64,000 nucleotides of DNA from Microbotryum violaceum (lineage: Eukaryota). This document shows positions 1-64,000 of the stretch, piece after piece. The notes under the pieces were generated by a model that was not told the DNA's origin, ran no database searches, and worked only from the letters and a program-made list of their open reading frames with translations. A program made the position numbers and the translations under genes. The stretch spans positions 744,001 to 808,000 of the forward strand of contig CDLV01000007.1 in NCBI GenBank assembly GCA_001244265.2, given 5' to 3'. Within the stretch, counting starts at the first letter, position 1; each line of letters begins with the position of its first letter.

Positions 1-1617
1 ATTTCGGCGACCGCTTTGGAATGCGCAGCGCGTTTGCCGTCCCGGTCCGCTGTGAGCTTCTTGATCGTGTCCTCGAAGCGTTTCTAGCATACGTAAAAGA
101 GAACGAGGAAGTCAGTCTCACGCATCTCGGTACGGGATGTTTCACCGCATTGAGACATTGACTGACCTTGAAGATCGGATTCGCGGCCGTGCTAAGCTTG
201 TTCTCCGAATCCGTAATCTTGCTCTCCAAATCCTTGATTTCCTCCAACAGCAACTTGATCCTTTTCTTTTGTTCAATCACCTCCGGATCGATCGCCTGTT
301 CCTCATCGTCATCGTCGTCCGAACTACCACCGCCGAACAAACCGCCGGCGTCATCGGAATCGGAATCATCGTCTTCGGAGGAAGAGCGATCGATCGCTTC
401 CATGCCTTTGTTGATCTCGTTCGCAAGGTCGGAATCATAGCCTGATCCAGCGCCGGCTTCATCGGCGTCGTCGTCATCGCGATCGCCATCGTCCATGCCT
501 TCGTCGTCGTCTCCCGCAATGGACGAGGCACTGCCTTCTCGTCGTGGGGTTGGAGCACCTATCGACGACCCAACACCACCTCGATCGTCGTCATTGACGT
601 TGTCGTATTCGTCCTCGGAGACGACGTCATGATCCAGTAATTCTACGCGGCGTGGTGAGGCCAGCACGTCAGACTAGGATTCTCAGCGCATCGTCATTTT
701 GGGACGACAAGAATTACCATACTGGACCTGCTCAGCGGCTTGATCTTTTTCGAGAAGTTTCTCTACAGCGCTTTCCACGATCTCGATCGTCTGTTGTGGT
801 GCAGCAGGGAGAACGATCAGTTGAGCTCGCGGCACCTCGAGGGGAAGGATCCATCCGAGCCCGAGCCCGAGCCCGAGCGGGCGCCTTCACGACGGTCACT
901 TACCCTCTTGTTGATTCTTTTACGAAACCGACGTTTCCTGACGTGCTTGAGCGGTGGTGTGATACCATGAGGGTACGAAAAGTCCTCGATATTGAACGCC
1001 TCTTTGGTCACGTCGGCCTCATCCTGGATCTCGTCCTCGTCGACAAGTAACATCTGGCATACGTCCGCGATCTTGACCGTACCACCACCGGATCCGGTCA
1101 ATCTTTGACTCTCCAACAGAGTCGGTAAATCGAAGAGTTTGGACGAATAGGATTTGCCCTTGAGATGAAAGACGGCGCGTCTCGAGTCCTTGAACTTGAA
1201 CCACACGTCTTTGGGGTTTACCGTTCGAGCTTCGACCATCTCCCTCAACTGAGGAGCAAGATCCTTGGGCAACCTTAGGAGGAACTGTTCCTCCACTGCT
1301 AGAGGCACTTCCGGGTCCGAATCGAGTTCACGATCCCATCCTATTCCCGTCGCATCGTGGTTGACCGCGCCAGGTCGAGTCTCCTTCGTCGTCGCCGTTC
1401 CTGAGCCTAATGCACTTCCAGCTCCTTCCTGGTTCATCTTCAACTTAATTTTGGGTGCACTCGAGCGGGGCGTGTATTCAAACTCATCGTCCGAGCCCGC
1501 CAAGGCTTTGGACGTTTTGTGTCGTTGACGACGAGGTCGGGAAGCCGCCATGGTCGGTGGTGCGGTTGGGGGAAGCGAAGTTGAAGCTGAGGTGTAGTAG
1601 GCGCCTCCATCGTCCAT
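1..1617 (-). CDS. TAF7: TFIID subunit 7 (TAFII55 N-terminal domain), spliced, 3' end runs off window
   Basis: ORF 817-1617 has EEQFLLRLP...LFDLPTLLES..KIADVCQMLLV...YPHGITPPLKHVRKRRFRKR, typical of TAFII55_N; followed by acidic and coiled-coil exons (NPILKSRFEDTIKKL). Confidence 0.9.
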
Positions 1618-2094
1618 CTTGGGCGAATGGGAAGTGCCAATCTTGCCAGAAGATTACGCGATCGACTGGCTCGATCCTAGTAGCGACACGAAGGCGAGAG
1701 AGAGAAGGAGCGACGGCTGACTTGATTTGACACTCGGGCTCGGATTTCGTCAAGTGTCCGAGCGGCCGCCAGCTCTCACTGCAAACAGCGGCATTTTTAA
1801 CTCACGGACAAAAATCGCTCCAGACGAGCACCCTCCTGCGAGTTGGGGTCGAACATTACAAAGAAAACGCGCACTTTTTCAACTGTTGCCTTCTTCGCCT
1901 CTGCTCGGTCTGAGAATGATCGCCGGACGTCGGACGCCGGCCCGCCAAAGGAGGGAAAGAGGTCCGTGCGCCATCGGACGCGCAAATGGAATCGCAAAAG
2001 TAACGACGCGCCGGGGATCACACTTTCGGCGCGTATACAGGCATCTCTTCGCCTGGCTGCTTGCTGCCTCTCGCCTATCCAACACATAGCAGTC

Positions 2095-4916
2095 ATGGCG
2101 ACAGCCTTACCCGTCGTCGACTTGGGTCTCGACTAGTCAGCCTTTTCTGGACCTAGATGACTAGACTTGGGGAACTCGAGAAGACACTGAGACGCACTTC
2201 TCCCCCCCACAGCGACGAAGATCTTGAACGAATCCGCACTTTCTTGACCAAATTCGAGGTTACTCGTCCGGCGCGTCAAACCGAGCGAGATGAGGACGAC
2301 GAGACCGAGATGGAGGACGAGGATGACGAGATCACACCCGATGATGTACCCGGCGTGCTCAAGTACCGTCAACAACTGGTCAGTACATGCATCTTTCCGC
2401 ATTTCCTCGCCGTGTCACCCGCGATCTCGCGCCCCCGGGGGCGCGCACGCGTCGACGCGTCGCTCGCCCCTGCGCAAGGGGTGTGACTGCTCGCTGACCT
2501 GAAATACCGGTCTCGGCCGCGCACGAATGGCACCATTCTGACCCATGTGCCTTCCTCGCTCGTTCACAGCAACGTGTTGCCAACCGGGAACAAGAACGCC
2601 TCGTCATCGACCTCGAGGACCTGAATCAGGTTAGTGTGATGCACCGTGCAGAGACGCGACAAGCACCACGACATCGGGCCCGTGCTGATACCTTTATCCA
2701 TATTCTTCTCCTTCAAAAGGACCTCACAAATGGTCAACCTCTCGTCGACCTCATCAAAGCCAACACGCAGCGATACGTCAAGCTCTTCTCTCAGGCCGTC
2801 GACGAGGAGCTGCCCGCACCGACCGAGGACATCCGCGACAAGGCCGACATCCTCGACGTGATCCAGTTCCAGCGCATGTCCAAGAACGACGAGAACGAAC
2901 AGGATGGCGTCAACATCTTCCCGGCGAACCTCTTGCGACGGTACAACCTCTACTTCCGCCCCTTGGCCTCCGACGTGCCTCTCGCTGTGCGCGAGGTGCG
3001 CGGTTCCCACCTCGGCAAACTCATCACCGTCCGAGGCATCGTCACGCGTGTCTCCGAAGTCAAGCCCTTGCTCCAGGTCAACGCGTACACGTGCGACTCG
3101 TGCGGTGCCGAGATCTTCCAGGACATCGACAAGCGCAAAATTACGCCCTTGACCGAGTGCATTTCCGAAATTTGCAAGCTCAACAACGCCAAGGGGCAGC
3201 TACATATGCAGACGCGCGCGTGCAAGTTCACCCCTTTTCAAGAGTGCAAGATACAAGAGATGACGGATCAGGTCCCCGTCGGTCACATCCCTCGCTCTAT
3301 GACGATCCATCTTTACGGCAACCAAACCCGTCTCGTCTCGCCTGGTGACGTTGTACACATTGGCGGTGTATTTTTGCCGATCCCGTACGAGGGGTTCAAG
3401 GCGTTGAAACTCGGTCTATTGACGGACTCGTACCTCGAAGCACATCACATCCATCAGCTCAAGAAGCAGTACGAGTCGATGAAGTTGACGCCCAAGATTT
3501 ACGACGAGATCGCCGAGCTCAAGCGTGACCCGGCGCTCTACTCGAAGCTCGCATCGAGTATCGCGCCCGAAATCTTCGGTCACGAGGACGTCAAGAAGGC
3601 GTTGCTCTTGCTGCTCGTCGGTGGTGTGACCAAGTCGATGGGCGATGGAATGAGGATCAGGGGTGATCTCAACGTATGCCTCATGGGCGACCCGGGTGTG
3701 GCCAAGTCGCAGTTGCTCAAGTACATCTCCAAAGTTGCGCCCCGAGGTGTCTACACAACAGGTCGCGGATCGTCTGGGGTTGGATTGACCGCGGCCGTGA
3801 TGCGTGATCCGGTAACAGACGAGTTTGTGCTGGGTGAGTCGAGAAATCGTTCTTCAGTAGTAGTACCTGCGACTGGGAGCTGAATGGGAATTGACTTCTC
3901 CTTTCACAGAGGGTGGTGCTCTTGTCTTGGCCGATAACGGTATCGCATGCATCGACGAATTCGACAAAATGGACGAGTCGGACCGAACCGCGATTCACGA
4001 AGTGATGGAACAGCAGACCATCTCCATTTCCAAAGCCGGTATCACCACGACGCTCAACGCGCGCACGTCGATCCTCGCCGCGGCGAACCCTCTCTACGGG
4101 CGTTACAACCCGAAGATCTCGCCCGTGGACAATATTAACCTCCCCGCCGCGCTCTTGTCCCGTTTCGATCTCTTGTTCCTCATCCTCGATACCCCTTCGC
4201 GTGACGATGATCAGAGGCTGGCTGAGCACGTCACTTATGTCCATATGCATTCGGAGCACCCCCCGTTGCAACACACCCCGATCTCGCCCGTTTTGATGCG
4301 ACACTACATCGCGCTCGTACGACAAAAGCGTCCGACCGTACCTCGGGATGTGTCGAATTACGTCGTGCAGGCCTACGTCTTGTTGAGGAAAGAGACCAAA
4401 GCGGCCGAGGATCGCAACCAGTTCTTCACCTACACCTCGGCGCGTACCTTGTTGGGTGTCTTGCGCTTATCGCAAGCGTTGGCTCGACTGAGGTTCGCCG
4501 ACGCGGTCGAGACGGCCGATGTCGACGAGGCGTTAAGGTTGATGGAATGCTCCAAGGCATCCTTGCACGATCACGAGAACAGGGATCGCGACGTAGACCA
4601 AACGACGACGAGTAAGATCTTCACCCTCATCAAAACGATGGCTGCTGCGGGACAAGCTCGTGTACGTGGTGCTGGTCGGAGTGGTCGATTGGGTCGGGGA
4701 CCACCCAGGATGGAAGTCGATGGGGATGATGAACAAGGTGTGGAGGCGGATGGGTTCAATCCCGAGTTGAACATGAGGGAAGTCAGGGAACGTGTCATTG
4801 CCAAAGGCTTCACCGAGGATCAATTCAAGGATTGCCTCGATACGTACGCCGAGGTCGGCGTGTGGCAACTGGAGGCCAATGAGACCATCCTCAAGTTCCT
4901 GGGCGGCGATGATTAG
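2095..4916 (+). CDS. MCM7: DNA replication licensing factor MCM7 (multi-exon)
   Basis: [19 protein letters not shown] Walker A, IDEFDKM Walker B, ALLSRFD arginine finger, YTCDSCG zinc finger, [12 protein letters not shown] 2095, first intron starts 2136. Confidence 0.95.
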
Positions 4917-5140
4917 ATGTTTGGACGCGTGGGGACTGTATTCTTGTTGAGAGTGTGTTATCTTTCATTTGGGGGACCTTGTACAATCTTCCTTGTATCT
5001 TGTACTGCGGAAAAAGACGCAAAAGATGTTTCCTTCCACAGTTTGTTCCGGTGCTTCGGCTGGCCAAAAGCGTGTCGAATCATATCGTTAGGCGTTACGA
5101 TGCATTATAAATCCAATTGATACATATGATATCCTCTTGT

Positions 5141-6625
5141 CTACTCTTCCCGCATACATCCACCAGGAAATAACCATCGATACTTGTTCGGTTTCTTCCT
5201 CAACAACCGCGGCAGCTGATCATCGTCGATTGACCGGCTCGGCACCAATTTCCATTTGGACGCCATCTCGCGCCATGTATAAGCCTCGGGCAACATCGCA
5301 AACATGTCCAAACCGTCGCAGATGGTTTTCTGAATACGTTCGGGGCGGAGGAGGGCAGTCGGCCGACTGCCCAGACGGTCGGTGTGCGAATAGCCTGTGT
5401 TTAGGCGATTCACATGCGAACAAGATCAGCATATCAGCATCTTACGACCCCTGGAGGTAACCAACACGATTGACACCAAAAACTGACCTTTGGCCTTGGT
5501 AATGAATTCCTCGATCTTCTCAAAGCACCAACTGCAATGCCACCCGCTATCGGCCAAGATGTTTTCGCTCACTTTACCGTGACGATAGTATTCTGCGGCC
5601 CCTTCGCCTCGATCGGGCCAATGCGTCGCATGGGCCCTCCAACTGCTCACACCTTTCATGATCCCTCCCGCTTCGAATTCGAACGAGTAGAGATAATCTT
5701 TTAGACCTAAGTGCAGGGGGAAGGGGAAACGACAAGATTGGAGGAGTTTTGCCGTCGGTCGGGAAACGAGTTCGTCCACGTCCGAGAAGAGGAGCACGGG
5801 TCCCATGGCGATATCGGAGTCCTTTTCGCCTTGGATTCGTGGAGGCATGTATTCCTTGATGAAGGTCGTCATCGCGCGACGTACTTCGATCTCTTGGGTG
5901 AACGGATCCTCCCCCTCGGCCAGGATCCGGCCGTCGATGGAACGGTAGTGAATCTTGTCGAGGAAAGGGGCGAAATCCGGATTGGTCTTGAGTGCGGTGG
6001 ACATAATCAGGGGTTTAGGTATGCCTGTGAAGGTGTGTGCTGATTCGATGATGAAGAACTTGGTTACAATCGGGTCGAGCTCGGTGAGTCGGATGAGGAG
6101 CATCGGCAGCTCGGTCGAGAGGATCGACTGGTTGAAGAGCGAGCAATTGTCGGAGGCGGGAGTGTGATGGCGGGGAATGTAGAGCGTCAGCATACCGTTC
6201 GTTTCTGGATCTGTATTGTCCTTCTTCCCGGTCGGTTGAGGTGGTGCGCGAGTGCTCGCAGCCTCCATCTGGGACTCGTGACGCGACCCCGACTGGCTGA
6301 ACGTGTCCTGACTGCCACCCACCGCGGGATGTCGATCACGTCTTCGACAGAAGGAAGAAGAACTCACCGCATCCCACACCTCTACCGCCTTGAGTCTCTC
6401 CTCCCATCCATACTCGCGACAAACGCTCCGAAGGTCCGCGCCCTCGGGCAAGTCCAGCAACCGACTGTGGATGTGTAGCCGAGGTCGCTGATCGGTGTCC
6501 CACAACGGTCGCGACGCGTAACTGATCAGATTGCGGGGTAGTCGAGGCACGAGTAGAATGTAGTAGACCGTGAACATGCAGAGGAAGCCGGTGCATAGGA
6601 GCAAATAGCGATTTATTCGATTCAT
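5141..6625 (-). CDS. Glycosyltransferase family 17 (beta-1,4-GlcNAc transferase-like), type II membrane protein
   Basis: N-terminal TM segment, IIESAHTFTGIPKP, FSDVDE (DxD), DSGWHCSWCF, YSHTDR motifs. Confidence 0.85.
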
Positions 6626-7297
6626 GGTTGGTCGGCACGGAGTGGGCCTCGAGTGGGCCACGAGTGCACGAGTGGAAAGGCGATGCGGACTCCCTTCGTG
6701 GTTGTAATACCCGACGCCGAGTCGTGTCGCGAGTCACGACTGACGACTCACCACGTGTGCCAAGGCCTGGGGTTTAATTTGGACTAGAACGGAAGCAAAC
6801 TGAGGCGCTCGGCATCCATGAAACCTTTTCGGCAGAAACCAACCACTGCAGACATGGCTTCTCGGGACACGGCTATTGAGAACGGTCTTCTCTTATCCAG
6901 CGATAAGCATAGCCTTTTGTTCCGATCTCCTGAAATTCGGATCCGCGGGAAACGGAGTGGTGCCTGCTGGGCGCGCAACCGGCCGAAATAATACCGGCGC
7001 CGATGTTTTGCTGGCCAGAGCCGAGACTCGGAAATAGCGATTATGTTTGCGTCGTCGAGGGCAGGAACACGAAACCCCATGGAAAAAAAGTGCTTATATA
7101 GTTTTTTTGGATGGCGTAGCCGGTTGGGGGCGATTCAGCCGTCGAAAATGTATGACGTGCAAAACCACAGTGGGCATCCGTGTCGTGCGCGCGCCTTGCA
7201 CTCGTTTCCCCTTCCTTCCCTTTCGACCTTCAGGCATAGCAGACTCTCGAACCACTTCCAGCCTCAACAGCTTCGTTAACTCCCACCCCATTCCAAC

Positions 7298-8584
7298 ATG
7301 TTGAAGCTGTACGACCTCGTTCCCACCCATGAGCGCGGCCCCTTCTTCTCCCCCTTCGCAACCAAAGCTCGTCTCGCACTCGCTTCGAAAGGGATCCAAT
7401 TCAAAGTCGTCCCTGTCACGTACAAGGAGTTGCAGACGGTTTGGAAGGAAGAGTTCAAGATCAAGATGCCGACGGGTGGGTTTGTGGCTCTGTAGTCGGG
7501 GTGGTCGCTGGCAGAAGAGCGCAGGTTGACGGTCACCGTTACTTTGATTCGCCGGCGCGGGTGGGACCCCACACTCGGATGATCCTCCGTGCACGCTGCA
7601 GTTCCCTTCATTCAGAGAGAGGATGGATCGTACCTCATCGATTCGGACAAGATATCCCAGTAGGGGTCATTTCGTGTTCTTTCTACCACCCTCACATGGG
7701 CTTTATGAGACTGATATCCCCGAGTCGGAACTGTCTCCTATCTCCCGGACAGTTGGGCCGATCAGGCGTACCCGACGGGACCTTCGATCTTCCTCCCCAC
7801 TCAAGCTTCGGACCAAGTTGATTTTCAGTCGGAAGAATACAAGCAAGCCGCTGCGAAGGACATCAGCCAGTGTACGCTCCCATCAAATTCTTTTGACCCC
7901 TTTCTTCGCCCTCGGATTCCTGACTTTAGTTGGATCCCGTACCTATGCAGATTTTGACAAGTGGCTCGTAGGCGCGGTATACCTTCCGCGCTTTGCTCCG
8001 ACGTTTGATGAATGGGTACGAGCTCCCTCCTTCTAGACTTTCTGCAGCTCAGGCTGACAAGCGTCGTTCTGGCTTCCCTTACCAGACCCGAGCCTACTGG
8101 ACTTCGGACGATCGTCTCGGTCCTGGATTCTGGGCACGCGTCAGCTCGCGTGATCAAGGTGAGTCCAATCACTTCGGCTCCCCTTCAACCGATTCTAAGC
8201 TGAACTCTTCCCCCCGTTCGGTCTCGTACTCAGACGAGTGCTTGGCCGAGCTGCAAAAGGGTTTGGACGAGTTCGGCGAAAAGCACCTCAATTCGGAGAA
8301 GGGACAATTGTACTTGCAAGATCTATCGGCCCCCGGACACCTGGTGAGGCATGTTACTGTAGTATACACCTCCAAGCTTTCTGACCAACCTCTGCACGAT
8401 CGACATCGTTCAGGACTTTTCACTCATGGGCTTTGTCCGAATGCTCTCGGCGTGTTCTCACGCGTTGGTTAAAAAAACGTTCGCTCGTCCCGATACGCAT
8501 CTCGCGAAGTGGCTCGACAGAATGCTTAGCCACGATCAGATTGCCAAAGAATGGAAAGCACTCAGTGTTCGTGATCCTGCATAG
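7298..8584 (+). CDS. Glutathione S-transferase N-terminal domain protein (many short exons)
   Basis: MLKLYDL...FFSPFATKARLALASKGI, VPFI, DS.DIA..LD..YP-type motifs, C-terminal HLAKWLDRM. Confidence 0.75.
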
Positions 8585-8803
8585 ATTCCAGCTTGGGTCA
8601 TGGGAGTTTGAGTCATGAGAATCGTCGCTTTCGGGTTGCGTTCGTCGCATCAAGCAAAACTGCGTATATGTAGGTCGTATATGGAAGTCATGCAATGTAA
8701 ATAGGGCCTAACAAAGTGAGCTCGAGTGCTAATCAGATGGGACCTACGAAAACATGGGAGAGAGAGATACACTCTTGACGATAGGGGCACCCATCAGGAC
8801 AGA

Positions 8804-10533
8804 TTACGCCAGGACCTTCTCCCTCGTGCTCTCCTGCTTCTCCTCCACCCTGACCTTGTCCTCTTCCTTGGAACCAAGAATCTCCCCAACAGGCACCTTC
8901 CCAGTCCCCTCCAGTTTCTCCTCCACTGCCTTCTCGCCCTCCCTCTGATCGTTCAATCTCAATCTCCTCAACTCCTCCTCGATCTCCCTCTCCCCATCCT
9001 CACTCAAGCCCACTCCAGCCCCTCCCAAGATCTCCTCATTGATTTCCCTCGCATCCTCCAACCCCTGCGCAAGCCTTTCATTCACCTCTTCAACCCTCTT
9101 CAACTTGATCTCCGGATCACCTACCACTTCCCGCAATACATCAGCCCCAAGTTCCATAGCGTTAATCATCTCGTTATCCGAAGTGGCCGTTTCGATAGCC
9201 CATACGACTTGGGACAATTTCTCCCTCGCGCCCAATTTGTGTTCGAGAAGTTTTTGAACGTGTCGTTTTTGCGCGAGGTAAGATTTGATTAGGGCCGTGG
9301 GTTGTTGTGTAGATAGAGCGGTCGTGGCGAGGGATTGATAGGTCTTGATTCGGGTTTGGAGGGAGGTAATGTAGGCTTCGAGTTGGGTGAGGGTCGAGAG
9401 GAGGGATAAGATCGAGAGGTCCGAGGAGGTGATCGTTAACGGTGGAGTGGTGGAGGTGGTGGATGGGTGGAAGGGTCGGAATTTGATGGCCTAGGGGGAT
9501 CACGCGAGTCAGCACACCCAGTTCGAAGTTGAGTTGGGTCCCGAGAGAAGAGACGAACCTCTCCTTTCTGCACGCAATAGCCTTGATCACACAAGTGCTT
9601 GACCAAGACTTGAACATCGAGGGTCGACAACTCGGCGTCGGGGTCCAAGAGTTGGGATCCGAATCGGGCGCGGAAGGTGTGGAGGGTCATGAGGCGTGAA
9701 AGAGGGTCGATGAGATGGGCTTCCAAGAGGGGGAGGAGGGTCGTCGTTGCTTTCTGGATGAGAGAGGGAGGGGGTCGGGAAGAACTTTTGAGCTGGTCAA
9801 CAGCGGCCCGAGCTCGGACTCTAACCGAGGAGAAGCTGACTGACCTCGACCAGGGGTACGACGACGTATTCGCCCTGTCTATTGGGCCATTCCACGGTGT
9901 CATCATAGGTGGTCGAAGAAGAAGAGGAGGACCCTCGTCCGAGCAATCGTGAGGCAGCCCATCCCAAAGGTCGAGTCACGAGGCCCAAGAGGGACGTTCC
10001 CGAGGACGAGGTGGGGTGCGTCGACGGTGAGGCGAGGTAGGTTGAGAGCGGTATACACGATTGGTCGTTGACCATCTCGGCCTGGGGGGAGAAATGCGCA
10101 GCAAAGATGAAAGGCCGAGCGTGAGTGAGGTCGTTTGGCGCGGTCACGTGCCAAGTGGAGCGATCTGCGATGACGCGATGAAGGGGCGTGACTTGTGACT
10201 GACGATGACGGTAGCCAAACTGGCCGGTCTGCCCAACTTGTGCGTGCGCAAGAGATGCCTCAAATCATCATCGACCTTGATGACGAGTCGATGGTCCCCC
10301 AGCAGCGCTTGCGAGGTCATGTGAACGAGCTGGTTGCGCCACCATGACAGAGCGCCGGCGTACCCGGTCGGATTCGATTGCTTGCGAGATGAGAAGGACG
10401 AGTACAGGAACTGGCCTCGCGCGGTCGACAGTTCGGGTAGGGAGGACAGGTACGACGTGGCGGTCAGTGGAGCATGTGGAGAATGCGCAACCGTGGGCTC
10501 GGCGGTCGAGGTGGAGGTTGAGCTCGAGGCCAT
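8804..10533 (-). CDS. CHMP7/Chm7-like ESCRT-II/III hybrid (winged-helix N-terminus plus Snf7 domain)
   Basis: FLYSSFS.RKQSNPTGY..ALSWW N-terminus; C-terminal helical Snf7-like IETATSDNEMINAMELGADVL...EIEEELRRL. Confidence 0.75.
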
Positions 10534-10696
10534 CTGATTGCTTGGCAGCCGCGGAAACGGACAGAGGCAGAGGCAGAGCCGGGGAGCCCGGTGAGCGGGC
10601 CCGATGCCCCTGAACGCCTGAACGATCAGCGCATGACCGACGCTGAGGTGACCCAAATCGTCTTCTTCCTTCCCACCCCATCCATCTTGTGGGATC

Positions 10697-13073
10697 ATGT
10701 TTCGCCTACCGACTCGCTATGCGCCACTCCCGATCGAACTGATCACTCTCACCCGATCATGTGCCGGGGCTTGGACGTGGTATGCCTGTGCAGCACCTCG
10801 GTCTCGACTGGCGCTTGGACCTCCACTGCGACTCGGTCTGGGTGCGAAACGCTCCTTCTCCGCCGCGTCGGCATCCCAGGACAAGAAGCAGTTTTTCGTC
10901 ACCACCCCCATATACTACGTTAATGCTGGTGAGCACTGTCAGCTGGGGATCGTATATGTTCCAAACCCCCCATCTCATCATCTCACACCGTAGCCCTCTC
11001 TCTTCCTCCGCCGCAGATCCCCACATAGGTCACCTTCACTCGACCCTTCTCGCCGACGTCCTTGCGCGCTACAACACCCTACGTCATTCGACCCACGGCA
11101 ATCCGTGCATTTCCCTACTCTGCACCGGAACGGATGAACATGGGCTCAAGGTACAACGCGTCGCAGAGGCGCAGCGTATCGCCCCTCTCGAACTGTGCGA
11201 TCGGGTTTCGCAGACGTTTAGGGTCAGTTGCGCTCCCTTTTTCCGTCGAGGTCCAAAGTTGGGCGCTGAATCGGCCTTCGCCTCGGATAGGACTTGGCCA
11301 ATCTAGCCGGTATTCAACCTCATACCTTCATCCGTACGACCGAACCGAGGCATCGGCAAGCCGTGCAACACCTTTGGGTCAGTTTGACCCGCCGAAATCA
11401 AGTTATTCGCGCGTACGACATCTGATCGAACCTGCACCCACCCCTAGAGAGAATTGAAAAACAAAGGCTACATCTACAAATCATCCTATGCGGGCTGGTA
11501 TGCCGTCTCGGATGAAGCCTACTACTCGGAGAACCAAGTCACCGATACCGTCGACCCCAAGACGGGCGAGCAGATCAAGGTCAGCTCTTCTCAAGACCTG
11601 AGATGATGTCCAACTGACTGGGAATACGTGTCCTTGCAGATCTCGATCGAGACTGGGTCGCGCGTCGAATGGATGCAAGAGGACAACTACAAATTCCGCC
11701 TCTCGGCCTTTAGGAAACCTTTGCTCGAATGGCTGGCGTCCGAACCGAATCGCACGTCTATCGGACACACCTCTTTCCACTCCTTGAAAGGTTCATCCTC
11801 TGACCTCTACCTCGTCCCATTTCACAGCCCTCCAACCCCCCTCCCGAACCATCTCCCTTCTCGCCTCCCTCTCCTCACCCGACAGTCCAGACCTGCAAGA
11901 CCTATCCATTTCCCGGCCCTCGTCGCGCTTGACTTGGGGTATTCCTGTACCCGATGACGCGGATCATACCATTTACGTCTGGATCGACGCTTTGGTCAAT
12001 TACATGACTGTGACGGGGTACCCTTGGACGCCGGCGGGAGCGAACATGAATCTGGCATGGCCTCCGGATCGGATGATCGTAGGCAAGGATATCATTCGGT
12101 ACGCTGCTCAACTTCATCCTTAGAGTGCCTTACCCCTACTGACCCTTTCTAGCTTGTCTTCTTACCAGCTTCCACGCGCTTTATCTCCCCGCCGTGCTCC
12201 TCGCCCTCGACCTCCCTTTACCCAAACACCTTCTCGCCCACGGTCATTGGACCATGGACAAGTTCAAAATGTCCAAATCGCGCGGCAACGTCGCCTCCCC
12301 TTTTACCGCAATCGAAAAATGGGGTTCGGACGCCATGCGATGCTACCTCATGAAAGTCGGTGGCAACTCGGCCGTCGATGCGGATTATTCGGACGAGGCG
12401 ATCGAGGTGTTTTATAAGAAGAGCTTGAAAGGGCAGATGGGGAACTTGATTAGTCGGATTGGGAATAGAAAGATGGTGCAGAGGGTGGAGGAGGGAGGGA
12501 GGAAGTTGTGGGATGTGCCTGAGGGGGTCGAGGACGTCGATGAGGAGGTTAGGAAGGCGTTGATCGAGTTGAGAGGTGAGTTACTTTTTTCAGGTCTTTC
12601 GGGTTCGTCCAGGCGGATTTTAATTGCTAACTCTTGACTGTTTGGTGAGGGTAGACACGTTCGAGTCCCATATGAACAAGTTTGAACTTCATCGAGCCAT
12701 CAACGCCTTGTTCGACGCCCTCACCCTCGCCAATAAAAATATCCAACAACTCGAGCCTTGGGCAGAGACCTCCTCCTCCGAGACCGTTCATCGCGCACTA
12801 TTTTATTCCTCCGAAACACTAAGGATCATTGCTATTCTCATTCGACCCGTGATGCCTCAAAAGTCGAAACAATTACTGGACATGTTGGGCGTAGCTGAGG
12901 AGAAGAGGGGCTGGGAGGACGCCGTTTTAGGTCAAGGTGGGGAACGGACGCTGGATGTCCTAGGCAGGGATCAATTGTTCCCCAGTCTTGCGGTCAAGAA
13001 GCCCAAGGGTGGGGACGGTCGGGATATCGTCTCGCCTCTTTCTACAGACTTGAGTAATGCAGTCATCCTTTGA
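10697..13073 (+). CDS. MSM1: Methionyl-tRNA synthetase, mitochondrial
   Basis: FFVTTPIYYVNA, PHIGH (HIGH), TGTDEHGLK, DLSISRP..RLTWGIPVP, YVWIDALVNY, KMSKS; Arg-rich presequence. Confidence 0.92.
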
Positions 13074-13079
13074 GTAGAG

Positions 13080-14623
13080 CTATCCTATGTCAACCTTGAG
13101 GACCAGTAAATCAATGCGAATGCGAATGCGAGTCGGAATGCGAATGATCATCGGCGTCGTCATCGTGCGAATGACCAAAGTGGGTGTTGTAGTAGGTTGG
13201 TGTACAGCCGTCTTCGTCAGAGTCCAGTTCGTATTCTTCCTCCTCTTCTTCCTCCTCTTCGTCCAAATAGTGCTCCTCGGGTCGATGAATTCGTCCGCAT
13301 GAGCATTTGGTTGGGAACTCTGCGATAAGTCAATGGGTGACAGCTCGTAAGCAAACACATCTCTGACAATCGCCATCTATCCGCACACGACCTTACCCGA
13401 CACCGGCACAGCATAATAATAACCTTTCCCCAATCTCCCCCCACCAAAACCTGTTCCTTTATCCCCCTCTTCAGCAGCGCAGCATGCAGTAATTCATTCT
13501 CCTTCTTGTCCCCTTCTTTCCAACTCTTCAAACTCCTCTCCGCCCACCCTTCATCCTTCATCAACTCCCTGACAATCTTTTCCAACAATTTCGTCGATCC
13601 CTCTTCCCCAGGAGAAGATTTCGTCGCTCCTTTTCCACTTGCACTACTTTCCGAACCGTCGCAGGGCTCAATCGTTTCCAAGATCCGACTCAAGGGACCT
13701 AGCCAATCGAGATCTTCGTTCAAAGGATCCAAAGCCGATCGAGTTACGGTATGCGATCCCAAAGCTTGAATCGAGAGACCGATAAATCGTCGATTCACAT
13801 CTTCGGCTGTACAAATCACCCTTCGGAGGGATTGGTTTTCCAACTTGCCACCTTTTTCGAAGACCGTTCGATCGGCTTCGACGAGCGAGGAAAGTTGTTT
13901 TTGGTATTGTTGGACGATTTGAGATTGGTCCGTGTGCGAAGGTTCGGATCGGATCCAGTCGAGGAAGGAAGGAGGTGAGGTTCGTTGACCGAGTTTGAGG
14001 ACGAATCGTCGACGACTGTTCTTCAATGTCGTGGTGCCGGCTTTAGGGTCGGCGTGGACTTCTTTTGAAGGGTTGAGGGAGAAGTGGAGATGATACCAAG
14101 CTACTTGACGGGTCGAAGGGATCGGATCATGGACGTGAGGGACGTGAGGCAGGGACAGGACCCAGCAGAGCTCGGTCGAGATGGAGTCGAGGAATGGCTT
14201 GAAACTTGACCATGGGTCCGCGATGGGATTCGTGGCGGGGGTGGTGGATTTGGTTTTGGGTTTTAGGGAAACGGTCGTCGAGGACATCTTGTTGGAGAGG
14301 GCAAGGATCGGGCATTGCGATTTGTGCGATGGCCAATGCTTGATCTGGAGGAGGGGACGGGGCGTGCGTGAGATCGCAGTCCTTGCCATGACTTGATGGT
14401 TGACTCTACTACCTACCTGGCATTCCCGAGAGCAGTAGGCCACGCCTCGGCACTTTGAACAGACTTGAAGCGATCGAGACGCATCCGAGCCAGTCGTCGA
14501 AGGCGCCTCAGGAGCTATCACAGGAGCAACTATATCAGTAGAGCGTAGTCGCCGCATCCAGTAGCATCGGCAGATCGACTAACCGGCCTTTTTGCACGCG
14601 ACGCACTTATCGAGCTGGGCCAT
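13080..14623 (-). CDS. MYND-type zinc finger protein
   Basis: CVAC...CSKCRGVAYCSRECQ..HWPSHKSQC across exons. Confidence 0.75.
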
Positions 14624-15583
14624 CGTCGAGGAGAGTGGGCGGATGTGGCTGCGGAGGCGGGAGGAGACGATGTGGGGAGCGCCGGTGCGAAATGGGGCCT
14701 TTGCTCGCGGAGGTCCGAGCTCAGCACCTCAAGCACCACTGCTCGAAAATGGGGTCACCTTGCTTTTGATGGCACCGCACCTTTCTTAGAGGACTTGTTC
14801 GGTTGACGACTCGATGTGAAATGTCTCGGATCGAATCTTGAACTGTGTCTGACCCGGGACAACTTGCCAACGACTTGTTATTTGATCGAGATGAAAATGG
14901 TGAAATTTGTGGGGGACACCTCCGTGCCCGATGAGTAACAAATGACTCTGCCATTGATGACGAGTATTTCGTCTTCTAGCCACGTCTTGCTGTGATCTAA
15001 CGTGGATGAGTGTCGCAGTGCGAGATTGGCTGCAACGGCTCCTTCCTCGTTCGCTCACTCCTGTCGCCGCAAGCACCTTGATGATCGAACCCGACGACGT
15101 GCTCTTAAGCGACGAATTCTTACGCTTCGTTTTCTGAAGCCCCCAAGGCCTTTCGTCTATAGTTCCTACTACGTGTCTACCTTATATCGTGAACGAGATG
15201 ACAGTTCATGTTTGGCGTTGACTATGTGCTCATTTTGAGAGTGTCACGTGAAAACTCACTTTGCCCGGCATGTGCTACATTTCGGGACAGGAGCCGAGTC
15301 ATTACACGTTGGTGGAAGCGCAATTATTGGTAAGTAGTTAATCCCACACGGTCAGTGGAAGGACCGACGCCAAGCTCATCGACATCTTAAAGTGCCGTCT
15401 TGACGACCGATCGGCGGTTTGGGGTTTAACGGAGCCCGCTCCACCTCCTGTCGACGTCGATCAGGTGCGATGATGATCTGCTAGCGCGGCTGGGAGGGGC
15501 GAAAGTCAATTTCCCCGCCCCTGCGGGCTTTCTCACTATCCTTGACCCCAGATTGACCTCAGTTCACTTTCACGAATATAGGT

Positions 15584-16418
15584 ATGGACGGTATACGTGA
15601 TACTTTCGTCGATGAGCGATACGTCGCTCGTCATCGTCTCCCCCACCAGCGCTTCAACCGATTCTGGCTGTGAGTCCCTGGCACTCCCTCTCCACTCGCG
15701 CTCCGTCAATTCACGTAGCGCGGATGAGACTCACACTCTAACGCCCAGATAACACTCCTCTCGCCTGAGCAGTAATGCAGGCTACTCAGACGTCCAAGCC
15801 ACCGTTCGCATCGACTCGCTGCCGATCGAGATCGAGGAGACTCGGGTGCTCAAGAACCCCGAGTGGACGCTCGAGGGCAGGGCCAAGGTCGAGATGGGGT
15901 CGACGTTGAGCATCATTCTGAGGGATGATAGGTGTACGCATTGGGTGAGTGGAGGCGACTTATTATGGATTGGATTTAGAGGTCGTACTAAGAAAAAAGC
16001 TGAGGATAAGTGACATTGACGTGGATGCATGCGTCGCTGGTTAAACTGATAGGCGGGGATTTACGTCGCCATGTGGATCAACGGGGACATGTGAGTTCGT
16101 CAACGACCACATAGAACGCCAAACAACTCATACCTAATGACCCATCTGACTCAAACAGTGTCTACTCCGAATCTCTCAATCGCAACCACCCTCGACTCAA
16201 CGGCTACGTCTGGTCCGATGACCGAGCTTTCATCTTCACAGGAGACAAGGTCAGAACCTCCTTCTTCCTTCCCAACCGGGACTGGACAGCAGAAACCTTG
16301 ATGTTTACCGTACGATATGTCGATGTTGTAGCCCTTTACTTTCAGCGAAGAACACGAAGTGATTTCGGTCAGAGTCGGTATCTACAGCATCAAAGGCGGA
16401 GACAATGGGATCGAGTAA
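15584..16418 (+). CDS. Possible small multi-exon hypothetical protein
   Basis: Protein-like exons (YSDVQATVRIDSLPIEIEETRVLKNPEWTLEGRAKVEMG; YVWSDDRAFIFTGDK; ISVRVGIYSIKGGDNGIE*) separated by GT..AG introns; no family recognised. Confidence 0.35.
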
Positions 16419-17224
16419 GTTTTCTCGCTGCAAAGTAGTGGAGGAACAATTACTCATCACCTCGCCCCTCTGACACCTAAACCCTAGTTTCATCCCCATG
16501 GCATGGACCTACTTGTTCCCCGATCGACCCCCTCTCTTCTCCTTCCTCTTCGAACTAGAATGTGTTGGCACGTCCTGACCCCAGTCATCTTCTTCACTCC
16601 ATTCGTCCATCCCCCACTGACGATTCTCCTTTCCCCGCACAGCTCCCACAGAGAAAATAGCACCTCCCTCCAACAACCGACCACCTGTTCAAGTGTCCAC
16701 GACGATGACGTCGCAACGCAAGAAGTCCAAGAAGCGCAAGGACTCCGGATTTGGTCCAGGAGCCGATGACGAGGACGATAATGAGGAGAACAGTGAAACC
16801 TATGATGAAGTCGAGGCGTACCTTCGTCAACTTGATAGCGGAAGTGAAGAAGAATAAGGGGAGAAGTTATGGGTTGGTGGCTTGAGGCTTGAGCTTCGTC
16901 TGGGCTTGGGAGAGGGGTCTTTCTCGGCGCAGCTTGGGTTGGCGCATGCCGAAGCGAGACATGTCTGTAGCAAGGACAGCAATGCAAACTGTATCACCTT
17001 CCCAAAGGTCCTCTCTGCAATGAATGAATTCGAATGTTCGAAGATGACCATTTCTGCAGACCAAGCAAAACAACTTGAACCCGACGACGTGAATAACGAC
17101 CGAGGCTTGCTCACTCAAAACCCAAGTGAAAATTCGAAAGGAAATGATGGAAGAAGGCTAACACAGCAAGGGTCTCGAAACCACAGCATAGAAGAAATGT
17201 TCACTCCCCTAGCGCAGTTCCGAA

Positions 17225-18975
17225 TCACCGCAACAACCTCGTGTCTTCCGTCGGGCTCTCTTCCCTCCCTGCTCCTGTCGCACCACCTTCTGTCGATGTC
17301 GGATCCTCAATCTTGTTCCCCCAATCATCAATGCCTAATCGGTTCTGCCTTGCTTTCCAGCATAGGCAAAGGACCAAAAGGGCGCCTTGGAGGATGCCGG
17401 TTATACTGTTCAACGCAGGAGAACAAGGGATGTGAACTGCTGGTTGAGGGAAGTGAGTCTATGTTTAAAAATGGGACTGACAGGTAGGTGGCCCATCCGG
17501 ACCAATTGACGCCTGGTCGTACGGCCAACGTGTAAACGAATACAAAAGAACCAGGGGTCTGAGAACAAGAAGGGATTAGTCTCGGCCCACTGACGCCAAA
17601 GCAAGGGAAACGAGACCACTGACCTGCAACCACATCATCGGGATACTCAGGCTTCCCACCAACTGCTTTTGAGCGGTCAAGACCAACTGCGGCAAGTACT
17701 GCCCACAACCCAAAACGACGGCCATCAAACCCAACGTCGTAGCCCAAATCCTGACTGCTCGTTCAGAAGGATGTTCTCTCCCTTCTCCTGGGAACGCAGG
17801 GGGTGAACCTTCGTGCGGTGCTTTGGGTAATGTGACGAGGAGGATGACGGTCGTCAAGAGTGTGAGAGCGAGGTGGAGCATCGTCAACGCAAAGAGAGAG
17901 ACCGCTCGTCGATACTCTGGCGCGAGAATAATGCTGCTCTTGGCGACTTGGCCGGGGAGGAGCATCGAACGAGGGTCGAAGCTCGAGTTGGTCGAAGCAG
18001 CAGAACGCGACGACATGGACGACGAGCGTGATCGGGATCGAATCAAGTCACGGGGCGTCGAGGTGCGCATGAAGGAAGGAATCAAATGATCTGACCAAGG
18101 ACGCTCGGCAGGGATCGCGTTGGATTCAAGGGGTACGGTCCGGATGTATTTCTGCGATCTTGGGAAGTAGATGAGGTAGAGAATGAAGCTGGTGCGCCAG
18201 GATCCGTTGATTGGATTAGCATTAGATGCTCGCTGTTGGCGAAAGATCTGCGCGGACCAGACTTTCGGAGAAGGACTTGCATGAGGAGGAAGCAAAACCA
18301 TTGGAAAAACACCTGGCCGATGCCGAGGATCGATTCAAAGCACTGCCCCGCGGACTGCACAATAAAGCGAACAGGAAGGTCAGTGCGCTGGAAGCGGAAC
18401 TTTGTCAGAGCCGAGCAGACGTACGAGGTATTGGCAGCACGCGACTTGACCCCATTGCAGGGTAACGATGTTGAGCAGACTACTCGCACTGCCGAGGAGA
18501 GACACGAGACAAAGGTCAGCCTGAATGCATTTCGAGGGCACCCGGTGCGTCGGATCCGAACGGGGATCCGAGGGTATGCGCGTGCCTGCTTGTGGAGCCC
18601 AGCAGCAAGAAGAAAGGGCTGAATCCATCCGAGGTCTTGTTGTGAATGATGCGATAGTGCTAGATAGTGCAGAGACCGATCGAGGAGTGTCAGCATGCCA
18701 TCGTACTGGTGAGTGCGCGAGAGAGAGCCAAGTGGACGATGGCAGACCACGAGATCACGGGACTAGTCTCGACTGACCTGGGGCAGATACGACGCGATCA
18801 GGCCGACGATGATGAGCGTCGACAGGATCTGAGTCGTCGAGTCGTGTTGGTATGCGGCCTTGCACGTCGCAGGGGACGCAATCGGTCGACTGTGCAGTGC
18901 GTACATTCGCTGCGCACTCGAGGTGAAAGCACCCGCAGCCGCAGCCCTCGCTATCGCCATCACCGAGCCGCTCAT
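17225..18975 (-). CDS. PQ-loop repeat membrane protein
   Basis: GLIASYLPQ and QYLPQL PQ motifs, GFSPFFLLLGSTS, VGSLSIPMMWLQTPG, several TM helices. Confidence 0.85.
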
Positions 18976-19228
18976 GAGCCTTCGAGTTTCGCGAGTTTCG
19001 CTGGACGACGATGGATCAATCAAGCGGCCGACGGGAGGCTAGAGAGAGATCGCACGGGGGTTGAAGTTCGACAAAAGTGGGGGCGTTCTTGACAGCAGCG
19101 GAGTTACGTGTAGTGGCCTTGAGAACGAGTTGGCAGCGTGCGAATGAGTGACAAGTGCGACTTTGAAGTCGAAAAGCGATGCTCGTGCGACGCCGACCCA
19201 GCAAGGGACTGCATGTCTGCATGTGCAA

Positions 19229-20428
19229 AGGACCCCCGAAGCCCTGCCACAGGCGGCCCTCGAAAACCGGCCTTTTTCGACGCAAAATGCCCAATTTTTT
19301 TCCGGATTCTGACTGAGAATGTCCAAAAAAAGGGCCGCCTAGTATTGAATAACTTCTCAAAATTACTCTACAAGCTGTACAATGCTCAGAAAAATTTCTG
19401 CGCGTATTCCCGCCGCGCGCGGGCGGGAAAGGTTGCGCGCACCGAGCACCAAGAGCGGTGCCAGCGCGACCGCCAACGAGCCTTTTAAAAATGAAATGGA
19501 CTCAAATAGGATCTCATCTTTGTTTAATCATTCATTCGATGGATTGAATGCATATAATTTAGAGCTACATAGAAGAATGCACGCCAAAATAAGGTCCTCA
19601 ACTGCGCGCCATATCCTAATATATGTACCTAGAAATCTCTGGGAAAGTCGGAGGAAATGCAGTTAGCACACTGGCTAGGCCAGTAGTGTAGGACTCTTTG
19701 TCCCTAAATCAGAATCGATCATACCCACCAAATCCCCCTTGGGTGTTTTACAGAGACACAAGGCCAGCCTTGCACTCCTGAATTGATGCCCAGAGCTCTT
19801 CGAGTGCCATTTCGGTGATCGGGTGATCGGGTGATCGGTTCCAAAGAATCCGACGTGTATCGGTGGTGGCGAACCCTGGGAATCTTTGACCGACTAGGAA
19901 AAGAAAGATACGACTAGGAAAAAAAGATATTTCTCGGCAAGAGAGCTTCCAGATCGAAAGGAAGAAGAGGAGACGTAGCTCGACAAGTCGGCGTTCCGAG
20001 CGAGAGACGATCAAAAAACGATAAACGATCGCACATGCCTTACAGGAACAGCCCAATAAGTAGCCTCTGAGTCGTTCTGGTTACGAATTGCTTTTAGCCT
20101 ATCGTTTAAGAACGACAGATTGGATTTTATGCACATCAGAGGCGCATACCTTACAGCAAATGCAGACACTAACGCGCTCCAAACGCAAACGGCGCGACTG
20201 TTCCCCGCGCCGCGCAGCTGGGCCGGCTATGCCCTGCACCCTGCGCCTCCCGCTACCCTGGTCTGCGCTTCAAAGTTCGACCGGAGGGAGGAAAATGTCC
20301 ATGAATGAGGTGAACCTCGACCCCTTTTGAGCCAAAAATGGCCAAATTTGCGGGCTCCCTAGCCAATTTTCCGGTCCCCAGAATGTCCAAATTTGTGGGC
20401 CGCCTCTGGCTGGGCTTTCAGGGGTCCT
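19229..20428. mobile_element. Non-autonomous DNA transposon (1.2 kb), AGGACCCC-terminus family, copy 1
   Basis: Left end AGGACCCCCGAAGCCCTGCCACAGGCGGCCC, right end GGGCCGCCTCTGGCTGGGCTTTCAGGGGTCCT (imperfect ~31-bp TIR); perfect 8-bp TSD ATGTGCAA at 19221-19228 and 20429-20436; no transposase. Confidence 0.88.
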
Positions 20429-21816
20429 ATGTGCAAGGGACGCGCTTGCGCTTTGCGAGCCGCGGACTGGTCACTACAACAAACTTCCGAACAAGTTCAA
20501 GACCTCAGTACATGGAATCGTCTGAATTTTCCGCGCTCTTTTCAAAAATCCTGTGCGTCTAAAGCGGTTGTCTCCCATCCTCGAAACTCACAATGCTCGT
20601 CGTGAAAGTCGGAGTTGAGGCTGGTAGCGAGTGGGTCATGATCCTAGTACAGCGACCGCAAAAAAAAAAGACCGCGTTTGGACGTCCTCCCGGCCGAGCG
20701 AGGTTTTTCATTGGCTGCACTCTGGCTTAGTCTGGGACACCAAATGTGGCTTTGTAAAATTTTCGCGTCATGTTGAAAGATCGTTTCATAAATCCTCAGG
20801 TTCAACTGCACTCCTCCGAAACCATTCTCGAATTTTTGCCGCTTCAGCTCTCGTGAGCTCGTTCAAGTTTGAGGGCAGCATGGCAGGTTGCGTCTCGGGT
20901 TGGCTCTGCACCACCGCCCGCGCAGGTCGACCCTGGCCTCGACCGCCGGGGTCGATGCCTCCTCGTGGTGGCCCATGTATCGTGAGTACTCTTGACTACC
21001 ATTGCTGGTCTCTTCACTACCGCTGGTGCGGAATACTCGGCCAGATGCGTAGCTGGGTACGAAAAACGCAAGCAGGGGGGGAGGGTGAATGAAGACACTT
21101 ATTCGTGACCTAACACGACGTCTCACGACGGATGTTGACTTTATAGAGTACTTGTACTCTTGTTTCCTATTGTACGTACTTCTGTCTCTCGGGACGTGTT
21201 GCTGAACTGGTGCAGGTGCTGATGTCCCCTTTTTTTCTTCCTCCGCTCGCGACCCCTCTTCAAACCCCAAACAGAGCCTGACACCTCTCCCTCACCTTGT
21301 TGAATCACTTTTTTCTGCTTCACTCGGCAATGCTACGAGTGTCATACCATTGGGAAGGCATGTACTGACACCCCGTGCTCTCTCGTTGCTTTGGGGATCG
21401 CGCTTTCGCAACAGACTTGAACCCTCACGCCCTTTGGATGAATGGACCTTACTCGATCTTGCTGTACCTATGTTGGAATTTACTTGTATCTCCGAGAATT
21501 GTGTTGATGATCATCTAGGTCTCTGGGTAGGTCGAGCCCTTGGTGGGCGGCTCTGCCAAGCGTGTAAGAACATTGAGAGGAGCTCCTAGCAGCTATATAT
21601 GCAACATGTCAAATCCGAGGCATATATCTTGAATTGTGAAAGTGGTCGCAAAAAGGAGGCGACAAACGGTCTAACCTCCGCAACTTGAATTGACGATCGG
21701 TCGCTGTTTGACATCACGGTGCGCGGTCGCGGCGCGCTTCTTGCAACGCCGACCGCAGGCTACGCTGTGTTACGGGCGAGCGTCCACGACCGAGCTTCGG
21801 CAGCACCCTATGATCG

Positions 21817-24342
21817 ATGCCCAGCAAGTCTGACGTGCCTGAGGTGTTCAAGAAGCCATTGAAGCCTCTCAGTGCCCAGGTGGGTATTCTATCCTCGCTG
21901 TGGCTGGTTCGACGCGCTGATTTGGCAAGCTTCTCCTTGTCGCCGGCATTGGCTATCGTTGCTTTGGTGTAGCCTCGCTTCGGCTTTCCCCAAGCTAGTT
22001 CAAGAAGCGACACCTCGAGCAGCATCAACGTGTCGAGTGCAAAAGTGAACGGCAAGGCGAAGCAGGTGGAGACGATTGATCTGAGTCCGTTCTCGATCGA
22101 CTCGCTCAACGTTGCTTGTCCTCCAACTTACACGATACGCCTGCTTCTAGCAGCTGAGGATGACGACCTTCTCGAACCAGTCCAGCGGACAAAGAAGCTT
22201 TCAAAAGAATCTCCGACATCACAGCAGGACCAAGGTCTCTGGGTGGAGCAATACCTCCCGAAGGATCGGGTACGTCGTGTCCTCCCTCGCCGCTGGTTCA
22301 GCTTTGCTCGCTCTTCTACGGCGCTGACCAAATTTCCCTCTCCGAACCCCGACAGGACTCTTTAGCCGTACACAAGAAGAAAGTGTCGGACGTCGCATCC
22401 TGGTTCGACGAAGCTTGGAAACCCAAACTCGCGAAATGGCGAAGGGTGCTAGTGCTCAGTGGTCCGGCTGGAGCGGGCAAGACCGCGACTGTTAAGGTGT
22501 TGGCAGACGAAATGGGCGTCGAGATCCTCGAATGGAGGAATGGGGGTAATTGGGAGGTCGCCAATGATTCGGGTAAGTCTGGAAATGGGGCTCTTCTGTG
22601 ATCTGCTTGAGACCGGCAAAATCTGACGTCGGGGTCAAAAAATATTGGCTAGGTCGAGAGTCCATCGTGCACCAGTTTACCTCATTCCTCGCTCAAGCGG
22701 GTATGGCACCCGCTCTCCAACTCGGACCCGATCCCTCTCTACCTTCCATTCAACCCAAGCCGTCCACTTCAAGCCACGAATCTGGGGAACTCTCATCTCG
22801 TTCTAAAGCAGCTCGACTAATCCTCCTCGAAGACCTGCCCAACACGTCCCACTACCTAACCAAACTGGCCTTCCGATCCTCCATCCAGCAATACCTCGCT
22901 TCCCCTCGCGTCACCTGTCCTATCGTGATCATCATCTCCGAGGCTCTCTCCCGTCCTGGGCCCGACTCAATCGAGAACAACGCCGGTGGGGGTTTGATGT
23001 TTGATTCGCGCAGTTCGGATTCGTACGATGCGAGATCAGTGCTCGGGAACGAGGTACTGTTGCAACCGGGTGTGAGGGAGATCAAGTTCAACGCTATTGC
23101 ACCTACGGTCATGAAGAAGCCCTTGCTTCATATACTGGATCAAGTTTACGAGAAACCGGACAGGGGGGCAAGGGGGGCCAAACCGAGTGTGACTGCGGTC
23201 GAACAAGTGATCGCGTGTTCGAATGGGGACTTGAGGTCCGCATTGATGAGTTTACAGTTCTTGGCAAGCTGCGATGATGCGAAATGGGGTGGGGAGGATG
23301 CGAAAGTCAAAAAGGGCAAGAAGAGGAAGAGCGATGGTCAGCCTGTTGGTGAGACTTCTCCTGGAAAAGACCACGTTAAGAAGCTGTGAGTGGGTTGAGA
23401 TGTATCCTGGGAGAGGGTGGGAATTGATTAGATCGTTTTTCCTACTACAGATTACAATTCGTCACCTCGCGAGAAGCCTCGCTCTTCATCTTTCACGCCT
23501 TGGGGAAGGTGCTCTATTCGAAACGATGGAACATCTCCGCCGAAGAGGACAAGAAGGACCTTAACCGATCCGGGATCCTTCAACCGCCCGCCATCTCGAC
23601 CCCCCTCCCCAAACCCCCTCGTTATCTTCGCGCCAAGTACTCACGCGAACCCTCCAAAGTCGACCCGGACCACCTCTTCGCCGAAGCTCCTATCGATCCG
23701 GATGTTTTCCTCTCCTATCTGCACCACAACTACACCCATTACACCACCTCGATTGAACAAGCCTCCGAGATTCTCGAATCCTACTCCATCGCGGACTCCT
23801 TGATGCGGTTCGAAGGGGAGAACGAGTCTTTCTCCCTCCGACGGGTCCCTTTGACAGGTCAATACTCCTTCGCCGTCGCGGTCAGAGGAACGCTCTTCTA
23901 TCTCCCCAGTCCAGTACCAAAAAAGAAGCAGACGTTGAGGAAGTCTGAGGTATGGGGTCAGTTGAAGAGGACGAGGGAGAATGAAGGGCTCTTGTACAGC
24001 TTTGCTTCAAAGGGTTATTTGGGGGAGGATTTGAAAGTGGGGAAAGCGACGAGGGTCGATCGGGCCCCTTTGGTCGGGAGGATGATGAGGGACAAGGGAA
24101 GTGGTGGTGGGGTCCCTAGGCATGCGGCTTTTTTGGTTCAGTTGGCGACGTTCCCGACTGTTTCAATGGCCGAGACGCAGATGGTCGTGAGAGGGGAGGC
24201 GTTGGAGGAGAAGGAGACGCTTGATGAGGAGGAAGAAGAGCCGGCTGACGATGATGATAGGGATGAGCCGATGGACCACGCTTTCGAAGAGGTCTTGGAG
24301 GAGGAAGAGTGGTACGATCCCGATGATGATATCGAAGAGTGA
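21817..24342 (+). CDS. RAD17: Checkpoint clamp loader Rad17/Rad24
   Basis: LWVEQYLP...LAVHKKKVSDV, LVLSGPAGAGKT, ILLEDLPN, IKFNAIAPT, NGDLRSAL, FHALGKVLYSKR. Confidence 0.9.
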
Positions 24343-24505
24343 ACAGGCCCTGCGGGTCGATTGGTGGACTAGAAGATACGATTGCGACGACGATTATACA
24401 ACTGGAGAGATCAATCTGTACAAACAAGAAGAAACAATAAAATGTCGGATGCCAACTCTGCTTATGCGAGAAGAACGTGTACACTCCCTCTACTGATACT
24501 CTAAT

Positions 24506-27500
24506 CTACTCCGTCGCGCCACCGACCATGTCGATTAACCACCCCGTCACACTCTTGAGCTCCTGCAACCCATGCCACTCGGCAACATTCTCCGTCACGA
24601 GCAACCTCTTGGATACCTCTCGCTTCGTCTCGGCCATTTGGTACTCGCCACTGCATTCGCAGTACAAGCGCAGGTTCGTGGACTTGATCTGCTTGCATCG
24701 CACACAGCGTTGGTCCTGGAGTTGGAAAGCGACGATGTGACGTTGCACCGATTCGATGATGGTCGCTTCGATTGAGGACCGGTCGTATGCGGCCTTGCAG
24801 CGCTCGCAGCACCAAGGTTGGTTCTTGATCAGTAACTCGGGGTTGCGGCACAAGTCGAGATCTGGAGAGAGAAAGTGGATGTTAGTACGCGTACATGCTG
24901 GAAGAGGCCAGTACGCCCAAGATGCACACACCTCGAACGGAGTTGCAGTTCTTGCACACCACCATCGGGACTTTGAACGTCAAGCAGGGGTTCCGGAATG
25001 TCGCCTCGGCCGCAAATTCGCGCACGCTGATCAAGTCGAGCAAGTTGCGCTTGAGCACCAGCACCTCAGCATGCACCTCCTTGGCCAACCCGAGGATGGC
25101 GCAAGTCGTCTTGATGAACTCAAGCACGGGGTTCTTGAGCTTGAGGTGGGCACCGGGTAAGATGGGGAATTGGAACGCCTCTCGGTTCGCTTTCTCGCGG
25201 TGCATGTCGACTTGAGACGTGACAATCTTGAGCAGCTGTCGGGTCAAAGTCTGAGTGATGAACGTGCGTCCGAGCTCGACCTCGTCGGTCTTGGTCGGGT
25301 CCGCCGCCGTGCCACTTCCATTCGGCAGCAGGCGCAAGGGTGTCCGGATCGAATCACCGGACTTGCGCTTGGCTTGGTACATGCCGTGAACGAAGTGGCC
25401 CACGACGAGCGAAAAGTCATCCTGGCATGCGGGAGGGAGGAATGTCCCAATGTTCCACGACATCTCGATCTCGATCTCCTCGGCGAGCGGCTCCTCGATG
25501 CGTTCGGGATGGGCGCAGATGATGCCGGCAAAGTTGGCCGTGTCCATCCAGACGAGCTGGTCCCAGAACCGCACGATGTCGAGCTGGATATAGCGGAAGA
25601 GCTCGCGCGACGTAACAGACGAGACGACATAGTTCGCATACGCATACGCGCTCGACGACGATGGCTTGCTCGTAAGCAGGAAGAGCCGACCAAAGTCGGC
25701 GTGCACGATCTCAGATCCGAGGCGGCGGAACTCAGCCACGAGCTGGGAGAAGGTCTTGCGCATGAGCCCATGAACGAATCGATACAGGGCTGGGTCGTAG
25801 AGCTTGGCAGCCGGGGAACTGATCCACCGCCAGAAGTGATCGAGCATCCATCGCCAGTGAGCACCGTCGGCTTTTGAGGCCTCGTTCGACCACGACTTGA
25901 CCATCGAGCGTAAAAGATTGAAAGTTTGTGTCGGTAGCACCGCATCTCCAAGAGAGACAGCCGCGTGCGCCGTGCCTTTGGAGTACTCGTCGAGGTTGTG
26001 CGAAGCCGCTTCAAATCCTATCGAGGCGCCACCTTCTCCACCTTCGAGCTCGTACACTAAAGCGGACTGGAGCACGGCATCGACGGCCAGGTTGCGCAAA
26101 TCGATTTCAAGGCACGCGTTCGAGTAGCAACCCGGTCGACCGATTTCGGGGTTCACAAGATCGTCGGCCAGTTGCTGCGAGTTCGCATCGGCTTCGCGAC
26201 CTCCAAGAGCGGGGCGCGACGATGAGGACCACCACAGCACCTGATCGGCTTTGGTCAAGCGCCGAGCAAAGTCAATGTCGGCAAGGAAGACGGGAACGTC
26301 ACGCTCGAGGTTGCAGATTGGGACGTCGAAGCGATCGGCGAGCTCGATTCGTTCGCGGATCCACACGGCGGCGCGCAAGTAGTGCTGGACCATGCGCTTG
26401 CAGGCAGGTAGTTGCCAAGCCAGAGCCGGGAACGTGTTGTCGGCCTTGGTCGAGGCGATGACAATGAAGGGGAACTGAGCCGTAGCAGGGATACGCTCCT
26501 CAAAGTACGACCGAGCCTTGGGCGAGTGAATGATCAACAACGATGAAGACGAGGATCGGTTCGATGCGAGCGCGGCAAGGTCTCGCGAGAGGAGGCGCAG
26601 CGCAGCGTCCTCGCCACTGGGGTAGGCGATGGTGGTCTCGAGAGTACTGGTGTACTCGAACACGCCGACCTCCTTCGCAATCTTTTCCTCGACCCAGCGC
26701 TTCTCCTCAACCTCTTTGCGTTTCTGCAGGTTGTCGGCGTAGTATTGTGACAAACTCGTCACGTCACGCGTCCGCCCTCGTTCGACGATGTAAACCTTGG
26801 CCGTGCCATCGGGTAGGAACAGCCCAAAGACATGGCGACTGTCGCTCGTCGTATGGAAGAGGTACGCATATCGCAGTCGGCGGCCTTGGTCGAGGTATCG
26901 ACGCCGACTGAGCGACACGCCCGGTCGAACAAGATCCTCCAGCTCGAAGTGACGGTCGAGCCCCTGACTGAGCGTGACGCCTCTGTCGGGTACGCAAGAC
27001 GATCCGAGGCGCAGGATCGCCCGCACAGCCAGCGGGACATCCTGCTCATACACTCCATCGACGTTGGGTCCATTCAGGAGCTCGCCGTACCGCGCTTCGT
27101 CTTTGACATAGTCCTCTTCAGAAGTAGTGACCTTGACGAGGTTGATTGCGCGTTGGGAGCGGGGTAAGGTGCGACTGAGCGCTTCGACCGTCGCTGCCTC
27201 GGGGATCTCGCTCTTGTACTTTGGCAATTCGATGAAGTTGATGATGAACTCTCGAGACACCTGAAAGCAGTCTCGATGAACATGAGCATACTCCAACGGA
27301 GAGCTGGCCAGGATAGAAGCCTCGATACTGACCTTCAACCGCACGCTCTGCAGCGTGTCCTTGATCAAAAGCCACAGCTTGAACTCGCCCGGTCGTTCAG
27401 CCACAGGCGTGATCTGCACGACATCCCATACGGCCGACGAGAGCGCGCTTGACTGTTGCATCATCATCGAGCCCAACGCGCCGGTCCTGCCGCTGAACCC

Positions 27501-30500
27501 TCCCGAACGCGCCGCTTGCTTCATCTCTTGACGCTTCTGTCGCCAGATCGGCTTCATGTACGCGATCCAGCCAGAATAGTCCTTGTTTATGTCCGGAGCG
27601 ACCTTGGGGATCGGCGCAGCAGTGATCATCTTGGCCGCCTTCTTCGGTGGGGGGATGTATCCCTTGGGTCCGAAATCCTCCATATCGGCTGTACGCACGA
27701 CGGGCTTCTGCATCGCGAACATCTCGTTGACCTTGCGCTGCTTGAACTTGTCCTCGAGGTTGGCGACGCGGCGGAACAACCAGTCCGGGTGGCGGATACG
27801 AGGCACGGGATTGGCTACTTTTTGCAAGGCCGCAGGGATGGTGATGAGTTTTTGGATGACGGATCCGAGTCGCTCGATGTAGTAGTTCCAATCGAGGATC
27901 GAACGCAGCTCAAAGTTGGTCAGAGCGTTGTCCTTGAGCCACCTGCGCAAAAAGTGCTTCTTGACGGACAGTTCGGCCGAGAAGATGGCGACGGGGACGG
28001 CGCGCTCCGTAACGGGTGCGCCGATGGGTTTGGTCGAAATGATGAACTTGCAGGACAGACCCTTGTCCTTGACCATTTGCTCGCCCAAAAACTCGGCAAG
28101 ACGACGAGCCGTACTGATCGAAGTTGATTTCTGGCCTGCGTATTCGGCAAGCGTCTTGGACATGCTTCGGTTCTCAGCAATGAGTTCGACCAACTCGTCA
28201 TCGGGGAGACTGCTCGCCTTGCCAAACAGGACGTCGAGCCACTTGTCGGCGACCGAAGCGACGGACGCGTAACAGCTGACGAGCGTGTCGCCGAGCAAGA
28301 ACTTCTCAAAGATCTGCGACTGGAACGTCTTGATGAGCTGAAGCTCTCCCCGACGCTTGACTTCGAATCCCTTCAGCTCGGCGAGCGAGCCATCGTCGTT
28401 GAAGACGGCGTATCGCTTCTTGAGCAACTTGTCCTCTTCCTTGGACGACGGCAGGATCATGGCTCGGTATGGACCGTCCAACTCGAAGAAGATCGAGTTT
28501 TCCTTCCGAACCTCGTACGTGCCTCGAACGGGATCGACGAGCTCGTGGTATTGATCGTTCGTGAAGTCCTTGTAGACGAGATGATTGAGCATTGTGCACG
28601 GGTACGAGATGCCGTACTTTTTGCCATTCTTGAGCTTGAAGGTGAAGCCTGGAATGAGATTATAAGCGGCGTCAGAGTCGATGTCCAAACATAGTTCTCG
28701 GAAAGTCAGACCGACCATCAGGGAACGAGCTCGGCAACATGCACCAAATACCATCCGTATCCAACTCGAGCGGCCTCCCAATCTGTTCGACCAACTTCCT
28801 CGCCATCTGAATGATCGAAGCCCCCGTCAAACATGTGATCCCCGCCATCTCCATCGAATGCCATCGAGCACCCTTGCGCATGACATAACCATAGAATGAG
28901 TTGAGGATACACTTGTGCGCCAACTGCAACGAGTCGTACAGGACGATCATCTGCTTGGCGTCAGATATCTCCGGAATCGAGCCCCCCGCTATGGCCGTGT
29001 CGAGGTTCTTCTTCCACGTCTTGTGCAGACCCTTGTAAGTGTATCGTCGATCTCGGAACGTGCGCACCGTATCGATATAAAACGGGTTTTCGCGTTGACA
29101 AATGATCGCTTCCTTAGTCTCGATTTTGGTCTCCTTGGTCTTTTTGTACACCTTGCGTGAGTAATCGCCCAATCGTTTGTGCAACAACGTCGTCTGTTCT
29201 GTAGGGGACAAATCGACGAACCTCCTCGGAGGTTTGCCCGGCCATCTCGGAGGGAACATCTCTTGCTCTAAAGCGTTGCGCACCATCTTGAACTCGTCCA
29301 GTTTGGCGGGAAAGTACTCGCCCCTCCAGGCCCACTTCATCTTGCGCTGGCATTGCTTCCCCGGTCGATTGTAATCGCACGCGGCGCACGTCGCTTCGTT
29401 GACAACTGAATCAGGCTGCAACCGGTTGGACAACATGATGTTGGGGTACATGGCCGCGACGTCGAGATGGTAGATGAGCGGGGTGTCGGATCGCAGTGGG
29501 TTGTCCCGTAATTCCTCCAACATGACCGTGATCTCGGCCTTGACCTCGTCGTAGTTCTCGACGTCATCCAAAGAGTGCTTCCCTTCCTCCGTAATACTGA
29601 ATTGCAGCGCGTCATCGAGATCATCGATGAGCTGCTGTGCAGCCGATGAAACGATCTTGAAATCGGTCGAGATGTCACTTCGGAAGACGCCCGCTTCGAG
29701 CGCCTCGACGTGACCTCCAACATAGGTCTCGGACTCCAAGAGATGCCCTTCGTACATGTTGTTGTGCGCTTCGACGTGTCGATTCGGCATAATGACTTCG
29801 CCCCGGTACGCTTCAACCATCAACAAGGTCTCGCACAACGTGCCCGATCCTTTGCGCAGCACTTCGTCCGGGTTGAGCGGGATAATGTTGCACAACGAGA
29901 ACACGAAAGGATGGACGTATTTCATGTAGAGGTAATAGGTCGCCACCGCATCGGAAACGGAGTACTGCGCCAGGACCTGCGGTTGTTCGACCGCGTACGG
30001 CGTCATGAGTTCCGGGTCGAGTTCGATCGGGTTGTAGCCGAGTTTGGCGACGGTGACGGCTTTGAGACCTTGACTTCCCTGGGGAAGGTACGAATCACGC
30101 TTGACCCATCGGAAGCAGTCCATGTGCACGCAACTGCGACTCTTGAATTCGTCGTCCGAATCGAGCTTGAACCCTGTCTCCTTGTACATGTCAATCCCGT
30201 GCGCCGTCGCCCTTGCGAGCAGGAAAGGGAAATCGAACGAGTCACCGTTGTACGTCGCGATGACGGTCGGTTTGGCCTGTCGAATGTGCTCAAAGAAGCG
30301 CCCGATTGTCCCTTTTTCATCGGCTTCGTTGAAGATCATGAAAGGGCCTTCGTACTCGGCTTTGGGCGTGTATTCAAAGTCCTCAATGTCGGCACTGACG
30401 ATCTCGCGGTTCGTGATGAGGAAGCCCTGACCGTCGATCATGTACGAAATCATCATCACTTGATCGGTCTGCTGGTCCGGGAATTTGAGGGGTGCCTTTG

Positions 30501-31883
30501 TCGTTTCGATATCGAAGGCCATCACGACGGGTTCGGCACGCGAGACTCGCTCTTTGATCAATGAGATCGACACCTCCCCGTGGTCGGCCTTGACGTCGTA
30601 CCACAACCCCACACGAATGTCTGTGCGATGCAATCACGGCCGAATTTTTTAGAACCGTTTCGCGGAGAAGTCTACGCATAATCTCACTGCACGCACCCTT
30701 GTCAATCGCCACTCGAAGATAGTACGGCACATCATACTCTCGGATGTCAAGAATATGATCTGTCGCCGGCCCCGCCGAGCCCGCCGCGGCACCGACCTGA
30801 GCGAATGACTTGGACTTGCCCTTGCCCGAACCAATGTCCTCCATATCGTAGTCCATCTCGTTCGCTCGATCAGCCGAGATTACTTCGGCGTACGTGTCGA
30901 CCGCGTCGAGCTTTTCTCGGTTTTTGGTTGCGATCGGGAGGAGCTCGCGTCGGACGGCGAAGAGGTCGTTTTGGTTGCGGAAGTGAAGGGCAACGTATTC
31001 CCGCCGGTAACCTAGAAGATGGTTGGGCTGTAGCGGGAAACAGAAGAGGTCAGCGGGGGTGGCCTTCTGTCCTGAGGCTGCCGGCGGTTAGCTGACTGAC
31101 CAGTTTAAGATCCTCCTTTCGAACTCGCTGAACCTTGGTGACGAGCTCTTCAAACTTGCGCAAAACCCATTCCTCGACTTGACCCTCGTGTCCTTTCTAT
31201 TAAATGGGCCAAGCGGAACGGTCCCATGTTAGCGCTACACAAGTGAAGGATTCTCATCCGAAACAGATCTCTGCCCTCCGTCTCGGCGTCCCCTTGAAAC
31301 TTACGCGACAAGCGATGTAGAAATAAGGTTGATAGCAAATCGTGCTCTTGAACATATCACCATCATCTTGGATGAAATAGTAATCGACTCCCGCTCTCGG
31401 TGGTGCTCCAGAATCATCGGGAACCAAAGTCTGCCCAGAGCGATAGCATAAAGAAATAGTGGTCAGCCTCGACCCGTGACGGCAGACGTACTTCCCATGT
31501 GATTGCAACTAACGGCAATCATGTTGACGAGCCACCCGACCTTGGGCGGCCCTTGGTCGTACTTTGCGAATCCGAGGGACTCATCCAACGCGTCCCAAGC
31601 CTGCGCAGGAGGAACTCCATACACCACCCGTCAGCCACCCACAGAGCATTTAAATAAACCTCACGACCCGACAGTCACGCACCTTTGCGTCCTCGATCTT
31701 ATCCCCTTCCTTAGTCCCCTCCGCCTCAGTCTGCAACACCACACCGGACGAAGCCCCTCCTCGATTACTACTCCCTCCTCTTCCTCTTCCTCGGAAAGAT
31801 CCCCTTCCACCACCACCTCCTCCTCCTCCTCCTCCTCCGCCTCGGTAATTTCCGCCCCTTCCTCGGGGTTTATACGGTGCCAT
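24506..31883 (-). CDS. POL2: DNA polymerase epsilon catalytic subunit
   Basis: [15 protein letters not shown] exonuclease motif, [31 protein letters not shown]-terminal Cys motifs; at least 8 exons. Confidence 0.97.
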
Positions 31884-31907
31884 TTGAAAAACGTTCCAGA
31901 AAGATCT

Positions 31908-32205
31908 CCGCGTGTGTGTTCCGGTTTGTCGGGCGTGGCGACGACGCGCGAAGCGACGCGTCCAAGTCGTCCAAGTCGCGAGTACGGACGGTATAGCGAG
32001 GCCCGGCCGCGTTGATCCGTAATCGGTTCGACTGGTATAATGCTCGATAGCCGACTGATAGGAAACAAAGATGGGCACCAACGTTTCCTGAACCTCGACG
32101 ACGCTGCCAACGTACGAGACGGTGAGAAAGAATGAATCTGGGTCACAAAGTCAAGCGCGCTCGAGCTCGGGCAATTTACGAAGCACGACGCGCCTCGCGT
32201 TTCGC
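31908..32205. promoter_or_regulatory. Cluster of MCB-like (ACGCG/CGCG) sites upstream of POL2
   Basis: ACGCGT at 31956-31961 plus several CGCG cores; similar ACGCG clusters lie upstream of MCM7 (1864-2035). Confidence 0.4.
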
Positions 32206-32739
32206 TCCGGGGCAGTCCGGGGCACTGGGTCACGGCGGACTGAACGAGTTCACTCCAGTTGGAGCAAGTGCCTTCGTGCGATCGGTATTCTTATCTCAAA
32301 GAGTTCAGTAGACGATCACTTGGTTTTGAAGAGCTTACATTGATTATAGGTGTACACTCATTCGAGATCGGGTCACGCTAACAACGGAATCCACCCCTAT
32401 TCGAGCTCTACTCGGGCGCGGACTCTAAAAGGTCCGAGGGATGATTGTATTTGGTACATGCAGTAAAGCTCGATTGCGATGGTCCACGAGTTGGAAAGAA
32501 CGCAGATGAGAAAGGAACTGAAGAAGGAAAAGCACCCCACTCGTACTACCCCTTTGATGATCAACCTGTGCAGAATCGGTGCCCAAGCGATGTCGAGAGA
32601 GAAGATGTAAGGGGAAGTCAAGCCCGGCTACAATAGTACGATGGCAGAGCATGTCGTATAATCGCCGATGCAGCATTCATTCATGCTCGCACGCCACACT
32701 CCCCTCCCTCTCCTTGAATACGCCCACTTTGACCACATT

Positions 32740-34164
<1,425 letters not shown>

Positions 34165-34529
34165 GGTTCGAGGCGCGATAAGGAGTTGAGACGGGGTGGG
34201 AGAGTGCGAAGGCAGAGAGAGCTAATCCCGAGTCGGGCTGAGACTGAGATCCTAAGGCAGGCCACGCCGGGCCACGCCGTAAATGGCCGGTCACCTCAAG
34301 CTGGTTGGTGCTCACTCCGCGGTATCACTCCGCCGGGCAACACGCGCGCCTTGCCCTTCCTGGGCGCTTGGGCCGGGTGGGATCAGCGGTGCAATCTGGA
34401 ACACTAATGCCTATTTGGCGTTCTAGCGTCTAATACGCCTTGGTAATCATCAAGTCGCTGCCCGCCCCCGCTCCTCTTCGGTCCTTGCTCTTCGCCCCCC
34501 CGTTGCTTCCCAGGTGATCGATCACCAAC

Positions 34530-36179
34530 ATGTCAAGCACATACAATGAGGCGGATTCGGATCTGACGTTGGGACAACTGCTGACTCGGTCACTGGCCAG
34601 CGCCAACATTGTGCTCAACGCCGACTCGCCGAACGAGCTCGCCATACAAGTGCGTCACTGCGCACCTCCCCTCTCATTCTGTGATGCAGCAACCTAACCC
34701 CCACCCTCTCCACTCACACACACCAGAACCGCATACACTCCACCTTATCGGACCTCAAGCTATGCTCTTCGCTCATCTCCCACCTCTCAATCCTGTCGCC
34801 GAACGAGACGTTGGAAGAAGTGCAGACGCGTGACCTGCGATGCCTGCTCGTCGATGCGCTCAGCGCTCAATTACAAGTGCTCGTCAAGACCAAAGGAGCT
34901 GTCGAGAGGATGCAATGGTTGCAACAGGCCAAGGTCGGCTCTGCCTTTCGAGCTCCGAGCGCTCTACGGCGACTGATCCTCCCTACCCCACCCACTTCGG
35001 CCTTACCTCACAGACCCTCTTTGCCTCCTACGTCGCTCTGATCGATCGATACCAAGTCGTTGCCGAAAACCAGAGATCGACCTTCGCAGGACCGCAACAT
35101 GCGACCCAGGATCCGACACGCCGCCGCGAGAGCAAGATTGCGCAGTACAAGATGGAGAAGGAGATCAAGAACAAGTTGGACGTGAGTTGGGTAAAGCGTG
35201 TCGAACATCGTTCGGCGATGCTCATCTACGCTTCACCTTTTGATTTTCACAGGAATTGAGGAAACGAAGGAATGAACAAAGAACCAAGGCAAGAGGCACG
35301 CGCATCTCCCCCACCTCTTCGTCCATGACGGCGATGACCTCCTCATCCACCGCCCCCACTACGATCGAGCCCGACCCCATCGACGACGACTCGTACGACT
35401 CCGACGACGACGAGACCGAAGTCGCTCGACCCTTGTGCATCCAACTCCTCTTGCAACACTACGTACGCGCCCACGCCGAACTGGCATCGATCGAACAAGA
35501 ACTGGAACTGCTGAGTCACGGGATGAAGATGAGCGATCTGCCTAGTGGGCCTTCGGGAAGTGGTAGTAATGGGAATGGGGCACAGGGAAAAAGTAGGGAG
35601 GGGGAAGATGATACCAGTTGGAGGTTGGACAAAGTCGATCGAGGGGCTCAGGGACCGTTGTTGGACAAGGAGGGCAAGGTGAGTCAAATGCATCCATCGA
35701 AGAATCGTCTCCACAACGAGATATAATAACTCCCGTGACTCTATTCATTCAGGTCCTACGACCCTTTACGATCCTCCCCTCGAGCAAATCCTCCATAGGC
35801 GGTCTCCTCTCCACTCGCCTCCGCCTCCAATCCGAAGTATTCCGATCCGGGCACCGACTTCCCACTATGTCCATCGATGAATTCCTCGACCAAGAACAAG
35901 AAAGAGGCAACATACTTCAAGGGGGTGGACCTTCGAGTTCGGACGCGGTCGATCAAGCGAGGAGGGATGAACAGGCTGAGAAGGAGGACGATACGCAGGC
36001 TGGCTATGATCGGGAGGAGAAAGAACTTTGGAAGGCGAGGGAGTGGGATGATTATAGAGATGCGCACAGGAAGGGGGAAGGGAATATGTGAGTCGTGACG
36101 GTTTGTCCAAAGAGGAGGATGGCATGGCGATGCTGATACGTTGGAAATCCTCTCGTCTCACAGGCACAATCGAGGATGA
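34530..36179 (+). CDS. TAP42: TAP42/alpha4 PP2A regulatory protein
   Basis: DPTRRRESKIAQYK, GPLLDKEGKVLRPF, VFRSGHRLPTMSIDEFL, KAREWDDYRDAHRKGEGNMHNRG*. Confidence 0.9.
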
Positions 36180-36202
36180 TCAACGACTCTCCTCCACCAT
36201 GT

Positions 36203-36934
36203 CTATACAGAATCGAAATGCAATGCAATGAATCTAGTATCTTGCCCTTGCGGTTTCACCTTTGGACACGATGACACCCGGCCCTCCACCACCATGATCC
36301 GCCTTACGACGATGGTACCGAGATCGTCACGGGGACATCGACCGTCAGGCAATACTGGAAAATCAACCCACGCAAGACAAAACCAAATCAGTGTCTTCTC
36401 TTCCTTCAAACCCCCTCAATCTTTTCTTTGTAAACTCACCGCCTCAGTATAAGCCACTCCCACCGCGATCCCCGCCGAATCATTCCCACACGCCTTGGCG
36501 AAACATGACCCGACATCTTGAATCCATGACGGGATAGTACAAATACATTCTGCGTCGTCTGTGGCGCACCAAGTCGCCACGGTGTTGCGAGCGATACAAC
36601 CTGTGACACTGAAGGGTATTTGGACGGTTGGAGAGAGGGTTTTGGTTTCAGGGAGTTGAGACTCTGTCGCCTGCCGAGGAATTCGGATTGGGGAAAAAAA
36701 ACACCGGACTCACCATGCTGGCACAATGGGTTGTTTCTCCCCACTCCTCTTGGACATTCTTTTGAGCGTTTCGAATCCTCTTGCGACCAGAGGGCCCGGC
36801 GAAGATGACGACGGTTCGACGGCACTCATGTCCGATGAAGGAATTGCGCCGCCGAGATGAATGAGCATCGACACGACCAGGAGAGCGAAAAGTTTGAAGC
36901 CCAGAATGGAGGGTCTTGTTGATGTTGATGACAT
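36203..36934 (-). CDS. Small secreted CFEM-domain protein (3 exons)
   Basis: Signal-like FKLFALLVVSMLIHLGGA; spliced PAC..CIARNTVATWCATDDAECICTIPSWIQDVGSCFAKAC...FC gives the 8-Cys CFEM spacing. Confidence 0.75.
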
Positions 36935-37773
36935 GGTGATTGGTGTAGGTTGCCGAACTGTTTGAGTGTTTCTTGGACGATAGTTGATGAAGCGATATGG
37001 TGAATGTAGTCATAATCCGTCTTTCCTCACTCTGGTCAACACAAGGTAGTCGAAGCCGGCCTTTGTTAGGTCGCGCCGCGCGGGAGAACAAAGGCAGCCC
37101 GCGTTTGGGTCGTTAAGCCGGAAACTTGACATCCGGCCAACACGATGAAAAGATCCCTCTTCGGCAACGGGTTGAATACTTGTTGAGGAACGGCGCTCAA
37201 ATTGAATCCACTTATGGACCGACACGAGTCAAACATAGTCCCCGCCAGGTTCCGCCGACTGGTCCATGCAGGGTCTTCATCCGGCCCCTTCGCCAAGCCC
37301 ACGAGCACTTCATTCGCCAAATTATCTTTTGTTGAAACCCAAAAAACAATGCGGAAATGACATCCGCATCGGATGGTTGGGGGCGCTGTGTAGGGAGGTG
37401 GGTAAGCCGAAAGAACATAAATGGGAAATTGCCAGGCTGCGGCCACGGCTGTCGAAATTTCGAGCACCGGTGTGGTGGCTGCAAACGCGCGAGTCCCCAG
37501 TCACCAGGGTCCCGCATCGGCTCTCGAACTCGATTGGGGTTCGCCGCTTCGGCAGCCTGGGATTGGGTACGGCATCGCACTCACGATCCCAGAACGATTC
37601 ATAGAGCACTGACAGGTGTGTCATTAGACTCAGGTCCACCGGCAGAGGACTCGGAACCTTTCCAAATTGATCCAAGGTCACACCCGGCGGTTACGTGTCG
37701 AAAAGTTAAGCTGAGTCGGCGAGTGCGACCGCGGACTCGGACGCCCAGGCCCCCCCCGAAGGCCCCCGAAGGC

Positions 37774-39862
37774 AGGACCCCCGAAAGCCCAGCCAGAGGC
37801 GCATGCGGAAAAACGCCCTTTTTTGGCCATTTTGTCAAAGTTTTTTTACCCTATTTTGGCTCCAAAATGTCAAAAGTTCGCATGCGCCTCGGAAATATTA
37901 TCAAAATGTGTTCTACATGCTCCAAAAATCGCTCAAAAGTCCTCGAAAACGCGTTCCGAGCGTTTGCGGGCGCGTCGCTTCGGCTGGTGTTGCGCGTGGC
38001 TCCACGCTTCAAACAAGCCTTCCTTGCTTTGCTGGCTGGCTCGCTGTTTCGTTGTCAGACTTCCTTTTCGCTGAAGTTGAGCTCCTTGTTTCCGCGGTGG
38101 CATTTGTGCGGCTTGTAGAGGTTCCGCCGGCGGCATCTCGCAGGCCGGGCACGCTCCGAAGGGCGGCAAATCTTTGCTCGGCATGTGCGCTCGTGCTGAT
38201 TAGGCGCTCGTCCGGGTAACATGAGGTAAGGTCCGGGGTTGAACGATATGTAGTCGTTGACGGGCCTAATGACTCGATGACCTGTCGACCATCAATCATG
38301 CGGAACGGCATAGTGCCATCAATGAGGTGTGTGGAATAGCATGTTTTCTTGATGAGGCGAAGCTCCTGTACGACGACATTTGACAGTAGAATTTTCACCA
38401 GCTCCTTTGTAAAAGGAGCAGTTAACGAGGCGAGCGTGTCTTGGTTGCAGTGGTTTGTTGTCACTCTGCTGTAGATGTGTCGCACTGTAGGACACAAGAC
38501 TTGTGTCAAACGAGAACTTCCTCAACAGCCACTCAAAACAACGTACCAATTCCAATGGACAGCACTTCTTCTCCATGAACAGTTTGATCGCAGCTGAGTG
38601 AATGCATGCCACACTTGAGGCCAAAGCAGATCAGAGATCCAATCTCCAATGGTGTGGCAGCGGTTACAGCTCCGTCAAGCGATCCAAAATGAGGGTAGCG
38701 TTGTGCTAGCGCTCCATACTGCTTGTCTCTCTCAGGGAGCTTTTCCTAGAAGTATAGGACCGGCAAAACATTAGATCCAGTTGCCTTCGTTCCTAAATTC
38801 AGCGACAACTCACTTGCATGCGGCCATCCTCAGTATAGACATTCTTCTGGATCCTCGTGTGTTGTGAGTGCTCGGGCCATCTGGTCGCCTCCAGTCCAGC
38901 AAAAGCTCCTCGTCGTGCCCGCCATGTCTTCGCAGCGAAATGGTCCCATGGACTGTACCAACCCTTTCAAGACGCATGAATGTGCTGTACTGCGTCCTTC
39001 CTCGGTATTCGCTAACCCCTACGCCTGCCTCTCCGCGAGTTGGGTCGCTCGATTCCATCGGCCTCCCTTGAGTAGAACAGCTTGAGGTGGCTACACTTAT
39101 GAGCAGCTTGATGGGCAATCAGGTTGGCCAGTTCAGCGAGAAATTGGCATCACGAGCATCGACAACTTGAGGCGCAGTTGAAGTTTCAAGTTTGTGGGCT
39201 GTGTAGAACTGAACACGCGTGAGCTTAGACCAAATTTTCGATAGTTGAGCTTGGTAGACGCACGATTGGTCGTGAGAAGCTGTTTGCCTTCTCAACGGCA
39301 TTGAGTAGATGATAAGGTCGAGTACTGGGTGTGCTCGTCTTTGGACAACTCGATGTGAAGAGACGCGTCGGCGGGAGCGACATCGAAGGCGAGGAGCTCG
39401 GCGATCGTCATGTTCATGTTGGTGAGCGGCGATAATCAATCGAAGGCATCGTTCAAATAGTAGGCCTGCATGGGATGATGTTGTCGTGCTATGCTCCAAT
39501 CTCGGACCGAAGTGAAGCGGAACGGAACCTGCGCCCCTTCAATATCGAATCGGCCTAATCCCTCACAGCCACTTAACTCAAGTGATTACCAAAGATGGCT
39601 AGTACCAAGTGACTTGTTCAAGCGCGAGCATCGCGAAACAACCGGGTCCAAAGTCTTGCCGTAGGCTGCTCAGGGTAGGCCAAAATTGGGTCGACTCTCG
39701 GGAAAATGTCAAAATATAGACATGCGCCTCGGGGGCGAAACGTGTGTTTCGTCTCAAAATGTCAATTTTTTGCAATGCGCCTCGACGATTTTCAGGATTT
39801 TGGGTCCTCAAAATGTCAAAAAAAAAAAAAATGGCGCCTCCGGCTGGGCTTTCGGGGGTCCT
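37774..39862. mobile_element. Non-autonomous DNA transposon (2.09 kb), AGGACCCC-terminus family, copy 2
   Basis: TIR AGGACCCCCGAAAGCCCAGCC(A/G)GAGGCGC (29 bp, 1 mismatch) at both ends; perfect 8-bp TSD CCGAAGGC at 37766-37773 and 39863-39870; subterminal AAAATGTCAA..GCGCCTC repeats. Confidence 0.92.
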
Positions 39863-39976
39863 CCGAAGGCCTAGAGGCGCCGCTCGATTATTCCAAACCG
39901 CGTCGATCGCGACCGTTGTCGACTCTCGAGCTCGGCATTGCTTCGGGGCTCAGGAAACAGTCCATCGTCGTGCTCG

Positions 39977-41333
39977 ATGATCGCCGAGCGAATGCACGGA
40001 GACTCTCAAACGGATCAAGATACATTTACGCCCGTGACGTACAAGAAGAAGGCTCGCAACGCAACTCCGAATGGCGGCGGACTTCCGCTTCCCGGGCAGA
40101 GGAACTCGACTCCGCGTACGGCCAGTTCATCGTCGACCCGGGGCAAGGGCAAGGGCAAGTCCGTCATCGTACGGGAACGGACCTTGGCCGAACGAATCGA
40201 GGGGAGGAGAACGACTTTTGTGACGTCAAAGTATCTCGAACAATGCAAGAGTGAGTTATAGCGACCTTTGACGAAGTAACACCTCGGTACTCACGTACAC
40301 CTCCTTCCCAGGTCTCCTCCGCAATGCCCTCGACCACGACCGACCCATCGCATCGACATCGCAATCTACAGCCTGCCCAACACCGACTTGCGCAGTATGC
40401 CTAGGACTGGGGACCTTGACCGACTCACCCAAATCTCAAGAACAGTACTTGCTGCTCGAGGCACTCCAGGATGAGCTGGGCACCCTCGTACGTCCGGTCG
40501 AGCGGCCTGATGCGAGCTGCGAAGACGTTACTGTCGCCGCGTAGCTGACACCTGAGCTCATCGCTGACAGTTGACGAAGCCGACCGAGGTTTACGATCCC
40601 GTGTTCGACCCCCAAGACATCGAGTACTTGGTAGCACGAGGACTACTCCCCCTGCAGACCGAGGTCCGTACTTTCGGCACTTGCTCGTTCCCACCCCCAC
40701 TATCGCCGCCTCTGACCGCTTCGAACATGCTTCTTCTCTCTCGCATAGCATGACCTCATATTCGACACTCCGACACTCCTGTACATGCCTCATTGCCCTA
40801 GATCCCTTTTTGATCTCGTGCTGGAGCGGTCATGGTCTCGAAAGGGGTTGAAGAACCTCATCATACTCGGCAATCGACTCGAAATGTACGATGACCCGTA
40901 CGTGATGGACCGTGGGGATAGTCTAAGATCCCGGAAGGTGAGACTGAAAGGTACTCATCTCTCTAGACGTCATGCCTCAGCTACTTCAAGTGCGAAATCA
41001 CCCTTTATCGCTCGAGCAGGTCAGCCTTTCTTTGGAGTTTCTTTTATACCTGCATGCCTCGGGAACGATCTAACTCGCTGTCTTCCCCTTCACACAGCTC
41101 CCCTCTTTACCGCCATACCACTCCCACCAACAAAAGACCACTTCCAAGCGTTCAACGATCTCGCGTTACAGTGGATCCCCCTCGAGAGGCTGGATCAAAT
41201 ACCCGACAACTTTTTCGACAAGGCGCTTCCGCCGTCGATACACAACGATCGCCTCGAGAACGGCCACGAAAAAGCTGTGCATTCTTTAAAAGGTGATCAT
41301 CTCTCTGAGGCACTGGAGCGGGTGATACTCTAA
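39977..41333 (+). CDS. SRR1/Ber1 domain protein
   Basis: VCLGLGTL...QYLLL, VYDPVFDPQD, TLLYMPHCP..L, IILGN, AFNDLALQW. Confidence 0.82.
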
Positions 41334-41437
41334 TAGCGTGGAACGTCATCAACGATCGTAATTTTATTTTTCAACTTGCAAAGCGAATGTAACCGGTCCA
41401 AATCAACTACAGTACTTCGTGGATCCAAACAGAGAAA

Positions 41438-42992
41438 TCACGACGAGAAAGAATCCCCGAATCCATCCAACTCGTCCAGAAAAATTCGCACGCCGTCCTC
41501 GTAATCGGACACACCCGACGATTCTTCCTCCCATGCCGCGCTCGTCCCATCGTCGTCGACTTGGAAGTCAAAAAGGACCTCAGCATCGGAAGATCCCTCA
41601 TGCCACGCATCGATCGAAGCAGCTGACGTCGAGTAAACCGAGTTCGCCTCCTCCCTCGAGTACGAATACATCGACTCGTCTTCACCCCGATCCTCGAGGA
41701 ACATCGACGGCAAGGGCATCAACAGCGGCTCATCTTGCTCACTCGAACGAACGGACTCTTCCTCCTCCCCACCAATGATCCTCCACCATTCGCCCTCTCG
41801 ATTCCACTCCCCGATAGCGGCCCTGACGTCCTTTCTCGTCCATTGGCGCGCATCGAACGTGACGTGCACTTCCTTGTGCTCCTTTCCTGTGATAGGATCC
41901 ATCCACGCGACAGCTTCGGTCTTGACGTGTTGAACGTCATCAAACACCCCAGCGTGCGAAAGACGATCATGCAGCGCTTTGATCCTTTGGGCGTGCAGAG
42001 CGTAGGCTTGTTCGATCGAGGTGAAGGTTTGGACGATCGAAGGGCTGTGGTTGGTCTCGTTGGTCGAAGAAGAGACGGGGAAGGCGAAGGTAGGGTCGAC
42101 GGAAAGGATGAGGATGATGGGGTCAAAGTCGAGGTCGACCGAACGGTCAACCAAAGCATCGGTGGCGTCCTTCTCTTCGACAACTTGAGCCTCGCAGGGA
42201 AGCGCAGTGAAGTACTTGTCCATCTCGACCTTCTTGCTCATGAACCCGGCAGCTTGCAATCGATCGTTTGTCTGCGTGTTCCTGTTCAGCTCAGCCTTTT
42301 GGAGAGTACGGCGAGTCTTGATCCACTTCCTCTCGTCCAAACCATCGAGACTTCGATCGCCAGCAGCCCTCAAGAAAAGAGGAACATTGTGGATGACGTT
42401 GGCGAACAAGGGCTGACTCGAAGAGAATTGCCTTGCACTTCCTAAGCCTTTCGAGCCGACAAAATTGGATTTGACGAGCGAAGGGCGTAGGCGGAGGCCA
42501 TTCTTGAGGGGTCGTCTTGAAGCATGGTTGAGATTGGCGAAACCATGAAAATGGCCCGACTTCGTAGTGACGTGATCGATCCTACTCGTCACATAAGGTC
42601 CATGCGGATGGTTGTACCTTAATTTGATCGAATGAAACGTGCCTTGGTAGATGGAGCGGGTGAACGACTTGAGCCCTCGGGCGAGCTGGGAACTCAAGCT
42701 CGGTCGTGAAGGGATAGGAGCTCTGCCGTTTGCCGAGGTGGTGTGGAGGTGATGCTCAAATATGTGGTGGGCTTTGGTTGATCTCGAAGGGACATTGGCC
42801 CCTCCTCGACGTGGAGCCGAGGCGAGACGGCCCCAGACCTGTAGGACACGAGAAAATCGGAGCGGTTTGTGAGCACGTGAGTTGCCTCTGAAGCGAACAG
42901 CATAGGATGGGCGGTGACGCCGGTGGCAAGGACCGTTTGCGAAATGGACTCACTTCCCACGCAGAGGTGGCAAGACCAGTGGGCGGTCTCAT
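41438..42992 (-). CDS. Hypothetical protein, possibly mitochondrial (2 exons)
   Basis: Exon 1 MRPPTGLATSAWE spliced (GTGAGT..CTACAG) in frame to the 419-aa ORF; GLGSARQFSS..PLFANVIHNVP motif and acidic tail. Confidence 0.65.
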
Positions 42993-43585
42993 CTTATAGT
43001 AGTGAAGTTTCTTGAGCGGATGTTTGAAAAAAAAAGAGTGGTAGGTGGGGAAGCAAGCGAAGACGAACTCGGATTGGATCGGAACGAATCGCTCGACTTT
43101 AGAGGCGATTAGCTGCCGAAGGACGACGTAAGCTCCGGCCGATCCGGCCGGCGGAATGCGACACGTCGCGGCGCGAGGCCGGCCTGAGCTGGCCTGAGCG
43201 CACGTCCCGAGTAGCGCGTGAAGCCGGCAAGGTGGTTTGGTGTGTAAATGCGCGGAGTTTAAAGCTGCTTGCAATAATGACAAGGTGTAAGGGAAAAGAG
43301 AAGAGCGGAAATGAAGGAAACAATGAAAATAATGCCATTCGAACACAGATACGTGAAAAAACACAGGATGCACATCGAAATTGGGGGAAGGGGTTCGCCG
43401 GCACGGGGACGAACGAGCGAACGAACAAAACGAAAAAGCCCGATAAATTGAAGAGACCAGAGAAGCACTTCAACGTTCCCCGGGGATATCACAGCAGTTC
43501 ATGGTAAGGGATCCGCACGCGAGGCGGAGGAGGAGCTGACGGTATGGAAGATTTGGGAATGGGAACACGGGGCGGAGGCGACAGA

Positions 43586-45646
43586 TCACCTCTTCTCGAC
43601 CTCGACGTTGGCGGCGAACGACGGCGTACTCGAGGCGGCTCGTGGCGTGACACGAGGAGCCATCTCGACGGCCGGCGCTCGCGGCGCGTTATTCTCTTGC
43701 GCCTTGGTATCTACAGGATCCGGCGCAACATGGACAAGGCATCAGGGACGGGGGCACGGCACACCAACGCTGCGACTGATTAGCACTCACAAACGTAGTA
43801 CGTGGACCCAGAAAGGATGAAAATGATGCCGGTGGCTCGACCAGTGCCGACGACATCGTTGAAGAGCCAAATGCCGAGGAAGGTTTGCAACACACCACGC
43901 ACGGCTAACAAGACAGACACGGGACAAGAGATTCAGTGTGGGATCGTCTGGGCTTGGGCTCGGGCATACGCAACTCACCAGCAGAGACCATGTGGGAGAT
44001 GGGCGAGGTGACCTTGATGGAGAGAAAGCCGGCGATGCAGATGAGAAACCCGAACAAGCCCTGCATGTAGGAGTAGTTGATGCGTCAGTGATCTTCCACC
44101 CCGGGTACCTCTACACTGGGCAGCAACTGACCGTGACGGCCGCTCCGGTGATGAATGTTCCGAGACCCGTCGACTGTCCGGTGGCCATGTCGAGCACGAC
44201 CCAAATCTCGCCGGATACGAGCACGAAGGGGAGGATGACGAGCGCCGAGAGCAAATTTGAGTAGTAAGCGAGGTCGAGCGTGTCGGAGACGATCGCGAGC
44301 GATCGCTTGACGACGATGGCATGAACCGAGGTCGTGACGGACGAGAGGACACCGAGAGTAATACCGATCATGGAGGTGTGCATGTTCTCGGCCGAGACAC
44401 CGGCCATAAAGCCGAAGCAGACGAGAGCGACGGCGGCGAGGGTCGGCAACGAAGATTTCGTGCCGAGTAGCCACCACGAGAAGAAGACGGTGAAGGGCAG
44501 GATGAGACCTCGGGCGATTTGCTGATGGGGAAGGGGCAAATTGGATCAGTCTTCGCGCTTACGTACAAGGACGAGTCTACCGTTCCCACTCACGTAGAAC
44601 GAAGCATCAACAAATTCTGTGGTATGAAGGCAGATGTCTCAAGATCAGGAAGTCGGTCCGCTCGAGAGCGTGAGAAGATCCGAGCTCACGAAGGCAGTAT
44701 GTGTTGAAGGCAAGGCCAAGCACGTTGCAGGCGATGAGGGGAATGAGCCCTTTGCAGACGTGCGACTCCATTCTCGGCAACTTCATAGCCCCTGCTCGTT
44801 GAAAGCTCTAGGCCAGATTAGTACATGGCGCGTCGGAGGGTATTCGAATATCGCCTGCGTGCCGATCAACGAACCAAAGAGTGCGCACAGGTGCAAGAGC
44901 AGCACGGCAATCAGGAGCTGGCAGAAGAGGAAGAACAAGGGGACCTGTGCCGGTGGATGGATGCGTGTCAGACCATGTATGCTCGCGTAATAGTATCGTT
45001 TGTCGACATGAGGCAGCTTACCTGGACGGCGTTGAGAACCCACTACGACACGCCAAGTGAACGCGATCAGAGGTCAGTTTCGGCGGGTGGCCCGTTCGGC
45101 AGTGGGCGCCTACTTTTGAGGGCGGACGTACTTTGTTGACCATGATCATCTGTGGCGCGAGAGTGAGAGAGTGGTGATGTCAGTATCATTCTTCTTCAAT
45201 CTGGCCAAGGTGTACATGGGATGCTGCTGCTGCTGCGACTGAAGGATCGATTCTTTGAGCGGGCGGGGGCACGTCCAGCTGGCGTGTACCGTGCCACGCG
45301 CCTGCCTCGAGGCGCCTCTCGGAGACAGGCGACGAAACGGGTCGAGACGCGACCGACGACGGCCGAAACCATGGGGACGCCCCAGCTCGGGCGCGTTTCA
45401 GGATCGCCTTCAGAGCAGCGGCAGCTCCAGCAGTCCGGAATCCTGTCGTCGACCATTCTGACTTACAACAAGGGCAGCGACGAGGTAAAACACGACCACG
45501 CCCATCACCTTGAGCTGCGATGGCGGCGCTTCCTCTTTCTGGGGCACCGCGGCGTCGCTCGGCAGGCGTTGGTGGCCGGGCTTCATCTCGATCACCTCTT
45601 CCTGATTCGGCACACGCGTGTAATCGACTCCTCTTGCGGCGGACAT
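43586..45646 (-). CDS. Nucleotide-sugar/triose-phosphate transporter family (GDP-fucose transporter-like), many exons
   Basis: FYLVAALVMIMVNKWVLN, PLFFLFCQLLIAV, DASFYQIARGLILPFTV, SIKVTSPISHMVS. Confidence 0.85.
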
Positions 45647-46699
45647 GGTATCGAAGAAGCGAAAGGAAAAGTGGAGCTGGGGAGACGGCGGGACGAAAGG
45701 GCGGGTCGGGGGCGATACGCGATGCTTCGAGTCGGAAGGCAGAGGGAGGCAGGGATAAGCACCGCGCGTGCGATGCGAACGAACCCAATGCCAGAGCCAG
45801 AGGCTGTAGCGGGCGAGGCGAGGCGCCGTGAGCGGTGAGCGCGCTCCCACCCTACTGTGTATACTATCTCGACGCGCACTCGACGCGCCCTCACTATTTA
45901 TCGTCCCCGCGTTTGGCGTGTCGAAGCTGCGACGATCTTTGGGTTCCACACGACTCGACCTCGACGTTGTGGTCAATTTTTTCGACGTGCGGCCGGTGTC
46001 ATCGCGAGATAGTCTCTTGTATGTCAACTGAGTGAACAGTGTTCTCCTCGGAAGCTCAATACCTTCTATGTCCCTTCCAGCCGAATGAGTCATACGCGGA
46101 TATTTCAGCAGTTACCCGACACCAAGCGTGACCAAGGCTACTTCTCACCGTTAAACCCCATAGGCAAAGTGATGGGTCAGCCTCCGACAGGGGCGATTCC
46201 AGAGACAGTGGCCACTCATGTATCCGAACCGAACGCGCCAAACCCAAATGGCCCAGAGCCCCTGTCTGGCCTCCTTTGCGCCGACCGTTCGTGGCGCGTT
46301 GCAGAGGCACTGCCGTTGCGTCTCCTCTTGTGAAAGCGTGTTGTACGCCATGACCCAAGAAAAGCGCAGATTGTATAATGTGGACTATTGTTCTGATAGC
46401 ACCCTACGTTCGCGGCGTCTCAAGGTGGCGGACCATTCAGATGTACTGCCATGAAGAAACCGCCCACCCGACGTCCCCAATGTCAATAGGGTCTACTCGA
46501 CCGCGCAACTCATAGGACTGTCCCACCAATCAGATTCAGAGCACACATTAACCTCATGACTGTCCGTGCCATCTGGTCAACCTTGGGCTATGCCCGGCTC
46601 GTTCAACTTCAGAATGCTGTGTTATGGCATTTGAGGACAGATGGCGCGCTGCTCGTAGTCCGCCGCCCTGGTCTGTGCGCGCGCTGTAGTGTCCGGGGC

Positions 46700-46964
46700 G
46701 GCCACGACACATGTAAGGATATATCCTTACACATGAGTTAAGGTCAATACACAACCAAATCTGTTCATCTTGATATTGTAACATCAACATATAACTATTT
46801 CTGAATGGTGTCTGCAAGGACTACATGATAGCATGTGTATTGCAAGACTTGTAGTGATTCAAAATTTCTGTGTCCTTACCGCACCTCCCGTATCCTTACC
46901 GCACCCTCGTATCCTTACATGTGTCGACATGTGTAAGGATACGCCCGCGCGCGCACGTGCCATG
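46700..46964 (+). repeat. Left TIR with internal TCCTTAC/GTAAGGA motif array
   Basis: Reverse complement of 53787-54051; perfect palindrome TGTAAGGATATATCCTTACA at 46712-46731. Confidence 0.95.
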
Positions 46965-48018
46965 TGGAACGACAGGAGGCGCACTCAGGAAGCCTTTGTT
47001 CACATTTGTTCACCTAATTGTCCCCACACCGCCCATCGACTTCAACACCGTGGCACTGTTTGAATTTTGCGAACTAGCCAAATGCGACCTCCAGCTTTGT
47101 GCCAGCAGGCACGGACTCAAATCTTTCATCAATGAGATTGCGGAACCGCCAACTTCCCGACCGTGACGCCGGGCCCTGGGCTCGGACTCGTTCTGGAGCT
47201 GGAGACCGGCCCCAATGGCGGGCTCCCAAGTCGAGATTCAAAGTCCCAAGCATCAAACGCCAATCAACGGTAGGAACCAGTCGTCGAATCAGGAAAGGAA
47301 ACGGCCAGTCGGTCCCCGAGTCGGCAAACTCAGCGCATCCTCAGGACGATTGTGGCGACCTTCAAGCTGAAACATTGACCTGCACGGTGTCCGCACCGCG
47401 GCTATCGAAATCCCCGACTCCAACAAGAAAATTTCCTATCACCGATCGTACAAGCGCCTTGCCTAATCGCATCAAGTCCGCAGAGGACTGCGAGGAGAAC
47501 TGTGACAATTATGTGGACGATAAGCACAACGATCACAAGGACGACCGTGACAATGACTCACCTTGTTCCACTCGGCTCGCCCACGACACTCCCTTCCACC
47601 ACACCATCAAGCAAGAGAAGTCAACAATGCCTCTCCTGTGCTCCCAGAACAGCGATCCCGGTTGGCCGTCGCTGCGCAGTCAAAGCAGTGTTGAGAGTGT
47701 GAATTCCGCTTCTACCCCGCAAGTCGGCTCGCTTTCACCAGCATTAGCTCCGAACCTCTCCCGTCTAAGCGTTTCACAACCCAAGGCTATTCCAAAGGAC
47801 AGCTCCATTCTTCCCAAGCATCAACATACGACTCTTAAGCTTGAAGGTACGCCACATGTGTTGTCTAGATGGTAGGCCATCGGTAACGAGGCGAGGCGCG
47901 CGCCCGGAGGCTCGATTGGTTTTAAGGCAGTGGATTAGACTTAGTGTCTGAGTGGATTATAGTCTTGCGCGTGGGCCTATGCCTTCGCAAAGCAGACTCC
48001 CTTGTTTATCTTTTCTTT

Positions 48019-48177
48019 AATCACTCGTTCCTCGACTATCGGTTCTGACACTGCGCTGCGTATCATCCTACCGCTGCCACCTATATAGGTTAGTTGCAAT
48101 ACTTCAATCACTTGTTCCTCAACTATCGGTTCTGACACTGCGCTGCGTATCATCCTACCGCTGCCACCTCTATAGGT
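48019..48177 (+). repeat. Tandem duplication of about 72 bp (period 87) within the transposon
   Basis: AATCACT(C/T)GTTCCTC(G/A)ACTATCGGTTCTGACACTGCGCTGCGTATCATCCTACCGCTGCCACCT.TATAGGT occurs twice. Confidence 0.9.
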
Positions 48178-48529
48178 GGTGCACTTTTACATCAACATGC
48201 GCTCTCCCAGCCTGCTTAACAAACGGTTTCACTGAAAATTGATATTGTCCGCTTGCCTTTCTTAGTGTTGATGGTCAACTCTGAGGTTTCCTTGAACCTC
48301 TCTTGGTGACTAACGTGCGGATGATATTTACGCTGTTGGTGTCCATCAACTTCACGGAGACAGGACATTGTTTCGTCTATCTACGAGATATTTTGGAAGA
48401 GGTTGCTGAGCTAACTGGCCTGGCTCTCCAAGGTATGCAAGACAAGATTAGATCGGTTCCCAAGCAACGTTGACAGGCCACTCAGCCAGTTACTAACCGT
48501 TTAATTCGGCGACTTATCTGTGCCTTTGT

Positions 48530-51500
48530 ACAGAGGACTCCTGCTTCGACTACTGTGTGGTCGACAACGCGGCTACGTCATCTACTCACTCGACTCCATG
48601 TCTTGCCTCCTGCCGGTACGACCAACTCGCAGCATTTACTGCTGCGACCGACTCTTCGTACAAGGTTCTCGGGTTGCCCGGCTTCGTACTCGACATCGAC
48701 TCATTGCCAGCAGAAGCAACCATTACCTTGAGAGTGCGTATAGCTTCATGAGTTGACGGATTCTACGTCGTTGAGCTTTAGTCGCTGAGCTGACTCTTGA
48801 TTGCAAATGTCACAGGTCTACGAGCACATCAAGGCTCGACTCCCATTCGTAAATATCACTACAAGACCTCAAGGCCGGGAAGATGCCCCTGTTCCAAGTG
48901 GCGCACCTTCTGCTTCCAAGCACGACTTGCTCGTCAGGGAAAAGCGTGAAGCATCTCCAAGCGACAGGATCTCCGGCAATCTACGTCCGAACACCGAACC
49001 ATATTCAACGGATGACAAGCTCGTCAACAGTGAAGATCATGCGAATTTACCAACATATAGTGAAGGAAGGACAACGATGACGGACTTGATGCTCGAAGCA
49101 TACCCACAAGAGATTGTTCTTGATCCTTGGCGGCCCAACGGGACTTGGGGCGACGTCCTCATTGTTCGTATGGATCCAGGCTCGAGCGGTGGCTTGTCAC
49201 ACATGTGGGCTTTCTCGGCGTCATCATCTCGAACCGATTCAAAAGGGCGATGGAAAGGCCCGCGTTTGGATGCAAACGTCGAGTACAGCAAGTACAGCAA
49301 AAAACGTTGCATGGGCGTGTTCGTCTGTTGTGATCAATCATGCCCTGGCAAGCGTCGACCTCACACATCGCTGTCGACAGCGAGTAGGTCGAAGTTGTTT
49401 CAGGAGGAGACTCCACAGCTCGTCACAGGACGCCCCAAGAAGGCTGCAACCCGCAAGCCTCTCGCTCCAAACGTTGAGAGGCCTTCAGACGAGTTACCGC
49501 CGTGTCCAATCACAAGCTGTAACGGACCGATGAGGCACATCCTGTGCTCCGCTACGATTGCCCGAGGGCAGCGTGAGGAATGCCCGGGGGAAATATATAT
49601 CTGGCATTCAGGGTACCATTTGCATCCTGCGCCTCTGGTGTCGCGTCCGTCCCCGCAACATCTGGAAGAGCTGCGACAATTGCGTAAAGCCGCTCCACAA
49701 GCATCGGCCGCCGAGCTGCGCATGGGACAAATGACCGCATTTCCGCAGGACCCTCGTCATCGGCCGTCCGCCTCTGAGATTTGCCCTGTATTCGACAGCA
49801 CTCGATCAATCTCGAGATACGCACCAAGAGTGGGCCACAGTAAGCGTAATGGAGCCCTGCCCGACACGTTGATGTCAGCTATTGAAGCTGTTGCCAATGC
49901 CGGTTGCCTCGCGTACATCGAAATACCGGGACAGCGCCAAGGGCAGCCACTTGCTGAGCAAATACACGATCCTGATCCTCGGAAGCAACCCAGGAACGAT
50001 GGGTCGCGGTCGAAGTCGAAGATCACCTCCAATTCGCTAACCGACTCTGAGACGTCATTTGGCATCCAGACTCCTCAGATGAAAGCGAGGCTCTCGGAAA
50101 CGATTGACGACCGGCTAGTCGAAGGCAATTTGGGATGGCCTACCGACGCTCACAACACCTACTTTCGCGACAACTGGGTGTTGCTCGCCACGGTCTACTA
50201 TTCGCCAAGCGCTCGTCGCTGGTTTCCGATCCTGTACTCCGTCGGCAACCACGAGCGATCAGGCTTCTACCGCCGACATTTTGCGTACCTATTCCAGATT
50301 CTTGACGATGCCAATCATAGCGTGGAGGACATCGTCAACGGAGTCACATTTGTTGTCGATTATTCAAGCGCGCAGATTTCGGGTCTTCGCCAAGCCATTT
50401 CGGATTGGTACGTGGCACGCAAGACCGCAGATGTGGGACGCTTGAACGTCACGCCCAATCAGGTGTCACAGTGGACTGCAGAGGCTATTCAGATTGGCGA
50501 GACAGCGGCAAGCGGGTGCGCCTTTCACTTCATTGAGCAGGTCAGGAGGTTTGGGGTCCGACATCTCAGTACGCAAATGGAGCGCGAACGATTTGCAATG
50601 CTGGTCAACACCATGCGCAACGCAAAGTCCCATGCATCGATTGAGTCCATGGCAAAGCGCACAATCGACGAGTTTCCTGTGTCAGAGAATTGGATCAAAT
50701 GATGGACACGACCGGCGATTCGAAATGTGGTATTCAAGGAACTCAATGGATCCGCAGAAAGATGCGTGGCTACCACAACAAATGCGGTGGAATCTTCCCA
50801 CTGGCTCCTAATCCATTCATGTGGTGGCGAACGCTTTGGACCGGTGGAAGGGGTGATGCGACTTATCGACTTCGCGAAAATGACAGACCGAATTGAAAGT
50901 CATGCGACCGGTAAGGCCCTGGCATAGCGTTACTACCAACCCATTATCCTCATCTAAAACCATTCTCGCCTTTGCTTTGAAAACAAACGGCTATGTCAGG
51001 AGTTCCACTTATCACGAGCAAGGCAACGTCCGCGCTCATATCAAAGAGATCAAGTCACGCAATCGGGTACCTTCATCCTACGTCAGTGACGCCAACATGC
51101 CTGAGCCTTCGATCTCGTTCGCTGCACCTGCTCGTCTAGCTGGCATCGGGTTTTCTGAGTCACCACAAGGACCTTCAGACTTGTAAAAGGGTCCTGAAAC
51201 ACCACCACTGAGCAAATCAACCAAATTACCTCCTTCCACGTCAAATCGTTCCCGGCAGCAACCAAAGAACCGGTCAAGGCAGGGCAATGGGCCCACTGCG
51301 CAGTCGATGGCCTCCAAAAAGGGCTCAAGACGTGTTGATTACCCCCACAAGCGCAAGATTCCTGACCCGCCGTCTGACGAGCATAGTTCGAACGAATCAT
51401 CAGACGACGTTGGATTGACGCCCTCAATTCATTGCAATTCATCCGAGGCCATTCCCCCGACGGATCGCTCCATCAAGCTCCATCAAACGTCCAATTCCAA

Positions 51501-51639
51501 ATCGAAAGGTAGTCCTCCCCGCTCAGATTTCAGCGGCCCATCGCGACGAGTCCCCGTTGTCCCTATGGCTGTGAGGGCGCTCAATGAAGAAACGGAGTTG
51601 TCCCAAATACGTACGCCTCCGCCCCAGACTGTTGACTGA
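48530..51639 (+). pseudogene. MULE-type DDE transposase with GCM-like zinc DNA-binding domain; in-frame stops
   Basis: KKRCMGVFVC..C..RRP...CP...CNG...C...HSGYHLHPAP (49299-49634); D 50145 (PTDAH), D 50358 (VVDYS), CAFH 50517, E 50790 (TTNAVES); TGA at 50700 and TAA at 51184 with the frame continuing after each. Confidence 0.85.
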
Positions 51640-52139
51640 GTGCAGAGGCGCTGAGGCCTGGCTGACGGAAATCCTGCTCTGATTTATCCTCCGTCTCACA
51701 GTTCTTGCGCAGCACAATGCACGAAATTTGGAAGCCCCCAGTGGTCGGAAATACCGGATACCTCGAAAACGATTGGCCTTCCTCTTGTCGGTCCTCTTGT
51801 CGGTCCTCTTGTCGGAACCTGAATCACAATCGGAGGCAAAGAGGACATGTACGTCCGTATTCAACATTCCCCTGTCCCTGGTTGCATCCAAGTCGGAGTT
51901 GGCGCCATCGAAATCTGCAAGAAAGGTAGAAATGGCCACGCCAAAACCTGCTTCGACGTCGACGTCACTCGAGCGCACCAGTGACAAGCTCCCAGGGGAC
52001 TCTAGATCTGCACCAAGGGTAAAATTCGCTCCGCCCAAGACATCGACGTCGACATCGCTCGGTAGCACGATTGTGCAGCTCCACGCAGACTTCTGGCTTC
52101 GATCAGGTGAAGACGGGCCAGTCGTCATTATCCAAGGCC

Positions 52140-53465
52140 CGTGGAGCGATAATTCTTGCTGGATTGACTCAACGCTTATCGCATTGCTCTCGGTCGCCAA
52201 CGGATTGGAACCATGGCTGCAGTGTCTGGATATCCTTAACACCCATACGGCCTACGTGATTCCTCCACTTGGCGATGAGATGGTGTTGAGGCTCCGCCCT
52301 CGATATTTGGCACTCGAGCTATGGGATGCGATTCGCGAATACACAGCATTGGCTCGAAAGTTTGATATGAAACCGGCGGCGAAGGCCATTGAAGCATACA
52401 CACAATTACGAGAACGGATGATTTCCACTGTGGTTGGGATGTCGAAAGAGCGCGGAAGCCATTTTACAACTCCATTTAAGCGGGGGAGTTATAGTAGCCC
52501 AGTAGTCAGTCAATCACTCAGCAAACCCCGCCCTCCCAAGACGATTAAAACTGGACGCTAATCATCACTTTTTTCGGCAGACCTGGCTCGAGACACTTCA
52601 CTCGTTCACCGTCGATCATCCGCTTCTGCCAAGCGCTGTCACGGTGAATGAGCCCGACCGAACTCTCGTCGAATTACATCTTCAACGAGCCGGGTATTGC
52701 ACTGTTTGCAACTGCATTCAGATTGAGGTGTCCCCAAGACTACAATTTGTGGTTGACTGGCCCCTTCTCATCTCAAGTTTCCACCTGCCTTCGCATTCGC
52801 TGGAAACGTTGTCGGACGTCCTCGCCTCAATCGTTGGGCAACCGTTGAAATTGTACACAGAGGCAAAGAATTCAGGCCGTCGGCATCACAAGCGCAATTG
52901 CCCCGGAGGCTCTTACGTGCAATTCGTTTCAATCACCTCGCTCCCCCGTGTGATTGTGATCAACATCAACAATATTTACCCGGAACATCCACTGGCCCCA
53001 GCTGAGCTACGCTTCGGTGTTTCGGACCAAATGCCAGAGATGGTCTGGCGCCTTCGGTCAGGAGTGTACAACATCAACAATTCATATTTCGTTACGAACG
53101 CGACAGTTGGATACGGGCAAGAGGCCGCATGCTATCATTTCGACGCAATTAAAGGCTCTCTCGCTAGGCCGATAGGGGACAGGAACGCTGGCGGATTAGT
53201 TTCCGTTCTTCTCTACGAGCTAGAAGAGGAGTCATTGAACTTCTTGCAAGCCTTCAACCTAATGCTAACGCGGCAGCGGCACGAAATGTGGAGTCTATAC
53301 CATGAGCCCTCCGATCCTACCGATATCGGCATTAAAGTGTCAAGTCTACCACCCAAAGGGACTCTTGAAGAAGGACAAGGTGTCTGGAAGATGGAAGATG
53401 CGTCGGCTTTTTTTCATGAATGCGAGATAGTGAGTGTCGGGAACGCCAAAAAAGCAGATCAATAG
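52140..53465 (+). CDS. USP/peptidase C19-like papain-fold domain inside the transposon (spliced; catalytic His apparently Tyr)
   Basis: Cys box WSDNSCWIDSTLIALL (Cys 52157), CTVC..C, ITSLPRVIVINI, His-box-like WRLRSGVYNINNSYFVT...CYHFDA; intron about 52506-52580. Confidence 0.55.
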
Positions 53466-53786
53466 AGCTGACGATGCTCTCCTCTTACAACGTTTTCCAG
53501 CGGTGCAGTGCTCCTGGAGGAAATCACAGTGGGGAACATTCATGTTGATGGCAAGTTTGACTCACAAAGTTGTGCCCCAGTGGTCCAGTAAAGTTTTAGC
53601 CTTGTCAATCACTAATGTACTGTACAGTAGGGGCTATGATAGCGGTCAGCAATAGTATGTATAAATAAACTTAGTGAAAAAATGGGCATGGCGATACTTT
53701 GACAACCACTGGTGTGCGGAAAGAGTCAATTATTCACCAGCAGCAGCCAGTGCTCTTTGCGCGCGAGCGTATAGCGTATCCTTACG

Positions 53787-54051
53787 CATGTCACGTGCGC
53801 GCGCGGGCGTATCCTTACACATGTCGACACATGTAAGGATACGAGGGTGCGGTAAGGATACGGGAGGTGCGGTAAGGACACAGAAATTTTGAATCACTAC
53901 AAGTCTTGCAATACACATGCTATCGTGTAGTCCTTGCAGACACCGTTCAGAAATAGTTATATGTTGATGTTACAATATCAAGATGAACAGATTTGGTTGT
54001 GTATTGACCTTAACTCATGTGTAAGGATATATCCTTACATGTATACAAGCC
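53787..54051 (-). repeat. Right TIR
   Basis: Reverse complement of 46700-46964. Confidence 0.95.
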
Positions 54052-54238
54052 GTGTCCGGGGCCAGGCGCCAAGCCACGAGCGAGCGGTCGATCGCGCGAC
54101 TCGGCGACGGGGACTTGGGGCTCACTCGACTAATGAAGCGAACGGCGAACGCTTCCTTTCGACATACAACTCACATTCATCTCCACTTCAATTTTCTATC
54201 TTCTCCACATTTGGCTACCAGTTCGACAAAGAGCGAGT

Positions 54239-55701
54239 ATGGATGCTCATGCTCGACCACATCGGCCACGGCACATGTCGATGCCTCAACAGAATGGAGC
54301 ATCGTCTCGGCCTCGACGCTGTGCTTCGACCGTGGGGGTGACATCGTTCGTTCCGTCCAAGTTGAGGCTCGAAACCAGACACTCGTCGATCGCGCGCTCT
54401 CATATAGGTGGTGTAGTGCCCTTTCCTCTATCACCTCCACTACGTACTACTCGAGCGTCTGATCAAGTGCAATACCGCTCATCGACGATACAAACCCTGA
54501 AAAATGATTCCGATTCAGGCTCGGACGACGACGACGATGATCTACCGCTCTCGCACGTCGTCGGCTCCCGTCGTTCGTCGGTCCGCCTCCACTCGGCGCC
54601 ATCATCGCGCTCGCACGTTTCGGTCTCGACGAAATGCAGATCAAGGCCGTCTTCGAGTTTGGTCCGTTTCGGATCAAACCCCTCGATCTATCATTATCCC
54701 CAACATGCACCAATGATGCTCACCTCCGCGTCGCATCGTCGACACACGTTCAACGATCTCAATTCTCCCCACCTTCTGTCGTCAAATCTCGTCGGTAGCA
54801 CTCAGAGCGGTCAGAACTCCCACCAGTGGATGGTCAGACACTCTCCAAGACAACAGCTCGTTATAAAAGATTGGAAAACGTGCGATAAAAGATCTGTTCT
54901 GGCCGAGAGTATGATTGTTCCAGTCTCGACTCCTCTCTCACCGCTCCCTTCCCCCACGAGACTGGACATGGATAAACTCGACAAGCGGCATCGGTCGAGC
55001 TTGACGAGGTCCGTTTTAAATCAGACGATTGTAACCCGCGCACTGGTCACTGACTCATACCTTTTTGGGTCTTTCCAATTCACAGACTTCAATCTTTAGT
55101 CACCTTGTCGTTCGAAGGTGCAGAACTGAAGAAACAGTTTGAAGAACGTCAAAGCGTCGAAGCGAAGGAGATGGCTGCTCGCGATCTTCGACGTCGGCAG
55201 ACACTGGTTCACACTGCAAGCGAGCCCGTGCCGAAGGATGGCGAGAAGCCTTGTAAACTTGTACGAGGCATTCCCCCTCCCAAGGATCATAAAAGTCGAC
55301 GACCTTTCTTGGCTTCCCTTTTCTCATGCTTCAAGAGCAATTCCGCCTCCGCCACGCCGCGAGAGGAGCCTCAAGGCACCCCTCGAACAACAACCCTCGA
55401 CGCGCCAAGACTCAACACCTCCTCATCAATTGATGAGAAAGAACCCTTCACCAACTTGAACCATTCACGGGCAAGCTTACGACCCCACCTCGCCTCGACG
55501 CATTCGCGCACTGACAGTCTCGAACAAGTTGTCGTCGATTGGCGCGCCTCGAGAAAAGCTTCATCGACCCCCGCTGCAGGCGTTCGATCCCCTTTCCCTC
55601 CCTTTCCCAACTCTACGATTCGCTCGAACGTCCCTGGCTCGACGAGAAATTCAACTTCGGCGACCAAGAAACTTTTGAAACATTCCTGGCTGGATTACTA
55701 A
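54239..55701 (+). CDS. Ser/Arg-rich low-complexity hypothetical protein, probably spliced
   Basis: ORFs of 286 aa and 198 aa with a DDDDDLPLSHV motif; start uncertain. Confidence 0.45.
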
Positions 55702-55874
55702 CCTATCCGATCCTCGAGGAAATCCTCCTACGCCACTCGAGATCACTGCTGCGTTCTGTCTGTGACTCTCATCGCATTTTTTAATCTTTGATCCCATTTG
55801 CATCTTCTGTTTATGACGATATCTATCTGAAGTACACCCGTCCATGCTGTTCATGGGCCTTTTCGTAATGACAC

Positions 55875-55943
55875 TCCTTTTGGTGACGAACTTCTTTCCT
55901 TTTGGTGACGAACTTCTTTCCTTTTGGTGACGAACTTCTTTCC
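55875..55943. repeat. Minisatellite, 3 perfect copies of 22-bp TCCTTTTGGTGACGAACTTCTT
   Basis: Read directly from the sequence; lies between convergent 3' ends. Confidence 0.95.
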
Positions 55944-56104
55944 GTACGCCACCATTAGACGAGCTGAGCGCCGATGTTTCGAACGAGTTCGTGAGAATCT
56001 TCTCAAAGAGGTATGGCGTGCAGAGAGTCTTTGATTACATAATCAAGGAGTACGCACTGAGAAGATTCATTGATACCTTGAACGACTCAAGATTGCACCC
56101 CTCT

Positions 56105-58574
56105 TCACGTCGACCACTCAGGCGGGATGGCGGAAGGTGGTCTGGTCGTGGACGGACTGACCCCCTCATTCCTATCCCTTTTGACCGCTTCCAAAACCTT
56201 TGCCGTCGGAGGCCTAACCCTGTTCGTATCCACAGCTTCGATGGGCAACTCGAACCTCTCCTCCAAACACCCATAAGCCTTGGGCGTCAACTTGATGACC
56301 GTATGCAACGGGATCTTGAGGTAGGGCAATTCCTCCTGGCTCAGATTATGGAAATAAGCATACAAGCACCTCAGAACGGCTTGATGACAAACGACGAGAA
56401 TGTTTTCCTGTCGTTCGAGTTCGATTATGACGGGTTCGAGACGAATCACGACGTCGCGGTAGGACTCGCCCCCTCGGTAGCGGTAGTTGAACTTGTCGTC
56501 GTCACGGGCGGCGTAGTCCTCGGGGTAGTACTCCTCGATTTCTTCGTAGGTCATACCGTCGCAGACCCCGGCGTCAAGTTCGTCCAGGGACTTCCAGGTC
56601 AATTTCTCGTACGGCAGCAGAGAAGCGGTTTGAATCGTGCGTCGAAGCGTCGAGGTCCATACCTGCACGTGAGGGACGGCTTCAGTCTCCGTACCTTCGA
56701 GTCTGAGATGGAAAGGGATTGAACCACTCACCGTTAATGGCCTATCGCCAAACTTTTCCTTGATCAAACTCGGCAAGGCCCTCATGTACTGTTCGCCCTG
56801 TTTCGACAACGGCGCATCGCCACCGATTTGCCCATCGACGTTGTACTGTGATTCGCCATGTCGGGTGAAGAAGATTGATCTTGGAGTGAGGTGCAGGTTC
56901 ATGAGATAAAAGGCGATACGTGATTGGAGGTACCCGTCGATTCGGTTGCACGTCACCTATGGCACGCAAGAATGGCACGCAAGGATTCGTCGGCACGGCT
57001 GGGCATTCGACTCTGAAGACTCGATTTGTACCTACATGCTGCCCCACATTGACCATCTTGCAGAACGTCACCTCCTTGTCCAAGGTCTCGTCGAGTGGCT
57101 CGTACTTGTCCTCGTAGTGCCGAATACGAGCTCGGAAGTCCGCCTCGGCCTGGATTTTGTCCTGCCCATCGTAGTCGGGATCGCCGGAAGCGACCTTGAC
57201 GGCGATGTTGGCTTCGATCGTCGCTGGGTCGGTGCAGATCGACTCGATAAAGAGAAGCGTCAAGCCTGGTTCTTGCTTGATGCGATCGACGAGTGCTTGT
57301 CGCCGTTTCCGGGTCGTGTTCGTCGCGTCTAGTCGGAGGGGAGCATGAGTAACTCACACATTCGCCCGAGAGCACCTTCTCTTCGCGAACTGACCGTGAA
57401 TCCCGACGTTTCCTCCCGCCTTGAGCCAACTGATCAAATCCTCCAAGCATTCTGCGGCCATGGCTTCGCGTTCCTTGGAGGCATCGGCGTTGTTAGCGTC
57501 GAAAAAGTTGGCGGACTGATCGGCCTTTTCGCCCGTCGATTCGGCCATCTTTCGGTACTTTTTCCTGCGTAGTTGACCGACATTGAAGACCTGTTTGAGT
57601 TGAATTAGGATGAGTTCGGTTTTATGTACAACCTGGTAGTTCAGACAGAGAAGCAGGTGGCGGATCGTCAACTCACTTTGACCTGTATGGCGGTCAAGAG
57701 CAAATCATCAGCACAAGCATCACTAGATCTAGTCCTAGGCCACACACTCACCTCATATTCGAGCCACTACCAGTGAGAACAATACGGGAACATTCGATCA
57801 GCATGGACCATCCGTCCCGAAAGAAAGAAGGCTCCCAACGCACGAGAAGGTATCGCATTAGCTTGTTGCTGAGATAGCTCTTGCCCCTGGCGGGTAATCC
57901 GACCATGGCGACAACGATCTTGGCCTCCGAATAGTCAGGTTTCTCGACTGTAGTTCAGATCCAATGATAAGATATCAGTGACGTGTCGTGCCTGTGTTCC
58001 AGTCGACCACGTCTCCTGGCCGAGCTCTCGCGTCTGGCGATACGGGACGGGCGAGGTGCTCAAGACTGACTGGTGTTGCCGGCGGACATGCCAAACGTAG
58101 GATCGATCGTTCGTTGAGTAGCCGAGGTGATATTGGAAACGACCGATGATTGGGACGAGTTGGCGGTCGAGTAAGGCCTGCACCCAGTCATGCGTATCAT
58201 CCATTGTTTCAGCTCGATCGGGCCTTCCACTGGTACGACTGCGCCGAAACTGACCAGGTTCCTTCTGCGCCCCCCGTAGCAGCCCCCTCCTGGTTAGGCG
58301 AGACCATAGGACTATTATCCCTACTTGCCCAACCAGGCAAAGGATCACTAGCATACCGTTCGGGCGTCGGACTGATCGCGCTCGGTAAGGAGAACGGACT
58401 CGGACCAGGCGGACGGGGTCGAGACCCGATTGAGGAAGAGCGATTGATCGCCCCGGGGTGGTTGCGATTCAAAGAGGTTGAGCGGGAGATGCTGGTCGAG
58501 GAAGAGGGGGATAGGGTTGGTGATCGGGTCGCAGAGAAGGGGGGAGAGGCGTGTGACGGTGGCGAGGAAGGCAT
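56105..58574 (-). CDS. Bifunctional 6-phosphofructo-2-kinase/fructose-2,6-bisphosphatase
   Basis: VAMVGLPARGKSY, VFNVGQLRR, DATNTTR, FFTRHGES (intact catalytic His), LDELDAG, YRYRGGESY, CHQAVLRC. Confidence 0.93.
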
Positions 58575-58817
58575 CGCGGGCGATGGGGCAGCGCTGAACG
58601 ATGTCGCACGAGGTCAAGCCAAGGAAGGGATCGGCGGCGGCGCGCAGCTCGTGGCGCCCGCACCCGGGGGGGAAGTGGGGCCCAATCGAGTGCCAGACGC
58701 TGAGGGAAGGCGGCCCGTCTTCGGAACTCGGGCTGCCATGTCCATACGGATGCTCTCAAGAAATGATTCATCGTAGAAAATTTGGTATCTTTTGTATTTA
58801 CCAAACTACATTGATCA

Positions 58818-60170
58818 TTATCGTCTCTTCATAGCCGAGCACAACAGCGCCGCGCTGCCCAGCCTGACCCGCACGTCCTGGTGGTCGACATCGTGAGCTG
58901 CCGAAACGTCAAGGAGACCAGATCATCAGTGACTCCTGTCACTATAAACACTAAGCTGCACAGATCACTCACTGTCTTCTACCTCTCCCCATCGGTTGAT
59001 CTGACTTTGGACCTCGACGTGGGCGCACTTGGCCGCCTCATCGACCGACAAATGCCCCTCGACCAAGCCCAACGCGATCAGATAACTCTTGCTTGCCAAG
59101 ACAGCTCGCTCAAAGGCTGTGAAGAGTTGTCCGATTCAGCGGCGACGACGTGAATCGGTTAGGAAACGATGAATGTCCAGACTGACCCGCGAGCTTGTAC
59201 TCGTCATAATCGGCAACGACACCCCCAAGCTTGACGATCGTCGGATCGGGCTGTTTGGTATTGAGAATCCCTTCGTACTTGATGAGCTCGACGTCGTACG
59301 TCTTGCGCACCCAGTCGAGTAGCGGGTTCCAATGCGCATCCTGCAGTGTGACGAGGTGGTCCGGTTCTTCTTCGTGGAAGCTGGTGCGGGAAACGAAGGA
59401 CGCATTAGAAACGGCGACTTCAACGCTTTCGCCACCTTATGATACGCACCAAACTGTGTCGGTATCGAGATATCGGAGCAAGTTGGCCACGACTTCTGCT
59501 CGCACGTCGGGCGTGCTTAACCCGTCGATCGCTCGGGAGATGATCGAAGTCTGCGCGCAGAGAGGCAGACTCATGAACTGTTTCTCCCTATTGAGGCAAC
59601 AGCAAGAATCACATGAAAGGTCGCACCATGGGTAGTGTGTGGGGCTTCAGAACGGCGAGCTGGTTTTCCCATTCCTCTGCGATGAGTACGGCGACGGCGA
59701 GTTGCTGCTTCGGGAGACTGATCTTGGTCCCTCCCGGTGTCTTGAGCGTGCGCTTGTCCAACATGACGGCGTAGGTACCTGTCAATCGAGGCGCAAGTCT
59801 CAGCCTTTGGGTTAGGAACCCTAGTGGCTTGAGCAAATTCCGAATTGGCTGACCGTCAGGTTGAGGCGACACCGAGACCGTCTTCCAGAACCGTCGCATC
59901 ATTTTCTCCGCTCCTGCACTTGCCGAATTTCATCACTATTTGTTCATGCGAATTTACATGCACTCTTATCGACTCACTTGATGTCTGCGGCTCAGCAGGG
60001 TTGCCCGGTGCAGTGGCAGCGACATCGGCATCGGCAGCAAAGGGCCCTCGAACATGCTGTGTCTGCAAAGAACCGGCAGAGCGAACAAAGATCCTCGATG
60101 GAGTTGCTGCAGTTGGTGTTGAAGTCGAGGCTATTGTCCGGACGAAAGACCGGGCTGTTGAGCGGAACAT
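58818..60170 (-). CDS. ATP12: Mitochondrial F1-ATPase assembly chaperone Atp12
   Basis: RRFWKTV, LDKRTLKTPGG, IAEEWENQ, LRYLDTDTV, WGEVED, HDVDHQDVRVRLGSAALL. Confidence 0.9.
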
Positions 60171-60551
60171 ATTTTGGGAGGTGATCGGCGGGTGAGCGGC
60201 TGGGCCGGCTGGGGGTTACAGCGGACTTCGCAAGTGTCTGGCGCGAGAGCGCAACTTGGCTCCGATCGCGGAGTCTCGCGGAGTCGCCTGCAGTAACTAA
60301 GTAGCGCGAGGGCTCGATCTGTCTCCGCATCTTAGCTTCTTGACCTATCTATATACCTGTAACCCACATCCTTTTACACATACGTCAATTGCATTAGGGT
60401 GAGTTCTATTTGCCTAGCCGGAGCTCATCAAGGGTTCAGATCCTCACCACCGCGCGCTTCTCAATCGACAGCTCTCCCCCGTCCCCCGTCCTGCGTCATC
60501 GCCCTCCGTTCCCAACCTTCCAACGCACCAACCTTTGCACGAAATCCCACC

Positions 60552-61097
60552 ATGTCAGGCCCCTCAACCCGAGCCGCTCGAGCGACCTACCACCCTCACT
60601 CCGGTGCCCGCATTTCCGAAGGACTCGCCCGAGCCCGGCGACCGTTCCGCACCCAAAACGCCATCACCGGTGCCCTCATCTTTGGCTTCGCAACCGCGGT
60701 CTACCTCTACTCGATCCGCGCCGTCGCTCAAGACGATTTCTCCGACCTTGATGCTCCCGTTCAAAGGGAGGGTTTGAGGAGTCTCGAGGATGAACAGAAG
60801 GAACGGGAGAGACTCAAGGCGGAGAGGGTCAGAGAATGGGAAACGAGCGCTGTCTCAACCACTGCGGCGCCGATCCTCGAGACCGCTCAAAAGGTTGAGC
60901 AACAAGTGGAGGAACGTCGAGGGTTGTTGAATGGCGTGGTCGGGAAGAGCGTCGCTGGGATCTTGACTGAACGAGGGATTTGGAACGGTAAAGGGCATGC
61001 GTCGTCCATCATCCCCAAAGCACCCGACGTCGATAGGATCGGCACCCTCTGGGACAACCGAGCCAGGACCGTCCAGGAGGGGCCGAAACTCGTTTGA
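60552..61097 (+). CDS. COA3: Cytochrome c oxidase assembly factor 3-like
   Basis: SEGLARARRPFRTQNAITGALIFGFATAVYLYSIRAVAQDDFSDL. Confidence 0.8.
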   Translation: MSGPSTRAARATYHPHSGARISEGLARARRPFRTQNAITGALIFGFATAVYLYSIRAVAQDDFSDLDAPVQREGLRSLEDEQKERERLKAERVREWETSAVSTTAAPILETAQKVEQQVEERRGLLNGVVGKSVAGILTERGIWNGKGHASSIIPKAPDVDRIGTLWDNRARTVQEGPKLV

Positions 61098-62731
61098 ATC
61101 CAGAGCTCGGAAATCATCGCTTTCCTCTCGACCCCATCTATCCTTTGTATTTGTCACAAGTCCTCTCTTGCAAACCCTCATCCTACGTGATAATACAAAC
61201 AACATATCCACGCTCGACTACGATCTCAGACGGGTTCTCCCGATCCGGTGAGGTAATCGCCGCGAACGAGCTCTCTTCGGTCCCGAAACCCGGTCCGCGC
61301 GTTGCACGTGGATATCCCAACCTTGAAGGTGTTCGAGGCACATGCCTCACTTTCTCACGCATGACACATCCACATGTTGCTTCGGATCGGAAGTGAATCA
61401 GAACGTGAAGTCCTATTTCTCAATCGCTACATTCGTTGGCACCCTCATCACACTGGTAGCTTCCGCTCCCCTCAAGGAAAAAGACATCAATGTCACATCG
61501 TATGTCCCATCCAACTTTCCAAGTCGACTCTGACACAGCTCGAGACAGATCACATCGCGCGTGCGCGCCTTTCCCGTCCCCTATCCTATCTTCACAGTCG
61601 TCGGCCCTACGCGGGCTTCCAACAATCATTGATCACTTGCTCGTCAGTCCTGGTGGTCATACCCCTCCTATTCACTTCCTCTTCATCAACCCACTAAAAT
61701 GAAACTCCGTCAACCCTCCCTTAGCGATTGCATGAATTATTGCCACACTACCGGCGGAAAGTGAGGCCCTACCCCTCTTGAGAACCAAGCAGCACCGATC
61801 AGAGCCGAATGTGACGCTGACTTAAAAAACCAAAACCGCCTCCGCTCTGCGCGCCGGTTCTCACTTTCCGTCACAGAAACTGTCTTAAAAGCTGCCAATC
61901 CATTGGGTACTGCTCCCTCCAATCACCGACCGAGGCCTTTGCTGAGGACGGGGACCACGAACTCAAAATTGCAGCGGGTCATTGCTGGTGAACCTCTCAG
62001 ACTTCGGCTCCTCCTTCGCTATGAATCACTATGCGTAAACGAGTAGCGCTTCAATTAGCAGCATCCGTACATTGGTTGTGGCCGAGTCCATATTTGTACG
62101 ATGAGGGATGTGGAGCCAGGGGAGATTGCGTTTGGTCGTCACGCGTGGCCGAACGAGTTGGCATTGGAAGGGGTAGAGATTGCTGTTCATACGTTCATCA
62201 CAATCTGCGTAACTATGTTCATAATTCCGCCAAATTCGTTCATAAACCCGTGGAATCATCATGGGAGAAAGCTCGGACTCTCAAGAGAGGCTGTATCCCC
62301 GAAATTACCTCTTTTTCCCGTCACCGCAGCAAAGCTTCGGGTTTCCCTCTTGAGCTTTCGCACGGTAGTCTTGAGGCATACTACGAAAATGTGATGGTAA
62401 TGATCGTCGAATACTTCAACAAGGATCAGGTGACAAAAGGCACTGCGTCGTCCGAAACATGCCATCACCCGAGTTCGATAAGGGGCAGTCTTTCAAGTCT
62501 GCCCCGCACCGAGAAGACAATGGGATTTGCGTAGTTCGTCAGATACTTCGTGAAGTTCACCAACCTGTTTGAATCGCTCTCTACGAGCGTAGAAACGTTA
62601 CGTCTTCGGTCATTGGGCCATGTTTTTTAACATCAGCCAGTATTTGCAAACGGTACATTGATATATCATCGCTAGAGCATAGTGGTTTCAAGACCAGCAC
62701 TACCAAAATAGACTGAGGGACAAGTGCCCAC

Positions 62732-64000
62732 TCAAGCATAGAACTTCAGCACGTCCTCAACATCCTCCTTGGACCCAAGGAAGACGGGGATCCTCTGATG
62801 AATCCCAGTCGGGACAATATCCAAGATCCTCTCCCTCCCCGTCGTAGCCAACCCTCCCGCCTGTTCAGTCAAGAAGGCCATTGGGAACCCTTCGTACAAG
62901 AGACGCAGCTTGCCCGATTTGGACTTCTTGTCTTCCGGGTAACCGAAGATGCCGCCGTACAACAAGGTGCGGTGAACGTCCGCGACCATGGAGCCAATGT
63001 AGCGCGCGGAGTAGGGCTTGCCATTTGCCGGGTTCTTGACCGATTCGAGGTATTTCTTTACCGGCCTGGTGAGGTGAGAAACTCATGTGAGCTTTTCTCC
63101 TACAAAGAGGGACGCTGAAACCGAGTGAGGCGGTACTCACTCGTGGAAGAAGAGGGTATTGCCTTCGTTGAACGAGTAGATCTTGCCGCGGGGCGGGATG
63201 CGGATGTTGGGGTGTGTGAGGATGAACTCTCCAATGCCCTGCACAAGTATGGTGTTCCGAGCAGTTCAGCCGCTGCGGATCCACGGCGTTTCGAGGGCGG
63301 CCGTCAGACTCACGTTATCGAGAGTGTAACCGTCAACACCCTTTCCAGTCGAGATGACAAGGTTGGCGGACGATCCATACATGCAGTAGCTGAAACACGG
63401 AGAGCCATCCACCATTAGCCACACTGTAAGCGAGCTGGACTGCAGTTTCTGAAGCGATCCGCACTTACCCAGCAGCGACCATCTCCTTTCCGGGGCGAAG
63501 CACGTCCGATACCTGACCATCCGAACCCTCTTGGACCTTGTAGATACCAAAGATGGTACCGATATTGACACCGGCATCGATGTTGGAGCTGTCCGCAGGC
63601 AAGTCGGAGAACCCGGACCAGTCAGCATTTACAATCTCAAGATCAGAATGACTTTTAAATCAGCATTGACTCACGATCCATCGAGAGGGTCAAAGACCAC
63701 GCAGTACTTTCCACGGTACGGGATGTCGATCAAGATGGGGTCATCGTTCTCCTCGGAGATGAGAACCGAGCATTTTCCTGTGGTCGCGTAGAAGCGGAAT
63801 GAATTTAGCACATTACCTCTAATTGCACTCTCTAACTCGAATACTATTAACTGACCACATGCCCTGAGCGAGTTGATCATGATGTCGTTCGACTATGACG
63901 TGGAGGGCCGGATTCGGCGCGGACACGAACAGCCATTAGCTACGATGTGCGTATTACACAAGATTTGCAAACGCATATTGCTCACCAGAATGTCGAGCTT
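62732..64000 (-). CDS. FBP1: Fructose-1,6-bisphosphatase class 1, 5' part outside window
   Basis: [62 protein letters not shown]. Confidence 0.96.

Follow-up and report, generated by a model that had tools for sequence, protein, structure and literature searches.

A dead Mutator-type transposon in Microbotryum violaceum and the putative USP-like domain of its family

Introduction

DNA transposons of several superfamilies have independently gained ubiquitin/SUMO-system proteases of the Ulp1, OTU and VTD types; among these three groups, enzyme activity has been demonstrated for the VTDs only (PMC9741609). The locus described here raises the question of whether a protease of yet another type has become part of a Mutator element. 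It lies in the window, a 64-kb stretch of Microbotryum violaceum DNA (contig CDLV01000007.1; all coordinates are window positions), in which a sequence-only reading had proposed a complete Mutator transposon with a deubiquitinase-fold cargo. Our answer, to which we assign a probability of about 0.65, is that the window holds an inactive, Microbotryum-specific cut-and-paste Mutator element whose intact copies would encode a polypeptide combining a GCM domain, a DDE core and a USP-fold protease-like domain.

Results

Boundaries and ends of the element

The element at positions 46700-54051 is real. Direct reading of the sequence shows it bounded on both sides by the 11-mer GTGTCCGGGGC (46689-46699 on the left, 54052-54062 on the right), and a repeat search retrieved a 264-nt inverted repeat whose arms (46709-46972 and 53779-54042) are 98% complementary, with 6 mismatches in 264 positions, four of them clustered in the innermost 11 nt. 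Each copy of the 11-mer lies 10 nt outside the matching arms, and across these outermost 10 nt only 5 positions match between the left and right ends, as read by eye; with them included, the left terminal inverted repeat covers 46700-46972 (+ strand) and the right one 53779-54051 (- strand). The terminal 28-mer is confined to the two ends (0 expected, 100 shuffles). The 9-mer GTAAGGATA occurs 11 times in the 64-kb window, where 0.11 copies are expected, and always at the two inverted ends: five copies belong to the left repeat and six to the right, ten of the 11 falling within the matching arms and one (53777-53785) crossing the right arm's inner boundary.

Mutator elements produce target-site duplications of 8-11 bp, typically 9, and their terminal inverted repeats are often long, at 100 bp or more. 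The long arms found here agree with this description, as does the flanking 11-bp repeat, whose exact length as a target-site duplication is ambiguous (9-11 bp). Of the complete element initially proposed, with 265-bp inverted repeats and a flanking direct repeat, the ends stand (at 264 nt and 11 bp) and the completeness does not, the coding part being broken as described below.

The transposase half

Exon 3 (48816-50910, + strand; delimited by motifs, tblastn against the gene model P0024 and Atlas neighbours) carries both a GCM-like zinc finger and a MULE-type DDE core. The finger lies at about 49122-49680, with the motifs RCMGVFVCCDQSC...CPITSCNGPMRHILC...IYIWHSGYHLHP from 49305 onward on the + strand, and its Cys/His pattern is one that we take to resemble GCM. 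Downstream on the same strand, the D, D, CxxH and E positions of a MULE-type core are all present and in order (GWPTDAH at 50133, FVVDYS at 50349, GCAFHF at 50514 and TTNAVES at 50775, respectively). The feature neighbours of the transposase in the Atlas were MULE PF10551 clusters at 0.89 to 0.95, this family being common to all of the ten best family-bearing matches, and the Atlas structure rows retrieved MULE/Transposase_mut clusters at TM 0.40-0.56. In Pfam, the MULE families PF10551 and PF00872 gave no match to the transposase even at E 10, and GCM was matched over two stretches at E 0.029 and 14.7 bits, below the 25-bit cut-off; no part of the element's protein reaches the cut-off of any Pfam family. 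A PDB-sequence profile search with the transposase yielded two matches, both at chance level, with no GCM structure among them.

The ends, the target repeat, the DDE/CxxH motifs and the Atlas neighbours thus support a Mutator-type transposon, bearing out the initial assignment. The MuDRF group, which the sequence-only reading had named, does exist: it joins a GCM domain to a DDE transposase in Basidiomycota (Repbase MuDRF-1..3_PSt; Cantu et al. 2011, PMC3164196), makes a 9-bp target duplication, and was recognised as MuDR only after four rounds of PSI-BLAST (PMC3164196). Such a distance would explain the Pfam miss on our transposase, which likewise lies too far from ordinary MuDR for simple profile matches. 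The two also share a basidiomycete host, a target duplication of Mutator size and, as predicted here, a GCM-type domain followed by a DDE core in one protein. They differ in the flanking repeat (11 bp here versus 9 bp), and the excerpted MuDRF description, with which the element was compared, names no protease domain (PMC3164196). Judging from motifs and language-model neighbours, with Pfam not confirming, the transposase most likely belongs to this GCM-bearing MuDRF branch of Mutator.

Relatives in Microbotryum

All named relatives of the element are Microbotryum gene models, the seven of near length and the three longer ones (7/7 and 3/3) coming from Microbotryum silenes-dioicae or M. saponariae at 85-99% identity. 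Two of the gene models, P0024 (1561 aa) and P0025 (1513 aa), contain a leader, the GCM-like finger, the MULE-type DDE core, a linker and a C-terminal domain with conserved Cys and His (the Cys/His domain) in one model, and P0024 maps onto the window as six colinear pieces (tblastn). Searching 1.84 billion representatives with phmmer retrieved only five real relatives of the Cys/His domain, all from Microbotryum; none beyond repeated, element-like Microbotryum models was retrieved for this domain, and no homologue from a source other than Microbotryum. By these searches, the element is Microbotryum-specific.

The Cys/His domain is present in many copies of the family in the two species, which supports the initial reading on this point. 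A second Microbotryum family (family 2) keeps this domain without any transposase. The two families share about 55% identity over the domain as estimated by eye, and 43% over a 576-column alignment that includes the poorly aligning linker. As judged from these sequence comparisons, the domain is an integral, family-wide module conserved across two families and no recent capture, which corrects its earlier description as cargo in that sense.

Decay of the window copy

The copy in the window is dead, a pseudogene. In exon 1, the loss of 1 nt near 48296 causes a frameshift (window MVNSEVSLNLSW*, homologues MVNSEVSLKPLLATNV), and two in-frame stop codons follow, a TGA at 50700-50702 in exon 3 (window WIK*WTR, homologues WIKWWTRP) and a TAA at 51184-51186 in exon 4 (window SDL*KGP, homologues SDLSKGP). 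The splice acceptor of intron 3 is lost, with AA in place of AG. At 53085-53087 the window encodes Tyr at the putative catalytic His, a position that is His in 12/12 aligned homologues.

Gene structure and transcripts

Comparison with relatives and with assembled contigs divides the gene into six predicted exons on the + strand. Upstream of it lies an open frame of low complexity and without family (47132-47875, + strand, Met at 47132; no match in a Pfam search), with RNA-like contigs on 47158-47841, and an 87-bp tandem repeat in 1.9 copies (48015-48177, repeat search) stands 5' of the start codon. The leader is encoded by exon 1 (48271-48432; MVNSEVS..., window versus homologues) and exon 2 (48534-48733), followed by exon 3 with finger and core and by exon 4 (50987-51610) with the low-complexity linker. 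Exon 5 (51702-52504) holds the rest of the linker and a 12-nt repeat in three copies (51780-51815), and it also encodes the Cys/His domain's N-terminal half, including the Cys box GPWSDNSCWIDS at 52151; exon 6 (52581-53465) encodes the C-terminal half and the stop codon. Exons 2, 4, 5 and 6 were also placed by tblastn against P0024, together with motifs for exons 5 and 6 and the sequence itself for exon 4.

Of the five predicted introns, four were observed as splice joints. The runs X17 and X18 come from one study and are called probable RNA runs since their RNA nature is presumed; their contigs contain GT..AG joints at introns 1 (48433-48533), 2 (48734-48815, in both runs), 3 (50911-50986) and 5 (52505-52580), as well as at one 3' intron; contigs of X5 are unspliced. 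The intron 3 joint (50910>50987, both runs) reads GT..AA on the window; transcribed copies have AG as acceptor, and X18 also uses an alternative one at 50998-50999. The intron 5 joint (52504>52581) appears in both runs, with a 932-nt contig linking 52072-52504 to 52581-53079, and the alternative 3' intron (53430-53500, joint 53429>53501) appears in X18.

The remaining intron decides what protein is made: the 91-nt predicted intron 4 (51611-51701, + strand; GTACGC ... GCTGAC ... CAG) must be removed for the transposase/linker frame to be joined to the frame of the Cys/His domain. Three gene models (P0024, P0001 and P0005) splice it, and its sequence offers a canonical GT, a CTGAC branch site and CAG, with the frame kept. 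Compared with P0010, a family-2 protein that reads through without interruption (NEWTEE...RVPRKR), the product of this splice is colinear to within 2 residues. However, no intron 4 joint exists among the contig joints, and contigs at 51215-51791 (X18) and 51257-51705 (X17) cross the intron unspliced. The single spliced polypeptide initially proposed agrees with the annotated gene models and is not shown by the RNA-like contigs, and we treat the fusion of transposase and Cys/His domain as a prediction from those models.

It is possible, if on balance not what we expect, that the element makes two products. In the contigs as assembled, with intron 4 retained, the transposase frame would run into a TGA at 51637-51639, leaving the domain unfused; a Cys/His protein would then be made apart, starting at a Met of its own (the first is at 51932) or encoded by an alternative transcript, somewhat as maize MuDR carries a second gene. 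Several further observations point the same way: the domain occurs without transposase in the family 2 proteins and in a deletion form seen in contigs (47404>51820), the gene model P0021 begins within the linker, and word depth in X17 and X18 is much higher over 50144-53833 than over 48422-50143, a measure that the tool warns against using to rank parts. Against this stand the intact signals of intron 4, its use in three gene models and the colinearity with family 2. In addition, contigs omit rare forms, and those crossing intron 4 may derive from defective copies or from pre-mRNA.

The Cys/His domain

The Cys/His domain comprises roughly 400 aa C-terminal to the low-complexity linker. Its motifs on the + strand are NSCWIDS (52151), LPRVIVI (52941), MVWRLRS (53040), NNSYFV (53076) and YHFDAI (53133); exon 6 further contains CxxCxC in the region of 52692, HFD in the region of 53133 and LLYELEE at 53208. 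All eight sequences covering the site (P0007, P0019, P0020, P0011, P0021, P0024, P0025 and the window) have the Cys of SCW[IL], and His363, Phe381 and Asp382 are invariant in 12/12 homologues, the Asp standing 19 residues after the conserved His by hand count. A conserved Cys box followed by a conserved His box and Asp is the arrangement of USPs, and these residues are the putative catalytic ones. By inspection, the His...Asp pair and a C-terminal strand of the LFYEL type also follow in USP order, relative to the USP consensus; to PROSITE-type USP signatures the domain would not be an exact match.

In the Atlas, the clusters of 15 of the 30 matches to the domain carried a family name, which was PF00443 (UCH) for 14 of the 15; the tool itself cautions that one third of shuffled proteins obtain ten concordant families. 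The best PF00443 neighbour scored 0.93 with 164 shared features, a count in the range of 'chance hits or distant relatives' and below the tool's mark of 170. Profile and structure methods gave no confirmation of the deubiquitinase fold initially proposed, leaving motif order and Atlas neighbours in its favour. Neither PF00443 nor PF13423 was matched at E <= 10 by ten members, further whole models or sub-segments, and the sole Pfam match was the coronavirus papain-like peptidase PF08715 at the Cys box (E 0.069-0.4, far below cut-off). A PDB-sequence profile search with the domain retrieved no match; two AlphaFold runs produced unusable models (mean pLDDT 30.5 and 33.0), and Foldseek with the second model (pLDDT 33.0) returned no match at E <= 0.001. 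From motif order and language-model neighbours, the USP-fold reading is partly supported, and the domain is likely a very divergent USP-fold cysteine protease (clan CA, thumb-palm-fingers) of deubiquitinase-like type.

Comparisons with other protease families were negative. Pfam Peptidase_C48 (Ulp1) and OTU (PF02338; the family seen in Medicago MULEs and in Helitrons) gave no match on the domain even at E 10. The order Cys ... His ... Asp also differs from that of Ulp1/SENP (C48), whose catalytic order is His-Asp-Cys. From VTD the domain differs in the Asp 19 residues after the conserved His and in the absence of a conserved D-x-H there.

A reading that we consider rather unlikely is that the domain is no protease at all. 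It could have a fold particular to this lineage, or be a USP-like scaffold that no longer catalyses; its motifs would then have arisen by chance or been inherited without activity. The lack of confirmation by any profile or structure method, the five relatives restricted to Microbotryum and the count of 164 features below the 170 mark all speak in its favour. Set against them are the several USP-like motifs, correctly ordered and spaced, the conservation of the putative Cys, His and Asp across two families at about 50% identity, and the predominance of PF00443 among the named neighbours (14/15).

Improbable to a greater degree is a self-processing protease, by which the domain would free the transposase by cutting a transposon polyprotein, host ubiquitin not being its target. 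Polyprotein processing was proposed by Babu et al. for OTU-fused MULE transposases (excerpt of PMC1702500), a long disordered linker does separate the two halves, and the one Pfam likeness, at the Cys box, is to a coronavirus papain-like peptidase. That PF08715 match, however, is far under the cut-off, no LxGG-type site was seen by eye in the P0024 linker, and family 2 retains the domain though it has no transposase to release.

Finally, a host gene fragment captured once in the manner of a Pack-MULE, with no role for the element, is very hard to credit: Mutator elements are known to take up host sequences (excerpt of PMC6431247), but the searches recovered no relative of the domain outside repeated element-like Microbotryum models. 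Full-length models contain it, as do fragments spread over many contigs and a second family, and it is better conserved than the linker.

Discussion

The protease-bearing Mutator element that we favour would work as follows. Intact copies would hold one six-exon gene, with a predicted product running from a short, conserved leader through GCM, DDE core and linker to the Cys/His domain. The GCM/WRKY-type zinc finger probably binds the GTAAGGATA repeats of the 264-bp inverted ends, and the MULE-type DDE(CxxH) core would excise and reinsert the element, leaving a 9-11-bp target duplication. Beyond the disordered linker, the domain of ~400 aa (Cys box, zinc-ribbon-like CxxC, His box and Asp) would most likely remove ubiquitin or a ubiquitin-like modifier, by analogy with the Ulp1, OTU and VTD domains. 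It may act on the transposase, or on proteins of chromatin or repair that are present at the element; modifier removal would shield the transposase from degradation or counter host silencing.

The initial suggestion of an undescribed system is contradicted by the proteases of the ubiquitin/SUMO system already known on DNA transposons (Ulp1, OTU, VTD and one Peptidase C19 case); the papers searched contain no description of a Mutator transposase combined with a USP-like domain. Close parallels among protease-bearing Mutator elements are the Ulp1 (C48)-bearing KI-MULEs of Arabidopsis, melon, rice, maize, hydra and lancelet (PMC2836005) and the OTU-fused MULE transposases of Medicago (PMC1702500), for which roles in transposition, repair and polyprotein processing have been suggested (PMC2836005, PMC1702500). 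These too place a Mutator transposase next to a ubiquitin/SUMO-system cysteine protease or in fusion with one; they differ in protease family, the order Cys ... His ... Asp with a zinc-ribbon-like insert here being USP-like.

The C19 case is the Trichomonas vaginalis protein XP_001314237.1 (transposase_11, IS5-like, plus Peptidase C19; cited in PMC2836005). It resembles our prediction in joining a DDE transposase to a USP-type (C19) ubiquitin hydrolase, and differs in that the transposase is IS5/Harbinger-like rather than Mutator, the host is a protist, and C19 was found by standard profiles whereas the Microbotryum domain was not. The VTDs of Helentrons are papain-fold deubiquitinases active on ubiquitin chains (Erven et al. 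2022, PMC9741609), encoded by transposons and spreading with mobile elements as their putative Microbotryum counterpart would. They have an invariant Asp-x-His (PMC9741609) and rolling-circle elements as carriers, unlike the cut-and-paste Microbotryum element, where Asp follows 19 residues after His as in typical deubiquitinases. The coronavirus papain-like protease (PF08715) shares a Cys box of the form W-x-D-N-x-C-aromatic (profile positions 107-122, a weak match); the Microbotryum domain differs from both PF08715 and PF00443 in lacking a significant profile match, its fold being a prediction.

If confirmed, a USP-type module on a Mutator element would be the fourth deubiquitinase class in this pattern, and would support the view that cut-and-paste elements generally need to escape ubiquitin-dependent control. 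Two features make the Microbotryum system open to testing, a second family with the domain and no transposase, and presumed transcripts spliced everywhere but at the intron whose removal would fuse transposase and domain. Going further, one may speculate, though we would not expect the full proposal to hold, that a fast-evolving USP-fold deubiquitinase restricted to anther smuts is an obligatory module of MuDRF elements, made fused or solo through an intron 4 retention switch, and that it serves the non-autonomous family 2 as a trans-acting anti-host (anti-degradation or anti-silencing) factor. Were this true, the domain would be valuable enough for the transposase-less family 2 to have preserved it through about 50% divergence.

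Since Pfam recognises neither half of the protein, automated annotation labels such elements 'hypothetical proteins'.

The window locus itself is an ordinary finding, a single dead insertion with housekeeping genes on either side.

A Mutator-type element inserted between housekeeping genes

A repeat search of the window retrieved a single long inverted repeat, whose two arms (46709-46972 and 53779-54042; 264 nt) are 98% identical; by direct count they differ at 6 positions, 4 of which lie within the innermost 11 nt. The direct repeat GTGTCCGGGGC was read from the sequence at 46689-46699 and again at 54052-54062. Since each copy is located 10 nt outside the matching arms, the bounds of the element are 46700-54051, the same as those proposed in the sequence-only reading. 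In the outer 10 nt the two ends share only GGC plus two more bases. The terminal 28-mer is present at both ends and nowhere else (0 expected), and the 9-mer GTAAGGATA appears 11 times in the 64-kb window (0.11 expected), always at the two inverted ends, a placement as expected of transposase-binding repeats, which we infer to be its putative role. The element has Mutator-type ends and a target repeat, and is of the cut-and-paste type.

The surrounding 56 kb (window 1-46000 and 54100-64000) is gene-dense and carries ordinary housekeeping genes, among others those for TAF7 (TAFII55), MCM7, glycosyltransferase 17, Snf7, Met-tRNA synthetase, zf-MYND, PQ-loop, Rad17/Rad24, DNA polymerase epsilon, SRR1, 6-phosphofructo-2-kinase (PFK2) and Coa3 proteins. 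A Pfam scan of 40 long frames in the window brought up no further transposon; the element stands by itself, inserted between genes.

All peptide motifs listed in the sequence-only reading were found at the places where it put them. The DDE series consists of D (GWPTDAH), D (FVVDYS), CxxH (GCAFHF) and E (TTNAVES), which we take to fit a Mutator core. In Pfam the transposase had no MULE match even at E 10 and no significant family; the GCM family scored E 0.029 with the zinc-finger region alone (14.7 bits; the cut-off is 25) and E 0.44 with the entire frame. A transposase profile search of PDB sequences returned two rows at chance level. In the ESM Atlas, residues 1-545 of the related Microbotryum gene model P0003 adjoin PF10551 MULE clusters with feature scores of 0.89-0.95, the top-ranked hits with an assigned family are all MULE (10/10), and Atlas-model alignments of P0003 to MULE/Transposase_mut clusters gave TM values of 0.40-0.56. 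A KDZ/Zisupton or hAT identity was dropped, Pfam giving no KDZ or hAT match and the Atlas neighbours being MULE.

The excerpted text of Cantu et al. 2011 (PMC3164196) describes MuDRF as "a distant branch" of MuDR, found in several Basidiomycota, in which a single protein combines a GCM domain with a DDE transposase; the elements are flanked by 9-bp duplications, and it took four rounds of PSI-BLAST to tie them to MuDR. The GCM-bearing MuDRF group named in the sequence-only reading is therefore real. Babu et al. 2006 (PMC1702500) established WRKY-GCM1 domains as the DNA-binding domains of MULE transposases. By the published description, the element probably belongs to the MuDRF branch of Mutator.

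Gene structure, transcription and splicing

Using the 633-aa frame 48801-50699 as query, we found seven near-length proteins with 85-97% identity, each a gene model from either Microbotryum silenes-dioicae or M. saponariae, and a search for longer proteins added three further relatives. These matches place the origin of the window in an anther-smut fungus or a close relative. Two models, P0024 (1561 aa, 99% identity to the query) and P0025 (1513 aa), each hold a leader, zinc-finger region, DDE region, low-complexity linker and Cys/His domain within a single protein; by tblastn, P0024 aligns to the window in six colinear pieces with changing frames.

Parts of the element occur in 20 sequencing runs from 7 studies, none recorded as RNA, and four of these were examined (X5, X17, X18 and X19, taken as RNA by guess only; X17 and X18 belong to one study). 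Coverage in X19 was low (11 pieces). The contigs of X5 are unspliced, including one of 2806 nt that runs from 49835 to 52664, so that this run behaves like DNA. Contigs of X17/X18 skip 48433-48533, 48734-48815 and 52505-52580 (each GT..AG) as well as intron 3 (50911-50986), and those of X18 also 53430-53500 (GT..AG). These skips match the introns of the gene models, and the organism behind the two runs therefore transcribes and splices members of the family. One X18 contig uses an alternative acceptor for intron 3 at 50998-50999 (joint 50909>50999), which would put the sequence beyond the DDE core out of frame and yield a short transposase that has neither linker nor domain; it may be the sole acceptor in copies that lack the normal AG, such as the one in the window.

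Whether the transposase and the Cys/His domain form one protein depends on the predicted intron 4 (51611-51701), whose removal would join their frames. Its sequence opens with a canonical GT, contains a CTGAC branch site and closes with CAG; the frame is kept, and models P0001, P0005 and P0024 use it. P0010, a model of a second, diverged family, reads NEWTEERSRCTYLTAQARICQPQSSGKNYRVPRKR without interruption, and the family-1 product after splicing, NEETELSQI-LLAQHNARNLEAPSGRKYRIPRKR, is colinear with it to within two residues. The main rival is a Cys/His protein made separately from the transposase. Two contigs (51215-51791 and 51257-51705) retain intron 4, in which case the transposase frame ends at 51637-51639, and no joint is listed at 51611-51701; one 932-nt contig has the Cys-box and His-box exons joined, and none among the contigs listed connects the DDE exons with the Cys/His exons. 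Weighing these observations, we consider a fusion of the two parts in intact copies fairly likely, and retention of intron 4 could be a way to produce the transposase alone.

Contigs of both X17 and X18 contain a joint 47404>51820, in which 4415 nt are missing and the upstream region is connected to the linker just 5' of the Cys/His domain. Its ends are TC..CC, and it is therefore not a splice but an internal-deletion derivative; its presence in RNA-like contigs indicates that the family has transcribed deletion copies with the domain and without the transposase. Word depth in X17/X18 was about 70-750 over the 3' half (50144-53833) and 3-9 over the zinc finger and early DDE region (48422-50143), a measure that by the tool's own caveat must not be used to rank parts; plentiful deleted copies, or a transcript of the 3' part made separately, may account for the higher 3' depth.

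A conserved Cys/His domain with USP-like motif order

A phmmer search with the domain (window 52581-53462) against 1.84 billion representatives retrieved six proteins, five from Microbotryum and one spurious bacterial repeat protein, and a profile search for distant relatives gave nine matches, all nine from Microbotryum. The relatives split into two families, the first being the window's own. Family 2 comprises P0010, P0020 and P0022 of M. saponariae, P0011 of M. silenes-dioicae, and P0012; its members, diverged by roughly 50% from the first family, have a leader, the linker end and the Cys/His domain but no transposase, and occur as several near-identical copies on different chromosomes. The transposase searches, covering near-length and longer proteins, found no transposase for this family. 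Identity between the families is about 55% (an estimate) over the domain and 43% over the whole 576-column alignment, with the linker aligning poorly. Far from being absent in other copies, the domain is thus carried by two families: it is not peculiar to one copy and has been retained through considerable divergence.

The conserved positions are, in order, QGPW-x3-SCW[IL]-x-S followed by helices; GYC-x2-C-x-C and HK-x2-C; SITSLPRV[IL]V-x-NINN; VW-x-[LI]RS, then HF-x-T-x-A; YHFDA, 19 residues C-terminal of the His; and LV-x2-LFYELE. We take this to be the order of USP proteases, namely Cys box, zinc-ribbon fingers, "LP.vL" strand, His box, "F-D" aspartate and C-terminal "Y.LFY" strand; presumed PROSITE-type USP signatures have no exact match in the domain. 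Of the 30 nearest Atlas clusters, 15 have a named family, which in 14 is PF00443 UCH; the best UCH match reaches 0.93 with 164 shared features, rated by the tool as "chance or distant relative".

The USP-type assignment made in the sequence-only reading finds partial support in motif order and Atlas neighbours, and no confirmation in the Pfam, PDB profile and AlphaFold/Foldseek checks. Pfam gave no significant match on stop-to-stop frames, 10 alignment members, further whole models or sub-segments, the sole match, located at the Cys box (E 0.069-0.4), being the coronavirus papain-like peptidase, which has a USP fold. A profile search of PDB sequences with the domain gave 0 matches. AlphaFold models built with 10 and 12 alignment rows had mean pLDDT values of 30.5 and 33.0, almost all of the second lying below pLDDT 60. 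When this second model was compared with the PDB by Foldseek, no match reached E <= 0.001 and the matches listed included no USP, a result that is uninformative for such a model. Overall, we place the probability of a USP-like papain fold at about 0.7.

Three rivals concern what the domain does. It could be a self-processing protease, against which stands family 2, where the domain has no transposase to release. It could be non-catalytic, against which stand the Cys and His motifs conserved across both families. A captured host fragment is the least likely, the domain being present in two diverged families.

Known protease-bearing transposons and a possible role

Ubiquitin/SUMO-system proteases on DNA transposons are already known: the excerpted texts of PMC2836005, PMC1702500 and PMC9741609 describe Ulp1 on Mutator elements, OTU on Helitrons and Medicago MULEs, either of the two on Ginger elements, and VTD on Helentrons, and mention one Trichomonas protein that joins an IS5-like transposase to Peptidase C19. 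In the literature outside Repbase Reports and subscription journals, we found no account of a USP-type domain on a Mutator/MuDRF element and none of this Microbotryum family, so that the architecture singled out in the sequence-only reading still appears undescribed there. Searches combining deubiquitinase, USP or OTU with transposase found no Mutator-USP element; those for peptidase C19 with transposase gave only the T. vaginalis mention as relevant, and those for Microbotryum with MuDR, in the excerpts retrieved, only passing mentions. Papers found on Mutator transposable elements in Microbotryum did not deal with the present element.

The gene family is transcribed and spliced, and its Cys/His domain is conserved. 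In the mechanism that we propose, the GCM-like finger would bind the GTAAGGATA repeats, the DDE core would cut and then rejoin DNA, and the C-terminal domain might strip ubiquitin or a ubiquitin-like modifier from the transposase or from local chromatin or repair factors. The last step is modelled on proposals for transposon Ulp1/OTU domains (PMC2836005) and on the active VTD deubiquitinases of Helentrons (PMC9741609), both as given in excerpted text.

Decay and rearrangement of copies

In the window copy, exon 1 has lost 1 nt (MVNSEVSLNLSW*, as compared to MVNSEVSLKPLL in homologues), TGA stands at 50700-50702 where homologues have Trp, AA replaces the AG acceptor of intron 3 (50985-50986), TAA stands at 51184-51186 where homologues have Ser, and Tyr at 53085-53087 where 12/12 homologues have His. 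Judged from these lesions the copy is dead, a pseudogene. Models P0024 and P0002 omit the stretch around the TGA (EFP|ELNGS), which suggests, without showing it, that their source copies have this stop too. A RIP-like (TCG to TTG) index, computed after preprint 10.1101/2022.08.03.502670 with the threshold of 0 used there for Microbotryum, was -0.12 for the element and -0.42 to -0.25 in 21 equal-sized flanking windows; the element lies above all flanks but below 0, and thus has no clear RIP-like signature.

Four chimeric models, P0004, P0006, P0023 and P0026, among those of M. silenes-dioicae, fuse the transposase or the domain to domains of retrotransposons, Copia or others (PF14223, PF07727, PF00078, PF00665), which points to nested insertions in other copies. 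Inside the window's element, a candidate upstream open frame (47132-47875; 248 codons, low complexity) has no Pfam match and is covered by RNA-like contigs; it may be a 5' exon, a second gene or non-coding. An 87-bp tandem repeat (1.9 copies, 48015-48177) lies just 5' of the start codon, and in the linker a 12-nt repeat present three times (51780-51815) adds eight residues (SVLLSVLL) that are absent from homologues.
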